In this document: positions 1 through 64,000 of the stretch, in pieces
How positions within the stretch are numbered: position 1 is the stretch's first letter
How the letters are laid out: each line of letters begins with the position of its first letter
Translations under genes and position numbers: made by a program
The notes under the pieces: generated by a model
What the model was told of the DNA's origin: nothing
What the model saw: the letters and a program-made list of their open reading frames with translations, nothing else
Database searches by the model: none
Source: Eledone cirrhosa
Lineage: Eukaryota
Assembly: GCA_964016885.1 (NCBI GenBank)
Contig: OZ024753.1
Coordinates: forward strand, 37,014,001 to 37,078,000
Direction: 5' to 3'
DNA length: 64,000 nt

Positions 1-238
1 TGCTTCCGAAGCCGCAGGGTTTTCTTTTCAGAGTTGCCCTCTCTTAGAAAGGTGTTGTGACAACAACTTGGGGGCTTTTCACTACCAGGTTTTAAAAAAA
101 AAAAAAAAGTACTATTTGGATGGCCGTTGACTCTGCTGAGTTCCTCCGCCTTTTGGTTGTGTCATCGGCAACTAAACCGGCAACCCGACCAAGCTTGCTT
201 GGTGAGGAGGGTGATACTTGGACACCCTCATCATCATC

Positions 239-571
239 TTCATCATCACTTTACGTCCGCTTTTCCCTGCTTGCAAGGGTGGGACGGGAACTGATTCTGG
301 TTTGATTTCTACAGCTGGATGCCCTTCCTAACACCAACCTCATTTACAGTGAGTGCTGGGTGCTTTTTTGCCGTGGCACCTCCACGACCACTTTGCAGTG
401 GAATGATAGAGACCCCAGTCCCTATCATCTCATTCCTACAGCTGAGTAAACTGGAGCAATGTGAAATAAAGTGTCTTGCTCAAGGAAACAACACATCACC
501 CGGTCTGAGAATTGAACTCACAACCTTTCCATTGCAAGGCCAATGCTCTAACCACTAAGCCATGTGCCTCC
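239..571 (-). mobile_element. tRNA-derived SINE with RTE-type 3' tail; other copies 5634-5882(+), 23850-24198(+), 34334-34675(+), 35263-35603(-)
   Basis: A box TGGCTTAGTGG, B box GTTCAATTC; tail GGTGTTAGGAAGGGCATCCAGCTGTAGAAA...GATGATGAT shared with the RTE 3' UTR. Confidence 0.9.
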
Positions 572-682
572 CTGCGGGATGAAATACAAGACATACATAC
601 ATACATGAAGTATTTATTCATAAATGGGCTGAGAATCTGTTGAAATTGACTTTCTATTGTATAATCTTTAATTTCTTTTCAG

Positions 683-859
683 GAAATATTTGAAGCCCTG
701 GATGATTCCCGTTGGCAGCCAATAGATAATGTAATGACAACACTGAGTCAGGCTGCTACTGCTGTTCTTTCTACATCACCTCCTTCCCCTACAGCTGATG
801 GTACTACAACTACTACTACTACTACTATTACTGCTGTTGCTGCTCCGATTGTAGCCTGA
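683..859 (+). CDS. Probable terminal coding exon of an upstream plus-strand gene (EIFEALDDSRWQPIDNVM...APIVA*)
   Basis: Strong acceptor tttcttttcag followed by 59 open codons ending in TGA; product not recognised. Confidence 0.5.
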   Translation, partial: EIFEALDDSRWQPIDNVMTTLSQAATAVLSTSPPSPTADGTTTTTTTTITAVAAPIVA

Positions 860-1290
860 AGAATGAAGCAAGATTTCTTGTTTTTTAAGATGACCTATCT
901 CTTCAACAGTGTTTGAGGAAGCATTTCCTCTCATCCATAAAGACCAATGTTTGACCATTGTCTGGGGAATGAACCAGCCTGAAGAATGAAGCAAATCTTC
1001 TCTTTTAAAGTGACCAGTGTCTTGAATATTGTCTGAAGAATGAAAAAAATTTCCTCCTCTGACTACAGCTTGAAGAATGAAGCAAATCTTCTCTTTTAAA
1101 GTGACCAGTGTCTGATTATTGCTTGAGGAATGAAGCACATTTCTTCTCTTCTAAAGTGACCAGTGTTCTAAATATTGCCTGAGGAATAAGGCAAATTTCC
1201 CCTCTTCTAAAGTGACCAGTATCCAAACTTTGCCCGAGCAGTAAACCAGATTTACCCCATCCACCCTTTAAAATGACCAGTGTCTGACTA
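856..1290. repeat. Degenerate tandem repeat, unit about 50-60 bp (GAAGAATGAAGCAAATCTTCTCTTTTAAAGTGACCAGTGTCT)
   Basis: Motif recurs about 8 times with divergence. Confidence 0.8.
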
Positions 1291-4200
1291 TTGCCCAAGT
1301 AACCTGTGCTAACTATTGCCTTATGAAAGCAAAGAGGTTTGGTCTCTCTTCTAAATTCACCAGTTATCTCTTTTAAGCTGGAAGACAAAGAAAGTAACTT
1401 AAGAACCTAAATAATAGCTGAAATTGTGACTATGTTAAGTTATGCTCCAAACATCAGATGAGAAAATGTTATATTATTAAACCCCTCAAGATTATTTGAA
1501 AATTATTGTTGCCTTTCATTATGGTAACGAACAGGAGAAAGTTGATTCTCCATCTACAAGTTAGAAAGATATTTAAGGTTCATGTATCAAAAGACTCAAT
1601 AAGGAATTGAAATGACATGGCAGCCTCTATGCGGTCACTTGACCTGCTAGAAATTGCCAAATCTCCCTCAAATTACACTCTACTGTCTTAAAAAGAGAAG
1701 GCCACATTGATGCAATATACCTGTAAGAAAAAAAAATTAAAAAATAAATGGCAAAGTTGACATTTGTGGGTTTTGAACTCTGAATGCACAGAATTGGAAC
1801 AGATACTGCCAGGCTTCCTGACCAACACTACTCATTCCTCCAAACCTCAGCAAGTTCAGTACAAAAGCTTCCACACCAAAGAAGACCACACTAAACTAAA
1901 CACATGAAATCCTTTATCTCCGTAACTGGGATACCTTGGAACTTCTTCCTGGCATGTTATGCTCACCCTTGCCTCTACCCTCATCAAAGCTTGAAGGTGC
2001 TACCCCTAGCATGGACACAGTTCAGTGAATACATCAGTAAAAGAAAGAAAGAAAAAAGGAGAATTTCAAACTAAATATCAACTGCATTGAATTTGTTAGT
2101 CTAAGAATGCCTGTGAAGACACGTGGCTTAGTGGTTAGAGAATTGGATTCGCAATTGTGAGGTTGTGAGTTTGATTCTCAGACCGGGCAATGCATTATGT
2201 CCTTCAGCAAGACACTTTATCTCATGTTGGTCTTTCTGCCAAAAGTTGTGATCAGTAGATAGTACCAGCAATGGAAAGACCAATGCATTGTTTCCTTGGT
2301 CCGATTTGATGACTTCCACCCTACTCGGTAAGTGAATGAAGTCTGGTAACTTGTCAATTGTATAAAAAAATAATGCAAGTGACTTAGTGTTTAGAGTGTT
2401 TGACCCACGATCACAAGGTTTGGGTTCAATCCATGGATTGGCAGGGTGCTGTGTTCTTGAACCGAACACTTCATTTCATATTGCTTTTCATGATAGGATT
2501 AGGGCCCCTATCATTAAAACCCCCTATAAACCTCCATTAAAGGCCAGTTAAACCTATACAGGTGTATACATTCTATTTCATGCTCCATCTAAAAAGATGA
2601 TGGGGTCTGTTGTAATAATTGGCTCAAAGTGAAATTGCAACCAGCATTTCCTAGTCAAGCTACAATCAAGATCTTCCTTGATATTTGCTGAAAGAGAGAA
2701 AAAATTGTCTATCTCTTTGTGTATGTATGTATATGTGATAATGAAAATTGTGTACTGTGCTCAGGTGCACTCCAACTCATCAAATGTGCTTGTCCAGACT
2801 TGTACCTCAGAGGGGAACTTTCTAGATGCAAATCCCATGGTCATTTGTGACTGAAGGGTGTCTTTACCCTTTACTATATATATATTCATTATTTAATCAA
2901 AAATTAAGGATAGGGAATTAGAACAAACAAACACTGGAAACTCTGTTCAAAATGAACAAATGGAAACATTCCACTCATCAGCTGTTCACTGGAGGTCAAC
3001 ACAATTTCTGATTCATATGGGCAGTATTACTCACCCATGTGCACCAGTAGCTATCAGGACTTAACTACTTACAATAAGACGAAATGACTGCACACAATAC
3101 ATTTAGGAGTCTTTCGATCAAAGTGTCAAGGAAATTGAGATAAGATAAATATATACCAAGCACAGGGTGATCCATATATGACATACAAAAATTATGTAAA
3201 CATAAACAAAAACATGTATGACAGAAATCAGTCTTTAGTTAATCCCTGCAGCAGCTCTGCTTGAGTAGGAAATTATGATTAAAGGTATTCCAGTTGTGAC
3301 CATCCTGTTTTTTATATGCTGAGAGAGAGAGAGAGCACCTAACAAACATCCATATTAGTAGAATATGATGGAGATTCAACTGCTATTTCTATCTGGTCAA
3401 CTATATAGAAGTTTCTTTGTTGGTTGGTGTCTGTGATGTTGGTAATGCCCGAGCATTATGATATAAAGGCGGTGGATTTGCAGTATCGGTAGAGGGTCGG
3501 ACGCCATGCTTTCCAGCATAGTTACGTCCATTTACGATCTGAGTTCAAATCCTGCCGAGGTTGACTTTGCCTTTCATCCTTACGTGGTCGATAGAATAAA
3601 GTACCAGTGATGCACTGGGTAATTGCTGGCCTTGTGCTTAAAGTAGAAACAATTATTATGATATAAAGACAGTGGATTGGTAGAGGGTCGGACACTGCTT
3701 TGCAGCACACAGTTATGGCCTTTTACGTTCTGAGTTCAAATCCCACCCAGGTTGACTTTGCCTTTCATCCTTGAGGAGTCGATAAAATAAAGTACCAGTC
3801 ACGCACTGGGGTCGATTTAGTTGACTTTCCCCTCCCCCAAAATTGCTGGCTTTGTGCCTATATAGGAAACCATATTTATGGGGTCGATTTAATCTACTTT
3901 CCCCCAAATATGATGTAGCCAAAGATATCAAATTGACCCGGGTGTATGTTGGACAAAATACTCTGATATGGTATTTGACATTGACCTTTCATCGTTCTGG
4001 CTCGGTAAAATAAAGTATCATTCAAATTGCTGGCCTTGGGCATAAATTAGGCACCACGTATTAGAGCTAACACAAGAGCTTCTATGTTGTCACTTGACCT
4101 GCTAAAATAGCAGCCAAACCTCTCTCAAATAACACTCTACTGTCTTAAAAGAACTATACATTGGATAACACAATCCTAGACACTGACAGCAATAAGTATT

Positions 4201-6110
4201 TTAAGGCCATTTCTCATCATCATCATCGTTTTAACATTCACTTTCCCTGCTAGCAAGGGTTGACAGATCTACATAGACCAAGTCAGTACTTAAGCAGTGG
4301 CTACTGATCTCCCAGACAAGCCAGGGAGCTGTTGTTTCACTTATGTAGAGTATCAGGGGTTAGCTTTGTGGGTCTCATGACATGCTTTTCTATCTTGCCT
4401 ATTCTCTGCATCTTTCTCCTCATCAATTCCCTGGCTTTCATTTCATCCTCCATCTTCCTCTTCCAATATTTCCTTCCATTTCTCCCCTCTCATCCAATCA
4501 CTTTCATCCTCCTGCAACACATGACACTATTATTGTATTACAAAAACATGGATGGTCACAACTAGAACACTTTCAATCATGGATCTGCTTAATCTGGATC
4601 AACCTAGGGCTAAACAACAACAGCAGCAGCAGCAGCTTTTAATTTAACCCTTTAGCATTTAAACTGGTCATAGCCGACCAGAATTCTCTCAGCTCTTTCC
4701 ATTCAAATTGTCTGTAACCGGCCATTCATACTGATGTTAAGGTATTGTTCTTAAAAGAAATAATATCGAATTCTCATAGATTTGATATTATGTGGGATAA
4801 CAGCTTTACCATGAAAATATAATAGTATATATATATATATAGAGAGAGAGTAATGAAAATGCTAAAGAGTTGAACTATATAAGGACTTCATTACATATTA
4901 ATAAACATTTTGAAACTGCATGGAGTCATTTATGACAAGTCATCGTACTGATCCAGGACTTGTAGAATGTAGATCTGAAATTGTCATCATTAATATATGA
5001 CTGTATATAAGAAATATTGTATTTTTTCTAAATAAATAATCTTATTCTTTATTTTCGAGTGGCTTTTTGTTTCTTTATCTATATACCCTTTCATTTTTTT
5101 ATCTTCTGTTCTCTTTCTCTCTTTCGCTCTCTGTAGGTGAGGATATTGGGTTGATAATTATAATGTTAATAAGGTTGCGAATGCCATACTTAAAACAAGG
5201 ACTGTGTCCTTGAATAAAACACTGTTTCACATTGTTTGTGTGTGTGTGTATATATATATATAAGGTGGCTGTGTAGGAAACACGGTGAAAAGGCTCCTAG
5301 TCCACATTGTAAATGTGGTTGGTGTTAGGAAGGGCATCCAGCTGTAAAAATAAACCAGCCAGAGACGCTTCCGTACAAACAAGACATGGTCTCTCGACCA
5401 TTCCCGCATCAAATGGAACAAAACCGTCTAACCCATGCTAGCGTGGAAGATGGATGTTAAACGATGATGATGATACACACTGGACGATAATGTTTAGCTT
5501 ATGAATCCATTTAGTGCTTTGTTATTGTCTCAAACAGCTCGATTAGTACCTGGCAGCTACAACTTCGATTCATATCCAATATTATGTATATAGATAGATA
5601 TGTGTGTGTATATGTAAAGAATAAACAGAAATAACAACAAGACACTTTATTTCACATTGCTCCAGTTTACTCAGCTGTAGAAATGAGATGATAGGGACTG
5701 GGGTCCCTATTATTCCACTGCAAAGTGGTCGTGTAGGTGCTACGGCAAAAAAGCACCCAGCACTCACTGTAAATGAGGTTGGTGTTAGGAAGGGCATCCA
5801 GCTGTAGAAATCAAGCCAGAATCAGTTCCCGTCCCACCCTTGCAAGCAGGGAAAAGCGGACGTCAAATGATGATGATGATGACTACAATGAAGAAATATA
5901 TTAGTTCAATGCTTGAAATAACAGACTGAGTCTTAACGTTTCGGACAATAGTAGAATTAGAAACAAGATGAAATAGAAAGATAAAGAGTGAGTAGAAGAA
6001 AGAACGGGGGAAAGAAAGACAAGTGCATATTCAGTCAACCATTTTGAGGATTTTATATATATATATATTCATACATTTTCAGCTACATTCTAGCAGAATT
6101 CATTTTGTTA

Positions 6111-6266
6111 CCGTATTTCCAGGCTACTTTTTTTCCTAAAATAAGTTTAAAAAATCTACCATGCGTCCTGGAGGCCGAAGGTTTATAATTTTTTTTTCAA
6201 ATTTTTAGTTGTCAAAATTAGGGTGCGTCATCGAGGACGAAGCGTCTTAGGCGCCGAGAAATACGG
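6111..6266. mobile_element. pogo/Tigger-type MITE
   Basis: TA-CCGTATTTC ... GAAATACGG-TA. Confidence 0.7.
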
Positions 6267-6910
6267 TACTTTTTATGAAATCAGTCATACATCCTTCGCC
6301 GAAATATAATCGTAAAGGGAAACAACTCTTTTAATTTATAGTTTCTTGCTGCGGATATTGATAACAAATTTAAGGGAACTAACTTATTCTGATTTATTTT
6401 ATTTATTTATTTTTTTCAAATGGAGGAAACAATATATTCTTGAATGAAGCAAGAATGTATGGGCATGCACTGCACATACACACAGAAGTGTATATGTATA
6501 TATACATCTATGTGTGTGTGTGTATGTATAGATACATATATTTATGTATCTCTGTGTATGTTGCTGTTATGTAACAATTGTTAGGTGCCTCTGAAATGTG
6601 CATAACGTTTGGTTATTCAATAAGTTGAAAAATGGAAAAGTAAAGACTTTCTTTTCTTTTACACACACACACATATATATATATATATTATAAAGAAGAG
6701 AAATGGTTTTAAATGTACATCCTCTGTTTATTATATAATTCTGTTATACGTATTTCGAAGACATCAGAGTGGTTGCATAATAACCATCTGACATAATATA
6801 GAAACTCCTGTTGATACCTTATCGATAACATTCTAAGGAATATTATCAGAGAGGACTTTATGTTTGTTAACAACAAAAGACGTTGGATTATCTTATCAAC
6901 CGACTTTCCT

Positions 6911-6957
<47 letters not shown>

Positions 6958-7965
6958 TAAAGATCCCGTTAAGGGTGAAAGCAGCGATTCGTTGCTTAAA
7001 CTTTAATCTGTTATTTTAATAAATATTTGCTCTACGGTTTATATATATATCAGATAGAGTGTGGTAAAAAACCAGGTAGATCATAACCCACCAGAGTACT
7101 CGATACTGGAGGTAGTAGAGTGGGCAAAATGAAAAGATTCAGGACCCTTGAGCTGTCGAAACGGCCGGAGCTCAGCCGTCGGGGTCCTGAATATTTTCAT
7201 ATATATATATAAAGAGAGATAGATAGATATGTATGTATGTTTATAGTATATATATTCTGTCGATTGGCCTTGGTTGGATTTGAATTCAGATTTAGATTAA
7301 TAATACAAAATCATTAAAGACAAAGTTGTTTTTTAAATGTTTATTAAAAATTGGTAATAATGATTGTATAATAATAATTGTATAATGATTGTATAATGAT
7401 AATAATAATTGTTTCTACTTTAGGCACAAGGCCAGCAATTACCCAGTGCATTACTGGTACTTTATTTTATCGACCCCGTAACGATGAAAGGCGAAGTCAA
7501 TGATTTTTACTATAGGCACAAGGCCAGCAATTTAAGGGAGAGGGGAAAGTCGATTAAATCGACCCCATTGCGTTACTGGTATTTTATTTTATCGACCCAG
7601 AAAAGACGGTGAAGAAAAGGAAAGCTAACCTCGGCCGGATTTGAACTCAGCGTAAAGAGCCGTAACTCCATGCCGCAAAGCATGTGTGACGTTCTACTGA
7701 TCCTGCCAATTATATAATAGCGTTAATTAATTATTTAAGCCACTCTTTATACATTCATTTTATTTACCATTTCCAACACCTCCTTTGTTTTATCCCCCCT
7801 CCCTCTTCGTTGCAATACGTCTAGCTCTCTCCAGGGGTAATATTTCTCCACATTCTCCTTACCAACAATACTTACCTAAGTCAATATATTCCGTGTTCTG
7901 CATCGCTTAAACCACTACACAGAGACTCTTCATAGATACCTTAAACATTTCCGCTGCTCCTTTCA

Positions 7966-8020
<55 letters not shown>

Positions 8021-8151
8021 AAAGTTTTATTTAAGATTGTTGGGTTACAACGAGTAAATATTTTATAACTGATATAAAAGCACTCAACAGTTTCTGGAGT
8101 AGGTTTACGATATTAAACAAATGGAAACTATATTTATAAAACCATGTATTG

Positions 8152-8217
8152 TATTTTGTCTGAGGAAGGCATACCATATTTTTAATATGATATCCCAGAA
8201 ATATATATAACGAAATA
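8152..8217 (+). ncRNA. Type I hammerhead ribozyme motif, family A (in element 8017-8260)
   Basis: TATTTTGT-CTGAGGA-stem II-GAAA-TATATA-TA-ACGAAATA. Confidence 0.7.
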
Positions 8218-8280
8218 AATATGGTTTTATAAATATAGTTTCCATTTGTTTAATATCGTATATATATATATATATATATA

Positions 8281-8385
8281 TTGGTAGAACACTGGAAGGT
8301 AATATCCGTAGTGGTAGAGCACTCAGTCCATGGGACGAGTTAGGTAGAAGTGGTTACACAACAGTTAGTTCACCATACCGAGAAC
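8281..8385. repeat. Dispersed TA-associated repeat, family M; also 23666-23800 and 28383-28520
   Basis: GTAGAGCACTCAGTCCATGGGACGAGTTAGGTAGAAGTGG shared by three copies. Confidence 0.85.
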
Positions 8386-8848
8386 GATTCTGGTAAATCA
8401 TCTCTCTCACATAATTGTTATCTAAATTCTCAGTAATATTTTACAAGGAATAGAAAGGTATATATTTTTTCACTATGTTGTATTTTAGATAAACACTTAA
8501 CACTTCAAGTAGAATTAAATTGTTGACTTGTTCTTCTTTTTGGTAAATATCATCTTGGTTAAGAGAGTGGGACTGGCTTTGTGAAGTGCCTTTGCTCACT
8601 ATAAAAGCTTCACGGCACAGGCATTGCTTTATATCTGTAGATCTCTCTGCACTTGTCGTCACATGATACCATGGGCCCAGCACTATGTGTCAATAATTGT
8701 CACAAGAGTAATGTTTGTACCAGAGTTTTCTAGTCTCTGGCTGGACTAAAAAGTCACACTCGTTCAGCGCATCGGTAGGGGTTCTCCTACATGGATATAA
8801 AGTAGTGGCCGTACTCGAAAACGAGTTGGCAGCCACCATATATGTATG

Positions 8849-8922
<74 letters not shown>

Positions 8923-9000
8923 TATGTATATATATATATATTTATGTATATATATTATATATATATGTATATATATAATATATATATATATGTATATATA

Positions 9001-9082
<82 letters not shown>

Positions 9083-9229
9083 CGTGTGTGTGTGTGTGTA
9101 TGTATGTATATATATATAATCAACTAAATGACAAACTTATTACCAATGGTTGTGTGCAAGTATCTAGACTGTATCGATGTGCCCGAATGAATCAATCTAA
9201 TGAATTTAATCGGTTACACGAAACCTTTT

Positions 9230-9948
9230 CCATATTACTTCGGAATCTTGTTCACAATATAAATCTACATTAGACTCCACACGTTACTAATACACCATTC
9301 ATTGTATTATAGCATCTTTTTGTATTACAAGACAAACAAAACCCGTCCTTATATAAGAGGGTGTTGTAGCTTGCTTGAAGTGTTATGTAAAGTATTGAAA
9401 ATACTGTTGTTTTGTTAAAAGGCTACATCAATAAAAATAGTACATTATGAATAATGATAACAAAGATGTTGAAATATTGCTTTGGAGTTGTTTAATAGTC
9501 CTTAATATTTCGGGACAAAATCCCGTCATCAAAAGAAGAATTGAGGAAACTAATTCGGGAAGAGAGATAGTAAAATTTTAATTGATTTGCCATATTACTT
9601 CGGAATCTTGTTCACAATATAAATCTACATTAGACTCCACACGTTACTAATACACCATTGTATTATAGCATCTTTTTGTATTACAAGACAAACAAAACCC
9701 GTCCTTATATAAGAGGATGTTGTAGCTTGCTTGAAGTGTTATGTAAAGTATTGAAAATACTGTTGTTTTGTTAAAAGGCTACATCAATAAAAATAGTACA
9801 TTATGAATAATGATAACAAAGATGTTGAAATATTGCTTTGGAGTTGTTTAATAGTCCTTAATATTTCGGGACAAAATCCCGTCATCAAAAGAAGAATTGA
9901 GGAAACTAATTCGGGAAGAGAGATAGTAAAATTTTAATTGATTTGCCA
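9230..9948. repeat. Near-identical tandem duplication of about 360 bp
   Basis: CATATTACTTCGGAATCTTG...ATTGATTTGCCA occurs twice consecutively. Confidence 0.92.
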
Positions 9949-10618
9949 CAGTTTTGCAGGAATTAAAATGTTTTCTTGATGTATACCTGTGTGGGAATAT
10001 ATAACATTTATATATGTGTGTATATCATTGCTTGTACAAATGCACAGAGGCGGGAAATTGGAAATAGTTACTAAGTGAATCAACTTCTAAAAAAAAAAAA
10101 AAAAAATACAAGTAAATAATTCTCTGATACATGTATAGTCTTTTTAATATTGGAACAAGGCCAGCAATTTGGGGAAGGAAAAAAATCAATTATGTCGCCA
10201 ATTGTTATTAACTGGTACATCAATTTTTCGACCACAGAAGGACGAAAGATAAAGTTGACCTCGACGGGATTTGAGCTCAGAACGTAAAGACGCGAAACTG
10301 AATGCTGCAAAGCATTCTGTCTCGTGTTCTCATGAACCTGTAAATCCGCCATCCTTCTATTACATATATATTGAGTACTTTTATATTCGTATATAATTTC
10401 ATGATCGAACGATCGAACCTTTTGTTAGCGTTTTTGCACATTTTAATTCACATAGTACATGGAAATAGGTAGGTGGGCATCACCCAACCGGTATTCAGGA
10501 AATAAAGCCAATATGGGTTATCTCATTTTGCTGGATACTTCTGAGGTGAAATGGTTGGTGCAGCAAATATCATTGGATGTTCCCCAACAATCGTACTTTC
10601 TCTATATTGTCCAAAGTA

Positions 10619-10959
10619 CAGGGTGGTCCGAAAGTCTTGTCACCCCTTGTCACATATCGTTTTAAATTTCATTACTTTTTGTTTTTATAATATAATATAT
10701 AATATCATTAATTATAATATATAATAATAATAATATAATTTTCTATTTCAGAGCTCCTACAGTTCGGAAGAGAGGCTGCTTGCAAGTGTATGGACACATG
10801 ATCGTGTGCATTCTGGCAAGAACATGGAGGATGTGCGACATGACTTCACTGCAAGAATTGGCAAACCAGCTCCTCCGAAGAGGACGATACTGCGATGGGA
10901 ACATAAACTGTTTCTCATTACTTTTTGGTAGGGGGTGACAAGACTTTCGGACCATCCTG
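10619..10959 (+). mobile_element. Internally deleted Tc1/mariner element retaining an N-terminal HTH (DUF4817-like)
   Basis: 28-bp TIR CAGGGTGGTCCGAAAGTCTTGTCACCCC with TA TSD; 10758-10920 reads YSSEERLL...VRHDFTARIGKPAPPKRTILRWEHKLF. Confidence 0.85.
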
Positions 10960-12529
10960 TACAATACATCTTAGAGTGTTGTAACGTTTTCCCCTTTCCC
11001 AATTTCCTCCTCCAAATTCTATTAATTTATTTTATACTTTATATTCCCTTTTGTTAGTTAATTTCTCTCTCTTCCTGTTTGTAAATATATACAATTGAAT
11101 AGATGAATATATGACGGCACCTGGCCTCGTGGTTAGGGTATTCAGCTCACGATCGTAAGACATGAGATTGATTCTCGGTGGTGCATTGTGCACTTGAGCA
11201 AGTCATTCTATTTCACGTTGCTTCAGTTCACTCAACTGGCAAAAATATTTATATTGTATCAGTAAACCCAAAAGGTCCAGCCTTGACATACACTGAATCA
11301 CAATGAATCTCCCTGAGAACTATGTTAAAGCTGGACTCATCTGTGGAATGTTCAGCCAATTACACGTTGATTTCATGAACAGATTGTTCCGTTCTTTAAA
11401 CAAACTGAAACACTCCTCGTTGGAGGTTCAACAATAACAATTGAATATGAGTTTTAAATCAATCAAATTTATTCTTTTTCTGCTGAGAATGAGGATTATT
11501 TCTTTTAGATTGGAATCTTCTGACAAAAAAGACCAAGTATTCAACTGTTTATTGCACTACTGGAAAATAAATATTGGATTGTTTTATTGTTTTATTTGTT
11601 TATTTATATATATTTTTGCTTAGGCACAAAATCTCTGTATTTCCGATGTAAAGGAAATAGAATGTTAGTTCTGCGTTCGTATCTTCCTCGTTTGGTCACC
11701 TGACCTATAGTCTAAGTTAAGTGAATTTACATCAACCGGAAATTGATTGAAACTTCATTGAAACCGTGGCATGCTGGGAGTTTACCGTTTGCTGTCAGTT
11801 GCTCAGCCAACCATGACTAAATGTTTCTCATCTCACGTTGTGTACGACGTGTCTTTAATATATACAATAACCTATACAACTTGCCATTGTACACACACAC
11901 TCTCTCACACACATACACACACGTGAATTTATTCTTCCTCTTCTTCTTTGTTGTCTATAGAAGTTGATGATGACGTTCCTGTTTATGGCAGTCGACAGTG
12001 GCCGCGCACATAGGCGGAAAGTCCAATAGATGATGCTCTCTCTCCCATATACACATACACCAATATATATATACACACACATACAAACATGCATCACACA
12101 AACCCAAACATACACACAGAAACACCCACTCACACACATCAACATATAGAGATTTTTACATACATAGGTATATACACATACATAAATATATACATACATA
12201 TACATACATAAAAAATACATACACACATACATACGTACATACATACATGATGGCTGCAACTCAAATAGTGCCATCACTTGATACTTAAGTACACACACAC
12301 ACACATACATACATACGAAATAAACCAAACAAACAACAAACAATGACAACAAAACAATGTAACTTGAATTTTTTTAAACTTCATTATTGATATTCAAGGT
12401 TACATGGCAGATTTGGTATACCACAAACAAGACCTCACTCACTAACACATACTAAGACCGGCTTTAGGACGATAAATTGATTGTTCCAGCGAGGTGGGGA
12501 TGAAGGGCGCTTAAAATATTTGATATTAA

Positions 12530-12737
12530 CCCTTTAGCATTTAAACCGGCCGTATCTGGCCAGAATTCTTTCTCCGTTTTCTGTTCAAACTGGCCATAAC
12601 TTGCTCTTCATACTGATGTTAAGATATTGTTCTCAAAATAAATAATATCAAAATTTCATAGATTCGATATTATGTGAGATAAAGCCTTTACTGTGAAAAT
12701 TCAATAGTAAATAAAAAGTAATGTAAATGCTAAAGGG
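12530..12737. mobile_element. piggyBac-type MITE; other copies 4648-4869, 21943-22149, 37760-37980
   Basis: TIR CCCTTTAGCATTTA flanked by TTAA on both sides. Confidence 0.9.
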
Positions 12738-13593
12738 TTAAACCGTTTGAAATTCCCGTGGTTCAATGATAGAAAAATTGCTTATCTTAAAATGTTTATA
12801 TTTATCTTAGAAAAAGAAAACCCTTTACTTTGTAGCTTTAGTTAAGCTATACTTAAAATATCAACAAACGATGTTTTGTGAAACTGTTGTTTATTGTGTA
12901 ACAAATATTTACAAAGTGTAAGGAGGAACGATCTGTCCCTAAAGTTCGGGTCTCGTTAACCGCTTAACCGTAAGTCCCATCACTGCCGACCTGTTCAACA
13001 ATCGGTCTGCAGCAAAGTCCTTTCCGTCAACAGTTCGCCGTTACAAGCTTACGACAATTTTCTACACCTTCCATTATAATTTTATATAAGAAACTTTGTT
13101 AAGCTGTGCTCCAAACACGTACCTAATAACCGGAAAGTTATGTAAGTAAATACTTCTAAATTCTTGATTATTTTCAGAAGGATTTGAAAACCATAGGCAA
13201 CGTCTTTAATTAGAAATCTTGTAATGAAAGAGTTAACCTCTTCTTTCAAAGAGTCAAGTATCTTAACATCAATTCATAAGCAAATCAAACGCTAGAATGT
13301 AAAGGAGATAAATGGTGGTGGATCAGCTCAGCTTCTGTAAAATGGCCGCTAAAAATGTAAAAACCATCCAAAGAGTGCTAGAAAATCTTTACGGTATCCC
13401 ATTACTATATCAAACCCTAATATTCAAGGGAGATACATGGGGGTAAGTCAGCTCACTATTTTGTATAAAATCAGTTCAACAAAGATCCCAAGAGTGGCCC
13501 TGCCTGAAATGTTTGAACTCTCTTATGACACACTAATAATGGCCGTTTAAAACATAATTCAAAAAATTAAAAAGGTTTTTAACATAATCCATT

Positions 13594-13643
<50 letters not shown>

Positions 13644-13794
13644 AGAGTCGGGAACCGACAGCTGAGCTCTCATCGTTTCGGCACCAAATTCCAGATTCGA
13701 CAAGAGGTCAGCCGTTGGGCCCTAACTCTCTAATATATTTACACTCTACTATCCCAAGTATCAAGTACTCTGCTGAATAATGGTCTTACTAGTT

Positions 13795-13857
<63 letters not shown>

Positions 13858-14411
13858 CTTTGGATTTTAGTCTCCAAATTTATTATTATTACGGGGTCGA
13901 TAAAATAAAGTACCAGTAATGCACTGGGTAATTGCTGGCCTTGTGCCTAAAGTAGAAAAAATTATTGACGGGCGTGAGAATGAGTACTCAATACAGGAGT
14001 AGAGTTTAAATATTCATTTATTCATTTGCTATGGCTCAGCTGTGAGCCTCGTTACTCTAGACCTTCACCTGTATACTCACAGGATCATTAGACAATACTC
14101 TTGCTATAGTAAATGAACATATATATACGCATATATATATATACACACATAGACACATATATATATGCATAAATATACATATACATTTATGTATGTATAT
14201 ATATATGTATATATATATATACACATATATATATATATATACACATAGACATATATATACGCATATATACATATACATTTATGTATATATATACATACAT
14301 ATACATTTATATATATATATATATATACACATATATATATACACACACAGACATATATATACGCACATATACATATACATTTATGTGTATATATATATAT
14401 ACATATACATT

Positions 14412-14443
<32 letters not shown>

Positions 14444-14444
14444 C

Positions 14445-14485
<41 letters not shown>

Positions 14486-14486
14486 C

Positions 14487-14527
<41 letters not shown>

Positions 14528-14583
14528 TTTATATATATATATATATACATATACATTTATATATATGCATATACATATACATT

Positions 14584-14614
<31 letters not shown>

Positions 14615-14720
14615 ATATATACATATACATTTATATATATATATATATACATATACATTTATATATATATATATATACATATACATTTATATATATATAT
14701 ATATACATATACATTTATAT

Positions 14721-14783
<63 letters not shown>

Positions 14784-15285
14784 AAATGCGACCTCTTCGG
14801 ACGTCAGTTAATTTCAATGAAATCTTTCCAACATAGAAATATTCCCCACCCCTGAACTAGGAAAAAAGGGGTACTATAACTGGGTCCTTGAACATCCTAG
14901 AGCCGGCGACACACACCCATATTCAGGCTTTTAGACACGTACACATGCTTCTCACGTATAATATAACAGACCTGGAATCTTAACATGCAAAACGCTTATA
15001 TATTTCCAAGCAATAGCATAAAACATAAAAACAGGGATGAAAAAAAAATATATATTCAAACAAACCAGGAATAAATTTAAGGGGGTTCCATCCACTAACT
15101 AATGACTAAAATAAAAGGTAACAAGATGCTGATGGTGGTGATGGTGGTGGTCGTAGTGGTGATGGTGGCGGTGATGATGATGGTGATAGTGATGATGATT
15201 GTAGTAATAATAGTAGTAGGAATAATATTAAGGATTATGTGTATATATATATATAGATACACATATATATATATATATAAATATG

Positions 15286-15316
<31 letters not shown>

Positions 15317-15457
15317 ATATACATATACATATATACATATATATATATATAAATATACATATATATATACATATATATATATAAATATACATATATATAT
15401 ACATATATATATATAAATATACATATATAAATTATATATATATATAAATATACATAT

Positions 15458-15540
<83 letters not shown>

Positions 15541-15602
15541 TACATATATAAATTATATATATAAATTATATATAAATATACATATATAAATTATATATAA
15601 AT

Positions 15603-15672
<70 letters not shown>

Positions 15673-16704
15673 CATATGTGTGTGTGTGTATGTATATATA
15701 ATAAAAATAATAGTTGGCAACAAGCTTCAATGTTTGCTAATTCCCTGGTAAGCATATATAACAAACAATAATAATAATGATTTCTAGTATAGGCACAAGG
15801 CCAACAATTATGAGGGAGGGGAAAGTCAATTAAATCGACCCCAGTGCGTGACTGGTACTTTATTTTATCGACCCCGTAAGGATGAAAGGCAAAGTTGACC
15901 TCGACGGGATTTGAACTCAGATCATAAAGGTCCGTAACTCTATGCTACAAACATGGTGTCCGACCCTCTACCGATACTGCCAATAACCTCGGCGGGATTT
16001 GAACTCAGATTATTAAGGGCCGTAACTCTATGCGTCAAAGCATGGCGTCCGACCCTCTACCGATACTGTCAATCCACCGCCGATAATAATAATAATGATG
16101 ATAATATTAATAATTGTAATAAAGTTTTCGTCTTCTCATAAAGCAAAGAGAGAATTGTGATTCTGTATGAAAGGGGAAGCTAGGATTAAAAAACAAACAA
16201 GAAACAAGAGATGGGTATTGATAAAATGAAATGCAAGCGAAGGTTGGTGGCAATGGTGGGGACAAGAGGAGAAAAATATCATTAATTGTTCGTTCATTAT
16301 TATTGAATGATAACTGCAGTTTTTTTTGCATTATAAATGTAAGTATATAAGGCATAAAGAATTCAGTTCGTTTGTATAAATTGTTTAAATATATAAATAT
16401 CAACCTTAATGTACCGAAATTTTACTGATTTCAAGCGGTTGACTTAGGAGATGGGACTGTCCGTTTTTCCCGTTGTTTTCGTCCTGTGCGACCCCTGTTT
16501 TGTGTGTGTGTATATATATATATATCATTTGCTGGTGAAAAGAGTTCTGCTCGATGAAAGCATCATCATTGTGTCTTTACATTTGAAGTTTTCTCAGTTT
16601 TCATTCAATTTCTTTCTTTGTATAATTTTATGTATATACATATATATACATATATACATACATGCATACCCCCCACCCACCCATATATATATATATATAT
16701 ACAC

Positions 16705-16739
<35 letters not shown>

Positions 16740-17021
16740 CACATATATATATATATATATGTGTGTGTATGTATATATATACGATTTTTACATATATGAA
16801 ACGATTTTTACATATATGGATTTTTTTCAATTACCTTTCTTTCCTTTTCTTTGGTAATTATTATTATTATTATTATTATTATGATAATATTTTGTTGTTG
16901 TTGTTTGTGTGTGAAGCAGTTCTTTGTTTCTGGTTAATTTTCTGCAATGAAAGAACCCATCTTTTTGCAATATATATATATGATCCCCATTTCAAAGAAA
17001 ATAAATGTTGAAAGACGGTCA

Positions 17022-17058
<37 letters not shown>

Positions 17059-17272
17059 GTTGTTGTTGTTTTGTTTGTTTGTTTATTTCTTGCTGAGTTT
17101 AAATTATTGCAATCAGTCAATGTTTGGGTCCTTTAAGCGCCATTTTTTCAGTGTCCCCGAAATATAACATAAACACATTCACACATTATATATATATATA
17201 TTATGTGAGTGTATATGTCTATATATAACTGTATGTCTCTCTTTTCTCTTTCTCTCTCTCAATATATATATA

Positions 17273-17346
<74 letters not shown>

Positions 17347-17401
17347 CATATATGCATATGTACATTATGTATAGAAGATTTAGTGTTTGAAGATATAATG
17401 G

Positions 17402-17539
17402 TTACTGTTTGTGATTAGGTGCAGCCATTTCGAAGTTTGCTGCATCCGTTGGCTTTCTCGTAACCGATGCAGTCTTTGTACTTGTTCCAGAAGTCGATTT
17501 TTCTTTCACCTTTAGAAGCCGTTTGTATTCTTTCCATAC
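17402..17539 (-). CDS. aGPCR last coding exon: helix 8 and short tail (VWKEYKRLL...APNHKQ*)
   Basis: tttcag acceptor; V-x-K-E-Y helix-8 pattern; TAA at 17404-17402. Confidence 0.87.
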   Translation of the reverse strand, partial: VWKEYKRLLKVKEKSTSGTSTKTASVTRKPTDAANFEMAAPNHKQ

Positions 17540-18026
17540 CTGAAAAAATTAAGAAAAGTGTGTCTTTACATGACCAACCTAATATCTATCTATCTCTCTA
17601 TATATATGGATGGAGAGAGAGGTGCTGCACCCCAGTCGTTTTTATGAAAGGTGGGTGAAAGTGGCGAGAATGGCCCGTGTGAATGGGCCTTCTCTTTACA
17701 TAAGCCTGTAGGGGGAAAAGAGGAAGGAACGAGGGAGCACCCCCTCTCTGTGCTCCTGAGGAAAAGGGTTGCACACTTTTTTCGGGGGTGTGTGCGACCC
17801 CCCAAGGCGCCTCCTCTCTATTGAGGATTTTGTTATAAATTTTATTTTTTGTTATATTTTATAACAAAATCCTCTATTGAGGATTTTGTTATAATTCTAT
17901 TTTTTGTTATATTTTATTTTATTTTTATATATTGTTATTGCCTCCTCCCTATTGAGGACGCCTTGTTTTGTAAACCCCCCCCATTGTACTTGTCCCACTT
18001 TTGATGCCCTTGTGGCAAATAAAAGA

Positions 18027-18084
<58 letters not shown>

Positions 18085-18211
18085 AAAGTTCTATTTAAAT
18101 TGTTGGGATACAACAAGTAAATATTTTTATAACTGATATAAAGCACTCGACAAGTATTTGGAGTAGATATACGATATTAACAAATGGAAACTATATTTAT
18201 AAAACCATATT

Positions 18212-18427
18212 TATTTCATTATACATATTTCAAGGATACCAAGTTAAATTATGGTATGCCTTCATCAGACAAAATACAATATATATCCTGATGTCCTCCA
18301 AAAGTAATGGTCGCATTTTGAAAGGGTACGTCAATGCTTATTTGTAAAACTGATATATATTGTATTTTGTCTGATGAAGGCATACCATAATTTAACTTGG
18401 TATCCTTGAAATATGTATAATGAAATA
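18212..18427. ncRNA. Two inverted type I hammerheads, family A: 18212-18276(-) and 18363-18427(+)
   Basis: TATTTTGT-CTGATGA-AGGCATACCA..TGGTATCCTT-GAAA-TATGTA-TA-ATGAAATA on both strands. Confidence 0.8.
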
Positions 18428-18786
18428 AATATGGTTTTATAAATATAGTTTCCATTTGTTAATATCGTATATATATATATATATATACTGTATATATATA
18501 TATATATATCGTCGTATTGATACATGCTTACACTCTAGCTCGAAGTAGCTAGCCAGTAATTAATGTAGTGATAAATTCTGTCACATATTGTTATTGTAAA
18601 ATAAACATTGTCAACATCACAATTTTGGCATTATTCTATCATAGAATAACATTTATCCACTACACAGCTATATAAATACAAACAGACATTAGTACATATA
18701 TTTATATATATATATAAATAAACATCGAAAGAAGGAAATTGACATTTTTCACTTATCTTCTATGTACACACACACACACGCACACG

Positions 18787-18819
<33 letters not shown>

Positions 18820-18820
18820 G

Positions 18821-18883
<63 letters not shown>

Positions 18884-19038
18884 GACATATATATATATAT
18901 ATATATATATCATCATCATCATCATCATCTTCGGACGTTAAACGAAGATGATGATGATGATGATGATATATATATGTCCCAAGGCTCTGATACCATCAAC
19001 ACTATACACACAGAGCTGGCATATCTAAGAACTGACTA

Positions 19039-19094
19039 ACTGCCTGATGAGGTCATAACCATTCAATGGCTATCATCGAAATATATATAGCAGT
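19039..19094 (+). ncRNA. Type I hammerhead, family B
   Basis: ACTGC-CTGATGA-stem II-GAAA-TATATA-TA-GCAGT. Confidence 0.85.
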
Positions 19095-19151
19095 AAATAA
19101 AGGATTATGAGTTCATGCAATTGACTTATGTTTCGTCACTATATATATATA

Positions 19152-19367
19152 TGAAGGCGTGTGGCTGAGTGGTTAGAGAATTGGATTCACAATCTTGAGG
19201 TTGTGAGTTCGATTCCTGGACCGGGCGATGCGTTATGTCCTTGAGCAAGACACTTTATTTTCACGTTGTTCCTTCTACCTGGAGTTGCGACCGATAGATA
19301 GTATTAGCAACTGGAAAGACCGACGGAAACATTGTTTCCTCGGTCCGATTTGACGAAAGTCGATCGA
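19152..19367 (+). mobile_element. SINE variant with the same head but a different tail; also 48466-48680 and degenerate 2115-2315
   Basis: Near-identical copies with A and B boxes. Confidence 0.85.
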
Positions 19368-19418
19368 TCCTTTTTATATATATGTGTGTGTGTATGACAG
19401 CCAGAAAAAAATACCAAC

Positions 19419-19587
19419 CTGCTTATTTCCAAGACAGTGGAAGCAATACATGAAGAATCCTTGCAAGCTGTTTAAAATGCAGAAGATGTATGCAATGACG
19501 AGAGTAGCCTCTTTCATGTAGAAGAATCCCAAAACCCACGTCAACCCGAGAATCACTTCTAGTGAGAGGGCACCTTTCACCCATGCT
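19419..19587 (-). CDS. aGPCR exon: TM6-TM7 (WVKGA...LGLTWVLG...NSLQGFFMYCFHC)
   Basis: tacag/gttggt, phase 2-0. Confidence 0.95.
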
Positions 19588-19644
19588 CTGTAAAAAGAGA
19601 TTAAAACATATATTTACATGTATGATTTATCTCACCACGGCAAT

Positions 19645-20790
19645 AATAATGGTTTCTACTTTAGGCACAAGGCCAGAAATTACCCAGTGCATTACTGGTA
19701 CTTTATTTTATCGACCCCGTAAGGATGAAAGGCAAAGTCAACCTCGGCGGGATTTGAACTCAGATCGTAAAGGGACGTAACTATGCTGGAAAGCATGGCG
19801 TCCGACCCTCTACCGATACTGCCAATCCACCGCCTTAATAATGGTTTCTGATTTAGGCCCAATGCCATCAAATTTGGTGGTGAGGGAAAGTCGATTAAAT
19901 CGAACCCAGTGCATTACTGGTACTTTATTTTATCGACCCCGATAAGGCAAAACTAACCGTGGGGGGATTTGAATTCAATAATAACAAGAACAACACTAAT
20001 AATAATAATAATAATTGTTTCTACTATTGGCACAAGGCCAGCAATTATCCCAGTGTATTACTGGTACTTTATTTTATTGACCCCGCAAGGATGAAAGGCA
20101 AAGTTAACCTCGGCGGGATTTGAACTCAAACCATAAAGGGCCGTAACTCTTTGCTGCAAACCATGGCATCCGACCCTTTACCGATACTGCTAATCCACCG
20201 CCCTAGTAATAATAATTGTTTCTACTTTTGGAACAAGGCCAGCAATTATCCCAGTGCATTACTGGTACTTTATTTTATCGACCCCGTAAGGATGAAAGGC
20301 AAAGTTAACCTCGGCGGGATTTGATCTCAGAATGGCAAGGCCCGTAACTCTATGCGTCAAAGCATGGCGTCCGACCCTCTACCGATACTGCCAAATAATA
20401 ATAATTGTTTCTACTTTTGGCACAAGACCAGCAATCACCCAGTACATTACTGGTACTTTATTTTATTGACCCCGTAAGGATGAAAGGCAAAGTTAACCTC
20501 GGCTGGATTTGAACTCAGATCGTAAAGGGACGTAACTATGCTGGAAAGCATGGCGTCCGACCCTCCACCGATACTGCCAATCCACCGTAATTCACAATAA
20601 TAATTGTTTCTACTTTTGGCACAAGGCCAGCAATTACCCAGTGTATTACTGGTACTTTATTTTATCGACCCCGTAAGGATGAAAGGCAAAGTTAACCTCG
20701 GTGGGATTTGAACTCAGATCGTAAAGGGACGTAACTCTATGCTGGAAAGCATGGCGTCCGACCCTCCACCGATACTGCCAGTCCACCATC
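19645..20790 (-). mobile_element. Head-to-tail run of about 6 copies of a second tRNA-derived SINE; more than 20 other copies or fragments in the window (e.g. 3468, 15775, 22177, 28860, 37101, 45246, 49378, 54110, 58293, 60522)
   Basis: TGGCAGTATCGG and GTTCAAATCC boxes; core TTGCCTTTCATCCTTACGGGGTCGATAAAATAAAGTACCAG resembles the MetaSINE-type central domain (from memory); (ATT)n tail. Confidence 0.9.
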
Positions 20791-20830
20791 ACAATAATAA
20801 TAATAGATGGATAGATTGATAGATACATAC

Positions 20831-20919
20831 CCAATGGTTCCTACCATGTCATCAGGAATAACATAGCCAGAATGTTGGTAAATGGTTACAAGGGCGTAGA
20901 TGAGAACAATAGCGTTGAC
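20831..20919 (-). CDS. aGPCR exon: TM5 end/ICL3 ([14 protein letters not shown]...)
   Basis: tttag/gtatgt, phase 0-2 fits both neighbours. Confidence 0.87.
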
Positions 20920-21236
20920 CTAAACAGAGAAAAGAAATAGAGAGTGAAGACAAACCAATACAGGGCCAGTCAATTTCCACCCACTCACTACACACACACA
21001 CACTCACTCACACACACACACACACTACACACACTACACACATATATATATATATCCATATACACACAATATATACATATATATATATATATATATATGA
21101 CTGGGGATACTATGTCAGGCTTCGTTACCTCTCTCATATATATATATATATATATATCATGTATATATATATATATATATATCATGTATATATATATCTA
21201 TATGTATATATATATATATATCATATATATATCATG

Positions 21237-21281
<45 letters not shown>

Positions 21282-21328
21282 CATGTATGTATATATATAT
21301 CATGTATATATATATCTATATCTATATG

Positions 21329-21366
<38 letters not shown>

Positions 21367-21717
21367 TATCATGTATATATATATATATATATAATGTATA
21401 TATATATCTATATGTATATATATCATGTATATATATATCATGTATATATCTATATCTATATGTTTATATCATGTATATGCATATATATGTATATATTTAT
21501 ATATAATGTAATGTGGCCGTGTAGGCAACACGGTAAAAACCTCCCAGACCCACACTGTAAATGTGGTTGGAGTTAGGAAGGGCATCCAACTGTAGAAAAC
21601 CTGCCAGACAGTCCTATGCGAGCAAGACAATCACTCTTGCCTCAAGTGGGACTACCCCCGTCCAAACCCATGCAAGCGTGGAACACGGACGTTAAACGTT
21701 GATGATGATGATGATGA

Positions 21718-21760
<43 letters not shown>

Positions 21761-22389
21761 CACATAAATATATCGAATACGTTTAAGTAAAATGCTTTTT
21801 ATTTGACGTTCAAATGATTTTGCCAATTGGCCTTCAATCATGATCTCTTGTTTAGCTACTTATGTTTAGTTTGCAGAAGCCCAGAGATTGAGTATAAAAG
21901 ATGTCGCAGTGGGAATGAATTTGGAGCGAAGGGAAGTCTTAACCCTTTAGCATTTACATTACTCTATGTTTATAATTATATTTTCAGAGTAAAGTCTTTA
22001 CCTCACATAATTATCTCACATAATATCGGATTCATGAGATTTTGATATTATTTATTTTGAGAACAATACGTTAACATCAGTATGAGCAGCCAGTTACAGC
22101 CGGCTTGACAAAATTCTGGCCGGATACGGCCGGTTTAAATGCTAAAGGGTTAAAGATTTAGTATTGTAGTCATAGTAATAATTGTTTCTACTTTTGGCAC
22201 AAGGCCAGCAAATTACCCAGTGTATTACAGGTAGTTAATTTTATCAACCCCTTAAGGATGAAAGGCAAAGTTAACCTCAACTGGATTTGAACTCAGATCA
22301 TAAAGGACCATAACTCTATGCTGCAAAGCATGGCGTTCGACCCTCTACCAATACTGCCAAATAACAAGAAGATATGATGAAAATCTCAC

Positions 22390-22456
22390 TAGTAAAATGA
22401 AAGCAACAGGTCCATTGAATGCCCAAACAAAATAGTTTTCTGTGGAAAGCCAACAT
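22390..22456 (-). CDS. aGPCR exon: ECL2/TM5 (CWLSTENYFVWAFNGPV)
   Basis: tgcag/gtgag, phase 2-0; CWL and F-x-G-P motifs. Confidence 0.93.
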
Positions 22457-22739
22457 CTGCAGGAGAAGAAAAAATGTATTTATTTATCAGCGTATATATC
22501 TTTACAGTAAATGAATGAATATATATAGAGGGAGTTTATCTTGTCAAAGCCCTTTGTAGATATTAAGGCCTGATGAATGTCCAAAGTCAAGCAGATGTAG
22601 ATGAAGATGTAGGTGAAGAGAGATAAAGAGTAGTAGCAAAAGGAGAGAAATAGATGAAGAAGAGAAGAAATAGATGAAAATATGGAGGAAATAAGATAGG
22701 TAGGAGTAGATACAGTAATAGAACTAGAGGGAGAATGCG

Positions 22740-22770
<31 letters not shown>

Positions 22771-22852
22771 GTTATTCCGGTTGAGTCGGAGGTAACCACA
22801 GTAAGTAAGGTACTCAATACATTGCAGAGTATAAAAGTTTTAATATAGATGA

Positions 22853-22951
22853 GATTCTACAGGACTAGAACTGTTTCATTCTTTAGAAATCATCAGGAAT
22901 CAGATTCCTGATGATTTCTAAAGAATGAAACAGTTCTAGTCCTGTAGAATC
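22853..22951. ncRNA. Back-to-back hammerheads, family F: 22853-22901(-) and 22903-22951(+)
   Basis: GATTC-CTGATGA-TTTCTAAAGAAT-GAAA-CAG.TTCTAGTC.CTG-TA-GAATC. Confidence 0.82.
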
Positions 22952-22972
22952 TCATCTATATTAATATATATA

Positions 22973-23376
22973 TATATATTGGTAAACGGAATAGAAAATG
23001 CTGACAAATTGTTCACAGTTGAAAAATGGTTTAATTAGGAATAAAAGAGTATTAGTAATTGTATGGGTTAGTATTCAGTTGTGGTTTTAAGTTTTTAAGT
23101 TTTTACCGGTTGCGCATTTCTAAATGCTTTTCAAAAATAATTTTGAGATAGAGTGTCCGTGTTGTTTGCTCTGATCAGAGCAAACATCACGGACGCTCTA
23201 TCTCAAAATTATTTTTGAAAAGCATTTAGAAATGCGCAACCGGTAAAAACTTAAAAACTTAAAACCACAACTGAATACTAACCCATACAATTACTAATAC
23301 TCTTTTATTCCTAATTAAACCATTTTTCAACTGTGAACAATTTGTCAGCATTTTCTATTCCGTTTACCAATATATA
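22973..23376. repeat. About 400-bp near-perfect palindrome in (TA)n
   Basis: Arms of about 200 bp around CTGATCAG (23171-23178), about 2 mismatches, no spacer. Confidence 0.93.
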
Positions 23377-23616
23377 ATAACTTGTGTGTTACACCTCTAT
23401 TCTTTTAACTATATATATATATATATAGTAATAATAATAAAATTGAAGACTAAAATCTAAAGAGGGCTCGATAAGGAAAATATATATCACATATATAAAA
23501 ACAACGTTTTTTGAAATATCCAGTTCTGCGTTTACAGATTGACTTTGTTAGTTTCAGAAGATCCCGTTAAGGGTGAAAGCAGCGATTCTTTGCTTAAACT
23601 TTAATCTGTTATTTTA

Positions 23617-23668
<52 letters not shown>

Positions 23669-24193
23669 GTAGAACACTGGAGGGTAATATCTGTAGTAGT
23701 AGAGCACTAGTCCATGGGATGAGTTTGGTAGAAGTAGTTCCACAACAATTAGTTCACCATACCGAGAACAAATGTTTCACCTTATGTGGATCTTCATGAT
23801 ATATATATAGAGAGAGGGAGAGAGAGAGAGTGATATATATATATATAGCATGGAGGCACATGGCTTAGTGGTTAGAGCATTAGCCTTGCAATCGAAAGGT
23901 TGTGAGTTCAATTCTCAGACCGGGTGATGTGTTGTTTCCTTGAGCAAGACACTTTATTTCACATTGCTCCAGTTTACTCAGCTGTAGAAATGAGATGATA
24001 GGACTGGGGTCCCAATCATTCCACTGTAAAGTGATCGTGGAGGTGCCACGGCAAAAAAGCACCCACCACTCACTGTAAATGAGGTTGGTGTTAGGAAGGG
24101 CATCCAGCTGTAGAAATCAAGCCAGAATCAGTTCTCGTCCCACCCTTGCAAGCAGGGAAAAGCGGACATAAAATGAAATGATGATGATGCTGA

Positions 24194-24264
<71 letters not shown>

Positions 24265-24779
24265 GCGAGGGAGAGAGAAAGAGAGACAGAGAGAGATCCC
24301 GAGTAGTAAAATCAGAGCATACCCACAGTTAAAAAGGTACTCAATACATTATTAAAATGTAAACATCATTATTTAATATAGAAATGACTTCTACAGGACT
24401 AAAACTATTTAATTCATATGAAATCATTATCCAGTCCTATAGAAGCCAATTTCTATATTAAATAATTGTTTCTACTATTGGCACAAGGCCAGCAATTACC
24501 CAGTACATTACTGCTACTTTATTTTATCGACCCCATAAGGATGAAAGGCAAAGTTAGCCTCGGTGGGATTTGAACTCAGAATGGCAAGGGCCATAACTCT
24601 ATGCATCAAAGCATGGTGTCCGACCCTCTACCGATACTGCCAATTCAAATTATATATATATATATGATGTCAAGATTTATTCTTGGTGTGTGACGAGTTG
24701 AAGATAAACCAAACATCATACAGGCTTATAAAAAGTATTATGAAAACCATTAAATAAATAAATGAGCTTTTGAACTTAC

Positions 24780-24846
24780 AGTCTTTCTGTTCCATAGCCA
24801 TCCTGGTTGATGATTGCAGAAATACTAACAATCAATGTGGGGAATC
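24780..24846 (-). CDS. aGPCR exon: TM4/ECL2 (GFPTLIVSISA...GYGT)
   Basis: tttag/gtaagt, phase 1-2. Confidence 0.9.
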
Positions 24847-25071
24847 CTAAAATAGAAATAGTAAATAATGATAATTATAACAATAATATATATATATATA
24901 TAAATTTAGAAGAAACAAGGGGCTGTGTGGTTACTAGATAAAATGTATTTAGAAATAAAAGAAAAGCACAAACAAGGGACAGTCTCCTCTTCAGTTGTCT
25001 TTTCAACGCATTAAATATATATATATGTATATATATTGTATATATATTGGATTTTAGTCTTCACATTTATT

Positions 25072-25103
<32 letters not shown>

Positions 25104-25461
25104 GTATATATATATATAGTATATATATATATACATATATATATAAATATATATATATAGTAATAATAATAAATGTGAAGACTAAAATCCAAAGGGGACT
25201 CGATAAGGATTATATATATAAATATATATAAAAACCGTAGAAGATCCCGTTAAGGGTGAAAGCAGCGATTCTTTGCTTAAACTTTAATCTGTTATTTTAA
25301 TAAATATATATATATATAAGTAAGTATGTTTTGAAACAGTGAGCAGGTTTGAAAATTAGAAAATAGAATAGCTTTCACTGTATTTTTGACTAAAGAAATG
25401 TTAGCCTGATAATGGGGTTTAGAACCCTCAGATAAATGGAAAAAGATGAGTATTGACGTAC

Positions 25462-25520
25462 ATGGGAGTCGAACCCACATCTTTGGTTATCCAGACCACT
25501 CTGCTTCCATTACACCAACA
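25462..25520 (-). other. tRNA-like head of a repeat (25328-25520; related body at 63488-63595)
   Basis: TGGTGTAATGG A box and GGTTCGACTCC B box without a clean cloverleaf. Confidence 0.6.
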
Positions 25521-25648
25521 CATCACCCAGTAATAGTAATACATATATATGTGCCTTAATAACACATACTAGGCATGCAACGTGTGTGAATGTATGTTCG
25601 ATATTGTGTGGGTATGTGTGAGTGTGTATGCATGCGTGGATTACTTAC

Positions 25649-25802
25649 CGTATCCAAATATATAGTAATACATCATCTTTGACTTAGCGGTTTTAAACAC
25701 CTGGACAATCATGATGAGGATTTTGGCCGCTTCCATTAACATCCAAGAGAACGCAGCCAGGAAGAAATAATGCATCAGCCCAGCAAATATCGCACAAACC
25801 AA
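25649..25802 (-). CDS. aGPCR exon: TM3 to TM4 start (CAIFAGLMHYFFLAAFSWMLMEA)
   Basis: tacag/gtaagt, phase 0-1; HYFFLAAFxWM motif. Confidence 0.95.
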
Positions 25803-25973
25803 CTGTATATAATGGAATATAAAGAACAAGATTGTGTGAATATATATATATATATCATTATCATCATCATCGTTTAACATCCATCTTCCACACTAGCATG
25901 GGTTAGACGGCTTTGTTCCATTTGATGCGGGAATGGTCGGGAGACCATGTCTCGCTCACACGGAAGCGTCTCT

Positions 25974-26046
<73 letters not shown>

Positions 26047-26125
26047 GAATATATATATACATATGAATATATATAGGAATATATATATATATATATATAT
26101 ATGAATATATATATATATACATATA

Positions 26126-26179
<54 letters not shown>

Positions 26180-26186
26180 TATATAC

Positions 26187-26241
<55 letters not shown>

Positions 26242-26246
26242 CATAC

Positions 26247-26325
<79 letters not shown>

Positions 26326-26398
26326 GTAAAGATAATGTTTCTCAATAAAAGTTTAATAAACTTTTGTTTAGTGCATCCATAATATAAAATAATTTTAT

Positions 26399-26429
<31 letters not shown>

Positions 26430-26493
26430 TTATATATATATATATATATACGTACATATATTCACTCACATACACAATAAATTAATAGTCTAC

Positions 26494-26596
26494 CTTATTC
26501 TTCGTTCTGTCCACACCAACCATGAAGAGAAGTTGAGCTACAAATAGGCAGAATGCAAGGTTTTTGTGTATGGAGTTACGTTCCCCTCGGATGGCA
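26494..26596 (-). CDS. aGPCR exon: TM2 ([22 protein letters not shown])
   Basis: tgcag/gtagac, phase 2-0; IHKNL motif. Confidence 0.93.
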
Positions 26597-26655
26597 CTGC
26601 AATAAATAAATAAACAAATAAACAAATAAATAAAATATTAAAACAACATGAATAT

Positions 26656-26758
<103 letters not shown>

Positions 26759-26800
26759 TACTACCAAAATAATATTAAAGATACCATGTCTGAGAATATA

Positions 26801-26858
<58 letters not shown>

Positions 26859-26897
26859 TACATATATATACATGTATACATATATATACATATATAC

Positions 26898-26928
<31 letters not shown>

Positions 26929-26959
26929 CATATATATATACATATATACATATATATAC

Positions 26960-27088
<129 letters not shown>

Positions 27089-27284
27089 AAGTTATATTTA
27101 AAATTGTTGGGTTACAACTAGTAAATATTTATAACTGATATAAAAGCACTCGACAAATATTTGGAGTATATTTACAATATTAAATAAATGGAAAACTATA
27201 TTTATAAAACCATATTTATTTCATTATATATATTTCGGGGATATCATATGTCGAATATATTTATCTATAAAACTGTTTATATTG

Positions 27285-27350
27285 TATTTTGTCTGATGAA
27301 GGCATAGCATATTGTTAATATGATATCCCCGAAATATATATAATGAAATA
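27285..27350 (+). ncRNA. Type I hammerhead, family A (in element 27083-27397)
   Basis: TATTTTGT-CTGATGA-...-GAAA-TATATA-TA-ATGAAATA. Confidence 0.75.
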
Positions 27351-27674
27351 AATATGGTTTTATAAATATAGTTTTCCATTTATTTAATATTGTATTATAT
27401 ATATATATATATATATATATAGTGAGAGAAAGAGAGAGAGAGAGAAAGTGAGGCGGTAAATTGGTAGAGTCCAATTGAACTTTGGATTGAATGCTTTGCG
27501 GCATTCGTTTCAGCTCTCTGCTCTATGAGTTCAAATCCCACTGAGATCAGCTTTGACTTTCAACCATTCCAGCTCGATGAAATAAGAACCAGACTATAAC
27601 AGTTCCTCTATATCTCTTTCTCTCTTCCATTCTCTCAAAAACAAAACAGTAAAACCACCAAAATCTCTACTCAC

Positions 27675-27778
27675 GTGACTAGGTTAAATGTTATCCAACT
27701 GAGGAATAGACCAATCATAGAAATTGAACAACCAACGTATGTAATGATGCGTAGAGCTTGCTCATGTTTGTAAGAGAT
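27675..27778 (-). CDS. aGPCR exon: TM1 (LRIITYVGCSISMIGL)
   Basis: cacag/gtgagt, phase 0-2. Confidence 0.93.
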
Positions 27779-27828
27779 CTGTGAAGTGAAAGCAAAAGAG
27801 ACAATGAAAGCTATGGAGTCATTATTTT

Positions 27829-27876
<48 letters not shown>

Positions 27877-27919
27877 TGTAATAAACAACATAAGGCAATT
27901 ATTCCATTTACCAGATATA

Positions 27920-28351
27920 CTAATTGTAGTAGTGGAGTCTGTGCTGCTGTACGGGTCTGAGACTTGGACACTGACCAAGAAACTCACTCAGATGGTGGAT
28001 GGATGCTACACGAGAATGCTGAGGATTGCTCTGAACATTAATCAGTATACACTGAGGATGAAAAACTCAGAGCTGTACGGGAGCCTCCCAAAAGTCAGCT
28101 CAAAAGTGACACAGAGGAGACTGAGGTTAGCTGGACATGCTCACCGACATCCAGAGTTGACACTGCACTCAGTGCTCCTGTGGGAGCCCCTACATGGACA
28201 CACTGGAAGAGGAAGACCAAGGTTAACGTATGTTGATGCCCTAAGGACAGACACTGGTCTGTTGGAGACGCAGGACATGGCAGCGATAATGAGGGACAGA
28301 GACCACTGGAGAGAACTCGTCCATGGATCTCGGGAATTTTACCCGCCCTAG
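27920..28351 (+). mobile_element. C-terminal fragment of a different RTE-like LINE
   Basis: LLYGSETWTL, RLRLAGH, GRGRPRLTY, DRDHWR. Confidence 0.85.
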
Positions 28352-29144
28352 AAATATATATATATATAGAGAGAGAGAGAGAGGTAGTACACTGGTAGGT
28401 TATATCCGTAGTAGTAGAGCACTCAGTCCATGGGACGAGTTAGGTAGAAGTGGTAACACAACAGTTAGTTCACCATACCGAGAACACTTGTTTCACCTTA
28501 GCAGATCTTCAGCTCGTACAAATATATATATATATATTTGTTCCAAATTGAGGGATGAATATTTTAAACTTTATTATTTTATTATGAGTTAAGGCTCTAT
28601 TGATTTTTCCCTGGATTTCACTAAATTCTGTTGGATAAATCTATATCCTGATTCTTTTTGAATTGAGTTTGAATTTTTTTTTCCCACATCTTACGTTAAC
28701 TATTTTCCCGTTTTGACGCTATAGTCACTTATATATTATGGAATACTGTTGGCTTCTTGCTACAATACTTTCTATACCTTTCATTTATATATATATATAT
28801 ATATATTTGTGTGTGTGTGAATGTGTGTGTTCATATTTGCATTTATTATTTATATATGTAGAGGTGGATTGGCAGTATCAGTAGAGGGTCGGACGCCATA
28901 CTTTGACGCATAGAGTTACGGCATTTTCCATTCTGAGTTCAAATCCCGTTGAGGTTAACTTTGCCTTTCATCCTTACGGGGTCGATAAAATAAAGTACCA
29001 GTAATGCACTGGGTAATTGCTGGCCTTGCGCCAAAAGTAGAAACAATTATTTATATATGTAGACTAACTTTGCGGATCAACAAAAAAGGATCAATGGAAC
29101 AGCTACAAAAACAAACAAAAACAAGAATATATACTGGACATTAC

Positions 29145-29265
29145 CGTGATGCCTTCTACATCCATGAGAATAGCAAAGTTTGTCAAATGGTTGCAGCGAC
29201 ATTTTGTTTGGTAAACATCTGAGCTTATCATATGACATCCCTTTTGTGACCAATATGGTCTGGAG
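29145..29265 (-). CDS. aGPCR exon: GPS second half and Stachel (WSQKGC...CRCNHL|TNFAILM)
   Basis: tgtag/gtaatg, phase 2-0; canonical H-L-T autoproteolysis consensus. Confidence 0.95.
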
Positions 29266-29459
29266 CTACAACAAAATAAGAGCATAAATATATATGTAAT
29301 GTATGTATGTATGTATGTGTGTCTATATATAATGTATGTATGTATGTGTGTCTATATGTGTGTCTATATATAGGTATATATGCATGTATATATATGTATA
29401 TATATATATATGTGTGTGTGAGTGTGTGTGTGTGTATGTATATGTATGCATATGTATGA

Positions 29460-29522
<63 letters not shown>

Positions 29523-29587
29523 TCATGCACTAAAGCGATTATGGTGAAGTAACCCTGTCTTAACAACCTTTAATATACATATATTTT

Positions 29588-29637
<50 letters not shown>

Positions 29638-29702
29638 TCATGCACTAAAGCGATTATGGTGAAGTAACCCTGTCTTAACAACCTTTAATATACATATATT
29701 TT

Positions 29703-29752
<50 letters not shown>

Positions 29753-29817
29753 TCATGCACTAAAGCGATTATGGTGAAGTAACCCTGTCTTAACAACCTT
29801 TAATATACATATATTTT

Positions 29818-29821
<4 letters not shown>
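29523..29821. repeat. Three identical ~70-bp units separated by (TA)n
   Basis: TCATGCACTAAAGCGATTATGGTGAAG...TTTTATG x3. Confidence 0.9.
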
Positions 29822-29867
<46 letters not shown>

Positions 29868-29870
<3 letters not shown>

Positions 29871-32073
29871 TGTACTAAACGACGATGGCACACTTGCCAT
29901 CACCGACGCTGATAAGAAGGTAGCTTGGAAGTGTCACTATGAAAGGCTACTAAATGAGGAGAATAAATGGGAGAAAGACAGTCTCCCCCATATCGACCCA
30001 ATAGAGGGACCAGCAGTGTTAGTCGAGGGGAGTATAATAAGTAAGGCAATCAAGGATATGAAGACGGGTAAGGCGGCTGGGCCTTCAGAAATAGTTGCTG
30101 AGATGCTGAAGGCATCTGGCACGGTGGGACACACCATGGTCACCCGCATAGTTAACCAAGTCGTACAGAATGGGGTTGTTCCGAAGGACTGGCATAGCAG
30201 CATCATCGTTAACTGTTATAAGGGTAAAGGAGACGCCCTAGATAGGAGTAACTATAGAGGCATTAAATTAATCGACCAGGTCATGAAGGTCACGGAAAAA
30301 GTAATAGCGCAACTAATCAGAGAGAGAATTGACCTAGATGAAATGCAGTTCGGGTTTGTGTCAGGCAAAAGTACCACAGACGCTCTTTTCATAGTATGAC
30401 AACTACAGGAGAAGTACCTAGCTAAAGGTAAACCCCTCTACTTAGCTTTTGTCGACTTGGAGAAAGCCTTCGACAGAGTCCCCCGCTCCATTATCTGGTG
30501 GGCTCTTAGAAAACTAGGCGTTGACGAATGGCTTGTGAGGGCTATACAAGCCATGTATAAAGAAACAGTCAGCAAGGTTAGAATTAACAACGAATATAGT
30601 GAAGAGTTTAGCGTAAAAGTTGGCGTCCATCAGGGCTCTGTTCTCAGCCCCCTACTATTTATTATTGCCCTTCAGGCTATAACAGAGGAGTTCAAGACAG
30701 GCTGCCCATGGGAACTCCTATACGCAGACGACCTGACACTCATAGCGGAATCAATGGCCGAGCTAGAGAAGAAATTCCAAACATGGAAGCACGGCCTAGA
30801 GTCAAAAGGACTTAAAATTAACCTGGCTAAGACCAAAGTTCTAGTTTGTAGGAAAGAAAACAAGGCGGCGGTCCCTTCTGGGAAATGGTCGTGCTCGGTG
30901 TGTAGGAAAGGCGTAGGTAGAAACTCCATTTTATGTCCTAAATGCAAAGTATGGGTGCATAAAAGATGTAGTGGGATCACAGGTAAGCTAACTAAGAACA
31001 TAGATTTTACATGTGGCCGGTGTTCTGGTGCAATAAGTAGCAGCAAGTGCCCACAAAATACTAGCTCTTTCAATTGCGCAGAGGGTTCTATAGAAATAGT
31101 GGACAGCTTCCGTTACCTGGGCGATAAAATCAGCAGTGGGGGAGGGTGCTCTGAAAGTACTGTAGCTAGAGTCAGAACTGGTTGGAAAAAGTTCAGAGAG
31201 CTTATACCACTATTAGCTGCTAAAGGGTTCTCCCTAAAAATGAAAGGCAGGTTGTACGATGCCTGCATACGAACAGCAATGCTGCATGGCAGTGAGACCT
31301 GGGCATTGTGTGCAGAGGATATACGCAGACTAGAGAGGAACGAAGCTTGCATGCTCCGCTGGATGTGTAACAGTAATATACGTGAACGGCAAAGCATAAA
31401 CGAACTAAGGAAAAAATTAGAGATAAGAGGGATCAGATGTTGTTTACTCGAGAGAAGGCTACGTTGGTATGGACACGTGATGCGCATGAAAGTCGATAGC
31501 TGTATAACAAAGTGCAGGGCAATAAAGATAGACGGTAGTCACGGAATAGGCAGACCTAGAAAAACCTGGGACGAGCTGATAAACTCCGACATCACACACT
31601 TACACCTCTCCAAGACAATGTCACTGGACCGAGACCTTTGGCGGTACTCAGTAACAGAGAAGACCCGCCTTACCTAAATATATAGTAAAACCTACTCCAG
31701 CCAGTAGGCATCTTTAACAAAATACACCCCGTCCCACCACCACCACCCCCACCCCATCCACACCACCCCGTTCTATGTAAAGTTATGTTGGTGCCACGCC
31801 ATCCAGGCCGAAACAAATGAGATCGTGTAGGTGTCACGACAAAAAAACACACAGTCCACGCTGTAATGTGGCCGTGTAGGCAACACGGTAAAAACCTCCC
31901 AGACCCACACTGTAAATGTGGTTGGTGTTAGGAAGGGCATCCAACTGTAGAAAACCTGCCAGACAGTCCTATGCGAGCAAGACAATCACTCTTGCCTCAA
32001 GTGGGACTACCCCCGTCCAAACCCATGCAAGCGTGGAACACGGACGTTAAACGTTGATGATGATGATGATGAT
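29868..32073 (+). mobile_element. 5'-truncated RTE-clade LINE with RT (YADD), internal PHD-like Cys/His finger, 3' UTR and (GAT)n tail
   Basis: QFGF, DLEKAFD, HQGSVLSP, YADD at 30721, RLRWYGH, GRPRKTW; one in-frame TGA at 30397; tail GGACGTTAAACGTTGATGATGAT. Confidence 0.95.
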
Positions 32074-32076
32074 ATA

Positions 32077-32519
32077 TCATCATCATCATCATCATCATCG
32101 TTTAACGTCCATCTTCCACGCTTGCATGGGTTTGGACGGGAGTTTTCCCACTTGAGGCAAGATTGGTTGTCTTGCTCGTATAGGACTGTCTGGCGGGTTT
32201 TCTATGGCTGGATGGCCTTCCTAACACCAACCACGTTTACAGTGTGGACTGGGAGGTTTTTACCGTGTAACCTACATGGCCACATTACAGCGTGGACTGT
32301 GTGTTTTTTTGTCGTGACACCTACACGACCTCATTTGTTTCGGACTGGATGTTGTGGTACCAACATAACTTCACATTGAAGGGGGTGGTGTGGATGGGGT
32401 GTATTTTTGTTAGAGGTGCCTACTGATTGTAGGTTACGCTTTGTACTTAGGCAAGGCGGGTCTTCTGTATTACTGTGTAGCGCCAAAGATCTCGGTCCAG
32501 TGACATTGTCTTGGAGAGG
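32077..32519 (-). mobile_element. 3' fragment of a related RTE, tail-to-tail with the previous copy
   Basis: Reverse complement of 31605-32073 with divergence. Confidence 0.9.
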
Positions 32520-32533
32520 TGTAAGTATATATG

Positions 32534-32570
<37 letters not shown>

Positions 32571-32592
32571 ATAAATAAAGACATTTTCTTAC

Positions 32593-32645
32593 CTGGCTGT
32601 CATGTTCCAGAAAGAACACAATGGTTTCACATGGATTGGTAAAGG
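32593..32645 (-). CDS. aGPCR exon: GPS first half (PLPIHVKPLCSFWNMTA)
   Basis: tgtag/gtaag, phase 0-2; C-x-F-W. Confidence 0.9.
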
Positions 32646-32752
32646 CTACAAGGAAAGAAAAACACTGTGAAGAGTTGAAGTATATCAATACATATATATA
32701 AATATATACAATGATATTAAATAAATGGAAACGATATTGATAAAACCCTATT

Positions 32753-32817
32753 TATTTTATTATATATATTTCAAGGGCGAGCAAGACAATTTTGGTGCGC
32801 TTTCATCAGATAAAATA
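32753..32817 (-). ncRNA. Type I hammerhead, family A variant; the plus-strand partner 32954-33018 has AAAA for GAAA
   Basis: TATTTTAT-CTGATGA-...-GAAA-TATATA-TA-ATAAAATA. Confidence 0.75.
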
Positions 32818-33718
32818 CAAAATTTGTTTTATAAATAACGACATACCCATGGAAATCAACCTTAACGGTCGGAAATTCACTGGATAGTCACCGAATTTCC
32901 GACCGTTAAGGTTGATTTCCATGGGTATGTTGTTATTTATAAAACAAATTTTGTATTTTATCTGATGAAAGCGCACCAAGATTGTCTTGCTCGCCCTTAA
33001 AATATATATAATAAAATAAATATGGTTTTATCAATATAGTTTCCATTTATTAATATCTTGGTATAAATATTTATATATATTGATAGTGTGTGGCTGTATC
33101 TGTGTGAGAGTGTGTGTGTGTGGCTGTATATCTGTGTGTGTGTGTGGCTGTATCTGTGTGTGAGTGTGAGTGTGTGTGTTGATAGTGTGTGGCTGTATCT
33201 GTGTGTGTGTGTGTGTGTGTTGATAGTGTGTGGCTGTATCTCTGTGTGTGTGTGGCTGTATCTGTGAGTGAGTGTGAGTGTGTGTGTTGATAGTGTGTGG
33301 CTGTGTGTGTGTGTGTGTGTGTGTTGATAGTGTGTGGCTGTATCTGTGTGTGTGTGTGGCTGTATCTGTGTGTGAGTGTGAGTGTGTGTGTTGATAGTGT
33401 GTGGCTGTATCTGTGTGTGTGTGTGTTGATAGTGTGAGATTGTATCTGTGTGTGTGTGTTGATAGTGTGTGGCTGTATCTGTGTGTGAATGTGTGTGTTG
33501 AGTTAAGAAAGAGGGAAAGAGAGGGAGGAGAAGAAGGAGATATATATATAGAGAGAGGGAAAGAGAGGGAGGAGAAGAAGGAGATATATATATAGAGAGA
33601 GGGAAAGAGAGGGAGGAGAAAAAAGATATATATATATATAGAGAGAGAGGGGGAAAGAGAGGGTGGAAAAGAAGGAGATATATATATATAGAGAGAGGGA
33701 AAGAGAGGGAGGAGAAAA

Positions 33719-33758
<40 letters not shown>

Positions 33759-33922
33759 CGGGAAAGAGAGGGGGAGAAGGAGGAGATATATATATAGAGA
33801 GAGGGAAAGAGAGGGAGGAGAAAAAAGATATATATATATATAGAGAGAGAGAGAGGAGAGGGGAAGAGATAGCGTGTGTGAGAAGAAAACAAGACAGAGT
33901 ATGAGTGGAGTGTTCTCCTTAC

Positions 33923-34110
33923 CTTAGTGTGTTCCATAGAAAATTCAACTGGTTCTCGAAGTACCTCGCCATGATAGTTAGCTACGGAAGCACTGATAAT
34001 CTTGCTATAGATTTTAACATCCTTTTGACCTTCCGTAGTATCAGTCTCTATAGTTGGCATTAGGTCGGGTAAACTGTTGTAGGTGACAAACACCACTTTA
34101 GCCAGACCAC
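33923..34110 (-). CDS. aGPCR exon: GAIN (KVVFVTYNSL...IYSKIISAS...PVEFSMEH)
   Basis: tacag/gtaagg, phase 1-0; S-x-I-I-S-A-S and P-V-x-F-x-x-x-H motifs. Confidence 0.92.
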
Positions 34111-34858
34111 CTGTAGAGAAAGAAGAATATGATATATATATATATATATATATATATGGCTGTACATCGTGGAAGATAGTCCGTATCATTTGTCTATTAT
34201 TTCTCCATAGTTACATTTTAAACTTATAGCCTCGTTTAAATGATTTTTTATGTGGTTGATTTATACGGACTAGGAGAGGAAATACTGTATATATTTTATC
34301 TAATAGTTCTTCAAACTTGCAATTTTATATACATGGAGGCACATGGCTTAGCGGTTAGAGCATTGGCCTTGCAATCGAAAGGTTGTGAGTTCAATTCTCA
34401 GACCGGGTGATGTGTTGTTTCCTTGAGCAAGACACTTTATTTCACATTGCTCCAGTTTACTCAGCTGTAGAAATGAGATGATAGGGACTGGGGTCCCTCT
34501 CATTCCACTGCAAAGTGGTCGTGGAGGTGCCACGGCAAAAAAGCACCCAGCACTCACTGTAAATGAGGTTGGTGTTAGGAAGGGCATCCAGCTGTAGAAA
34601 TCAAGCCAGAATCAGTTCCCGTCCCACCCTTGCAAGCAGGGAAAAAGCGGACGTAAAATGACATAATGATGAAATGATATATATATATCGAATAATGGAA
34701 AAGCGAAGTAGTTTCAGATGTTCACTTTTCCTTATTCGATATTTACTCCATCACTCCTATGTGGAATAAGTACGTTGAGTGCTTGAATTGAATTGCATCA
34801 ATGTTTACCCTAAGTATATATATATATATATATATGTGTGTATATATATATGTCTTCA

Positions 34859-34929
34859 TGTTTTATCTGATGAAAACACAAATATTATTGCATGATGATA
34901 TTTGTTTTTGAAATGCGCATAATAAAATA
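34859..34929 (+). ncRNA. Type I hammerhead, family C
   Basis: TGTTTTAT-CTGATGA-long stem II (CAAATAT/ATATTTG)-GAAA-TGCGCA-TA-ATAAAATA. Confidence 0.82.
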
Positions 34930-35602
34930 CATGGAACTCTTTTAACCATCTTTTGTTCTTATATATTATATGTGTATATATATGTATATGTATATATATA
35001 AATATATATATATATATTCACCACATATATATACAAACACACACACACAGAGTTCGGATCTAGCTGTCGAAACAACCGACGGCTCACCCGTCGGGGTCAT
35101 GACTCTTTTCTTATATATATATATGTAGCAGGTGAGTTTTATTGTAGGACAAAAAACTATGCATATATCGGAAAAGTAGCACTCAACAGTTTATTGGACT
35201 GGAGTATATATAAGAACTTTTTTAACCATCTTTTAATTTCTTCTTATATATATATATATATCATTTTCATTTCATTTCATTTTATGTCCACTTTTCCCTG
35301 CTTGCAAGGGTGGGACGGGAACTGATTCTGGCTTGATTTCTACAGCTGGATGCCCTTCCTAACACCAACCTCATTTACAGTGAGTGCTGGGTGCTTTTTT
35401 GCCGTGGCACCTCCACGACCACTTTGCAGTGGAATGAGAGGGACCCCAGTCCCTATCATCTCATTTCTACAGCTGAGTAAACTGGAGCAGTGTGAAATAA
35501 AGTGTCTTGCTCAAGGAAACAACACATCACCCGGTCTGAGAATTGAACTCACAACGTTTCGATTGCAAGGCCAATGCTCTAACCACTAAGCCATGTGCCT
35601 CC

Positions 35603-35657
<55 letters not shown>

Positions 35658-35810
35658 GTATATATATATATAAAAACATTGGCCATACAAGAACAACACT
35701 CTCTCGAAGCAGACTCACCATGCATTTACAACAAAGAGCAATTGCAACACACTTCACCATACATCACAAATATTCTATAAACAATATATTTTAAATATAT
35801 TCACACCTAC

Positions 35811-35924
35811 CATTACTAATGGATCGCAAGTTTTCAGTCGGAAGTGCAAAAGAATCTCCTTGTGATTCAAATGTTATTTCCGATTCTTTTAACTGATCTA
35901 CATCTAATACCCGCAGCTCAGCCT
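35811..35924 (-). CDS. aGPCR exon: GAIN (EAELRVLD...DSFALPTENL)
   Basis: tttcag/gtaggt, phase 1-1; LP motif; absent from the ORF track. Confidence 0.85.
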
Positions 35925-36439
35925 CTGAAAAAAAATGAAATGGAAATAAGATAAGGGTTCGTTTTTAACCCCTATGATTGTTTCCGTCGGGTTTTAAAAT
36001 GTCGTAGAAATGCCATGTGTCAATACGGTGCCCCTACAATGATGTCTGAGGTAGGGGTTATGGGAGATGTCTTATGTCTAAATTAAACATTTAGTTCATG
36101 TTTGGAATACAACGGTCTTGTCCTCTAGTTGCTTTGTTTATTGTTGGCTTTGTTTTGGAGTACATGGATGTGGATTGGGAAAGTCAGTAGAGCATCGGAC
36201 AACATGCTTCGTGGCATAGAGTTACGGCCCTCTATGTTCTGAGTTCAAATCGATCACACCAAGGTTAGCATTGTCTTTCATCCTTACAAGTTCAATAAAA
36301 TAAAGCACCAGTAATGCACTGGGGTCGATTTAATCGACTTTCCCCTCCGCCAAAATTGTTGGCCTTTTGCCAATAATTGTTCTATGTATATGGGAAGTGT
36401 ATGTGTATGTATATTTAGGGTAGTTATAGATGGTGACTA

Positions 36440-36612
36440 GACAGGTTGGAGACTTCTGGTGTCCTTGGCCCTAGGGCTACCTCCCTACTCACCACCATAG
36501 GCGCTGAGCTGGTCAGCCACGGGTGTGAGCCTCGCGAGTTGGAATGGCTCTTCCTGCGCATCTCCCTTACCATCCTCCGGGGAAACGCCTTCTCCATTCT
36601 GTCCGCCGGGGC
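36440..36612 (+). mobile_element. Remnant of an RLE-type (CRE-like) non-LTR retrotransposon 3' end
   Basis: VETSGVLG...RISLTILRGNA motif. Confidence 0.7.
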
Positions 36613-37373
36613 TGTGTGTGTGTGTGGGGGGGGGGGGGGGGGCAGCACGTGGGACCCCATTTGCTCACCATACAGAAAGATGGGGAGCGCGAGAGAGATG
36701 GGGGCGGTGACAGTGGGAGTTCGGCTCTTCCACGTTCCGACCATATCCTTGTGGTTGTGTTCATTATCTATAGAGTTCATTGGAGAATTGGCAGTATCGG
36801 TAGAGGGTTGGACACCATGCTTTCTAGTATAGTTACGTCCCTTTACATATATGCATTATATGTATATTTCATACGTACGCCTACACACATGCATATACAT
36901 ATACATACATATACACACACACATACATACACACACATATATATATATATATGCATATAAAGTTCAAGAAATGACAAAACAAGCACATTTAAGTATGTAT
37001 GCATATAAGTCATATAAGCATATGTAGGCGTGTGGGTACGTATGTATATGTCATATATGCATGTAGGTATGTATATAAGTCATATTATATCATATATACA
37101 GGCGGTGGATTGGCAGTATCGGTAGAGAGTCGGACACCATGCTTTGAAGCATAGAGTTACGTCCCTTTATGATCTGAGTTCAAATCCCGTCGAGGTTAAC
37201 TTTGCCTTTCATATCCTTACGGGGTCGATAAAATAAAGTACCAGTAATGAACTGGGTAATTGCTGGCCTTGTGCCAAAAGTAGCAACAATTCTCTATAGA
37301 GTTCATTCTATTATTCCTTTGTCACATTTGAAGATTTCACAGTCACAACTGTCTTGTTAATGTATATATTTAC

Positions 37374-37557
37374 CAATATTCTCCGTCTTTTTAACGATCA
37401 CTTCTGGTTCTTCAATAGCATGGATAAGTTTCATTGTTGCAGATTCCATAGAACTCATCAACTGAGAAGCCGATTCCACTATTTCTGCTTTGGTCATATT
37501 GTTGAAGGCTTCCGACTGATCTTTCGACATTAAATTATTCCCGATTGTCACAACATC
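37374..37557 (-). CDS. aGPCR exon: GAIN (DVVTIGNNLM...ASQLMSSME...KTENI)
   Basis: cgcag/gtaaat, phase 0-1; typical GAIN helices. Confidence 0.88.
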
Positions 37558-38339
37558 CTGCGAAAATATTGAGGAAATATACTTGGGGTAAATTTATAAA
37601 GATAATACATAAAGATTGCGTATAATACATAAAGATTGCGTTTTCCAACCTGTTAGAACTTGTGAAAGTTATGGACATTATTTTTCCTCCTGTCCTTTAA
37701 GTTATATGTGTCTACATGGTGGCTCAATGTGCTAGAAATACCAGCCAAATTTCTCTTAACCCTTTAGCATTTACATTACTCTATATTTGCTATTATATTT
37801 TCATGGTAAAGGCTTTACCTCACATAATTCTCTCACATAATACCGATTCTATGAGATTTTGATATTATTTATTTTGAGAACAATACCTTAACATCAGTAT
37901 GAGCGTCCAGTTACAGCCGGTTTGAATAGGAAGAGGTGACAGAATTCTGGCCGGATACGGCCGGTTTAAATGCTAAAGTGTTAAAATCTTATCCAGCTGT
38001 ATAAAAACACAGGCAAATTTATAATCATAAATATTGTAGTCTTACATATCTGCTAAAAAATGAGATAGGCATGGCTGGGATGTCTATTGATATAGGCGTA
38101 TTCTATCAATGTTGACTACAACAAACTGATAAACAAAATTGTTATAACCGAGGAACAAAATCTGAGATGAACAAGAAACGGGGAAGAAGGCTGTGACCGC
38201 CATCTTAAATTAATACAAACCCAAATATTTTGGGGTTCGGGAGAAAAAAGAAAAGGGAGTTCCTTCAGTGTTTGTCAGTTTTTCATGGCAATTTTCATGA
38301 TATTCTAAAGATTCTACTTTAATTTGAAAGGTTTTTTTT

Positions 38340-38379
<40 letters not shown>

Positions 38380-38606
38380 TATATCTGTATCTGACTTATC
38401 TTACTCTCCCTTTCTGTTTTTCTTCTATTTGACCGTGAGGGTAGTAGCACGCTATAAGCTTTACCCCCCTCACCAGGTAGCCTCAAGTAGACCAAATAGC
38501 CAGCACTTGAGGGCTAAAGTGGAAGATGCTAGATGGTCAGTCGTCCTCCGGTCTTTGATTTTCAGCCCCATGGATTTTATCTATTACATTCATTTATTAT
38601 ATTTCG

Positions 38607-38666
38607 AATACCTGATGATATCACCGGACTCATACGGAACCCGGTCATTGAAATGATCATAGTATT
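38607..38666 (+). ncRNA. Type I hammerhead, family I
   Basis: AATAC-CTGATGA-(ACCGG/CCGGT)-GAAA-TGATCA-TA-GTATT. Confidence 0.8.
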
Positions 38667-38741
38667 ATAAACCTTTCAAGGATTTACACAAGTCCAGCCT
38701 CCTGTCATTTTATTATAATATTATATATATATATATATATA

Positions 38742-38785
<44 letters not shown>

Positions 38786-39076
38786 AATCTTAGATAGGAA
38801 CAAAAACAGAGAGACAGTACAAATATGAGTTTATTAGATTCATGCTTTTGAGAGTATGTATATATATATATATATATATATCAAAAGTATGTCCATAGAA
38901 TCATTTGATAAAATATATACACCATTTCCTCTCCCAATAAGCATAATTAACCACATAAAAAATCAATTAGACTAGGCTATAAGAATAAAGGCTCCTATGA
39001 AGAAATATTTGATAAATAAACGACAGCAGCCTCTTCGCGGCCGACCGCCATAGAATATTTACCCAATATTTATATG

Positions 39077-39108
<32 letters not shown>

Positions 39109-39109
39109 C

Positions 39110-39140
<31 letters not shown>

Positions 39141-39171
39141 AGAGAGAGTGAAGGAATTAAGTGTGTCTTAC

Positions 39172-39363
39172 AGTAACTATGGAAGATACAGTCTCTTTGT
39201 TAGGTTTAGAAGAGAAATCCAAGGAGTTGCTCAAGTGTTTAAAGAATTTCGATGCGACGACATAATCTTCTACTGACATTTTCGGTTTGGATGTAACATT
39301 AACCAATGCTTTGGAGACCTCAACTTTTCCTTGGTTTGTACCATGAGACAAACTTGAAGCAGC
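39172..39363 (-). CDS. aGPCR exon: GAIN subdomain A
   Basis: tatag/gtaag, 64 codons, phase 0-0. Confidence 0.85.
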
Positions 39364-39397
39364 CTATAAAATAACAAAAGCATATTAGATTAAGCCC

Positions 39398-40300
39398 ATA
39401 CTGTAAAGTGGTCGTGTAGGTGTCAAGGCAAAAAGTACCCAATCCACACTGTAAAGTGGTCATGTCGGTGTCACAACAAAAGCACTCAGTCTACACTGTA
39501 AAGTGGTAGTGTAGGTATCAACACAAAATGCAGCCGGTCCACACTGTAAAGTGGTCATGTCGGTGTCACAACAAAAGCACTCAGTCTACACTGTAAAGTG
39601 GTAGTGTAGGTATCAACACAAAATGCAGCCGGTCCACACTGTAAAGTGGTCATGTCGGTGTCACAACAAAAGCACTCAGTTTACACTGTAAAGTGGTAGT
39701 GTAGGTATCAACACAAAATGCAGCCGGTCCACACTGTAAAGTGGTCATGTCGGTGTCACAACAAAAGCACTCAGTCTACACTGTAAAATGATTGTGTAGG
39801 TGTCAAGACAAAAAGCACCCAGTCCCTACTGTAAAGCGGTCATGTCGGTGTCACGACAAAAGCACCCAGTCCACACTGTAAAGTGGTTGTGTAGGTGTCA
39901 CGACGAAAAACACCCAGTCCACACTGTAAAGTGGTTGTGTAGGTGTCACGACAAAAGCACCCACTCCACACTGTAAAGTGGTTGTGTAGGTGTCACGACA
40001 AAAAGCACCCAGTCCACACTGTAAAGTGGTTGTGTAGGTGTCACGACGAAAAACACCCAGTCCACACTGTAAAGTGGTTGTGTAGGTGTCACGACAAAAG
40101 CACCCAGTCCACACTGTAAAGTGGTTGTGTAGGTGTCACGACAAAAAGCACCCAGTCCACACTGTAAAGTGGTTGTGTAGGTGTCACGACGAAAAACACC
40201 CAGTCCACACTGTAAAGTGGTTGTGTAGGTGTCACGACAAAAAGCACCCAGTACTCACTGTAAATGAGGTTGGGATTAGGAAGGGCATCTAGCTGTAGAA
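39398..40300 (+). repeat. Minisatellite of about 18 units of 47-48 bp derived from the RTE/SINE 3' UTR
   Basis: CACTGTAAAGTGGTTGTGTAGGTGTCACGACAAAAAGCACCCAGTC repeats running into the normal tail GTAAATGAGGTTGG..AGGAAGGGCATC. Confidence 0.92.
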
Positions 40301-40528
40301 ACCAAGCCACAATCAGTTCTGTATGACCAAGACATGGTCACCTGACCTAGCATTGCCCACAGCAGGACAACTCGTCAGGCCTGGAGAAGGATGGGCTCCT
40401 CCAGGTTTAAAATGCCCCCAAAACGTTGTACGTAATACTCTATCAGGAGTTACGGGACCATACATACAAAGGCAAAATTGACTAAGGTGACAGTTTTGTA
40501 TATTAAAAACTAAAAGAGAAATACTTAC

Positions 40529-40629
40529 TGTTGTCAGGAAATTCTGTATCTCTTGAGAAGTACAATCATTAATATCGTGAAACTCTTCCCAGCAGGCTGG
40601 GTAATTGTTGCAATTTCTGTATGCCATAT
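40529..40629 (-). CDS. aGPCR exon: HormR end (MAYRNC...CWEE...DCTS)
   Basis: ctcag/gtaagt, phase 1-0; A-x-R-x-C...W...CTS pattern. Confidence 0.88.
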
Positions 40630-41018
40630 CTGAGATAGACAGATAGAGAAAGATAAATAGTTAGATAGATTGGAGAGTTAGATAGATTGGAGAGTTAGAT
40701 AGATTGGAGAGAGGGAGTAAGATGGAGAGAAAGATAAAGAAGGTTGAAAGGATATATATATATATATGAGCGGGATTTGTCCTTGTGTTTGTGTTTCTCT
40801 CACGTTTTCTTAATAATTGTTTCTACTTTTGGCACAAGGCCAGAAATTACCCAGTACATTACTGGTACTTTATTTTATCGACCCCGTAAGGATGAAAGGC
40901 AAAGTTAACCTCTGCGGGATTTGAACTCAGAATGGAACGTTTTCTTAATAATATTTATTAGTAACCACCCAGCGCCGTTCTCTCTTTTTAATTCATATAT
41001 ATATATATATACTCTTTT

Positions 41019-41100
<82 letters not shown>

Positions 41101-41234
41101 GCCTGGAGAGCGCACCTACGACGCCCCAGGAGTTACGGGACCATACCATATATATGTGTATGTGCTTTAAAAAGAGGGAGAGAGAAAGAGACAGAGATAG
41201 TAAAATTAAAGTACAAGAAATAAAAGATACTTAC

Positions 41235-41534
41235 TCCTTCCCGATGGACAAGGCACCACGGCGTGCTGGCCAGCTGCAGTACGTGGCCATTTTATATTCA
41301 ATAGAATGTTTTCAGGGCAGTAACCATCTTCACTAACCGCTACCACTTTACCACTAGCATAAGAACACACATCTCTGCCAACCACAATTGTTGAAAAGGT
41401 CGACGGATCGTCGTAAGTCGATGGTGTTTTGCGAGAGTTAGTAAAACTGGTATCTGGGTGATTATTATTTGCAGATTTTGTTGTTTGAAGACGAGTTGAT
41501 TCACTGCTAGAAGTAAGCGACATGCGGGTACCAG
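41235..41534 (-). CDS. aGPCR exon: Ser/Thr-rich stalk and start of HormR (CPENILLNIKWPRTAAGQHAVVPCPSG)
   Basis: gacag/gtaagt, phase 1-1; W-P-x-T...PCP HormR motif. Confidence 0.9.
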
Positions 41535-41561
41535 CTGTCAAATAAATAAACGTTATATATA

Positions 41562-41770
41562 CAGGGTGTTTCAAAAAATTCGATATCAATGACCTGTTCC
41601 GAAGGTTATCATATTGAAATATATATTGAGAATTAATATTATAACATGGACATGTTTTGAGGAATAAATCTTGGAAGCTACAAGGAACCTGCTTAGTCTC
41701 ATTGTCCTAGACCGTGTAGTTTCTGGGATATTTACATCTCAAATGATATTAAATTTTTTGAAACACCCAT
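41562..41770. mobile_element. Tc1/mariner-type MITE; shorter similar elements at 46674-46753 and 58640-58726
   Basis: GGGTGTTTCAAAAAATT / AATTTTTTGAAACACCC inverted ends with TA flanks. Confidence 0.75.
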
Positions 41771-42216
41771 AACTGTAGAAAGGGTAGCATCAATGGCAGT
41801 GCCCCAGCATGGCCTCAGCCTGTTGGGTGGAACACGTAATAGATAAATATACTAACTTATATATATATATTCTGTACTTATAATAAATATTTACTCTACG
41901 GATTATATATATATATATATATACTATAAATTATGTCCTTAGAATCATTTGATAAGATATATACTCAATTTCCTCTCCCAATTAGCATAATCAACCACAC
42001 AAAAAACCAATTAAACCAGGCTATAAGATTAAAAGGCACCTGTGAAGAAATAATAGATAAATAAACGATAGCCGTCTATTCGCTATCAACAGCCATAGAA
42101 TATTTACCCAGCATTTCAATAGCACGTGGAAATCGATTAAATATATCGACAACCATACACAATTAGGTATAAAATTAAAGTTAGAAGAAAAAATGCATAT
42201 ACACATACCAGGATTA

Positions 42217-42300
42217 CGTTTCTACCCTTTAGGGTTTCGTTCGCTTTCGGAAATATCCTATCAAGGATAAATTCTCGAGCTTCGAATTCATCAGGAAACA
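42217..42300 (-). ncRNA. Type I hammerhead, family J, with paired stem III
   Basis: TGTTTC-CTGATGA-long stem II-GAAA-CCCTAAAGGG-TA-GAAACG. Confidence 0.85.
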
Positions 42301-42493
42301 AACTCACTTGGACAAAGGTTTTTCTTAAATGATCCCCGCCAGAAACGAATTCAAAATGGCTAAGAACTAGTCCAGTTAGAGTACTCCGTGTAGTGGATAG
42401 TATTAACGTGTGACTTAGTTTGACTCAACAAGACGTTTCCATAGTGATACTGCGAGTTCGCGGTGATTTCTATGTAGTTTATACTTGGAGTAA

Positions 42494-42843
42494 TAATAAT
42501 TCAAGAAAAAAGAGTGACATGGTTCGCTATACAATAAGGGCTTTATTCACATTGCTGACAATTGTTTCTTCGATCTAGAGTTCGCTACCCGCCTGATTTT
42601 GCGTTAATCGATCGCTACCTGCCTGATTTTGCGTCAATCGATCTCCAATACTTTGTTTATAACCACTCGTTTTCATCGGAGCACGCTCCGATGGAAACTA
42701 CTGGTTATAGACAAAGTATTGGAGATCGATTAACGCAAAATCAGGCAGGTAGCGAACTCTAGACCTACCAGATCGAAGAAACAATTGCCAGCAATGTGAA
42801 TAAAGCCCTTATTGTATAGCGAACCATGTCACTTTTTTTCTTG

Positions 42844-42848
<5 letters not shown>
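42494..42848. repeat. Fold-back element carrying a hammerhead 3' half (GAAA-CAATTG-TC)
   Basis: Arms around 42682 with a small internal duplication in the left arm. Confidence 0.85.
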
Positions 42849-42907
<59 letters not shown>

Positions 42908-43123
42908 TAGTATAAGTAGTACGTTGAAATACTGTTGTCGGTACCAAATCAAGCACTCTATGCACAGGCAGAGTGTATATAATAGAAAAAACGAGGAAGT
43001 TTCGTTTACATATGAAAAATATTTATTGCGTATCGACAGGTCGATACACAATATATATATGTCCCAAGGCTCTGATACCATCAACACCATAAACACAGAG
43101 CTGGCATATCTAGGAACTGACTA

Positions 43124-43179
43124 ACTGCCTGATGAGGTCATAGCCATTCAATGGCTATCATCGAAATATATATAGCAGT
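43124..43179 (+). ncRNA. Type I hammerhead, family B
   Basis: ACTGC-CTGATGA-(ATAGCCAT/ATGGCTAT)-GAAA-TATATA-TA-GCAGT. Confidence 0.88.
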
Positions 43180-43220
43180 AAATAAAGGATTATGAGTTCA
43201 TGCAATTGACTTATGTTTCG

Positions 43221-43280
<60 letters not shown>

Positions 43281-43407
43281 TATTTCCATAGGAAGGGTAA
43301 AGGAAAGGAGAGTGCTCTGTGTAAGCTACAGAGCTATTTAATTATGTAATAAACAACATAAGACAATTATTCCATTTGCCAAAGGTTTCAAGAATGAAAA
43401 TTTAAAT

Positions 43408-43509
43408 TTTCATTCTGATGAGCGATTTCAGACGTCTCTATTGAGCTCGTCTGTCTTCGTGAAACCTTTGGTAAATGGAATCATTGTCTCATGTTGTTTA
43501 TTACATAAT

Positions 43510-43552
<43 letters not shown>

Positions 43553-43581
43553 CGTTTCTGAATTTAATTATGTATATTATA

Positions 43582-43641
<60 letters not shown>

Positions 43642-43743
43642 ATTATGTAATAAACAACATAAGACAATGATTCCATTTACCAAAGGTTTCACGAAGACAG
43701 ACCAGCTCAATAGAGACGTCTGAAATCGCTCATCAGAATGAAA
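43408..43743. ncRNA. Hammerheads, family D: 43408-43480(+) and 43671-43743(-)
   Basis: TTTCATT-CTGATGA-GCGA..TCGT-GAAA-CCTTTGG-TA-AATGGAA. Confidence 0.82.
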
Positions 43744-43889
43744 ATTTAAATTTTCATTCTTGAAACCTTTGGTAAATGGAATAATTGTCTTATGTTGTTT
43801 ATTACATAATTAAATAGCTCTGTAGCTTACATAGAGCACTCTCCTTTCCTTTACCCTTCCTATGGAAATACTTAATATATATATAGATG

Positions 43890-43950
<61 letters not shown>

Positions 43951-43986
43951 TTAATGTTGACCAGTTCCAAATCTAAGAATACTTAC

Positions 43987-44114
43987 GTTTAATTTTTTCA
44001 CAGATGAAAGGTTTATCGCTCAGGCAGTTATCATCATTAAGTTCTCCTTTGAAGTTGATTTCAGCGCAGTCTTCTTCATTTATACCATTGTTAGGTTCAC
44101 CAGGAGCCCAGAGT
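43987..44114 (-). CDS. aGPCR exon: C-type lectin part 3 (LWAPGEPNNGINEEDCAEI...LNDDNC...FICEK)
   Basis: attag/gtaagt; EPN, E-D-C, LND (WND position), FICE. Confidence 0.92.
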
Positions 44115-44184
44115 CTAATAGAAGAAAGAACATACAATAAAAATTATAAAACTAATCAGTCACTCCAGGTAGACCCGCTACTTC

Positions 44185-44410
44185 TCTAAATTGAGAGATC
44201 ACAGCTTCAATACTATGGGCATGTGGTTACAATGTCTCAGGAAAGAACTGCTGGACAGATTTTATGGGAAAAATCAACCGGCAACAGATCCAGCGATAGA
44301 CCCCTGAGTTGGATAACATCCATCAGCTTGGCTGGTCATGCTTGGGGATCCAGCCGGATCAGTTGGAGACGGTTGCTTCTGACAGGACCCGCTGGTAGGA
44401 GTGTTTGAGG
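44185..44410 (+). mobile_element. Degenerate LINE C-terminal fragment
   Basis: IERSQLQYYGHVVTM...RP..W pattern. Confidence 0.6.
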
Positions 44411-44429
44411 ACTCTTCCCCCATGCCCCT

Positions 44430-44636
44430 CACAGGAATATGTGCAGCTATCGATCCGATTTTGAGGGGATCAGCTGTCCGGAGTCCGAGGAAATCTGAGG
44501 TCTCGACGGCGACCGGTGCAAAGAGCAAGCGGCCGTTCAGGCTCCGGTATTTGCTCGTTTTCCTCTCCTCTGCATTGAGAGTCGCAGTACTAGGGTTTGT
44601 GGCCGTGGCGACTAGGCTGGGGCGGAGAACGTGCAC
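44430..44636 (-). mobile_element. Remnant of an RLE-type (CRE-like) non-LTR retrotransposon
   Basis: AEERKTSKY...FAPVAVET restriction-like endonuclease C-terminal motif. Confidence 0.65.
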
Positions 44637-44650
44637 TAAATTATACTTAC

Positions 44651-44781
44651 GACATTAAAGTAAGTTCTGTGTTGTCCGTCCAAATCCAAAGGTCATTATC
44701 CAGGTCAAAACTGAGACCAACCCACCATGAACCTTGTTCTGGGCTTGTGATGATCTCCATCAATTGCTTTTTCAATATTTC
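44651..44781 (-). CDS. aGPCR exon: C-type lectin part 2 (EILKKQL...SWWVGLSFDLDNDLWIWTDNTEL)
   Basis: tttag/gtaagt; WIGL-type motif WWVGL and W-x-W-x-D; absent from the ORF track. Confidence 0.9.
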
Positions 44782-44876
44782 CTAAAAAAGCGAAAAGAGA
44801 AATTTAATGCAGACATGTTAAGAAGTTTGATTCGCAATCAAGTGGTTATAGGATGTTAAAGGTTAACTTTTCTTAC

Positions 44877-45022
44877 CGCTTCTTTCATGTTATTTATGGA
44901 TACCAAGGAACCTCCATCTTCTTTGCATATGGCGAGGGCATCGCTGTAAATTTCTCTGTCACATACAAACTTATACTGACCACCGCTAAGTTGTATCCAT
45001 CCTTCGATACAATCAGACTTTA
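44877..45022 (-). CDS. aGPCR exon: C-type lectin part 1 (KSDCIEGWIQLSGGQYKFVC...GGSLVSINNMKEA)
   Basis: tttcag acceptor, gtaag donor, phase 1 to 0; C-x-x-G-W and G-x-L-V-S-I lectin pattern. Confidence 0.88.
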
Positions 45023-46468
45023 CTGAAATAAGAAAGAAAATGAGATTATATATATATATATATATATATAGGTATACGCCAAGTTTATAATAAAAATAAT
45101 TTGCAGTCTTCACAGGCATCGAACTGTAAACATTCGGAGTGTGTATGTGTATGTGCGTGGAGTATGTGAACATTTTGCTAGAGGCTGTATCAGCTTTATT
45201 TGCCTATTAATAGTTAATCTTACTATTAAAATTGAGGGAAAAGAGGGCGGTGTATTGACAGTATCGGTAGAGCATCAGACACTATGCTTTGCGGCATAGA
45301 GTTATGACCCTTTAAGTTTTCAGTTCAAATCCTGCCGACGCTAGCTTTGCTTTTCATCCTTACAGGTCGATAAAATAAAGTACCAGTAATGCACTGGAAT
45401 TGATTCAATCGACTTTCTCCCTCTCCCAAAATTGCTGGCCTTGTGCCTAAATCAGAAACCATTATAATTGGGGATAAAACAAAGCAGAGAACTATTCTTT
45501 TGTGGCAAGCAGTTAGAAGAAGTTCACCTGTGAAACGTCAAGTGTTGACATAAGCAATAGAAATAGAGACAGTCGACTACAGCAGACGTAAAACGTATGG
45601 AATTGTTGATATTGTCTTTGGTAAATGTCGGCAGAACCAAGAGTAGTAGTTTACGTAATAGAATGAAGTGCGTTTACAAGTACGACAGTTTTTGTTTGTT
45701 TTTTCGTTTTATTTCGAGCACGTAACTGAGTTGATGAGTATTTATAGATGTTGAGAAGTTCCTCCTCAACGTTGGTATATATTCTATTGTATTTATAATC
45801 TGTTTCATGTGTGTGTGTGTGTGAGCATGTGTGTGTGTGTCTGGAATCTCCGATGGTTTAAAAACCGCAAAGCAGTTCGACCGACGCTCTAACGATTCTG
45901 CCAACCCATTGTCCTAATAATAGTGGGTCGATAAAATAAAGTACCAGTAATGCACTGGTGTCGATTTAATCGACTTCCCACTTCCCCCAAATTGTTGGCC
46001 TTCTGTCGAAATCAGAAACCAACCAGTATTATTATTGAATTCACCGAGGTTAGCTTTGCCTTTCATCCTTACTTTAGTACCAGTAATGCAATGGGACCGA
46101 TTTAATCGACTTTCCACTTCCCCAAAATGTGTTGGCCTTCTGCCTAAATCAGAAACGATCATTGTCATAGTTTAATTTAGCTAACTGCTGAACATCAAAA
46201 GTTGAGTTAATCCATTATCTAATTCTCGGTTTTGTTTATTTAAGCAAAGGTATTTCCGTTCAGCAGATAATTTTGCACTTGTGGTGAATGAAGCTTTCAA
46301 CTTATTTGTCCAGTTTGTTGGTTGCTCTATTTTTCTTTTTCGAATTCCATAAAGGCATAAACTCAGTGGTTACCAAACCGTGCACCGTGAGATGTAACTA
46401 GATGCGTCGCAAAAGACTAAGATTAAGTTTTAAGATGTGAAAAATACAAACTGAAATTAGTATGAAAG

Positions 46469-46587
<119 letters not shown>

Positions 46588-46591
46588 CTAT

Positions 46592-46643
46592 TCCATTACC
46601 AAAGGTTTCAGGACTCTAGACAATAGCTCGTTCATCAGACAGA
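46592..46643 (-). ncRNA. Type I hammerhead, family D relative
   Basis: TCTGT-CTGATGA-...-GAAA-CCTTTGG-TA-ATGGA; stem II weak. Confidence 0.65.
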
Positions 46644-46774
46644 GATGTTATATATATATGAAAGTTCATATATACAGAGTTTCCCGAAAAAATGTATACA
46701 GACTTCAACAATATTCTAATAAATATGTGTATACATTTTGGGAGGACACCCTGTAGTTTCAACTCTTTGTTATG

Positions 46775-46848
<74 letters not shown>

Positions 46849-46852
<4 letters not shown>

Positions 46853-48451
46853 GGAGGTGAGTTTTATTGTAGTACAATAAAGCAGTGCAGATATCGGATA
46901 AGAAGCACTCTACAGTTTGTAGAACTGGAGTATACATAATATATAAGATCAAACTCTCGGCTAATTTTTGCAAACCCAAATACAACGTCAAACACAACTT
47001 CGCTAAATGTTCTTAATCCCATTCTAAATCAAGAAACTATTATTCCTATCGCAAATAACTTCTCCAATCCAATTCCTTCTATAGATAACACTAGGTCACT
47101 CGTTAATAATCTCTCTAATCGCAATTGCAATTGCCCTGCTAAAAATAAATGTCCTCTCAACAACCATTGTCTTGATAAAAACTTAATCTACCAATGTAAA
47201 GTTATAACTGACACCAATTCCTTCACCTATTTTGGCTCCACTTCCACCTCCTTTAAAGCTCGTCTTTATAATCATCATTCGTCTTTTAAATACCAACTGA
47301 AAAGAACCAACACGGCTCTCTCAGAACTCATATGGTCCTTGAAAGACAAAAATTTTAAATATAACATCTCTTGGAAAAAAGTTGAACAGTTCTCTATCCA
47401 AGACTTGCAATCTCTGTCTAAATGAAAAATTTACCATTATATCTAATGTAGATTCTATAATAAATAGACGCACTGACTTGTTTTCTATATGCTTGCATAA
47501 ATTCCACAGAACTTTCCATAAAGTATACAGCTAATATCCTAAGCTTTATCAATTCAGAATCCTTTTCTCAAAGGCCCATATATATATATATATACTTCTT
47601 TAAAAATATACCCATCTTTCTACCTTATTTCAAAGTTATTTATTATACATTATATAATACTTGTTACTCATTCTATATCACTCCTATTTATCACTTCCCT
47701 TTCTTCCTTTTCCTTTTCTTTTCTTTTTCTTTTCTTTTAATTTCTAACCCCTAATCTGTACCTTTTCTCCCTGTGCCTAACATAGAAACAATTATTACAC
47801 AATACAATATATTCTTACTTTATATCACCTTGAAAAAACCCTTCGTAAACATAAACATTTTTTTGACGTTAGATTATTCATCCTTTATTCATTATTTTTT
47901 TCTCCCTTTCATCTAACTTATTCATGCTCATCTCACAATATATCCTTACTTACATTACTTTTGTTTTTTTTAATAATACATATCAACATTTTCTTTCCAT
48001 CGCACATATTATTAAACCCTTAAATATTATTCTTAATACATATTAACATTTTCTTTCCATCGCACATATTATTAAACCCTTAAATATTATTCTTAATACA
48101 TATTAACAATTGCTTTTCATTGCACATATTATTAAACCCTTCAATATACAAACCTTAACTTTACATTATTTTTCTCTTCGTTAATTTTCAAATTCTTTTA
48201 ATTTATACATTATTTCCAACGGTTTTTCAACCTCTCTATGTAAAACAATATATTTTTCTCAGTTATAAAAGCTATCTCTCTCTCTCTATCACCCATCTCT
48301 CCTCCTATCTCATCCTTCCTCATTATACTCCTCCCCCTCCACTTTTTACTCTCATCTCCTCCTCTTTTTCATCCCCCCACCCCACCCCCTCAGAAAAAAA
48401 ATGTTTCCCCCAATATCACACATCAATCTAAAACTACTTTTCATATGTTGA
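46849..48451 (+). mobile_element. 5'-truncated Penelope-like element: inverted terminal piece, GIY-YIG endonuclease remnant (47120-47534), pyrimidine-rich 3' region
   Basis: CNC..CPL..CL..NLIY..YFG..FKARLYNHHSSF..TALSELIWSLK, frameshift, then CNLCLNEK..INRR..CLH*; 46849-46945 matches the terminus of the elements at 35124 and 56937. Confidence 0.88.
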
Positions 48452-48819
48452 TTATATATATATAGTGAAGGCATGTGGCTGAGTGGCTAGAGAATTGGAT
48501 TCGCAATCGTAAGGTTATGAGTTCGATTCCTGGACCAGGCGATGCGTTATGTCCTTGAGCAAGACACTTTATTTCACGTTGTTCCTTCTACCTGGAGTTG
48601 CGACCGATAGATAGTATTAGCAATTGGAAAGACCAACGGAAACATTGTTCCCTCGGTCCGATTTGACGAAAGTCGATCGCTCCCATTATATATATAAAAT
48701 TCATATGATTCCAGTTCCTCAGTGAAATAACAACCCAACCAGGAACTGGGCATATCAGAGTATTGACAAAGTTAAACACCTCAACAACATGTGTACTCGT
48801 CTCTACCACACTAATTCGG

Positions 48820-48874
48820 ACTGCCTGAAGAGGTCACAGCCAAAGATGGCTGTCACCGAAATATATATAGCAGT
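48820..48874 (+). ncRNA. Type I hammerhead, diverged family B
   Basis: ACTGC-CTGAAGA-GGT.ACAGCC/GGCTGT.ACC-GAAA-TATATA-TA-GCAGT; stem II covaries with the 43124 copy. Confidence 0.88.
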
Positions 48875-48979
48875 AATAAACGAAGCCAAATTTTAAACAT
48901 TTTACTTATTTATTTTATTTTATTTTATATATCCAGGGAGTGTAATCCAGGGAGTTACTGTAGGTTCACTCGGGTGAGC

Positions 48980-49031
<52 letters not shown>

Positions 49032-50100
49032 ATATACGTGCGTGTGTGAGAGAGAGAGTGATTGTGTGAATGTGAATGTGTGTGTATGTATGTGTGTGTG
49101 TAGATCCACACAGCTTTTGAGTTTGATAAAATATTGTTATATAGTTGTTGTGTATCTATTTATTTCTACATGTATTAGTAGATCTAAGGTCAGTGACTGC
49201 TAAAAGACAAAGTAAGTAACTGTTCCAATCATGTAATGAATTTCTCTCTGCTATATAACTCTACCATTTCCACAGAACGGGATTATTATTATTATTAGAT
49301 TGCTTTAAAATTACAACACTTGAAACAGTAACTTCATTGAAAATCTCCTAAATAGCAGACGTTATTATCGTTATCAAGGGCGGGGGATTGGCAGTATCGG
49401 TAGAGGGTCGGACACCATGCTTTGACACATAGAGTTACGGCCCTTGCCATTCTGAGTTCAAATTCCGTCGAGGTTAACTTTGCCTTCCATCCTTACGGGG
49501 TCGATAAAATAAAGTAGTAGTCATGCACTGTGATAATTGCTGGCCTTGTGCCCAAAAGTAGAAAATTATTATCGCTAATATCAAGGGCCGTGGATTGGTA
49601 GTATCGGTAGAGGGTCGGATGCCATGCTTTGCATCATAAAGTTACGTTCCTTTACGGGGTCGATAAAACAAAGTACCAGTCACGCACTGGGATAATTGCT
49701 GGAATACACGTAAATTTCCTTCTCGTTTCATTCATTCAATCTTCTCTTTTATATTTCGTTCTCACTTCCTTCCTTCCTTCCTTCCTTCCTTCCTTCCTTC
49801 CTTCCTTCCTTCCTTCCTTCCTTCCTTCCTTCCTTCCTTCCTTCCTTCATTCATTATTTTATGCTTCCCATGTTTCATGCTTCACGTTTGCTCATTCATG
49901 GCATTCAAGTTCTTTTGTTTTTTCTTAAACAGAAATATAAACTCTGACTAGACAGGCATTCGTATTTCCCATACAAACATACACACCCACACAAATATAA
50001 TACACAAACATGTATGTATATATAAATATATATATATATACACACCCACACATATATATACATACATACGTGCATACATACATACATATATATATACATA

Positions 50101-50455
<355 letters not shown>

Positions 50456-50523
50456 ATTTATGTACACACATGCACACACACATAATATATATATATATAT
50501 ATATATGTACATACATACACACA

Positions 50524-50597
<74 letters not shown>

Positions 50598-53319
50598 ACT
50601 GATGCTCACACACACACACATTAGTCACATATAAGTGTATATGAGCAATTACCGACCTCTTCACTACTAAGGAACTCTTATTTTAACCAAATTTCTCACA
50701 GACCCCCGGCTTTTGAAAGTTCTGTCTTTTCAACAAACTTGTGAAGCCCCAGGGGAACGATGGTCGGTATATACTAACACACGTCTTTTATAAACCCGCA
50801 AATCTAGATATATGTAATCATACGAGAGAAGGGCTAAGTGAGAGAGGGACAGAGAGAAAGCGAAAGAGAAAGACAGAGACAACGAGAGAGAGAGGGGAGG
50901 AGAGAGAGAGGGGGAGTGAGTGAGATAGAGAGATAGAGAGAGTGTGTGAGAGAGAGAGAGAGAGAGAGAGGTAAAGACAGGGAGAGAGAGAGGCGGGAAG
51001 TAAATAGAGAAGGTTAGATTGACATATAAACATACGAATTTATGTATTTATAAACAGATGCACAATCAACTATATAAACGTACTGGTGACTTTATGCATA
51101 TTTTTACATACATAATACATACATTATATATATATATATATGTGTGTATGTGTGTGTTTCTGAGTGTGCTTGTGTATGCGTGTGTGTGCAAGGCATTTAC
51201 ACAGGTGCATATCTTGTATCATATTGGAATAATTAAGTGGATATAAAAACTTCTAGATAAAGTTTCTGTCCCGACACAAACAAGAACAATTTTTTCTACA
51301 TTTGCTTTCCTTTTATCTTGAGAACTATTGCTTGCTTTAAACGAAGAGGTCAATTTATCTTCTTCAAAGCATTGTATCCGATGTTCTAACGTCTCTGCCA
51401 TTTCACCGCCTTAAAAAAGTACCAGTTCAGTGCTGGGTCGATTTTTACTCTCTCTATATATATATCTCACTTTCTCTCTCTTTTTCTCTCCTTCTTTGGA
51501 AGAAATCTACTGTGTTCAGACATGGAGATAAGATGGGCTCTGTCAGGTTTTAAAATGCCCTAAAAACACCCTATGGCTCTACGTCGTCTCTATGACTCCA
51601 CAGGGAGTTACGGGTCTATTATATCTAACTGTTCTAGTAGACACAGCTGTATCTAAAAAAAGAAATATGGCCGCTATATTTTTGTTGAAATCCTACCTAA
51701 TGGCTGACGATGTATATCCGGTGTAAAATATGGGTAACGTTGTATATCCGGTGTAAAATATGAAGTTACGCCTGTGCAAGAACATATAGTTTGTCAGGTT
51801 CTAAAGAAATGTCAGTTATAATCTCTTGGGAGAACAAGTGTGTGTAAGAACCGAAACATCCCGATTTCTACTTAGTAAGGTATAATTAAAACCACCACCT
51901 GGCTCTTAGGTCAGCATTCATAGTTCACTCTTTTGTCTCCGTCAGGATTGAGGTAACTTCCTCCTATCAGTATTGTGGCTCACGGTAAAGGATCATTGGT
52001 ACTGCTTTTCTTCCTCTGATTAAGGTAAGCCATCAAAAGAAACAGCTTCAGTACGGACGAATCAATGTACACTGCATCTGCATGTGTATATTTTATTTGT
52101 TTTTGTGTGTGCGTGTGTATGTGTGTGTACATGTGTACATGTGTGTGTTTCTGCTTGTGTGTTTGTGTGTTTTACCAGCTTAGTGGATGAGGGCAGAGGA
52201 TGTGCGAAGATTAGAAAAAAAAAAATGAATCGAGCATGCTCCGTTGGACGTGTAACGTTAGTATGCTTTAAACAAGAAAGCCCAGATAAGTTGAGAAAAC
52301 AAAACGAGGTCCGTGTGAAAGCTTCTTTCTGTTGAGGAGACCATCATGTATTTTTTTTCTGTTAGATTTGTGAAAAGCATGGTGATGTGAAACTGCGTTC
52401 TGATTTGGAGAATTCATTGTACAGTTAGTGATGTCAAACAGATTTCCTATAATTTCTGAAGCTATGGACATAATGTTGTGCTTGGGTGTAATTATCGAAT
52501 GTTAGTTTTCCTAGATTTTCTGAAGCTATATACATAGGGTGTCATGGTTGGGTATAAAGGTCAAGGTTAGATTTTTCTAGAATTCATGGGAGGAGGAGGT
52601 GGGTGCATAGAAGTATGTTAGGTTTGTTTGGTGTTACTTGGTTTAAAAATTTACTGAGGTTTAGAATTGACAACAGGGAGAATATAAACTCTCTCCCCAC
52701 TCCGACATTAAAATGTTTTAAATGTATGTTCAGGATTTAACTGTCGCTGAAGGAATTGCTGATCTCACTAACTTCTAAAATAGTTCGTACTATCACTGTC
52801 AACTTCACAGAATCTTGAAACTGGGTTAAAAATTAAAATTGTTAATTTGTTTTACAAAATACTATCTTAATATATGAAATTATCAGCAACTGCAGTAATT
52901 TTCTCAAAATTCTTCATCAATTGAGATACAGGAAATTAGAAATATGTTCGTAAAAAAGGGTTAATGTGTTGGTTTTATTTTATAGAAAGCTGGTTGTTCG
53001 GTTATGTAGCTTAGCACATCATGTTACATCATCAGTTATCGTCTGCTCTCAGCAGGTTCAATATCATGGATTGCTCTCAGGCTATCTATGGTTAACTACG
53101 GCTGTGTGATGGTGTGGTGTGGTGAGTACATGGTGGGATGTGGTGTTGTGGGGTGGGGGTGGGGTGTACATGGTGGGGTTCCAGTCCCTTAAAGATTTCT
53201 AGAGTGGGTAGAAGGTGGTGATGGAAGTTGATCTCAGGAGGTAAAGAGCCGGAACAAATGCCACTCTCTAACGATCCTGAGAGGCAAAGATAGAGAGACA
53301 GTCATGGAGGCAGAATACG

Positions 53320-53383
<64 letters not shown>

Positions 53384-53387
53384 TATG

Positions 53388-53426
<39 letters not shown>

Positions 53427-53558
53427 ATAGATATATTTCTTTATTTACCATAAAGGCATACAAAGAAGGGACAAATACAAAGGGGGAGTTTACATAAAAT
53501 CGAGTAAAGAGGGTATAAAATGAAAATAATCGAAAACAACATCAAAAAGGAGGGGGCG

Positions 53559-53598
<40 letters not shown>

Positions 53599-53664
53599 AG
53601 GAGAGCGTATATATATAGTAAGAGAGAAACAGTGACAGAAAAGAAAGGACAAAGAGAGAGAGAA

Positions 53665-53738
<74 letters not shown>

Positions 53739-54575
53739 CAATGAAACAGAGGGAGAGAATAGAATACCGAAAATATACAGTATAAAGGTTAAGTGAAAGT
53801 GAATCTGTGTTTGGGTGAAAAAGAGATGTTAGTTGTTGCGGTCATAAATAATAATGTGAAAATAGATATGAAATAGTCGTTGAATGGGGTTTAGGATGAG
53901 CAAAGCATATCGTGATGAAAGAGAAAAATATAATGATGTAATGGCTGACCTCCTCACTGGATCAGGTCGACAGAAATGTTTGGAGATGTGAAAATAGTCA
54001 CGTAGACAAATCAAATTAAATTTGCGAAATTCAGAACGAAAAATAAAATAAAATAAAATAAAATAAAATAAAAACGAAGAAATCAAACAAATAATATAAA
54101 TGATAATAATAATAATTGTTTCTACTTTGAGCACAAGGTGGAGCAATTTTGATGGGAGGGGAAGTCGATTAAATCGACCCCAGTGCGTGATTGGTACTTT
54201 ATTTTATCGACCTCGTAAGGATAAAAGGCAAAGTTAACGTCGGTTGGATTTAAACTTAGACTGTGAAGGACCGTAACTCTATGCCAATCCAAAAAATAAT
54301 TGTTTCTACTTTGGGCACAAGGCCAGCAAGTACCCAGTGCATTACTGGTACTTTATTTTATCGACTCCGTAAGGATGAAAGGCAAAGTTAACCTCGACGG
54401 GATTTGAACTCAGAATGGCAAGGGCCGTAACTCTATGCGTCAAAGCATGGCGACCGACCCTCTACCGATAATGCCAATCCACTGCCAATCCAAATAATAA
54501 TGTTAATAAAATGGTTAGCGTGAACGTGAGGCAGTTCGTAATGCTTGAATAAATGTTGAATAGTAAAGAAATAGT

Positions 54576-54755
54576 GTATGTATGACTTGGGTCACAGCTT
54601 GCTGTGGGTTTAATGGAAATGAGTGTATGACTTGGGTCACAACTTGCTGTGGGTTGAATGGGAATGTGGTTATGACTTGGGTTACAACTTGCTGTGGGAT
54701 GAATGGAAAAAATGTGTATGACTTGGGTCACAGCTTGCTGTGGGATGAATGGAAG
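54576..54755. repeat. Four-unit minisatellite, about 45 bp
   Basis: TATGACTTGGGTCACAGCTTGCTGTGGG..AATGG x4. Confidence 0.85.
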
Positions 54756-56050
54756 TGATGCAAGAAAAACAGAGAAAAGGGAGGAAACAAAACAATAAAA
54801 TAGAATAAATAAATAAATTAATTAATAAAAGAAACAACATATAAAGAAGAAGGAAATAAAAATGACCCCCCCCCCCCCATCAATGTATTTGAAACGAAAC
54901 AGAATATAGAACGAATTAGACTGACTTGCTAAAAATAGCAGCTAAACTTCCTTTACATGTAGTGGCGTTCCCTGCAAGAATACAAGGCACGCGATGCATA
55001 TCTAAGGCATAGATTAATTAATGTAAATAAATTTGATTTTAATATAAATCTTTTATTTTTATAAGAGATGCCTGGAAAGAGGTTACACATATGAAACATA
55101 TATCTTAACTCGTGAACCTAGTCACGTACGTACGTAAGTACATGCATGCATACATACATACAAACATAATACGTACCTACATACATACATACATACATGC
55201 ATGCATAATGGTTGCAATTTGATTTCGAGTAATGCTATCCATTGATACTTAAGCATGATCATCACGGACATAGCTTTTAATCCTGGTAGGGACTTAGCTA
55301 TGACCAGCAATGCCATGCATTGCAAAGAAATATCACATAACAAGCGACGCCCGTGCTTGAAGCTTTTTCAAGTGAGGAAAGGCTAACCTCGGCAGGATTT
55401 GACCTCAGAGCGTAAATCATATTGTATGACACTCTACCGATTCTGACAATCCACAGCCCCTTATTGTCCACATAAGAAAATATATTTTTAAATTTCACAA
55501 AATACGAATCACCCGCCTCCTACCATTACCTCAAACACCGCCACCACGAACACCCCCACCACCATCAACATCTCCACCATCACTTATTACCCCGCTAATC
55601 CTCTCCATTTATATTTGTTTCTTCTTTTTCTTACCCTTCACCTTTCTTCACTTTTCTCCCCCCCCCCCCTGTCCCCACCCCTCCAGCCTCCTCCCCCACA
55701 CACCCTCCCCCGCCCCTGCACTTAACGTTGCACATTTTCTATCAAATAAAATGTCAGAAATAGTTAGATGCAAGGTTGGCAGTCACCACCACACACACAC
55801 ACACATATATATATATATACACATATATACATACACACATACATACATGCCTAACATAGATCACACACACATACATACATACATACATACATACATACAT
55901 ACTTACATAACATGCTTAGATGCATACCTAACGCAAACACACCCTTACATACATACATACATGCCTAACATAGATCACACACACATACATACATATATAC
56001 ATACATACTTACATAACATGCTTAGATGCATACCTAACACAAACACACCC

Positions 56051-56081
<31 letters not shown>

Positions 56082-56588
56082 CATACATACATACATACAA
56101 ACACACAAATACATACATACATACACACACATACACATACTATACAACTAGACAGGTTCTGTTATATGTATGAAATATATGATGATGGTGGTGGTGGTGG
56201 TGATAGTAGTGGTGGTAGTGGTGGTGGTGGTGATGGTGGTAGTGGTGATGGTAATGGTGGTGGTGGAGGTGGTGGTGGTGATGGTAGTGGTGGTGGAGGT
56301 GGTGGTGGTGATGTTCACCTTGGCACGTAGTAACTAAAGGACGTAAAAAAAAACCAAAAGCAAAGAAAATACAAATATAGAAAGCTCAAGCTCATTCAAT
56401 AGTATAATATGCTAATGACATAACGTTATTTCAAATCTCGCCGAGGTTCACTTTGCCTTTCATCCTTACGGGGTCGATAAAATAGAGTACCAGTAATGTA
56501 CTGAGTAATTGCTGGCCTTGTGCTAAAAGTAGAAACAGTTATATATATATATATATCTTCGGATTTTAGTCTTCACATTTATTATTAC

Positions 56589-56668
<80 letters not shown>

Positions 56669-57321
56669 ATATATATTACATTCATTTAAATTATTGATGT
56701 ATTGTTTTATTGATATTTTTTATCTGTTTGTCCCGAATCTTCTATTATCGATTTTTTATCGTATGGTTGATTGTAGACTTGTTCTATATGTGACGGTATT
56801 TTAACGATAGTTATAGCTCTGATTCATCTGAATTATTGAGCCCTCTGCCGCTCATTTCGAATTTTGTTTATCGTGAACTCGTGCGCCGATTTTTCGATAC
56901 TCGATCTTTCTAATATATATATATATATATATATAATGTAGGAGGTGAGTTTTATTGTAGGACAATAAACCAATGCAAATATCGGATAAGTAGCACGCAA
57001 CAGTTTATTGGACTGGAGTATATATAAGAAGAAATTAAAAGATGGTTAAAAAAGTTCCAAGTATTTTATTATGCGCATTTCAAAAACAAATATCATCCTA
57101 GGACGATATTTGCGTTCTCATCAAATAGAATAGGGAAACATGATATGATGCCTAAAAAACACTTGTCAGCAAGGAAGTGTCCAGTCAACATATGATAAAT
57201 AAATTTAAAAGGATATAGAAGATTCTTCCAATCTTCTATATCCTTTGAAATTTATTTATCATATGTTGACTGTACACTTCCTTGCTCACAAGTGTTTTTT
57301 AGGCATCATATCATGTTTCCC

Positions 57322-57392
57322 TATTCTATCTGATGAGAACGCAAATATCGTCCTAGGATGATATTTGTTTTTGAAATGCGTATAATAAAATA
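57322..57392 (+). ncRNA. Type I hammerhead, family C; the minus-strand partner 57062-57132 has TTGATGA
   Basis: TATTCTAT-CTGATGA-...-GAAA-TGCGTA-TA-ATAAAATA. Confidence 0.75.
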
Positions 57393-57518
57393 CTTGGAAC
57401 TTTTTTAACCATCTTTTAATTTTTTCTTATATATATATATATATTGTAATAATAAATGTGAAAACTAAAATCCGAACAGGGCTCGATAAAGATTATATGT
57501 TCTTATAATAAATATATA

Positions 57519-57614
<96 letters not shown>

Positions 57615-57769
57615 ATCAGGATAGAACCAGTTTATGTGATGGGCTTCTGCGGTTTGCCCTACCAAATTCCACTTACATGGCATTGGTTAACCCGTGGATA
57701 TAATAGGAGACATTTGGCAAAGATGCTGCACAACAAAACCTCACCCAGATCCACGTGGTTACAAAGCGA

Positions 57770-57846
<77 letters not shown>

Positions 57847-58124
57847 CATGCATAGACACACACACATACGCGTATATATAATGTGTGTATGCGCGTGTGC
57901 AATCCAAAATACGGCGCCATACAGTGGCCGGTAAAGTAGCGCCCCCACTTTTCCTCCACTAACACCACCAAGTGACGGGAAGTTGATTTATATGTAAACC
58001 GATACAACAGCACTTCAATAGAGGAGAAGAGCAGTACTTGACACGTTCTTTCTTTTAGTTACTTGCTGTTTGTTGTTGTTGTTCTCGAGTGACTTTATTC
58101 ATTTCTGACGTATGTCCATTCCAC

Positions 58125-58218
58125 CTGAGACCCTCTTCTCTTGCAGGTCTTCATCGTTGGCTGACAGTTTAGAAAGGATATAAATTAAAAAAATGAGACC
58201 CTTCTTGAATGCACTCAT
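58125..58218 (-). CDS. Candidate signal-peptide exon of the aGPCR (MSAFKKGLIFLIYILSKLSANDE...)
   Basis: ATG, basic then hydrophobic stretch; phase-1 end matches the 45022 exon, but the donor (gtggaa) is weak. Confidence 0.3.
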
Positions 58219-58724
58219 TTTGTTATTGCTGTTGGTGATTTTTAAACGCTTCATTACCAAATTTCTTATAAAAGACATTGCCACTGATTTTCAAATAATT
58301 GTCTCTACTTTAGGCACAAGGCCAGCAATTACCCAGTGCATTACTGGTACTTTATTTTATCGACTCCGTAAGGATGAAAGGCAAAGTCAACCTCGGCGGG
58401 ATTTGAACTCAGATCGTAAAGGGACGTAACTATGCTGGAAAGCATGGCGTCCGACCCTCTACTGATACTGCCAATCCGAAAATAATCAATAATTTTAAGA
58501 CATCGTATTATAACATATAGTACTACAACAATTGGCAGTATCGGTAGAGGGTCGGAGACGATACCTCGTCGCATAGAGTTACGGCCCTTTACATTCTGAG
58601 TTCAAATCCCGCTGAGGTTGGCTTTGTCTTTCATCCTTACAGGGTGCCCCCCCCCCCAAAAAAAATGTGTACACACTATTATTAGAATGCTTTCGAAGTG
58701 TGTTTACATTTTTTGGGAACACCT

Positions 58725-58760
<36 letters not shown>

Positions 58761-58844
58761 AGGAGAGAGAGATAGAGAGAGAGAGCGATAGAAAGAGAGG
58801 GATATATATATATACATGTATGTATATATATATATATATATAAG

Positions 58845-58882
<38 letters not shown>

Positions 58883-58884
58883 AG

Positions 58885-58940
<56 letters not shown>

Positions 58941-59079
58941 AGTATATATATACATATATATAAGTATATATATATACATGAGTATATATATACATATATA
59001 TAAGTATATATATACATATATATAAGTATATATATACATATATATAAGTATATATATATACATATATATAAGTATATAT

Positions 59080-59141
<62 letters not shown>

Positions 59142-59530
59142 CGGAAACAGGAGAAAGAATGAGAAAATATTGGAAAGGAGAGGAAGACGTTTTCTAGATT
59201 TAAGCAGTTAATTGTCAACTAAAAGGAGGACGTAGATGTCATGACTAGCAGATTCTATTAATAGCTGTTGTATTAAGGAAGCAGCATTGCTTGCTAGACT
59301 TCTTTTTTACGTCCTGTTTTACATAGTGTGAACATGGATGGATGTTATTAAGAATAATTATGCCAAGTGGAACATAATATAGTATAATATAATATAATAT
59401 ATATTTGGAGTGGAAGAGTGAGTGGGTGAGAGAGAAAGATGGAGAAGGAGGAGGTAGAATTAAGGAGGTCAATGTGACAAAGTAGGAGAGAATGAAGGAG
59501 TGCGGAAGTGATAGGTAGGTAGATAGATAG

Positions 59531-59572
<42 letters not shown>

Positions 59573-59661
59573 GGAAAATTTGAACAGGAATAAAACAGAG
59601 AGGCAGTACAACGAATGTTTATTAATTTCACGCTCTGGAGAGTGGGGTGGTGGTGGTGGGG

Positions 59662-60141
59662 AACGACGTTTCGGGCATAAGCCCTTCCTCAGGTGAGAAG
59701 TGTGTGGGAAGAGAGTTCAAAGGGTGTGTAGGGGAGTGGTGGAGAGATATATAGCGAAAAGGGGGTGGGAGGAAACGGTGCGAATGATATATATATATGA
59801 ACATGCAACCCCGTTCTTCCCCCAACCCTTGCTTTCACATACACACACACACACACGTACACCTACACACACACACCACCTTCAGCCCTCCCCGCTCGGA
59901 CACCCCGTCTCCCTCTCCCCACTCCACCCGCCACCACCCCTACACGCCCCACACCCTTCCACCACCTGTTTTACCCCATTTTAATTTTATTTTGATCATG
60001 CCTTTATTTTTAATTTCATTTGCACCGTTTCCTCTCACCCCCTTTTTGCTATATGTCTCTCCACCACTCCCCTACACACTCTTTGAACTCTCTTCCCGCA
60101 CACTTTTCACCTGAAGAAGGGCTTATGCCCGAAACGTCGTT
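59662..60141. ncRNA. Minimal hammerheads, family H: 59662-59695(-) and 60108-60141(+)
   Basis: AC-CTGARGA-A-GGGC.TTAT.GCCC-GAAA-CG-TC-GT; stem I only 2-3 bp. Confidence 0.65.
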
Positions 60142-60226
60142 CCCCACCACCACCCCACTCTCAAGAGCGTAAAATTAATAAACATTTGTTGTACTGCCTC
60201 TCTGTTTTATTCCCGTTCAATTTTTC

Positions 60227-60281
<55 letters not shown>

Positions 60282-60487
60282 CAAAGGAATTGTGGTAAGG
60301 AACCAGATGGACCATAACGCACCAGAGTACTCAATACTTAGGGTAGTAGAGTGGGAAATAGGAAAAAGTATGACCCCGATGGCAGAGCTCAAGCCGTTTC
60401 GACGGCTATTTCTGGTCCAGAAATAGCCGTCGAAACGGCTTGAGCTCTGCCGTCGGGTCATACTTTTTCCTACACACACACACACTA

Positions 60488-60527
<40 letters not shown>

Positions 60528-60726
60528 GTTTCTACTTTTGGCACAAGGCCAACAATTACCCAGTACATTACTGCTACTTTATTTTATCGACCCCGTAAGG
60601 ATGAAAAGCAAAGTTAACCTCGGCGGGATTTGAATTCAGAATGATGGCCATGGCCTTAACTCTATGCGTCAAAGTATGGCGTCCCACCCTCTACCGATAC
60701 TGCCAATAATGTAGATAGATAGATAA

Positions 60727-60907
<181 letters not shown>

Positions 60908-62277
60908 AGTGAAAGGCAACCGATGACGTATTCCATAGAATTAATAAGCCTCGGCTTGACTCTTTCCTCCTCAGGTTAGTTTTAATTGGTTTGAGTACTA
61001 ATCCTTTACAGATCACATAACCCGTGATTGTGTAGTAGAGCGTGCCTTCATTGTCGAGGTTAACTTTGCCTTTCATCCTTACGGGGTCGATAAAATAAAG
61101 TACCAGTAATGTACTGGGTTATTGCTGGCCTTGTGCCTAAAGTAGAAACAATATTATTTACTGACACCCGAAAGGATAAACGGTAAAATCTAATCGGATT
61201 TGAACTCAGAACGTAGCGAAGTATTTAATCCGATGAGGCGGTGAATTGTCGGAGATGTTAGAATGTCGGATAGACTGCTTTGCAGTATTCGTTTCGGCTC
61301 TGTACTCTCTCAGTTCAAATTCCACCGAGATCAACTTTGCCTTTATCCATTCGAGATCGATAAAATAAGTACCAGTGAAATACTGGGGTCGAATCTTCCT
61401 CTATCTCGTTTTCTTACTTCCATTCTCTCACACTATATCTTTTTCCGGAAGAAATCTGCTGTACTCAGACCTGAGGAGGAGATAGGCTCCAACAGGTCAA
61501 CTTTGCCTTTCATCCACCAAAAGGTACCAGTCAAATACTGGAGTTGATTCTTCCTCTATATATCTCTCTCACTTCCATTCTCTCACTCTGTATCTTCCTT
61601 AGAAAGAAATCTGCTGCATTCAGACCTGGAGAGGAGATGGGCTCCACCAGGTTTAATAAAATACCCCAGAAAGGCAGCATGTCCCTACGACATCCCTACG
61701 ACTCCCCCTGGAGTTACGGAGCCATTCATTTATTCATTTAATCCGATCCTGACACGAATGTCCTAATTCTCTGCCTTCAGATAACTGGAATATAAAAGAA
61801 TCGGTCCATCAGGGTCATCTCATATCTTGGCTGTAATCTTCAAGGACTTTTACACTTGGGGAATGGGAAGTATTTCGGCGCGTGCTTCCTAGATATGCTC
61901 TTTGAGTGTTTTATACTAATTTGTCATTTTATCTCAACTATCTAATTAACGTGACTATCTATGTTTCTAATTAACCACGTATTCATTAAAAGAACCGTTT
62001 ATCTACCTATCTATTCATCCATCCATCCAATCTACTAATTACCCCATTCGCTATCTAATTATCTATATATCTTACACAGTAGGTATATTTATTACGACTT
62101 CATTGCTTCAAAATTTCTCGAAACAACGTCTTTTATAATCTCTGCAGTATACAGACCAACTAATTATTGACACTACCCTCAAGAACATCGCATACAAAGG
62201 TGAAACGCAATTTAACTCTAATGTAATTTCAATGATGCCCTCACACGAGGTTCTATGTGTATGAATCTCTCTCTCTC

Positions 62278-62326
<49 letters not shown>

Positions 62327-62698
62327 GGGGGTAAAAACCGGGAGGTTATATCCTTTTGAGAAGCAAACTTAGTAAAGAGTTCAAAGATTTCAAGAAAAAT
62401 ATTTCAGGAGGTTTCTTATGAACTGTATTTTCTTAATCTGAGGGTGCACCATCGAAAAGTAGGAGGGTAGACCCACCCAATAATCACCCCTTCCTGGTGA
62501 CTTGCGCGTCTTGAGGATCGAACTCAAAACTATTAGACTTGATAGTACAACGCTATCAACTCAGCTATTCCACTTGTAAAACAAACAATATATTGTCATA
62601 TACGCATTTATAATATCTAAAAGGACAACTGTTTCCATCTTAGTACGAACCAATCTCTCTCTCTATATATATATACATACATACATACATACATACAT

Positions 62699-62783
<85 letters not shown>

Positions 62784-62914
62784 CCTATATATATATATAC
62801 ACACACATTTACATATATATATGTATAGAAACATATACATATATACATGTATATATACATATCTATGTATACACATACACGCACATATATATGTATGTAT
62901 ATATACATACATAC

Positions 62915-62992
<78 letters not shown>

Positions 62993-63384
62993 ATATACAT
63001 ACATATATACACAGAAATATATATATATATATATATCTTGCACAAAGAACACTGCTTGCTCTTTCGTCGGTTTTGCATAAAAATGGAACCAGTGTATTTT
63101 CGTATCGGTGTTTCGTTTGAAAGCCAAAGTACTAGGAAGTATTGAGGTAGGTTCTAGAAGCTAACATCCGGTGTCCCATGACGTTAACAACACTACTTGT
63201 TGATATTTACTCACAAGTGTGTATAGCAGAGATATAGAAGCTCTATTGATATTAACAATTGTAAGTAAGATTTACTACGCTGTCTAAATGTAAATCTGCG
63301 CCAGTTGTGTCTTGTCTGTGTGTTTTGTATGTATGTTAGGTGTGCAAACACACATAGAATCACACATCCACTTACAAACACACC

Positions 63385-63489
<105 letters not shown>

Positions 63490-63698
63490 TAGAAATAGAA
63501 GCTTTCGCCGTATTTTTTTTACTGAAGAAGTTTTAGCCTGATAGTGGGGTTTAGAACCCTCTAAGAAATGGAAAAAGATTAGTATTGACGTACGCACACA
63601 CACACTGAGATCCCAACATACACATAGATTCATACACCACTTCCCCAGATTTCCACAACCACAGATGCGGAAATATGAACTCACATTTGGACGAACCT

Positions 63699-63732
<34 letters not shown>

Positions 63733-63925
63733 GCATTTAAATATAGCCACGGATGCATTTATCAGACACACAACCATTCTCACATCCAAACATTTATACT
63801 CACACATACATACGACCACAACCACTCACACATGCACACGTATGTCAGTGTATTTCCGTATTTTGGCCTTTGCGGAAGAGGAAGTTGTATAGATAACGAT
63901 TTCTTTCATTAAAAAAAAAGTATAG

Positions 63926-63979
<54 letters not shown>

Positions 63980-64000
63980 AGCAACTGTTTCCTAAAGGAT

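What the first reader, a model, noticed from the sequence alone, without database searches (positions are those of the whole stretch)
46849..48451. GIY-YIG remnant links the ribozyme elements to a Penelope-like parent
Seen: 46946-47534 encodes a frameshifted Cys-rich GIY-YIG endonuclease (CNC..CPL..C, LIY..YFG, CNLC..CLH) missed by the ORF track. Directly upstream is the family C terminal extension found at 35124 and 56937, in the same inverted position. Inference: family C is the end of an endonuclease-positive PLE (Neptune/Hydra-like), the candidate motor of the system and a possible (TA)n-preferring nuclease.
Basis: partly seen in the sequence, partly recalled or inferred. Interest (0 to 1): 0.75.

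Follow-up and report, generated by a model that had tools for sequence, protein, structure and literature searches.

The report
Penelope remnant with twin start hairpins
This is a broken piece of a known kind of jumping gene (a Hydra-clade Penelope-like element) whose relatives end in the nearby self-cutting RNA motif; the less ordinary part is a small paired hairpin, shared by distant relatives, that sits just past the two points where copies end and likely tells the enzyme where to start copying.

Summary
Observation confirmed. 46951-47534 is a 5'-truncated, frameshifted GIY-YIG endonuclease with the Hydra-clade signature (CxCx5C, no CCHH, CxxC/CxH), not Neptune. The family C link, only guessed from adjacency, holds at both ends. 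Contigs of public runs continue from the inverted arm into the family C end, and one contig joins the end of this copy's 3' UTR to the family C hammerhead. No reverse transcriptase of this family was seen. Hydra elements, their hammerheads and their (TA)n preference are published, including another octopus family. The addition is that the 'extension' is the Penelope tail and starts with a bulged hairpin. Hydra elements usually carry it twice between ribozyme and start codon (40 of 43 families have it; background 1 of 1142). Its inner pairs covary, and 18 of 21 mapped copy ends lie 0-6 nt before it. It recurs at 13 places in this window (0.1 expected). It likely positions the two starts of reverse transcription; this is untested. 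My searches did not find it in print; this scan had noted the same hairpin on other DNA. Interest 0.55.

The parts
46773..46848 (.). (TA)n target tract at the left end of the insertion
   Evidence: sequence
46849..46953 (-).
   Evidence: other copies run on from 46943/46953 into the family C end (table 7)
46904..46931 (-). Bulged hairpin at the start of the tail (4-bp outer stem, 2-nt 3' bulge, 4-bp inner stem, then GCT); the octopus-type form has an A-U outer pair in place of G-C
46951..46953 (.). Junction of the two arms, 3-nt microhomology
   Evidence: loose ends before 46951 and behind 46953
46951..47125 (+). N/S/T/P-rich open frame before the zinc-finger-like motif; other copies extend it upstream in frame for at least 10 codons
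47126..47534 (+). Hydra-type GIY-YIG endonuclease, frameshifted near 47380-47395
47535..48453 (+). Long pyrimidine-rich 3' UTR with an internal TA run (47580-47595) and three 60-nt tandem units (47974-48153); cut off before its hammerhead
   Evidence: multi-copy along its whole length; runs on into the family C end in other copies; no hammerhead core inside
56937..57435 (.). Family C two-armed copy: tail plus hairpin on the left arm, type I hammerhead core at 57330-57376 on the right arm
34846..34966 (+). Family C end with hammerhead (core 34867-34913); its last bases match the inverted arm of the endonuclease copy almost exactly
35124..35255 (.). Minimal family C two-armed copy: tail with hairpin (35205-35178, minus) plus about 40 nt of the end

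Best explanation
This is a dead two-armed insertion of a Hydra-clade Penelope-like retroelement whose other copies end in the family C hammerhead, and it was likely written into a cut (TA)n tract by reverse transcription from two fixed start points on one RNA, each just upstream of a conserved bulged hairpin. Shown: the endonuclease, the link to family C at both ends, the layout hammerhead - hairpin 1 - hairpin 2 - start codon in relatives, and that copies end a few bases before a hairpin. Inferred: the RT-endonuclease protein binds the hairpin and nicks (TA)n, and the freed 3' end primes on the AU-rich RNA just upstream. One DNA end would start at site 1 (long plus arm, copied at least 1.7 kb, its end since lost). 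The other would start at site 2 (short minus arm, which therefore carries the tail). The two cDNAs would join through the 3-nt microhomology at 46951-46953. Other ribozyme families of the window carry the same hairpin and are likely served by the same kind of enzyme.
For: Hydra signature as defined in PMC8557442 section 11 is met. Long relatives are RT+EN proteins: among the 68 of 120 listed hits of 660 aa or more, RW[KR] occurs in 67, DK[TS] in 68 and the RT motif YRDDG in 67. 5' link: loose ends behind 46943/46953 read as the reversed family C end in X3, X4 and X5. 3' link: loose ends behind 48453 run into the 15-mer at 57287-57301, and X4 record 11 (150 nt) covers 57287-57377 with the whole hammerhead core while its loose end reads the letters of 48441-48453. 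Tail: an X5 contig goes on from 57435 into the tail. Hairpin: 46 of 53 loci and 40 of 43 families upstream of the ORF, 1 of 1142 ORF windows; two copies in 28 of 39 families, 58-83 nt apart. Inner pairs are Watson-Crick in 73/75, 48/75 and 31/44 against shuffled means of 44.5, 20.1 and 12.4, only with a 2-nt bulge. Ends lie 0-6 nt before a hairpin in 18 of 21 distinct cases from 17 families. 13 places in the window against 0.1 in shuffles. Two internal RT starts flanking the tail were shown in vitro for a Poseidon element (PMC11167929).
Against: No RT of this family in the window or in protein searches. The frame before CxC is at least 68 codons, against 25-60 (median 29) in 114 relatives. Stop to hammerhead would be about 1 kb, against 50-533 nt in 61 loci. 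No listed contig spans the whole UTR; the one that crosses the internal TA run passes it by only 22 nt, and depth dips at 47713-47766 where the tool skipped repeats. Three of 22 mapped ends are not within 6 nt of a hairpin (12 nt, 27 nt, none), and 39 of 61 loci gave no mappable end. Inner pair 1 follows the slot (T-A in hairpin 1 of 16 of 31 families, never in hairpin 2), so its count overstates independent changes. The hairpin's role is a positional correlation only. In the Poseidon work the start site was not homologous to the target.
Confidence: 0.72

Rival explanations
1. The hairpin is real but does not set the RT start: it is a signal for the endonuclease at DNA level, a promoter or translation element, or a packaging site, and copy ends cluster there because of the AT-rich stretch beside it.
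For: The 10 nt upstream of the hairpin are 81% A+T (598 of 737), which alone would favour priming on (TA)n. PMC11167929 recalls that the Drosophila Penelope tail was needed for endonuclease recognition of DNA. G-U pairs exceed A-C only 10 to 4 on the sense strand, too few to prove an RNA structure.
Against: Both hairpins mark ends although only the second is near the start codon. The UTRs hold other AT-rich stretches, yet ends sit 0-6 nt from the hairpin. The arm ending at site 1 never contains the hairpin in its DNA.
Confidence: 0.25
2. The family is an RT-less derivative: an endonuclease behind a low-complexity leader, with Hydra ends, moved in trans by another Hydra RT.
For: At least 68 low-complexity codons before CxC without the thumb motifs that relatives show within 60 residues; unusually long UTR; no long protein of the family found.
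Against: Long linkers occur in some relatives (P0082 and P0003, seen by eye). 5' truncation explains the missing RT. The protein searches are word-based and repeats are poorly called as genes.
Confidence: 0.15
3. Chance pile-up: the endonuclease piece ends at the TA run at 47580-47595, and a separate family C element supplies both the UTR and the inverted arm.
For: TA tracts collect insertions throughout this window; contiguity across 47580-47766 is only weakly bridged.
Against: There is no hammerhead or hairpin between the stop and that TA run, so it is not a normal end. The inverted arm is joined directly to coding sequence by microhomology. Both sides point to the same family C variant. Depth is of one order on both sides.
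Confidence: 0.1
4. The element is Neptune or Nematis type.
For: Those clades also have a Cys-rich linker (PMC8557442).
Against: The linker is CxCx5C rather than Cx2-5CxxC, the CCHH motif is absent, and long relatives have RWK and DKT.
Confidence: 0.02

Closest known systems
Hydra clade of C-terminal EN+ Penelope-like elements (Craig et al. 2021, PMC8557442), including Hydra-1_Obim of Octopus bimaculoides
   Same: CxCx5C linker, GIY-YIG without CCHH, CxxC and CxH around the catalytic E and N, type I hammerhead near the 3' end, (TA)n targets (26 of 27 listed families), inverted 5'-truncated arm.
   Different: A different family from Hydra-1_Obim (endonuclease, hammerhead and ends differ by eye). 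Much longer UTR and linker. The twin hairpin is visible in the paper's consensus sequences but not described in its text.
Poseidon element PAc of Anolis carolinensis (Frangieh et al. 2024, PMC11167929)
   Same: Two internal RT start sites with the genomic tail between them; AT-rich DNA cleavage; hammerhead upstream.
   Different: There the starts lie in an AC-rich stem-loop inside the ORF and the tail is given as 30-40 nt. Here the inferred starts lie in the UTR before a repeated, clade-wide hairpin, 58-83 nt apart, on an AU-rich template.
Metazoan non-LTR retrozymes (PMC7229834; bioRxiv 10.64898/2026.07.22.740005)
   Same: Type I hammerheads in short non-coding repeats thought to depend on Penelope-like enzymes.
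   Different: Family C copies here are truncated two-armed ends of a coding family, not tandem arrays.

Membership tests
Hydra-clade PLE | CxCx5C linker motif before the endonuclease | tested here: met
   CNC-5 residues-C at 47126-47152; 128 of 150 best relatives share it
Hydra-clade PLE | GIY-YIG core lacking the CCHH motif | tested here: met
   Alignment A2: Y, Y-G, R and H invariant, no Cys pair between the two strands; best fold matches are GIY-YIG nucleases at weak Z
Hydra-clade PLE | [quoted passage not shown] | tested here: met
   CNLC 47406, E, N, CLH 47490
Hydra-clade PLE | Endonuclease at the C terminus | tested here: met
   Stop 14 codons after CLH starts, followed by UTR
Hydra-clade PLE | RT in the same ORF with RWK and DKT, no IFD | tested here: inconclusive
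   Absent from this truncated copy; met by 67-68 of 68 long relatives; not seen for this family
Hydra-clade PLE | Canonical hammerhead in the 3' end | tested here: met
   Not in this copy; other copies join its UTR end to the family C hammerhead. Cleavage not tested; Rfam listed no hammerhead among the 150 of 225 rows shown
Hydra-clade PLE | Insertion into (TA)n | tested here: met
   (TA)n at 46773-46848 and at the ends of the 35xxx and 57xxx copies
Hydra-clade PLE | Placement in the RT phylogeny | not testable with these tools
   No RT of this family in hand
Neptune/Nematis PLE | Cx2-5CxxC linker and CCHH motif | tested here: not met
Non-LTR retrozyme | Non-coding tandem units each with a hammerhead | tested here: not met
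   Coding remnant; family C copies are single or inverted

The most novel reading that the evidence does not exclude
Hydra-clade Penelope elements use a duplicated bulged RNA hairpin as a template-positioning signal, like a telomerase template boundary element placed on the other side of the template. Two protein subunits each bind one hairpin and prime from the two ends of a cut (TA)n tract, which produces the inverted arms and the one-sided tail. Any RNA that carries the hairpin, including the many protein-less ribozyme families of this genome, is moved by it.
Probability: 0.4. Interest if true: 0.8.

Novelty: new variant of a known kind. Interest (0 to 1): 0.55.

Why it matters
The endonuclease remnant itself is an ordinary new family of a described clade. 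It matters because it ties a swarm of ribozyme-bearing ends to a coding family and exposes a conserved RNA element at both termination points. How Penelope-like RTs, the sister group of telomerase, choose their RNA and start site is open, and so is why their insertions have a one-sided tail. A 20-30 nt hairpin with a fixed bulge makes that testable with a few point mutants. If the hairpin is sufficient, it would also be a portable signal for writing RNA into (TA)n.

Tried and rejected
No whole genome is held, so the genome-wide tblastn could not be run. Pfam: no family on the two window pieces; GIY-YIG in only 2 of 24 long relatives at E<=0.05. PDB sequence search: nothing under E 0.1. Foldseek: no match at E<=0.001. 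Rfam: only microsatellite and palindrome noise in the 150 rows shown. A 28-letter tail pattern found 0 metagenome contigs. Protein searches for close or long members of this family: none, one distant hit. No RNA holder listed. Joints 47595>46849 were rejected as TA-flank artefacts. Depths are not copy numbers. Folding of the three tails as whole RNAs is only weakly better than shuffles (z -2.4, -2.1, -1.1), and the 56937 copy folds differently. The first end-mapping script mixed true ends with read-through and was replaced. Seven loci with 350 nt or more downstream had no hammerhead core by my pattern, and a few pattern hits may be spurious (for example L074). Look-ups of earlier findings by sequence returned nothing. 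No clade tree was built, because no Neptune, Nematis or Poseidon sequences were in hand as tool results.

Full report
SETTING. The window is repeat-rich animal DNA (34.6% GC, many (TA)n tracts). That it is octopus-like rests on my recall of the short repeats and on the scan's notes; I did not test it. No whole genome is held.

THE ENDONUCLEASE. The N-terminal piece has 3179 relatives at E<=0.001, the best at about 50% identity. Searching the window with the best 150 places the C-terminal piece in frame +3 from about 47390, so there is one frameshift near 47380-47395. A profile of 24 full-length relatives hits only these two pieces in all six frames. A model of the first piece (pLDDT 93) has I-TevI, T4 EndoII and Hpy188I as its three best fold matches, at Z 5.5, 4.6 and 4.4. 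These are weak scores, but all three are GIY-YIG enzymes by my own knowledge. Craig et al. 2021 (PMC8557442; read: abstract, sections 6 and 11, passages, supplement parts 2, 52 and 53 of 59 and word searches) define the Hydra clade by CxCx5C, no CCHH, CxxC and CxH, RWK and DKT, a hammerhead and (TA)n targets. The window piece meets every endonuclease criterion. Of 120 listed long relatives, the 68 of 660 aa or more carry RW[KR] (67), DK[TS] (68) and YRDDG (67). Hydra-1_Obim from Octopus bimaculoides is a different family, judged by eye.

THE LINK TO FAMILY C. Family C copies (34846-34966, 57019-57435) carry a type I hammerhead core with a long stem II and end in (TA)n. Contigs of four public runs (at most three samples) laid on 46849-48453 show the whole stretch to be multi-copy. 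Three sets of loose ends matter. Behind 46943 and 46953, other copies continue as the reversed family C end. Before 46951 they continue as ten more open codons. Behind 48453 they continue into the 15-mer found at 57287-57301. In the reverse test on 57190-57490, one 150-nt contig of X4 covers 57287-57377, the whole hammerhead core included, and its loose end reads the last bases of the endonuclease copy's UTR. An X5 contig goes on from 57435 into the tail. Depth rises from about 3,000 to about 200,000 near 57287 in X1, so only the last ~150 nt are shared by the abundant form. The inverted arm matches the end of the 34846 copy almost letter for letter. The locus is therefore a two-armed insertion with both 3' ends outward, joined by three shared A's, and its right end is lost at 48453. 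Weak points: no RT was seen; the linker (at least 68 codons) and the UTR (about 1 kb to the hammerhead) are longer than in relatives (25-60 codons in 114 proteins; 50-533 nt in 61 loci); and the internal TA run at 47580-47595 is crossed by only 22 nt in the best listed contig.

WHAT THE EXTENSION IS. In the published Hydra consensus sequences I noticed a hairpin after the 3' TA tract and at the 5' start, matching the start of the window's extension. I fetched 78 metagenome loci of Hydra relatives (the best 80 of 468 matches, 56 families at 85%). The motif GCTC...GAGCACT lies upstream of the ORF in 46 of 53 loci with enough sequence (40 of 43 families) and within 220 nt after the hammerhead in 38 of 61 loci, against 1 of 1142 ORF windows. 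It is double in 28 of 39 families, 58-83 nt apart, the second copy shortly before the start codon. In 75 distinct instances the unconstrained inner positions pair only if a 2-nt bulge is left on the 3' side: 73/75, 48/75 and 31/44 Watson-Crick for the first three pairs, against shuffled means of 44.5, 20.1 and 12.4, with 0 of 5000 shuffles as high. Pairs 2 and 3 use all four pair types. Of 16 tests with bulges of 0, 1, 3 and 4, the best was reached by 197 of 5000 shuffles. Kinship inflates these counts, and pair 1 tracks the slot. Of 61 loci with a hammerhead, 22 gave a mappable 3' end (20 had no reference, 11 read through, 8 hit the contig end). 19 lie 0-6 nt before a hairpin, one 12 nt, one 27 nt, and one near none. 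Two loci share a flank, leaving 18 of 21, from 17 families. A uniform null gives p about 5e-17, assuming independence. Six ends precede hairpin 1 and fifteen precede hairpin 2. The tail is thus hairpin 1 plus spacer, the start of the next unit.

BACK IN THE WINDOW. A pattern for this structure finds 14 hits at 13 places, against a mean of 0.1 in 30 shuffles; 57019 appears with one mismatch. The pattern was written after seeing the extension, so only the 11 places outside family C are a fresh test. Twelve of the 13 have an A-U outer pair, a compensatory change. In four other families and in family C, sister arms end within about 9 nt upstream of the hairpin, mostly at (TA)n, and tails run 58-85 nt to (TA)n (the 37 printed for 35205 is an internal TA stretch). 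No sister arm was found for 14005, 34745 or 42974.

MECHANISM. Frangieh et al. 2024 (PMC11167929; read parts 1-2 of 4, the whole main text) showed for a Poseidon element that RT starts at two internal sites with the tail between them. I infer the same here, with the hairpin as the positioning signal and the AU-rich RNA before it (81% A+T) as the likely landing place for a nicked (TA)n end. That step is untested.

PRINT AND PRIOR NOTES. Hydra elements, their hammerheads, tails, inverted arms and (TA)n bias are published. The hairpin was not found in seven library searches (listings only) nor by word searches in PMC8557442, PMC4209133 (passages), PMC7229834 (passages) or bioRxiv 10.64898/2026.07.22.740005 (part 1 of 5 and passages; its supplements are closed). 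Figures, Repbase, Dfam and subscription papers were not searchable. After my own analysis I found that this scan had noted the same twin hairpin on other DNA; those notes are not independent support.

VERDICT. The element is a new family of a known clade, and the hairpin is an apparently undescribed feature of that clade with a direct test. Interest 0.55.

Noticed in passing
window 8100(-), 18164(-), 27167(-); 22830(-); 43817(+); 7121(-), 50329(+), 60352(-); 42974(-); 34745(+); 14005(-): The same bulged hairpin opens the tails of at least four other ribozyme-end families, with three further lone instances, so most ribozyme elements of this window look like Hydra-type ends.
   Followed up: partly
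window 46675-46756 and 58636-58727: Two related ~85-nt elements with short terminal inverted repeats beside TA, resembling Tc1/mariner-type miniatures (label recalled).
   Followed up: no
window 46586-46640 (-): A 55-nt hammerhead-bearing end of another family (like 43415 and 43736) running into the (TA)n at 46472-46585.
   Followed up: no
window 48690-48930 (+): End of another hammerhead family (core 48825-48861, like 19044 and 43129) directly after a short interspersed repeat at 48465-48690.
   Followed up: no
window 47974-48153: Three 60-nt tandem units in the UTR; a contig of X4 has one unit fewer.
   Followed up: no
window 57124 (-) versus 57330 (+): The left arm of the 57xxx palindrome has a C-to-T change in the first base of the hammerhead core, likely inactivating it; stem II differs between the 34846 and 57xxx variants.
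   Followed up: no
loci L001-L078: Hairpin 1 closes its inner stem with T-A in 16 of 31 families, hairpin 2 never does: the two copies may not be equivalent.
   Followed up: partly
L029 290-330 and 437-464: This family has no standard hammerhead core by my pattern, and its hairpin 2 is nearly identical to the window's family C hairpin.
   Followed up: no
window 25453-25525 (-): tRNA-Ser(GGA)-like gene called by ARAGORN.
   Followed up: no
window 39393-40272: Tandem array of about 48/95-nt units related to part of a dispersed repeat.
   Followed up: no
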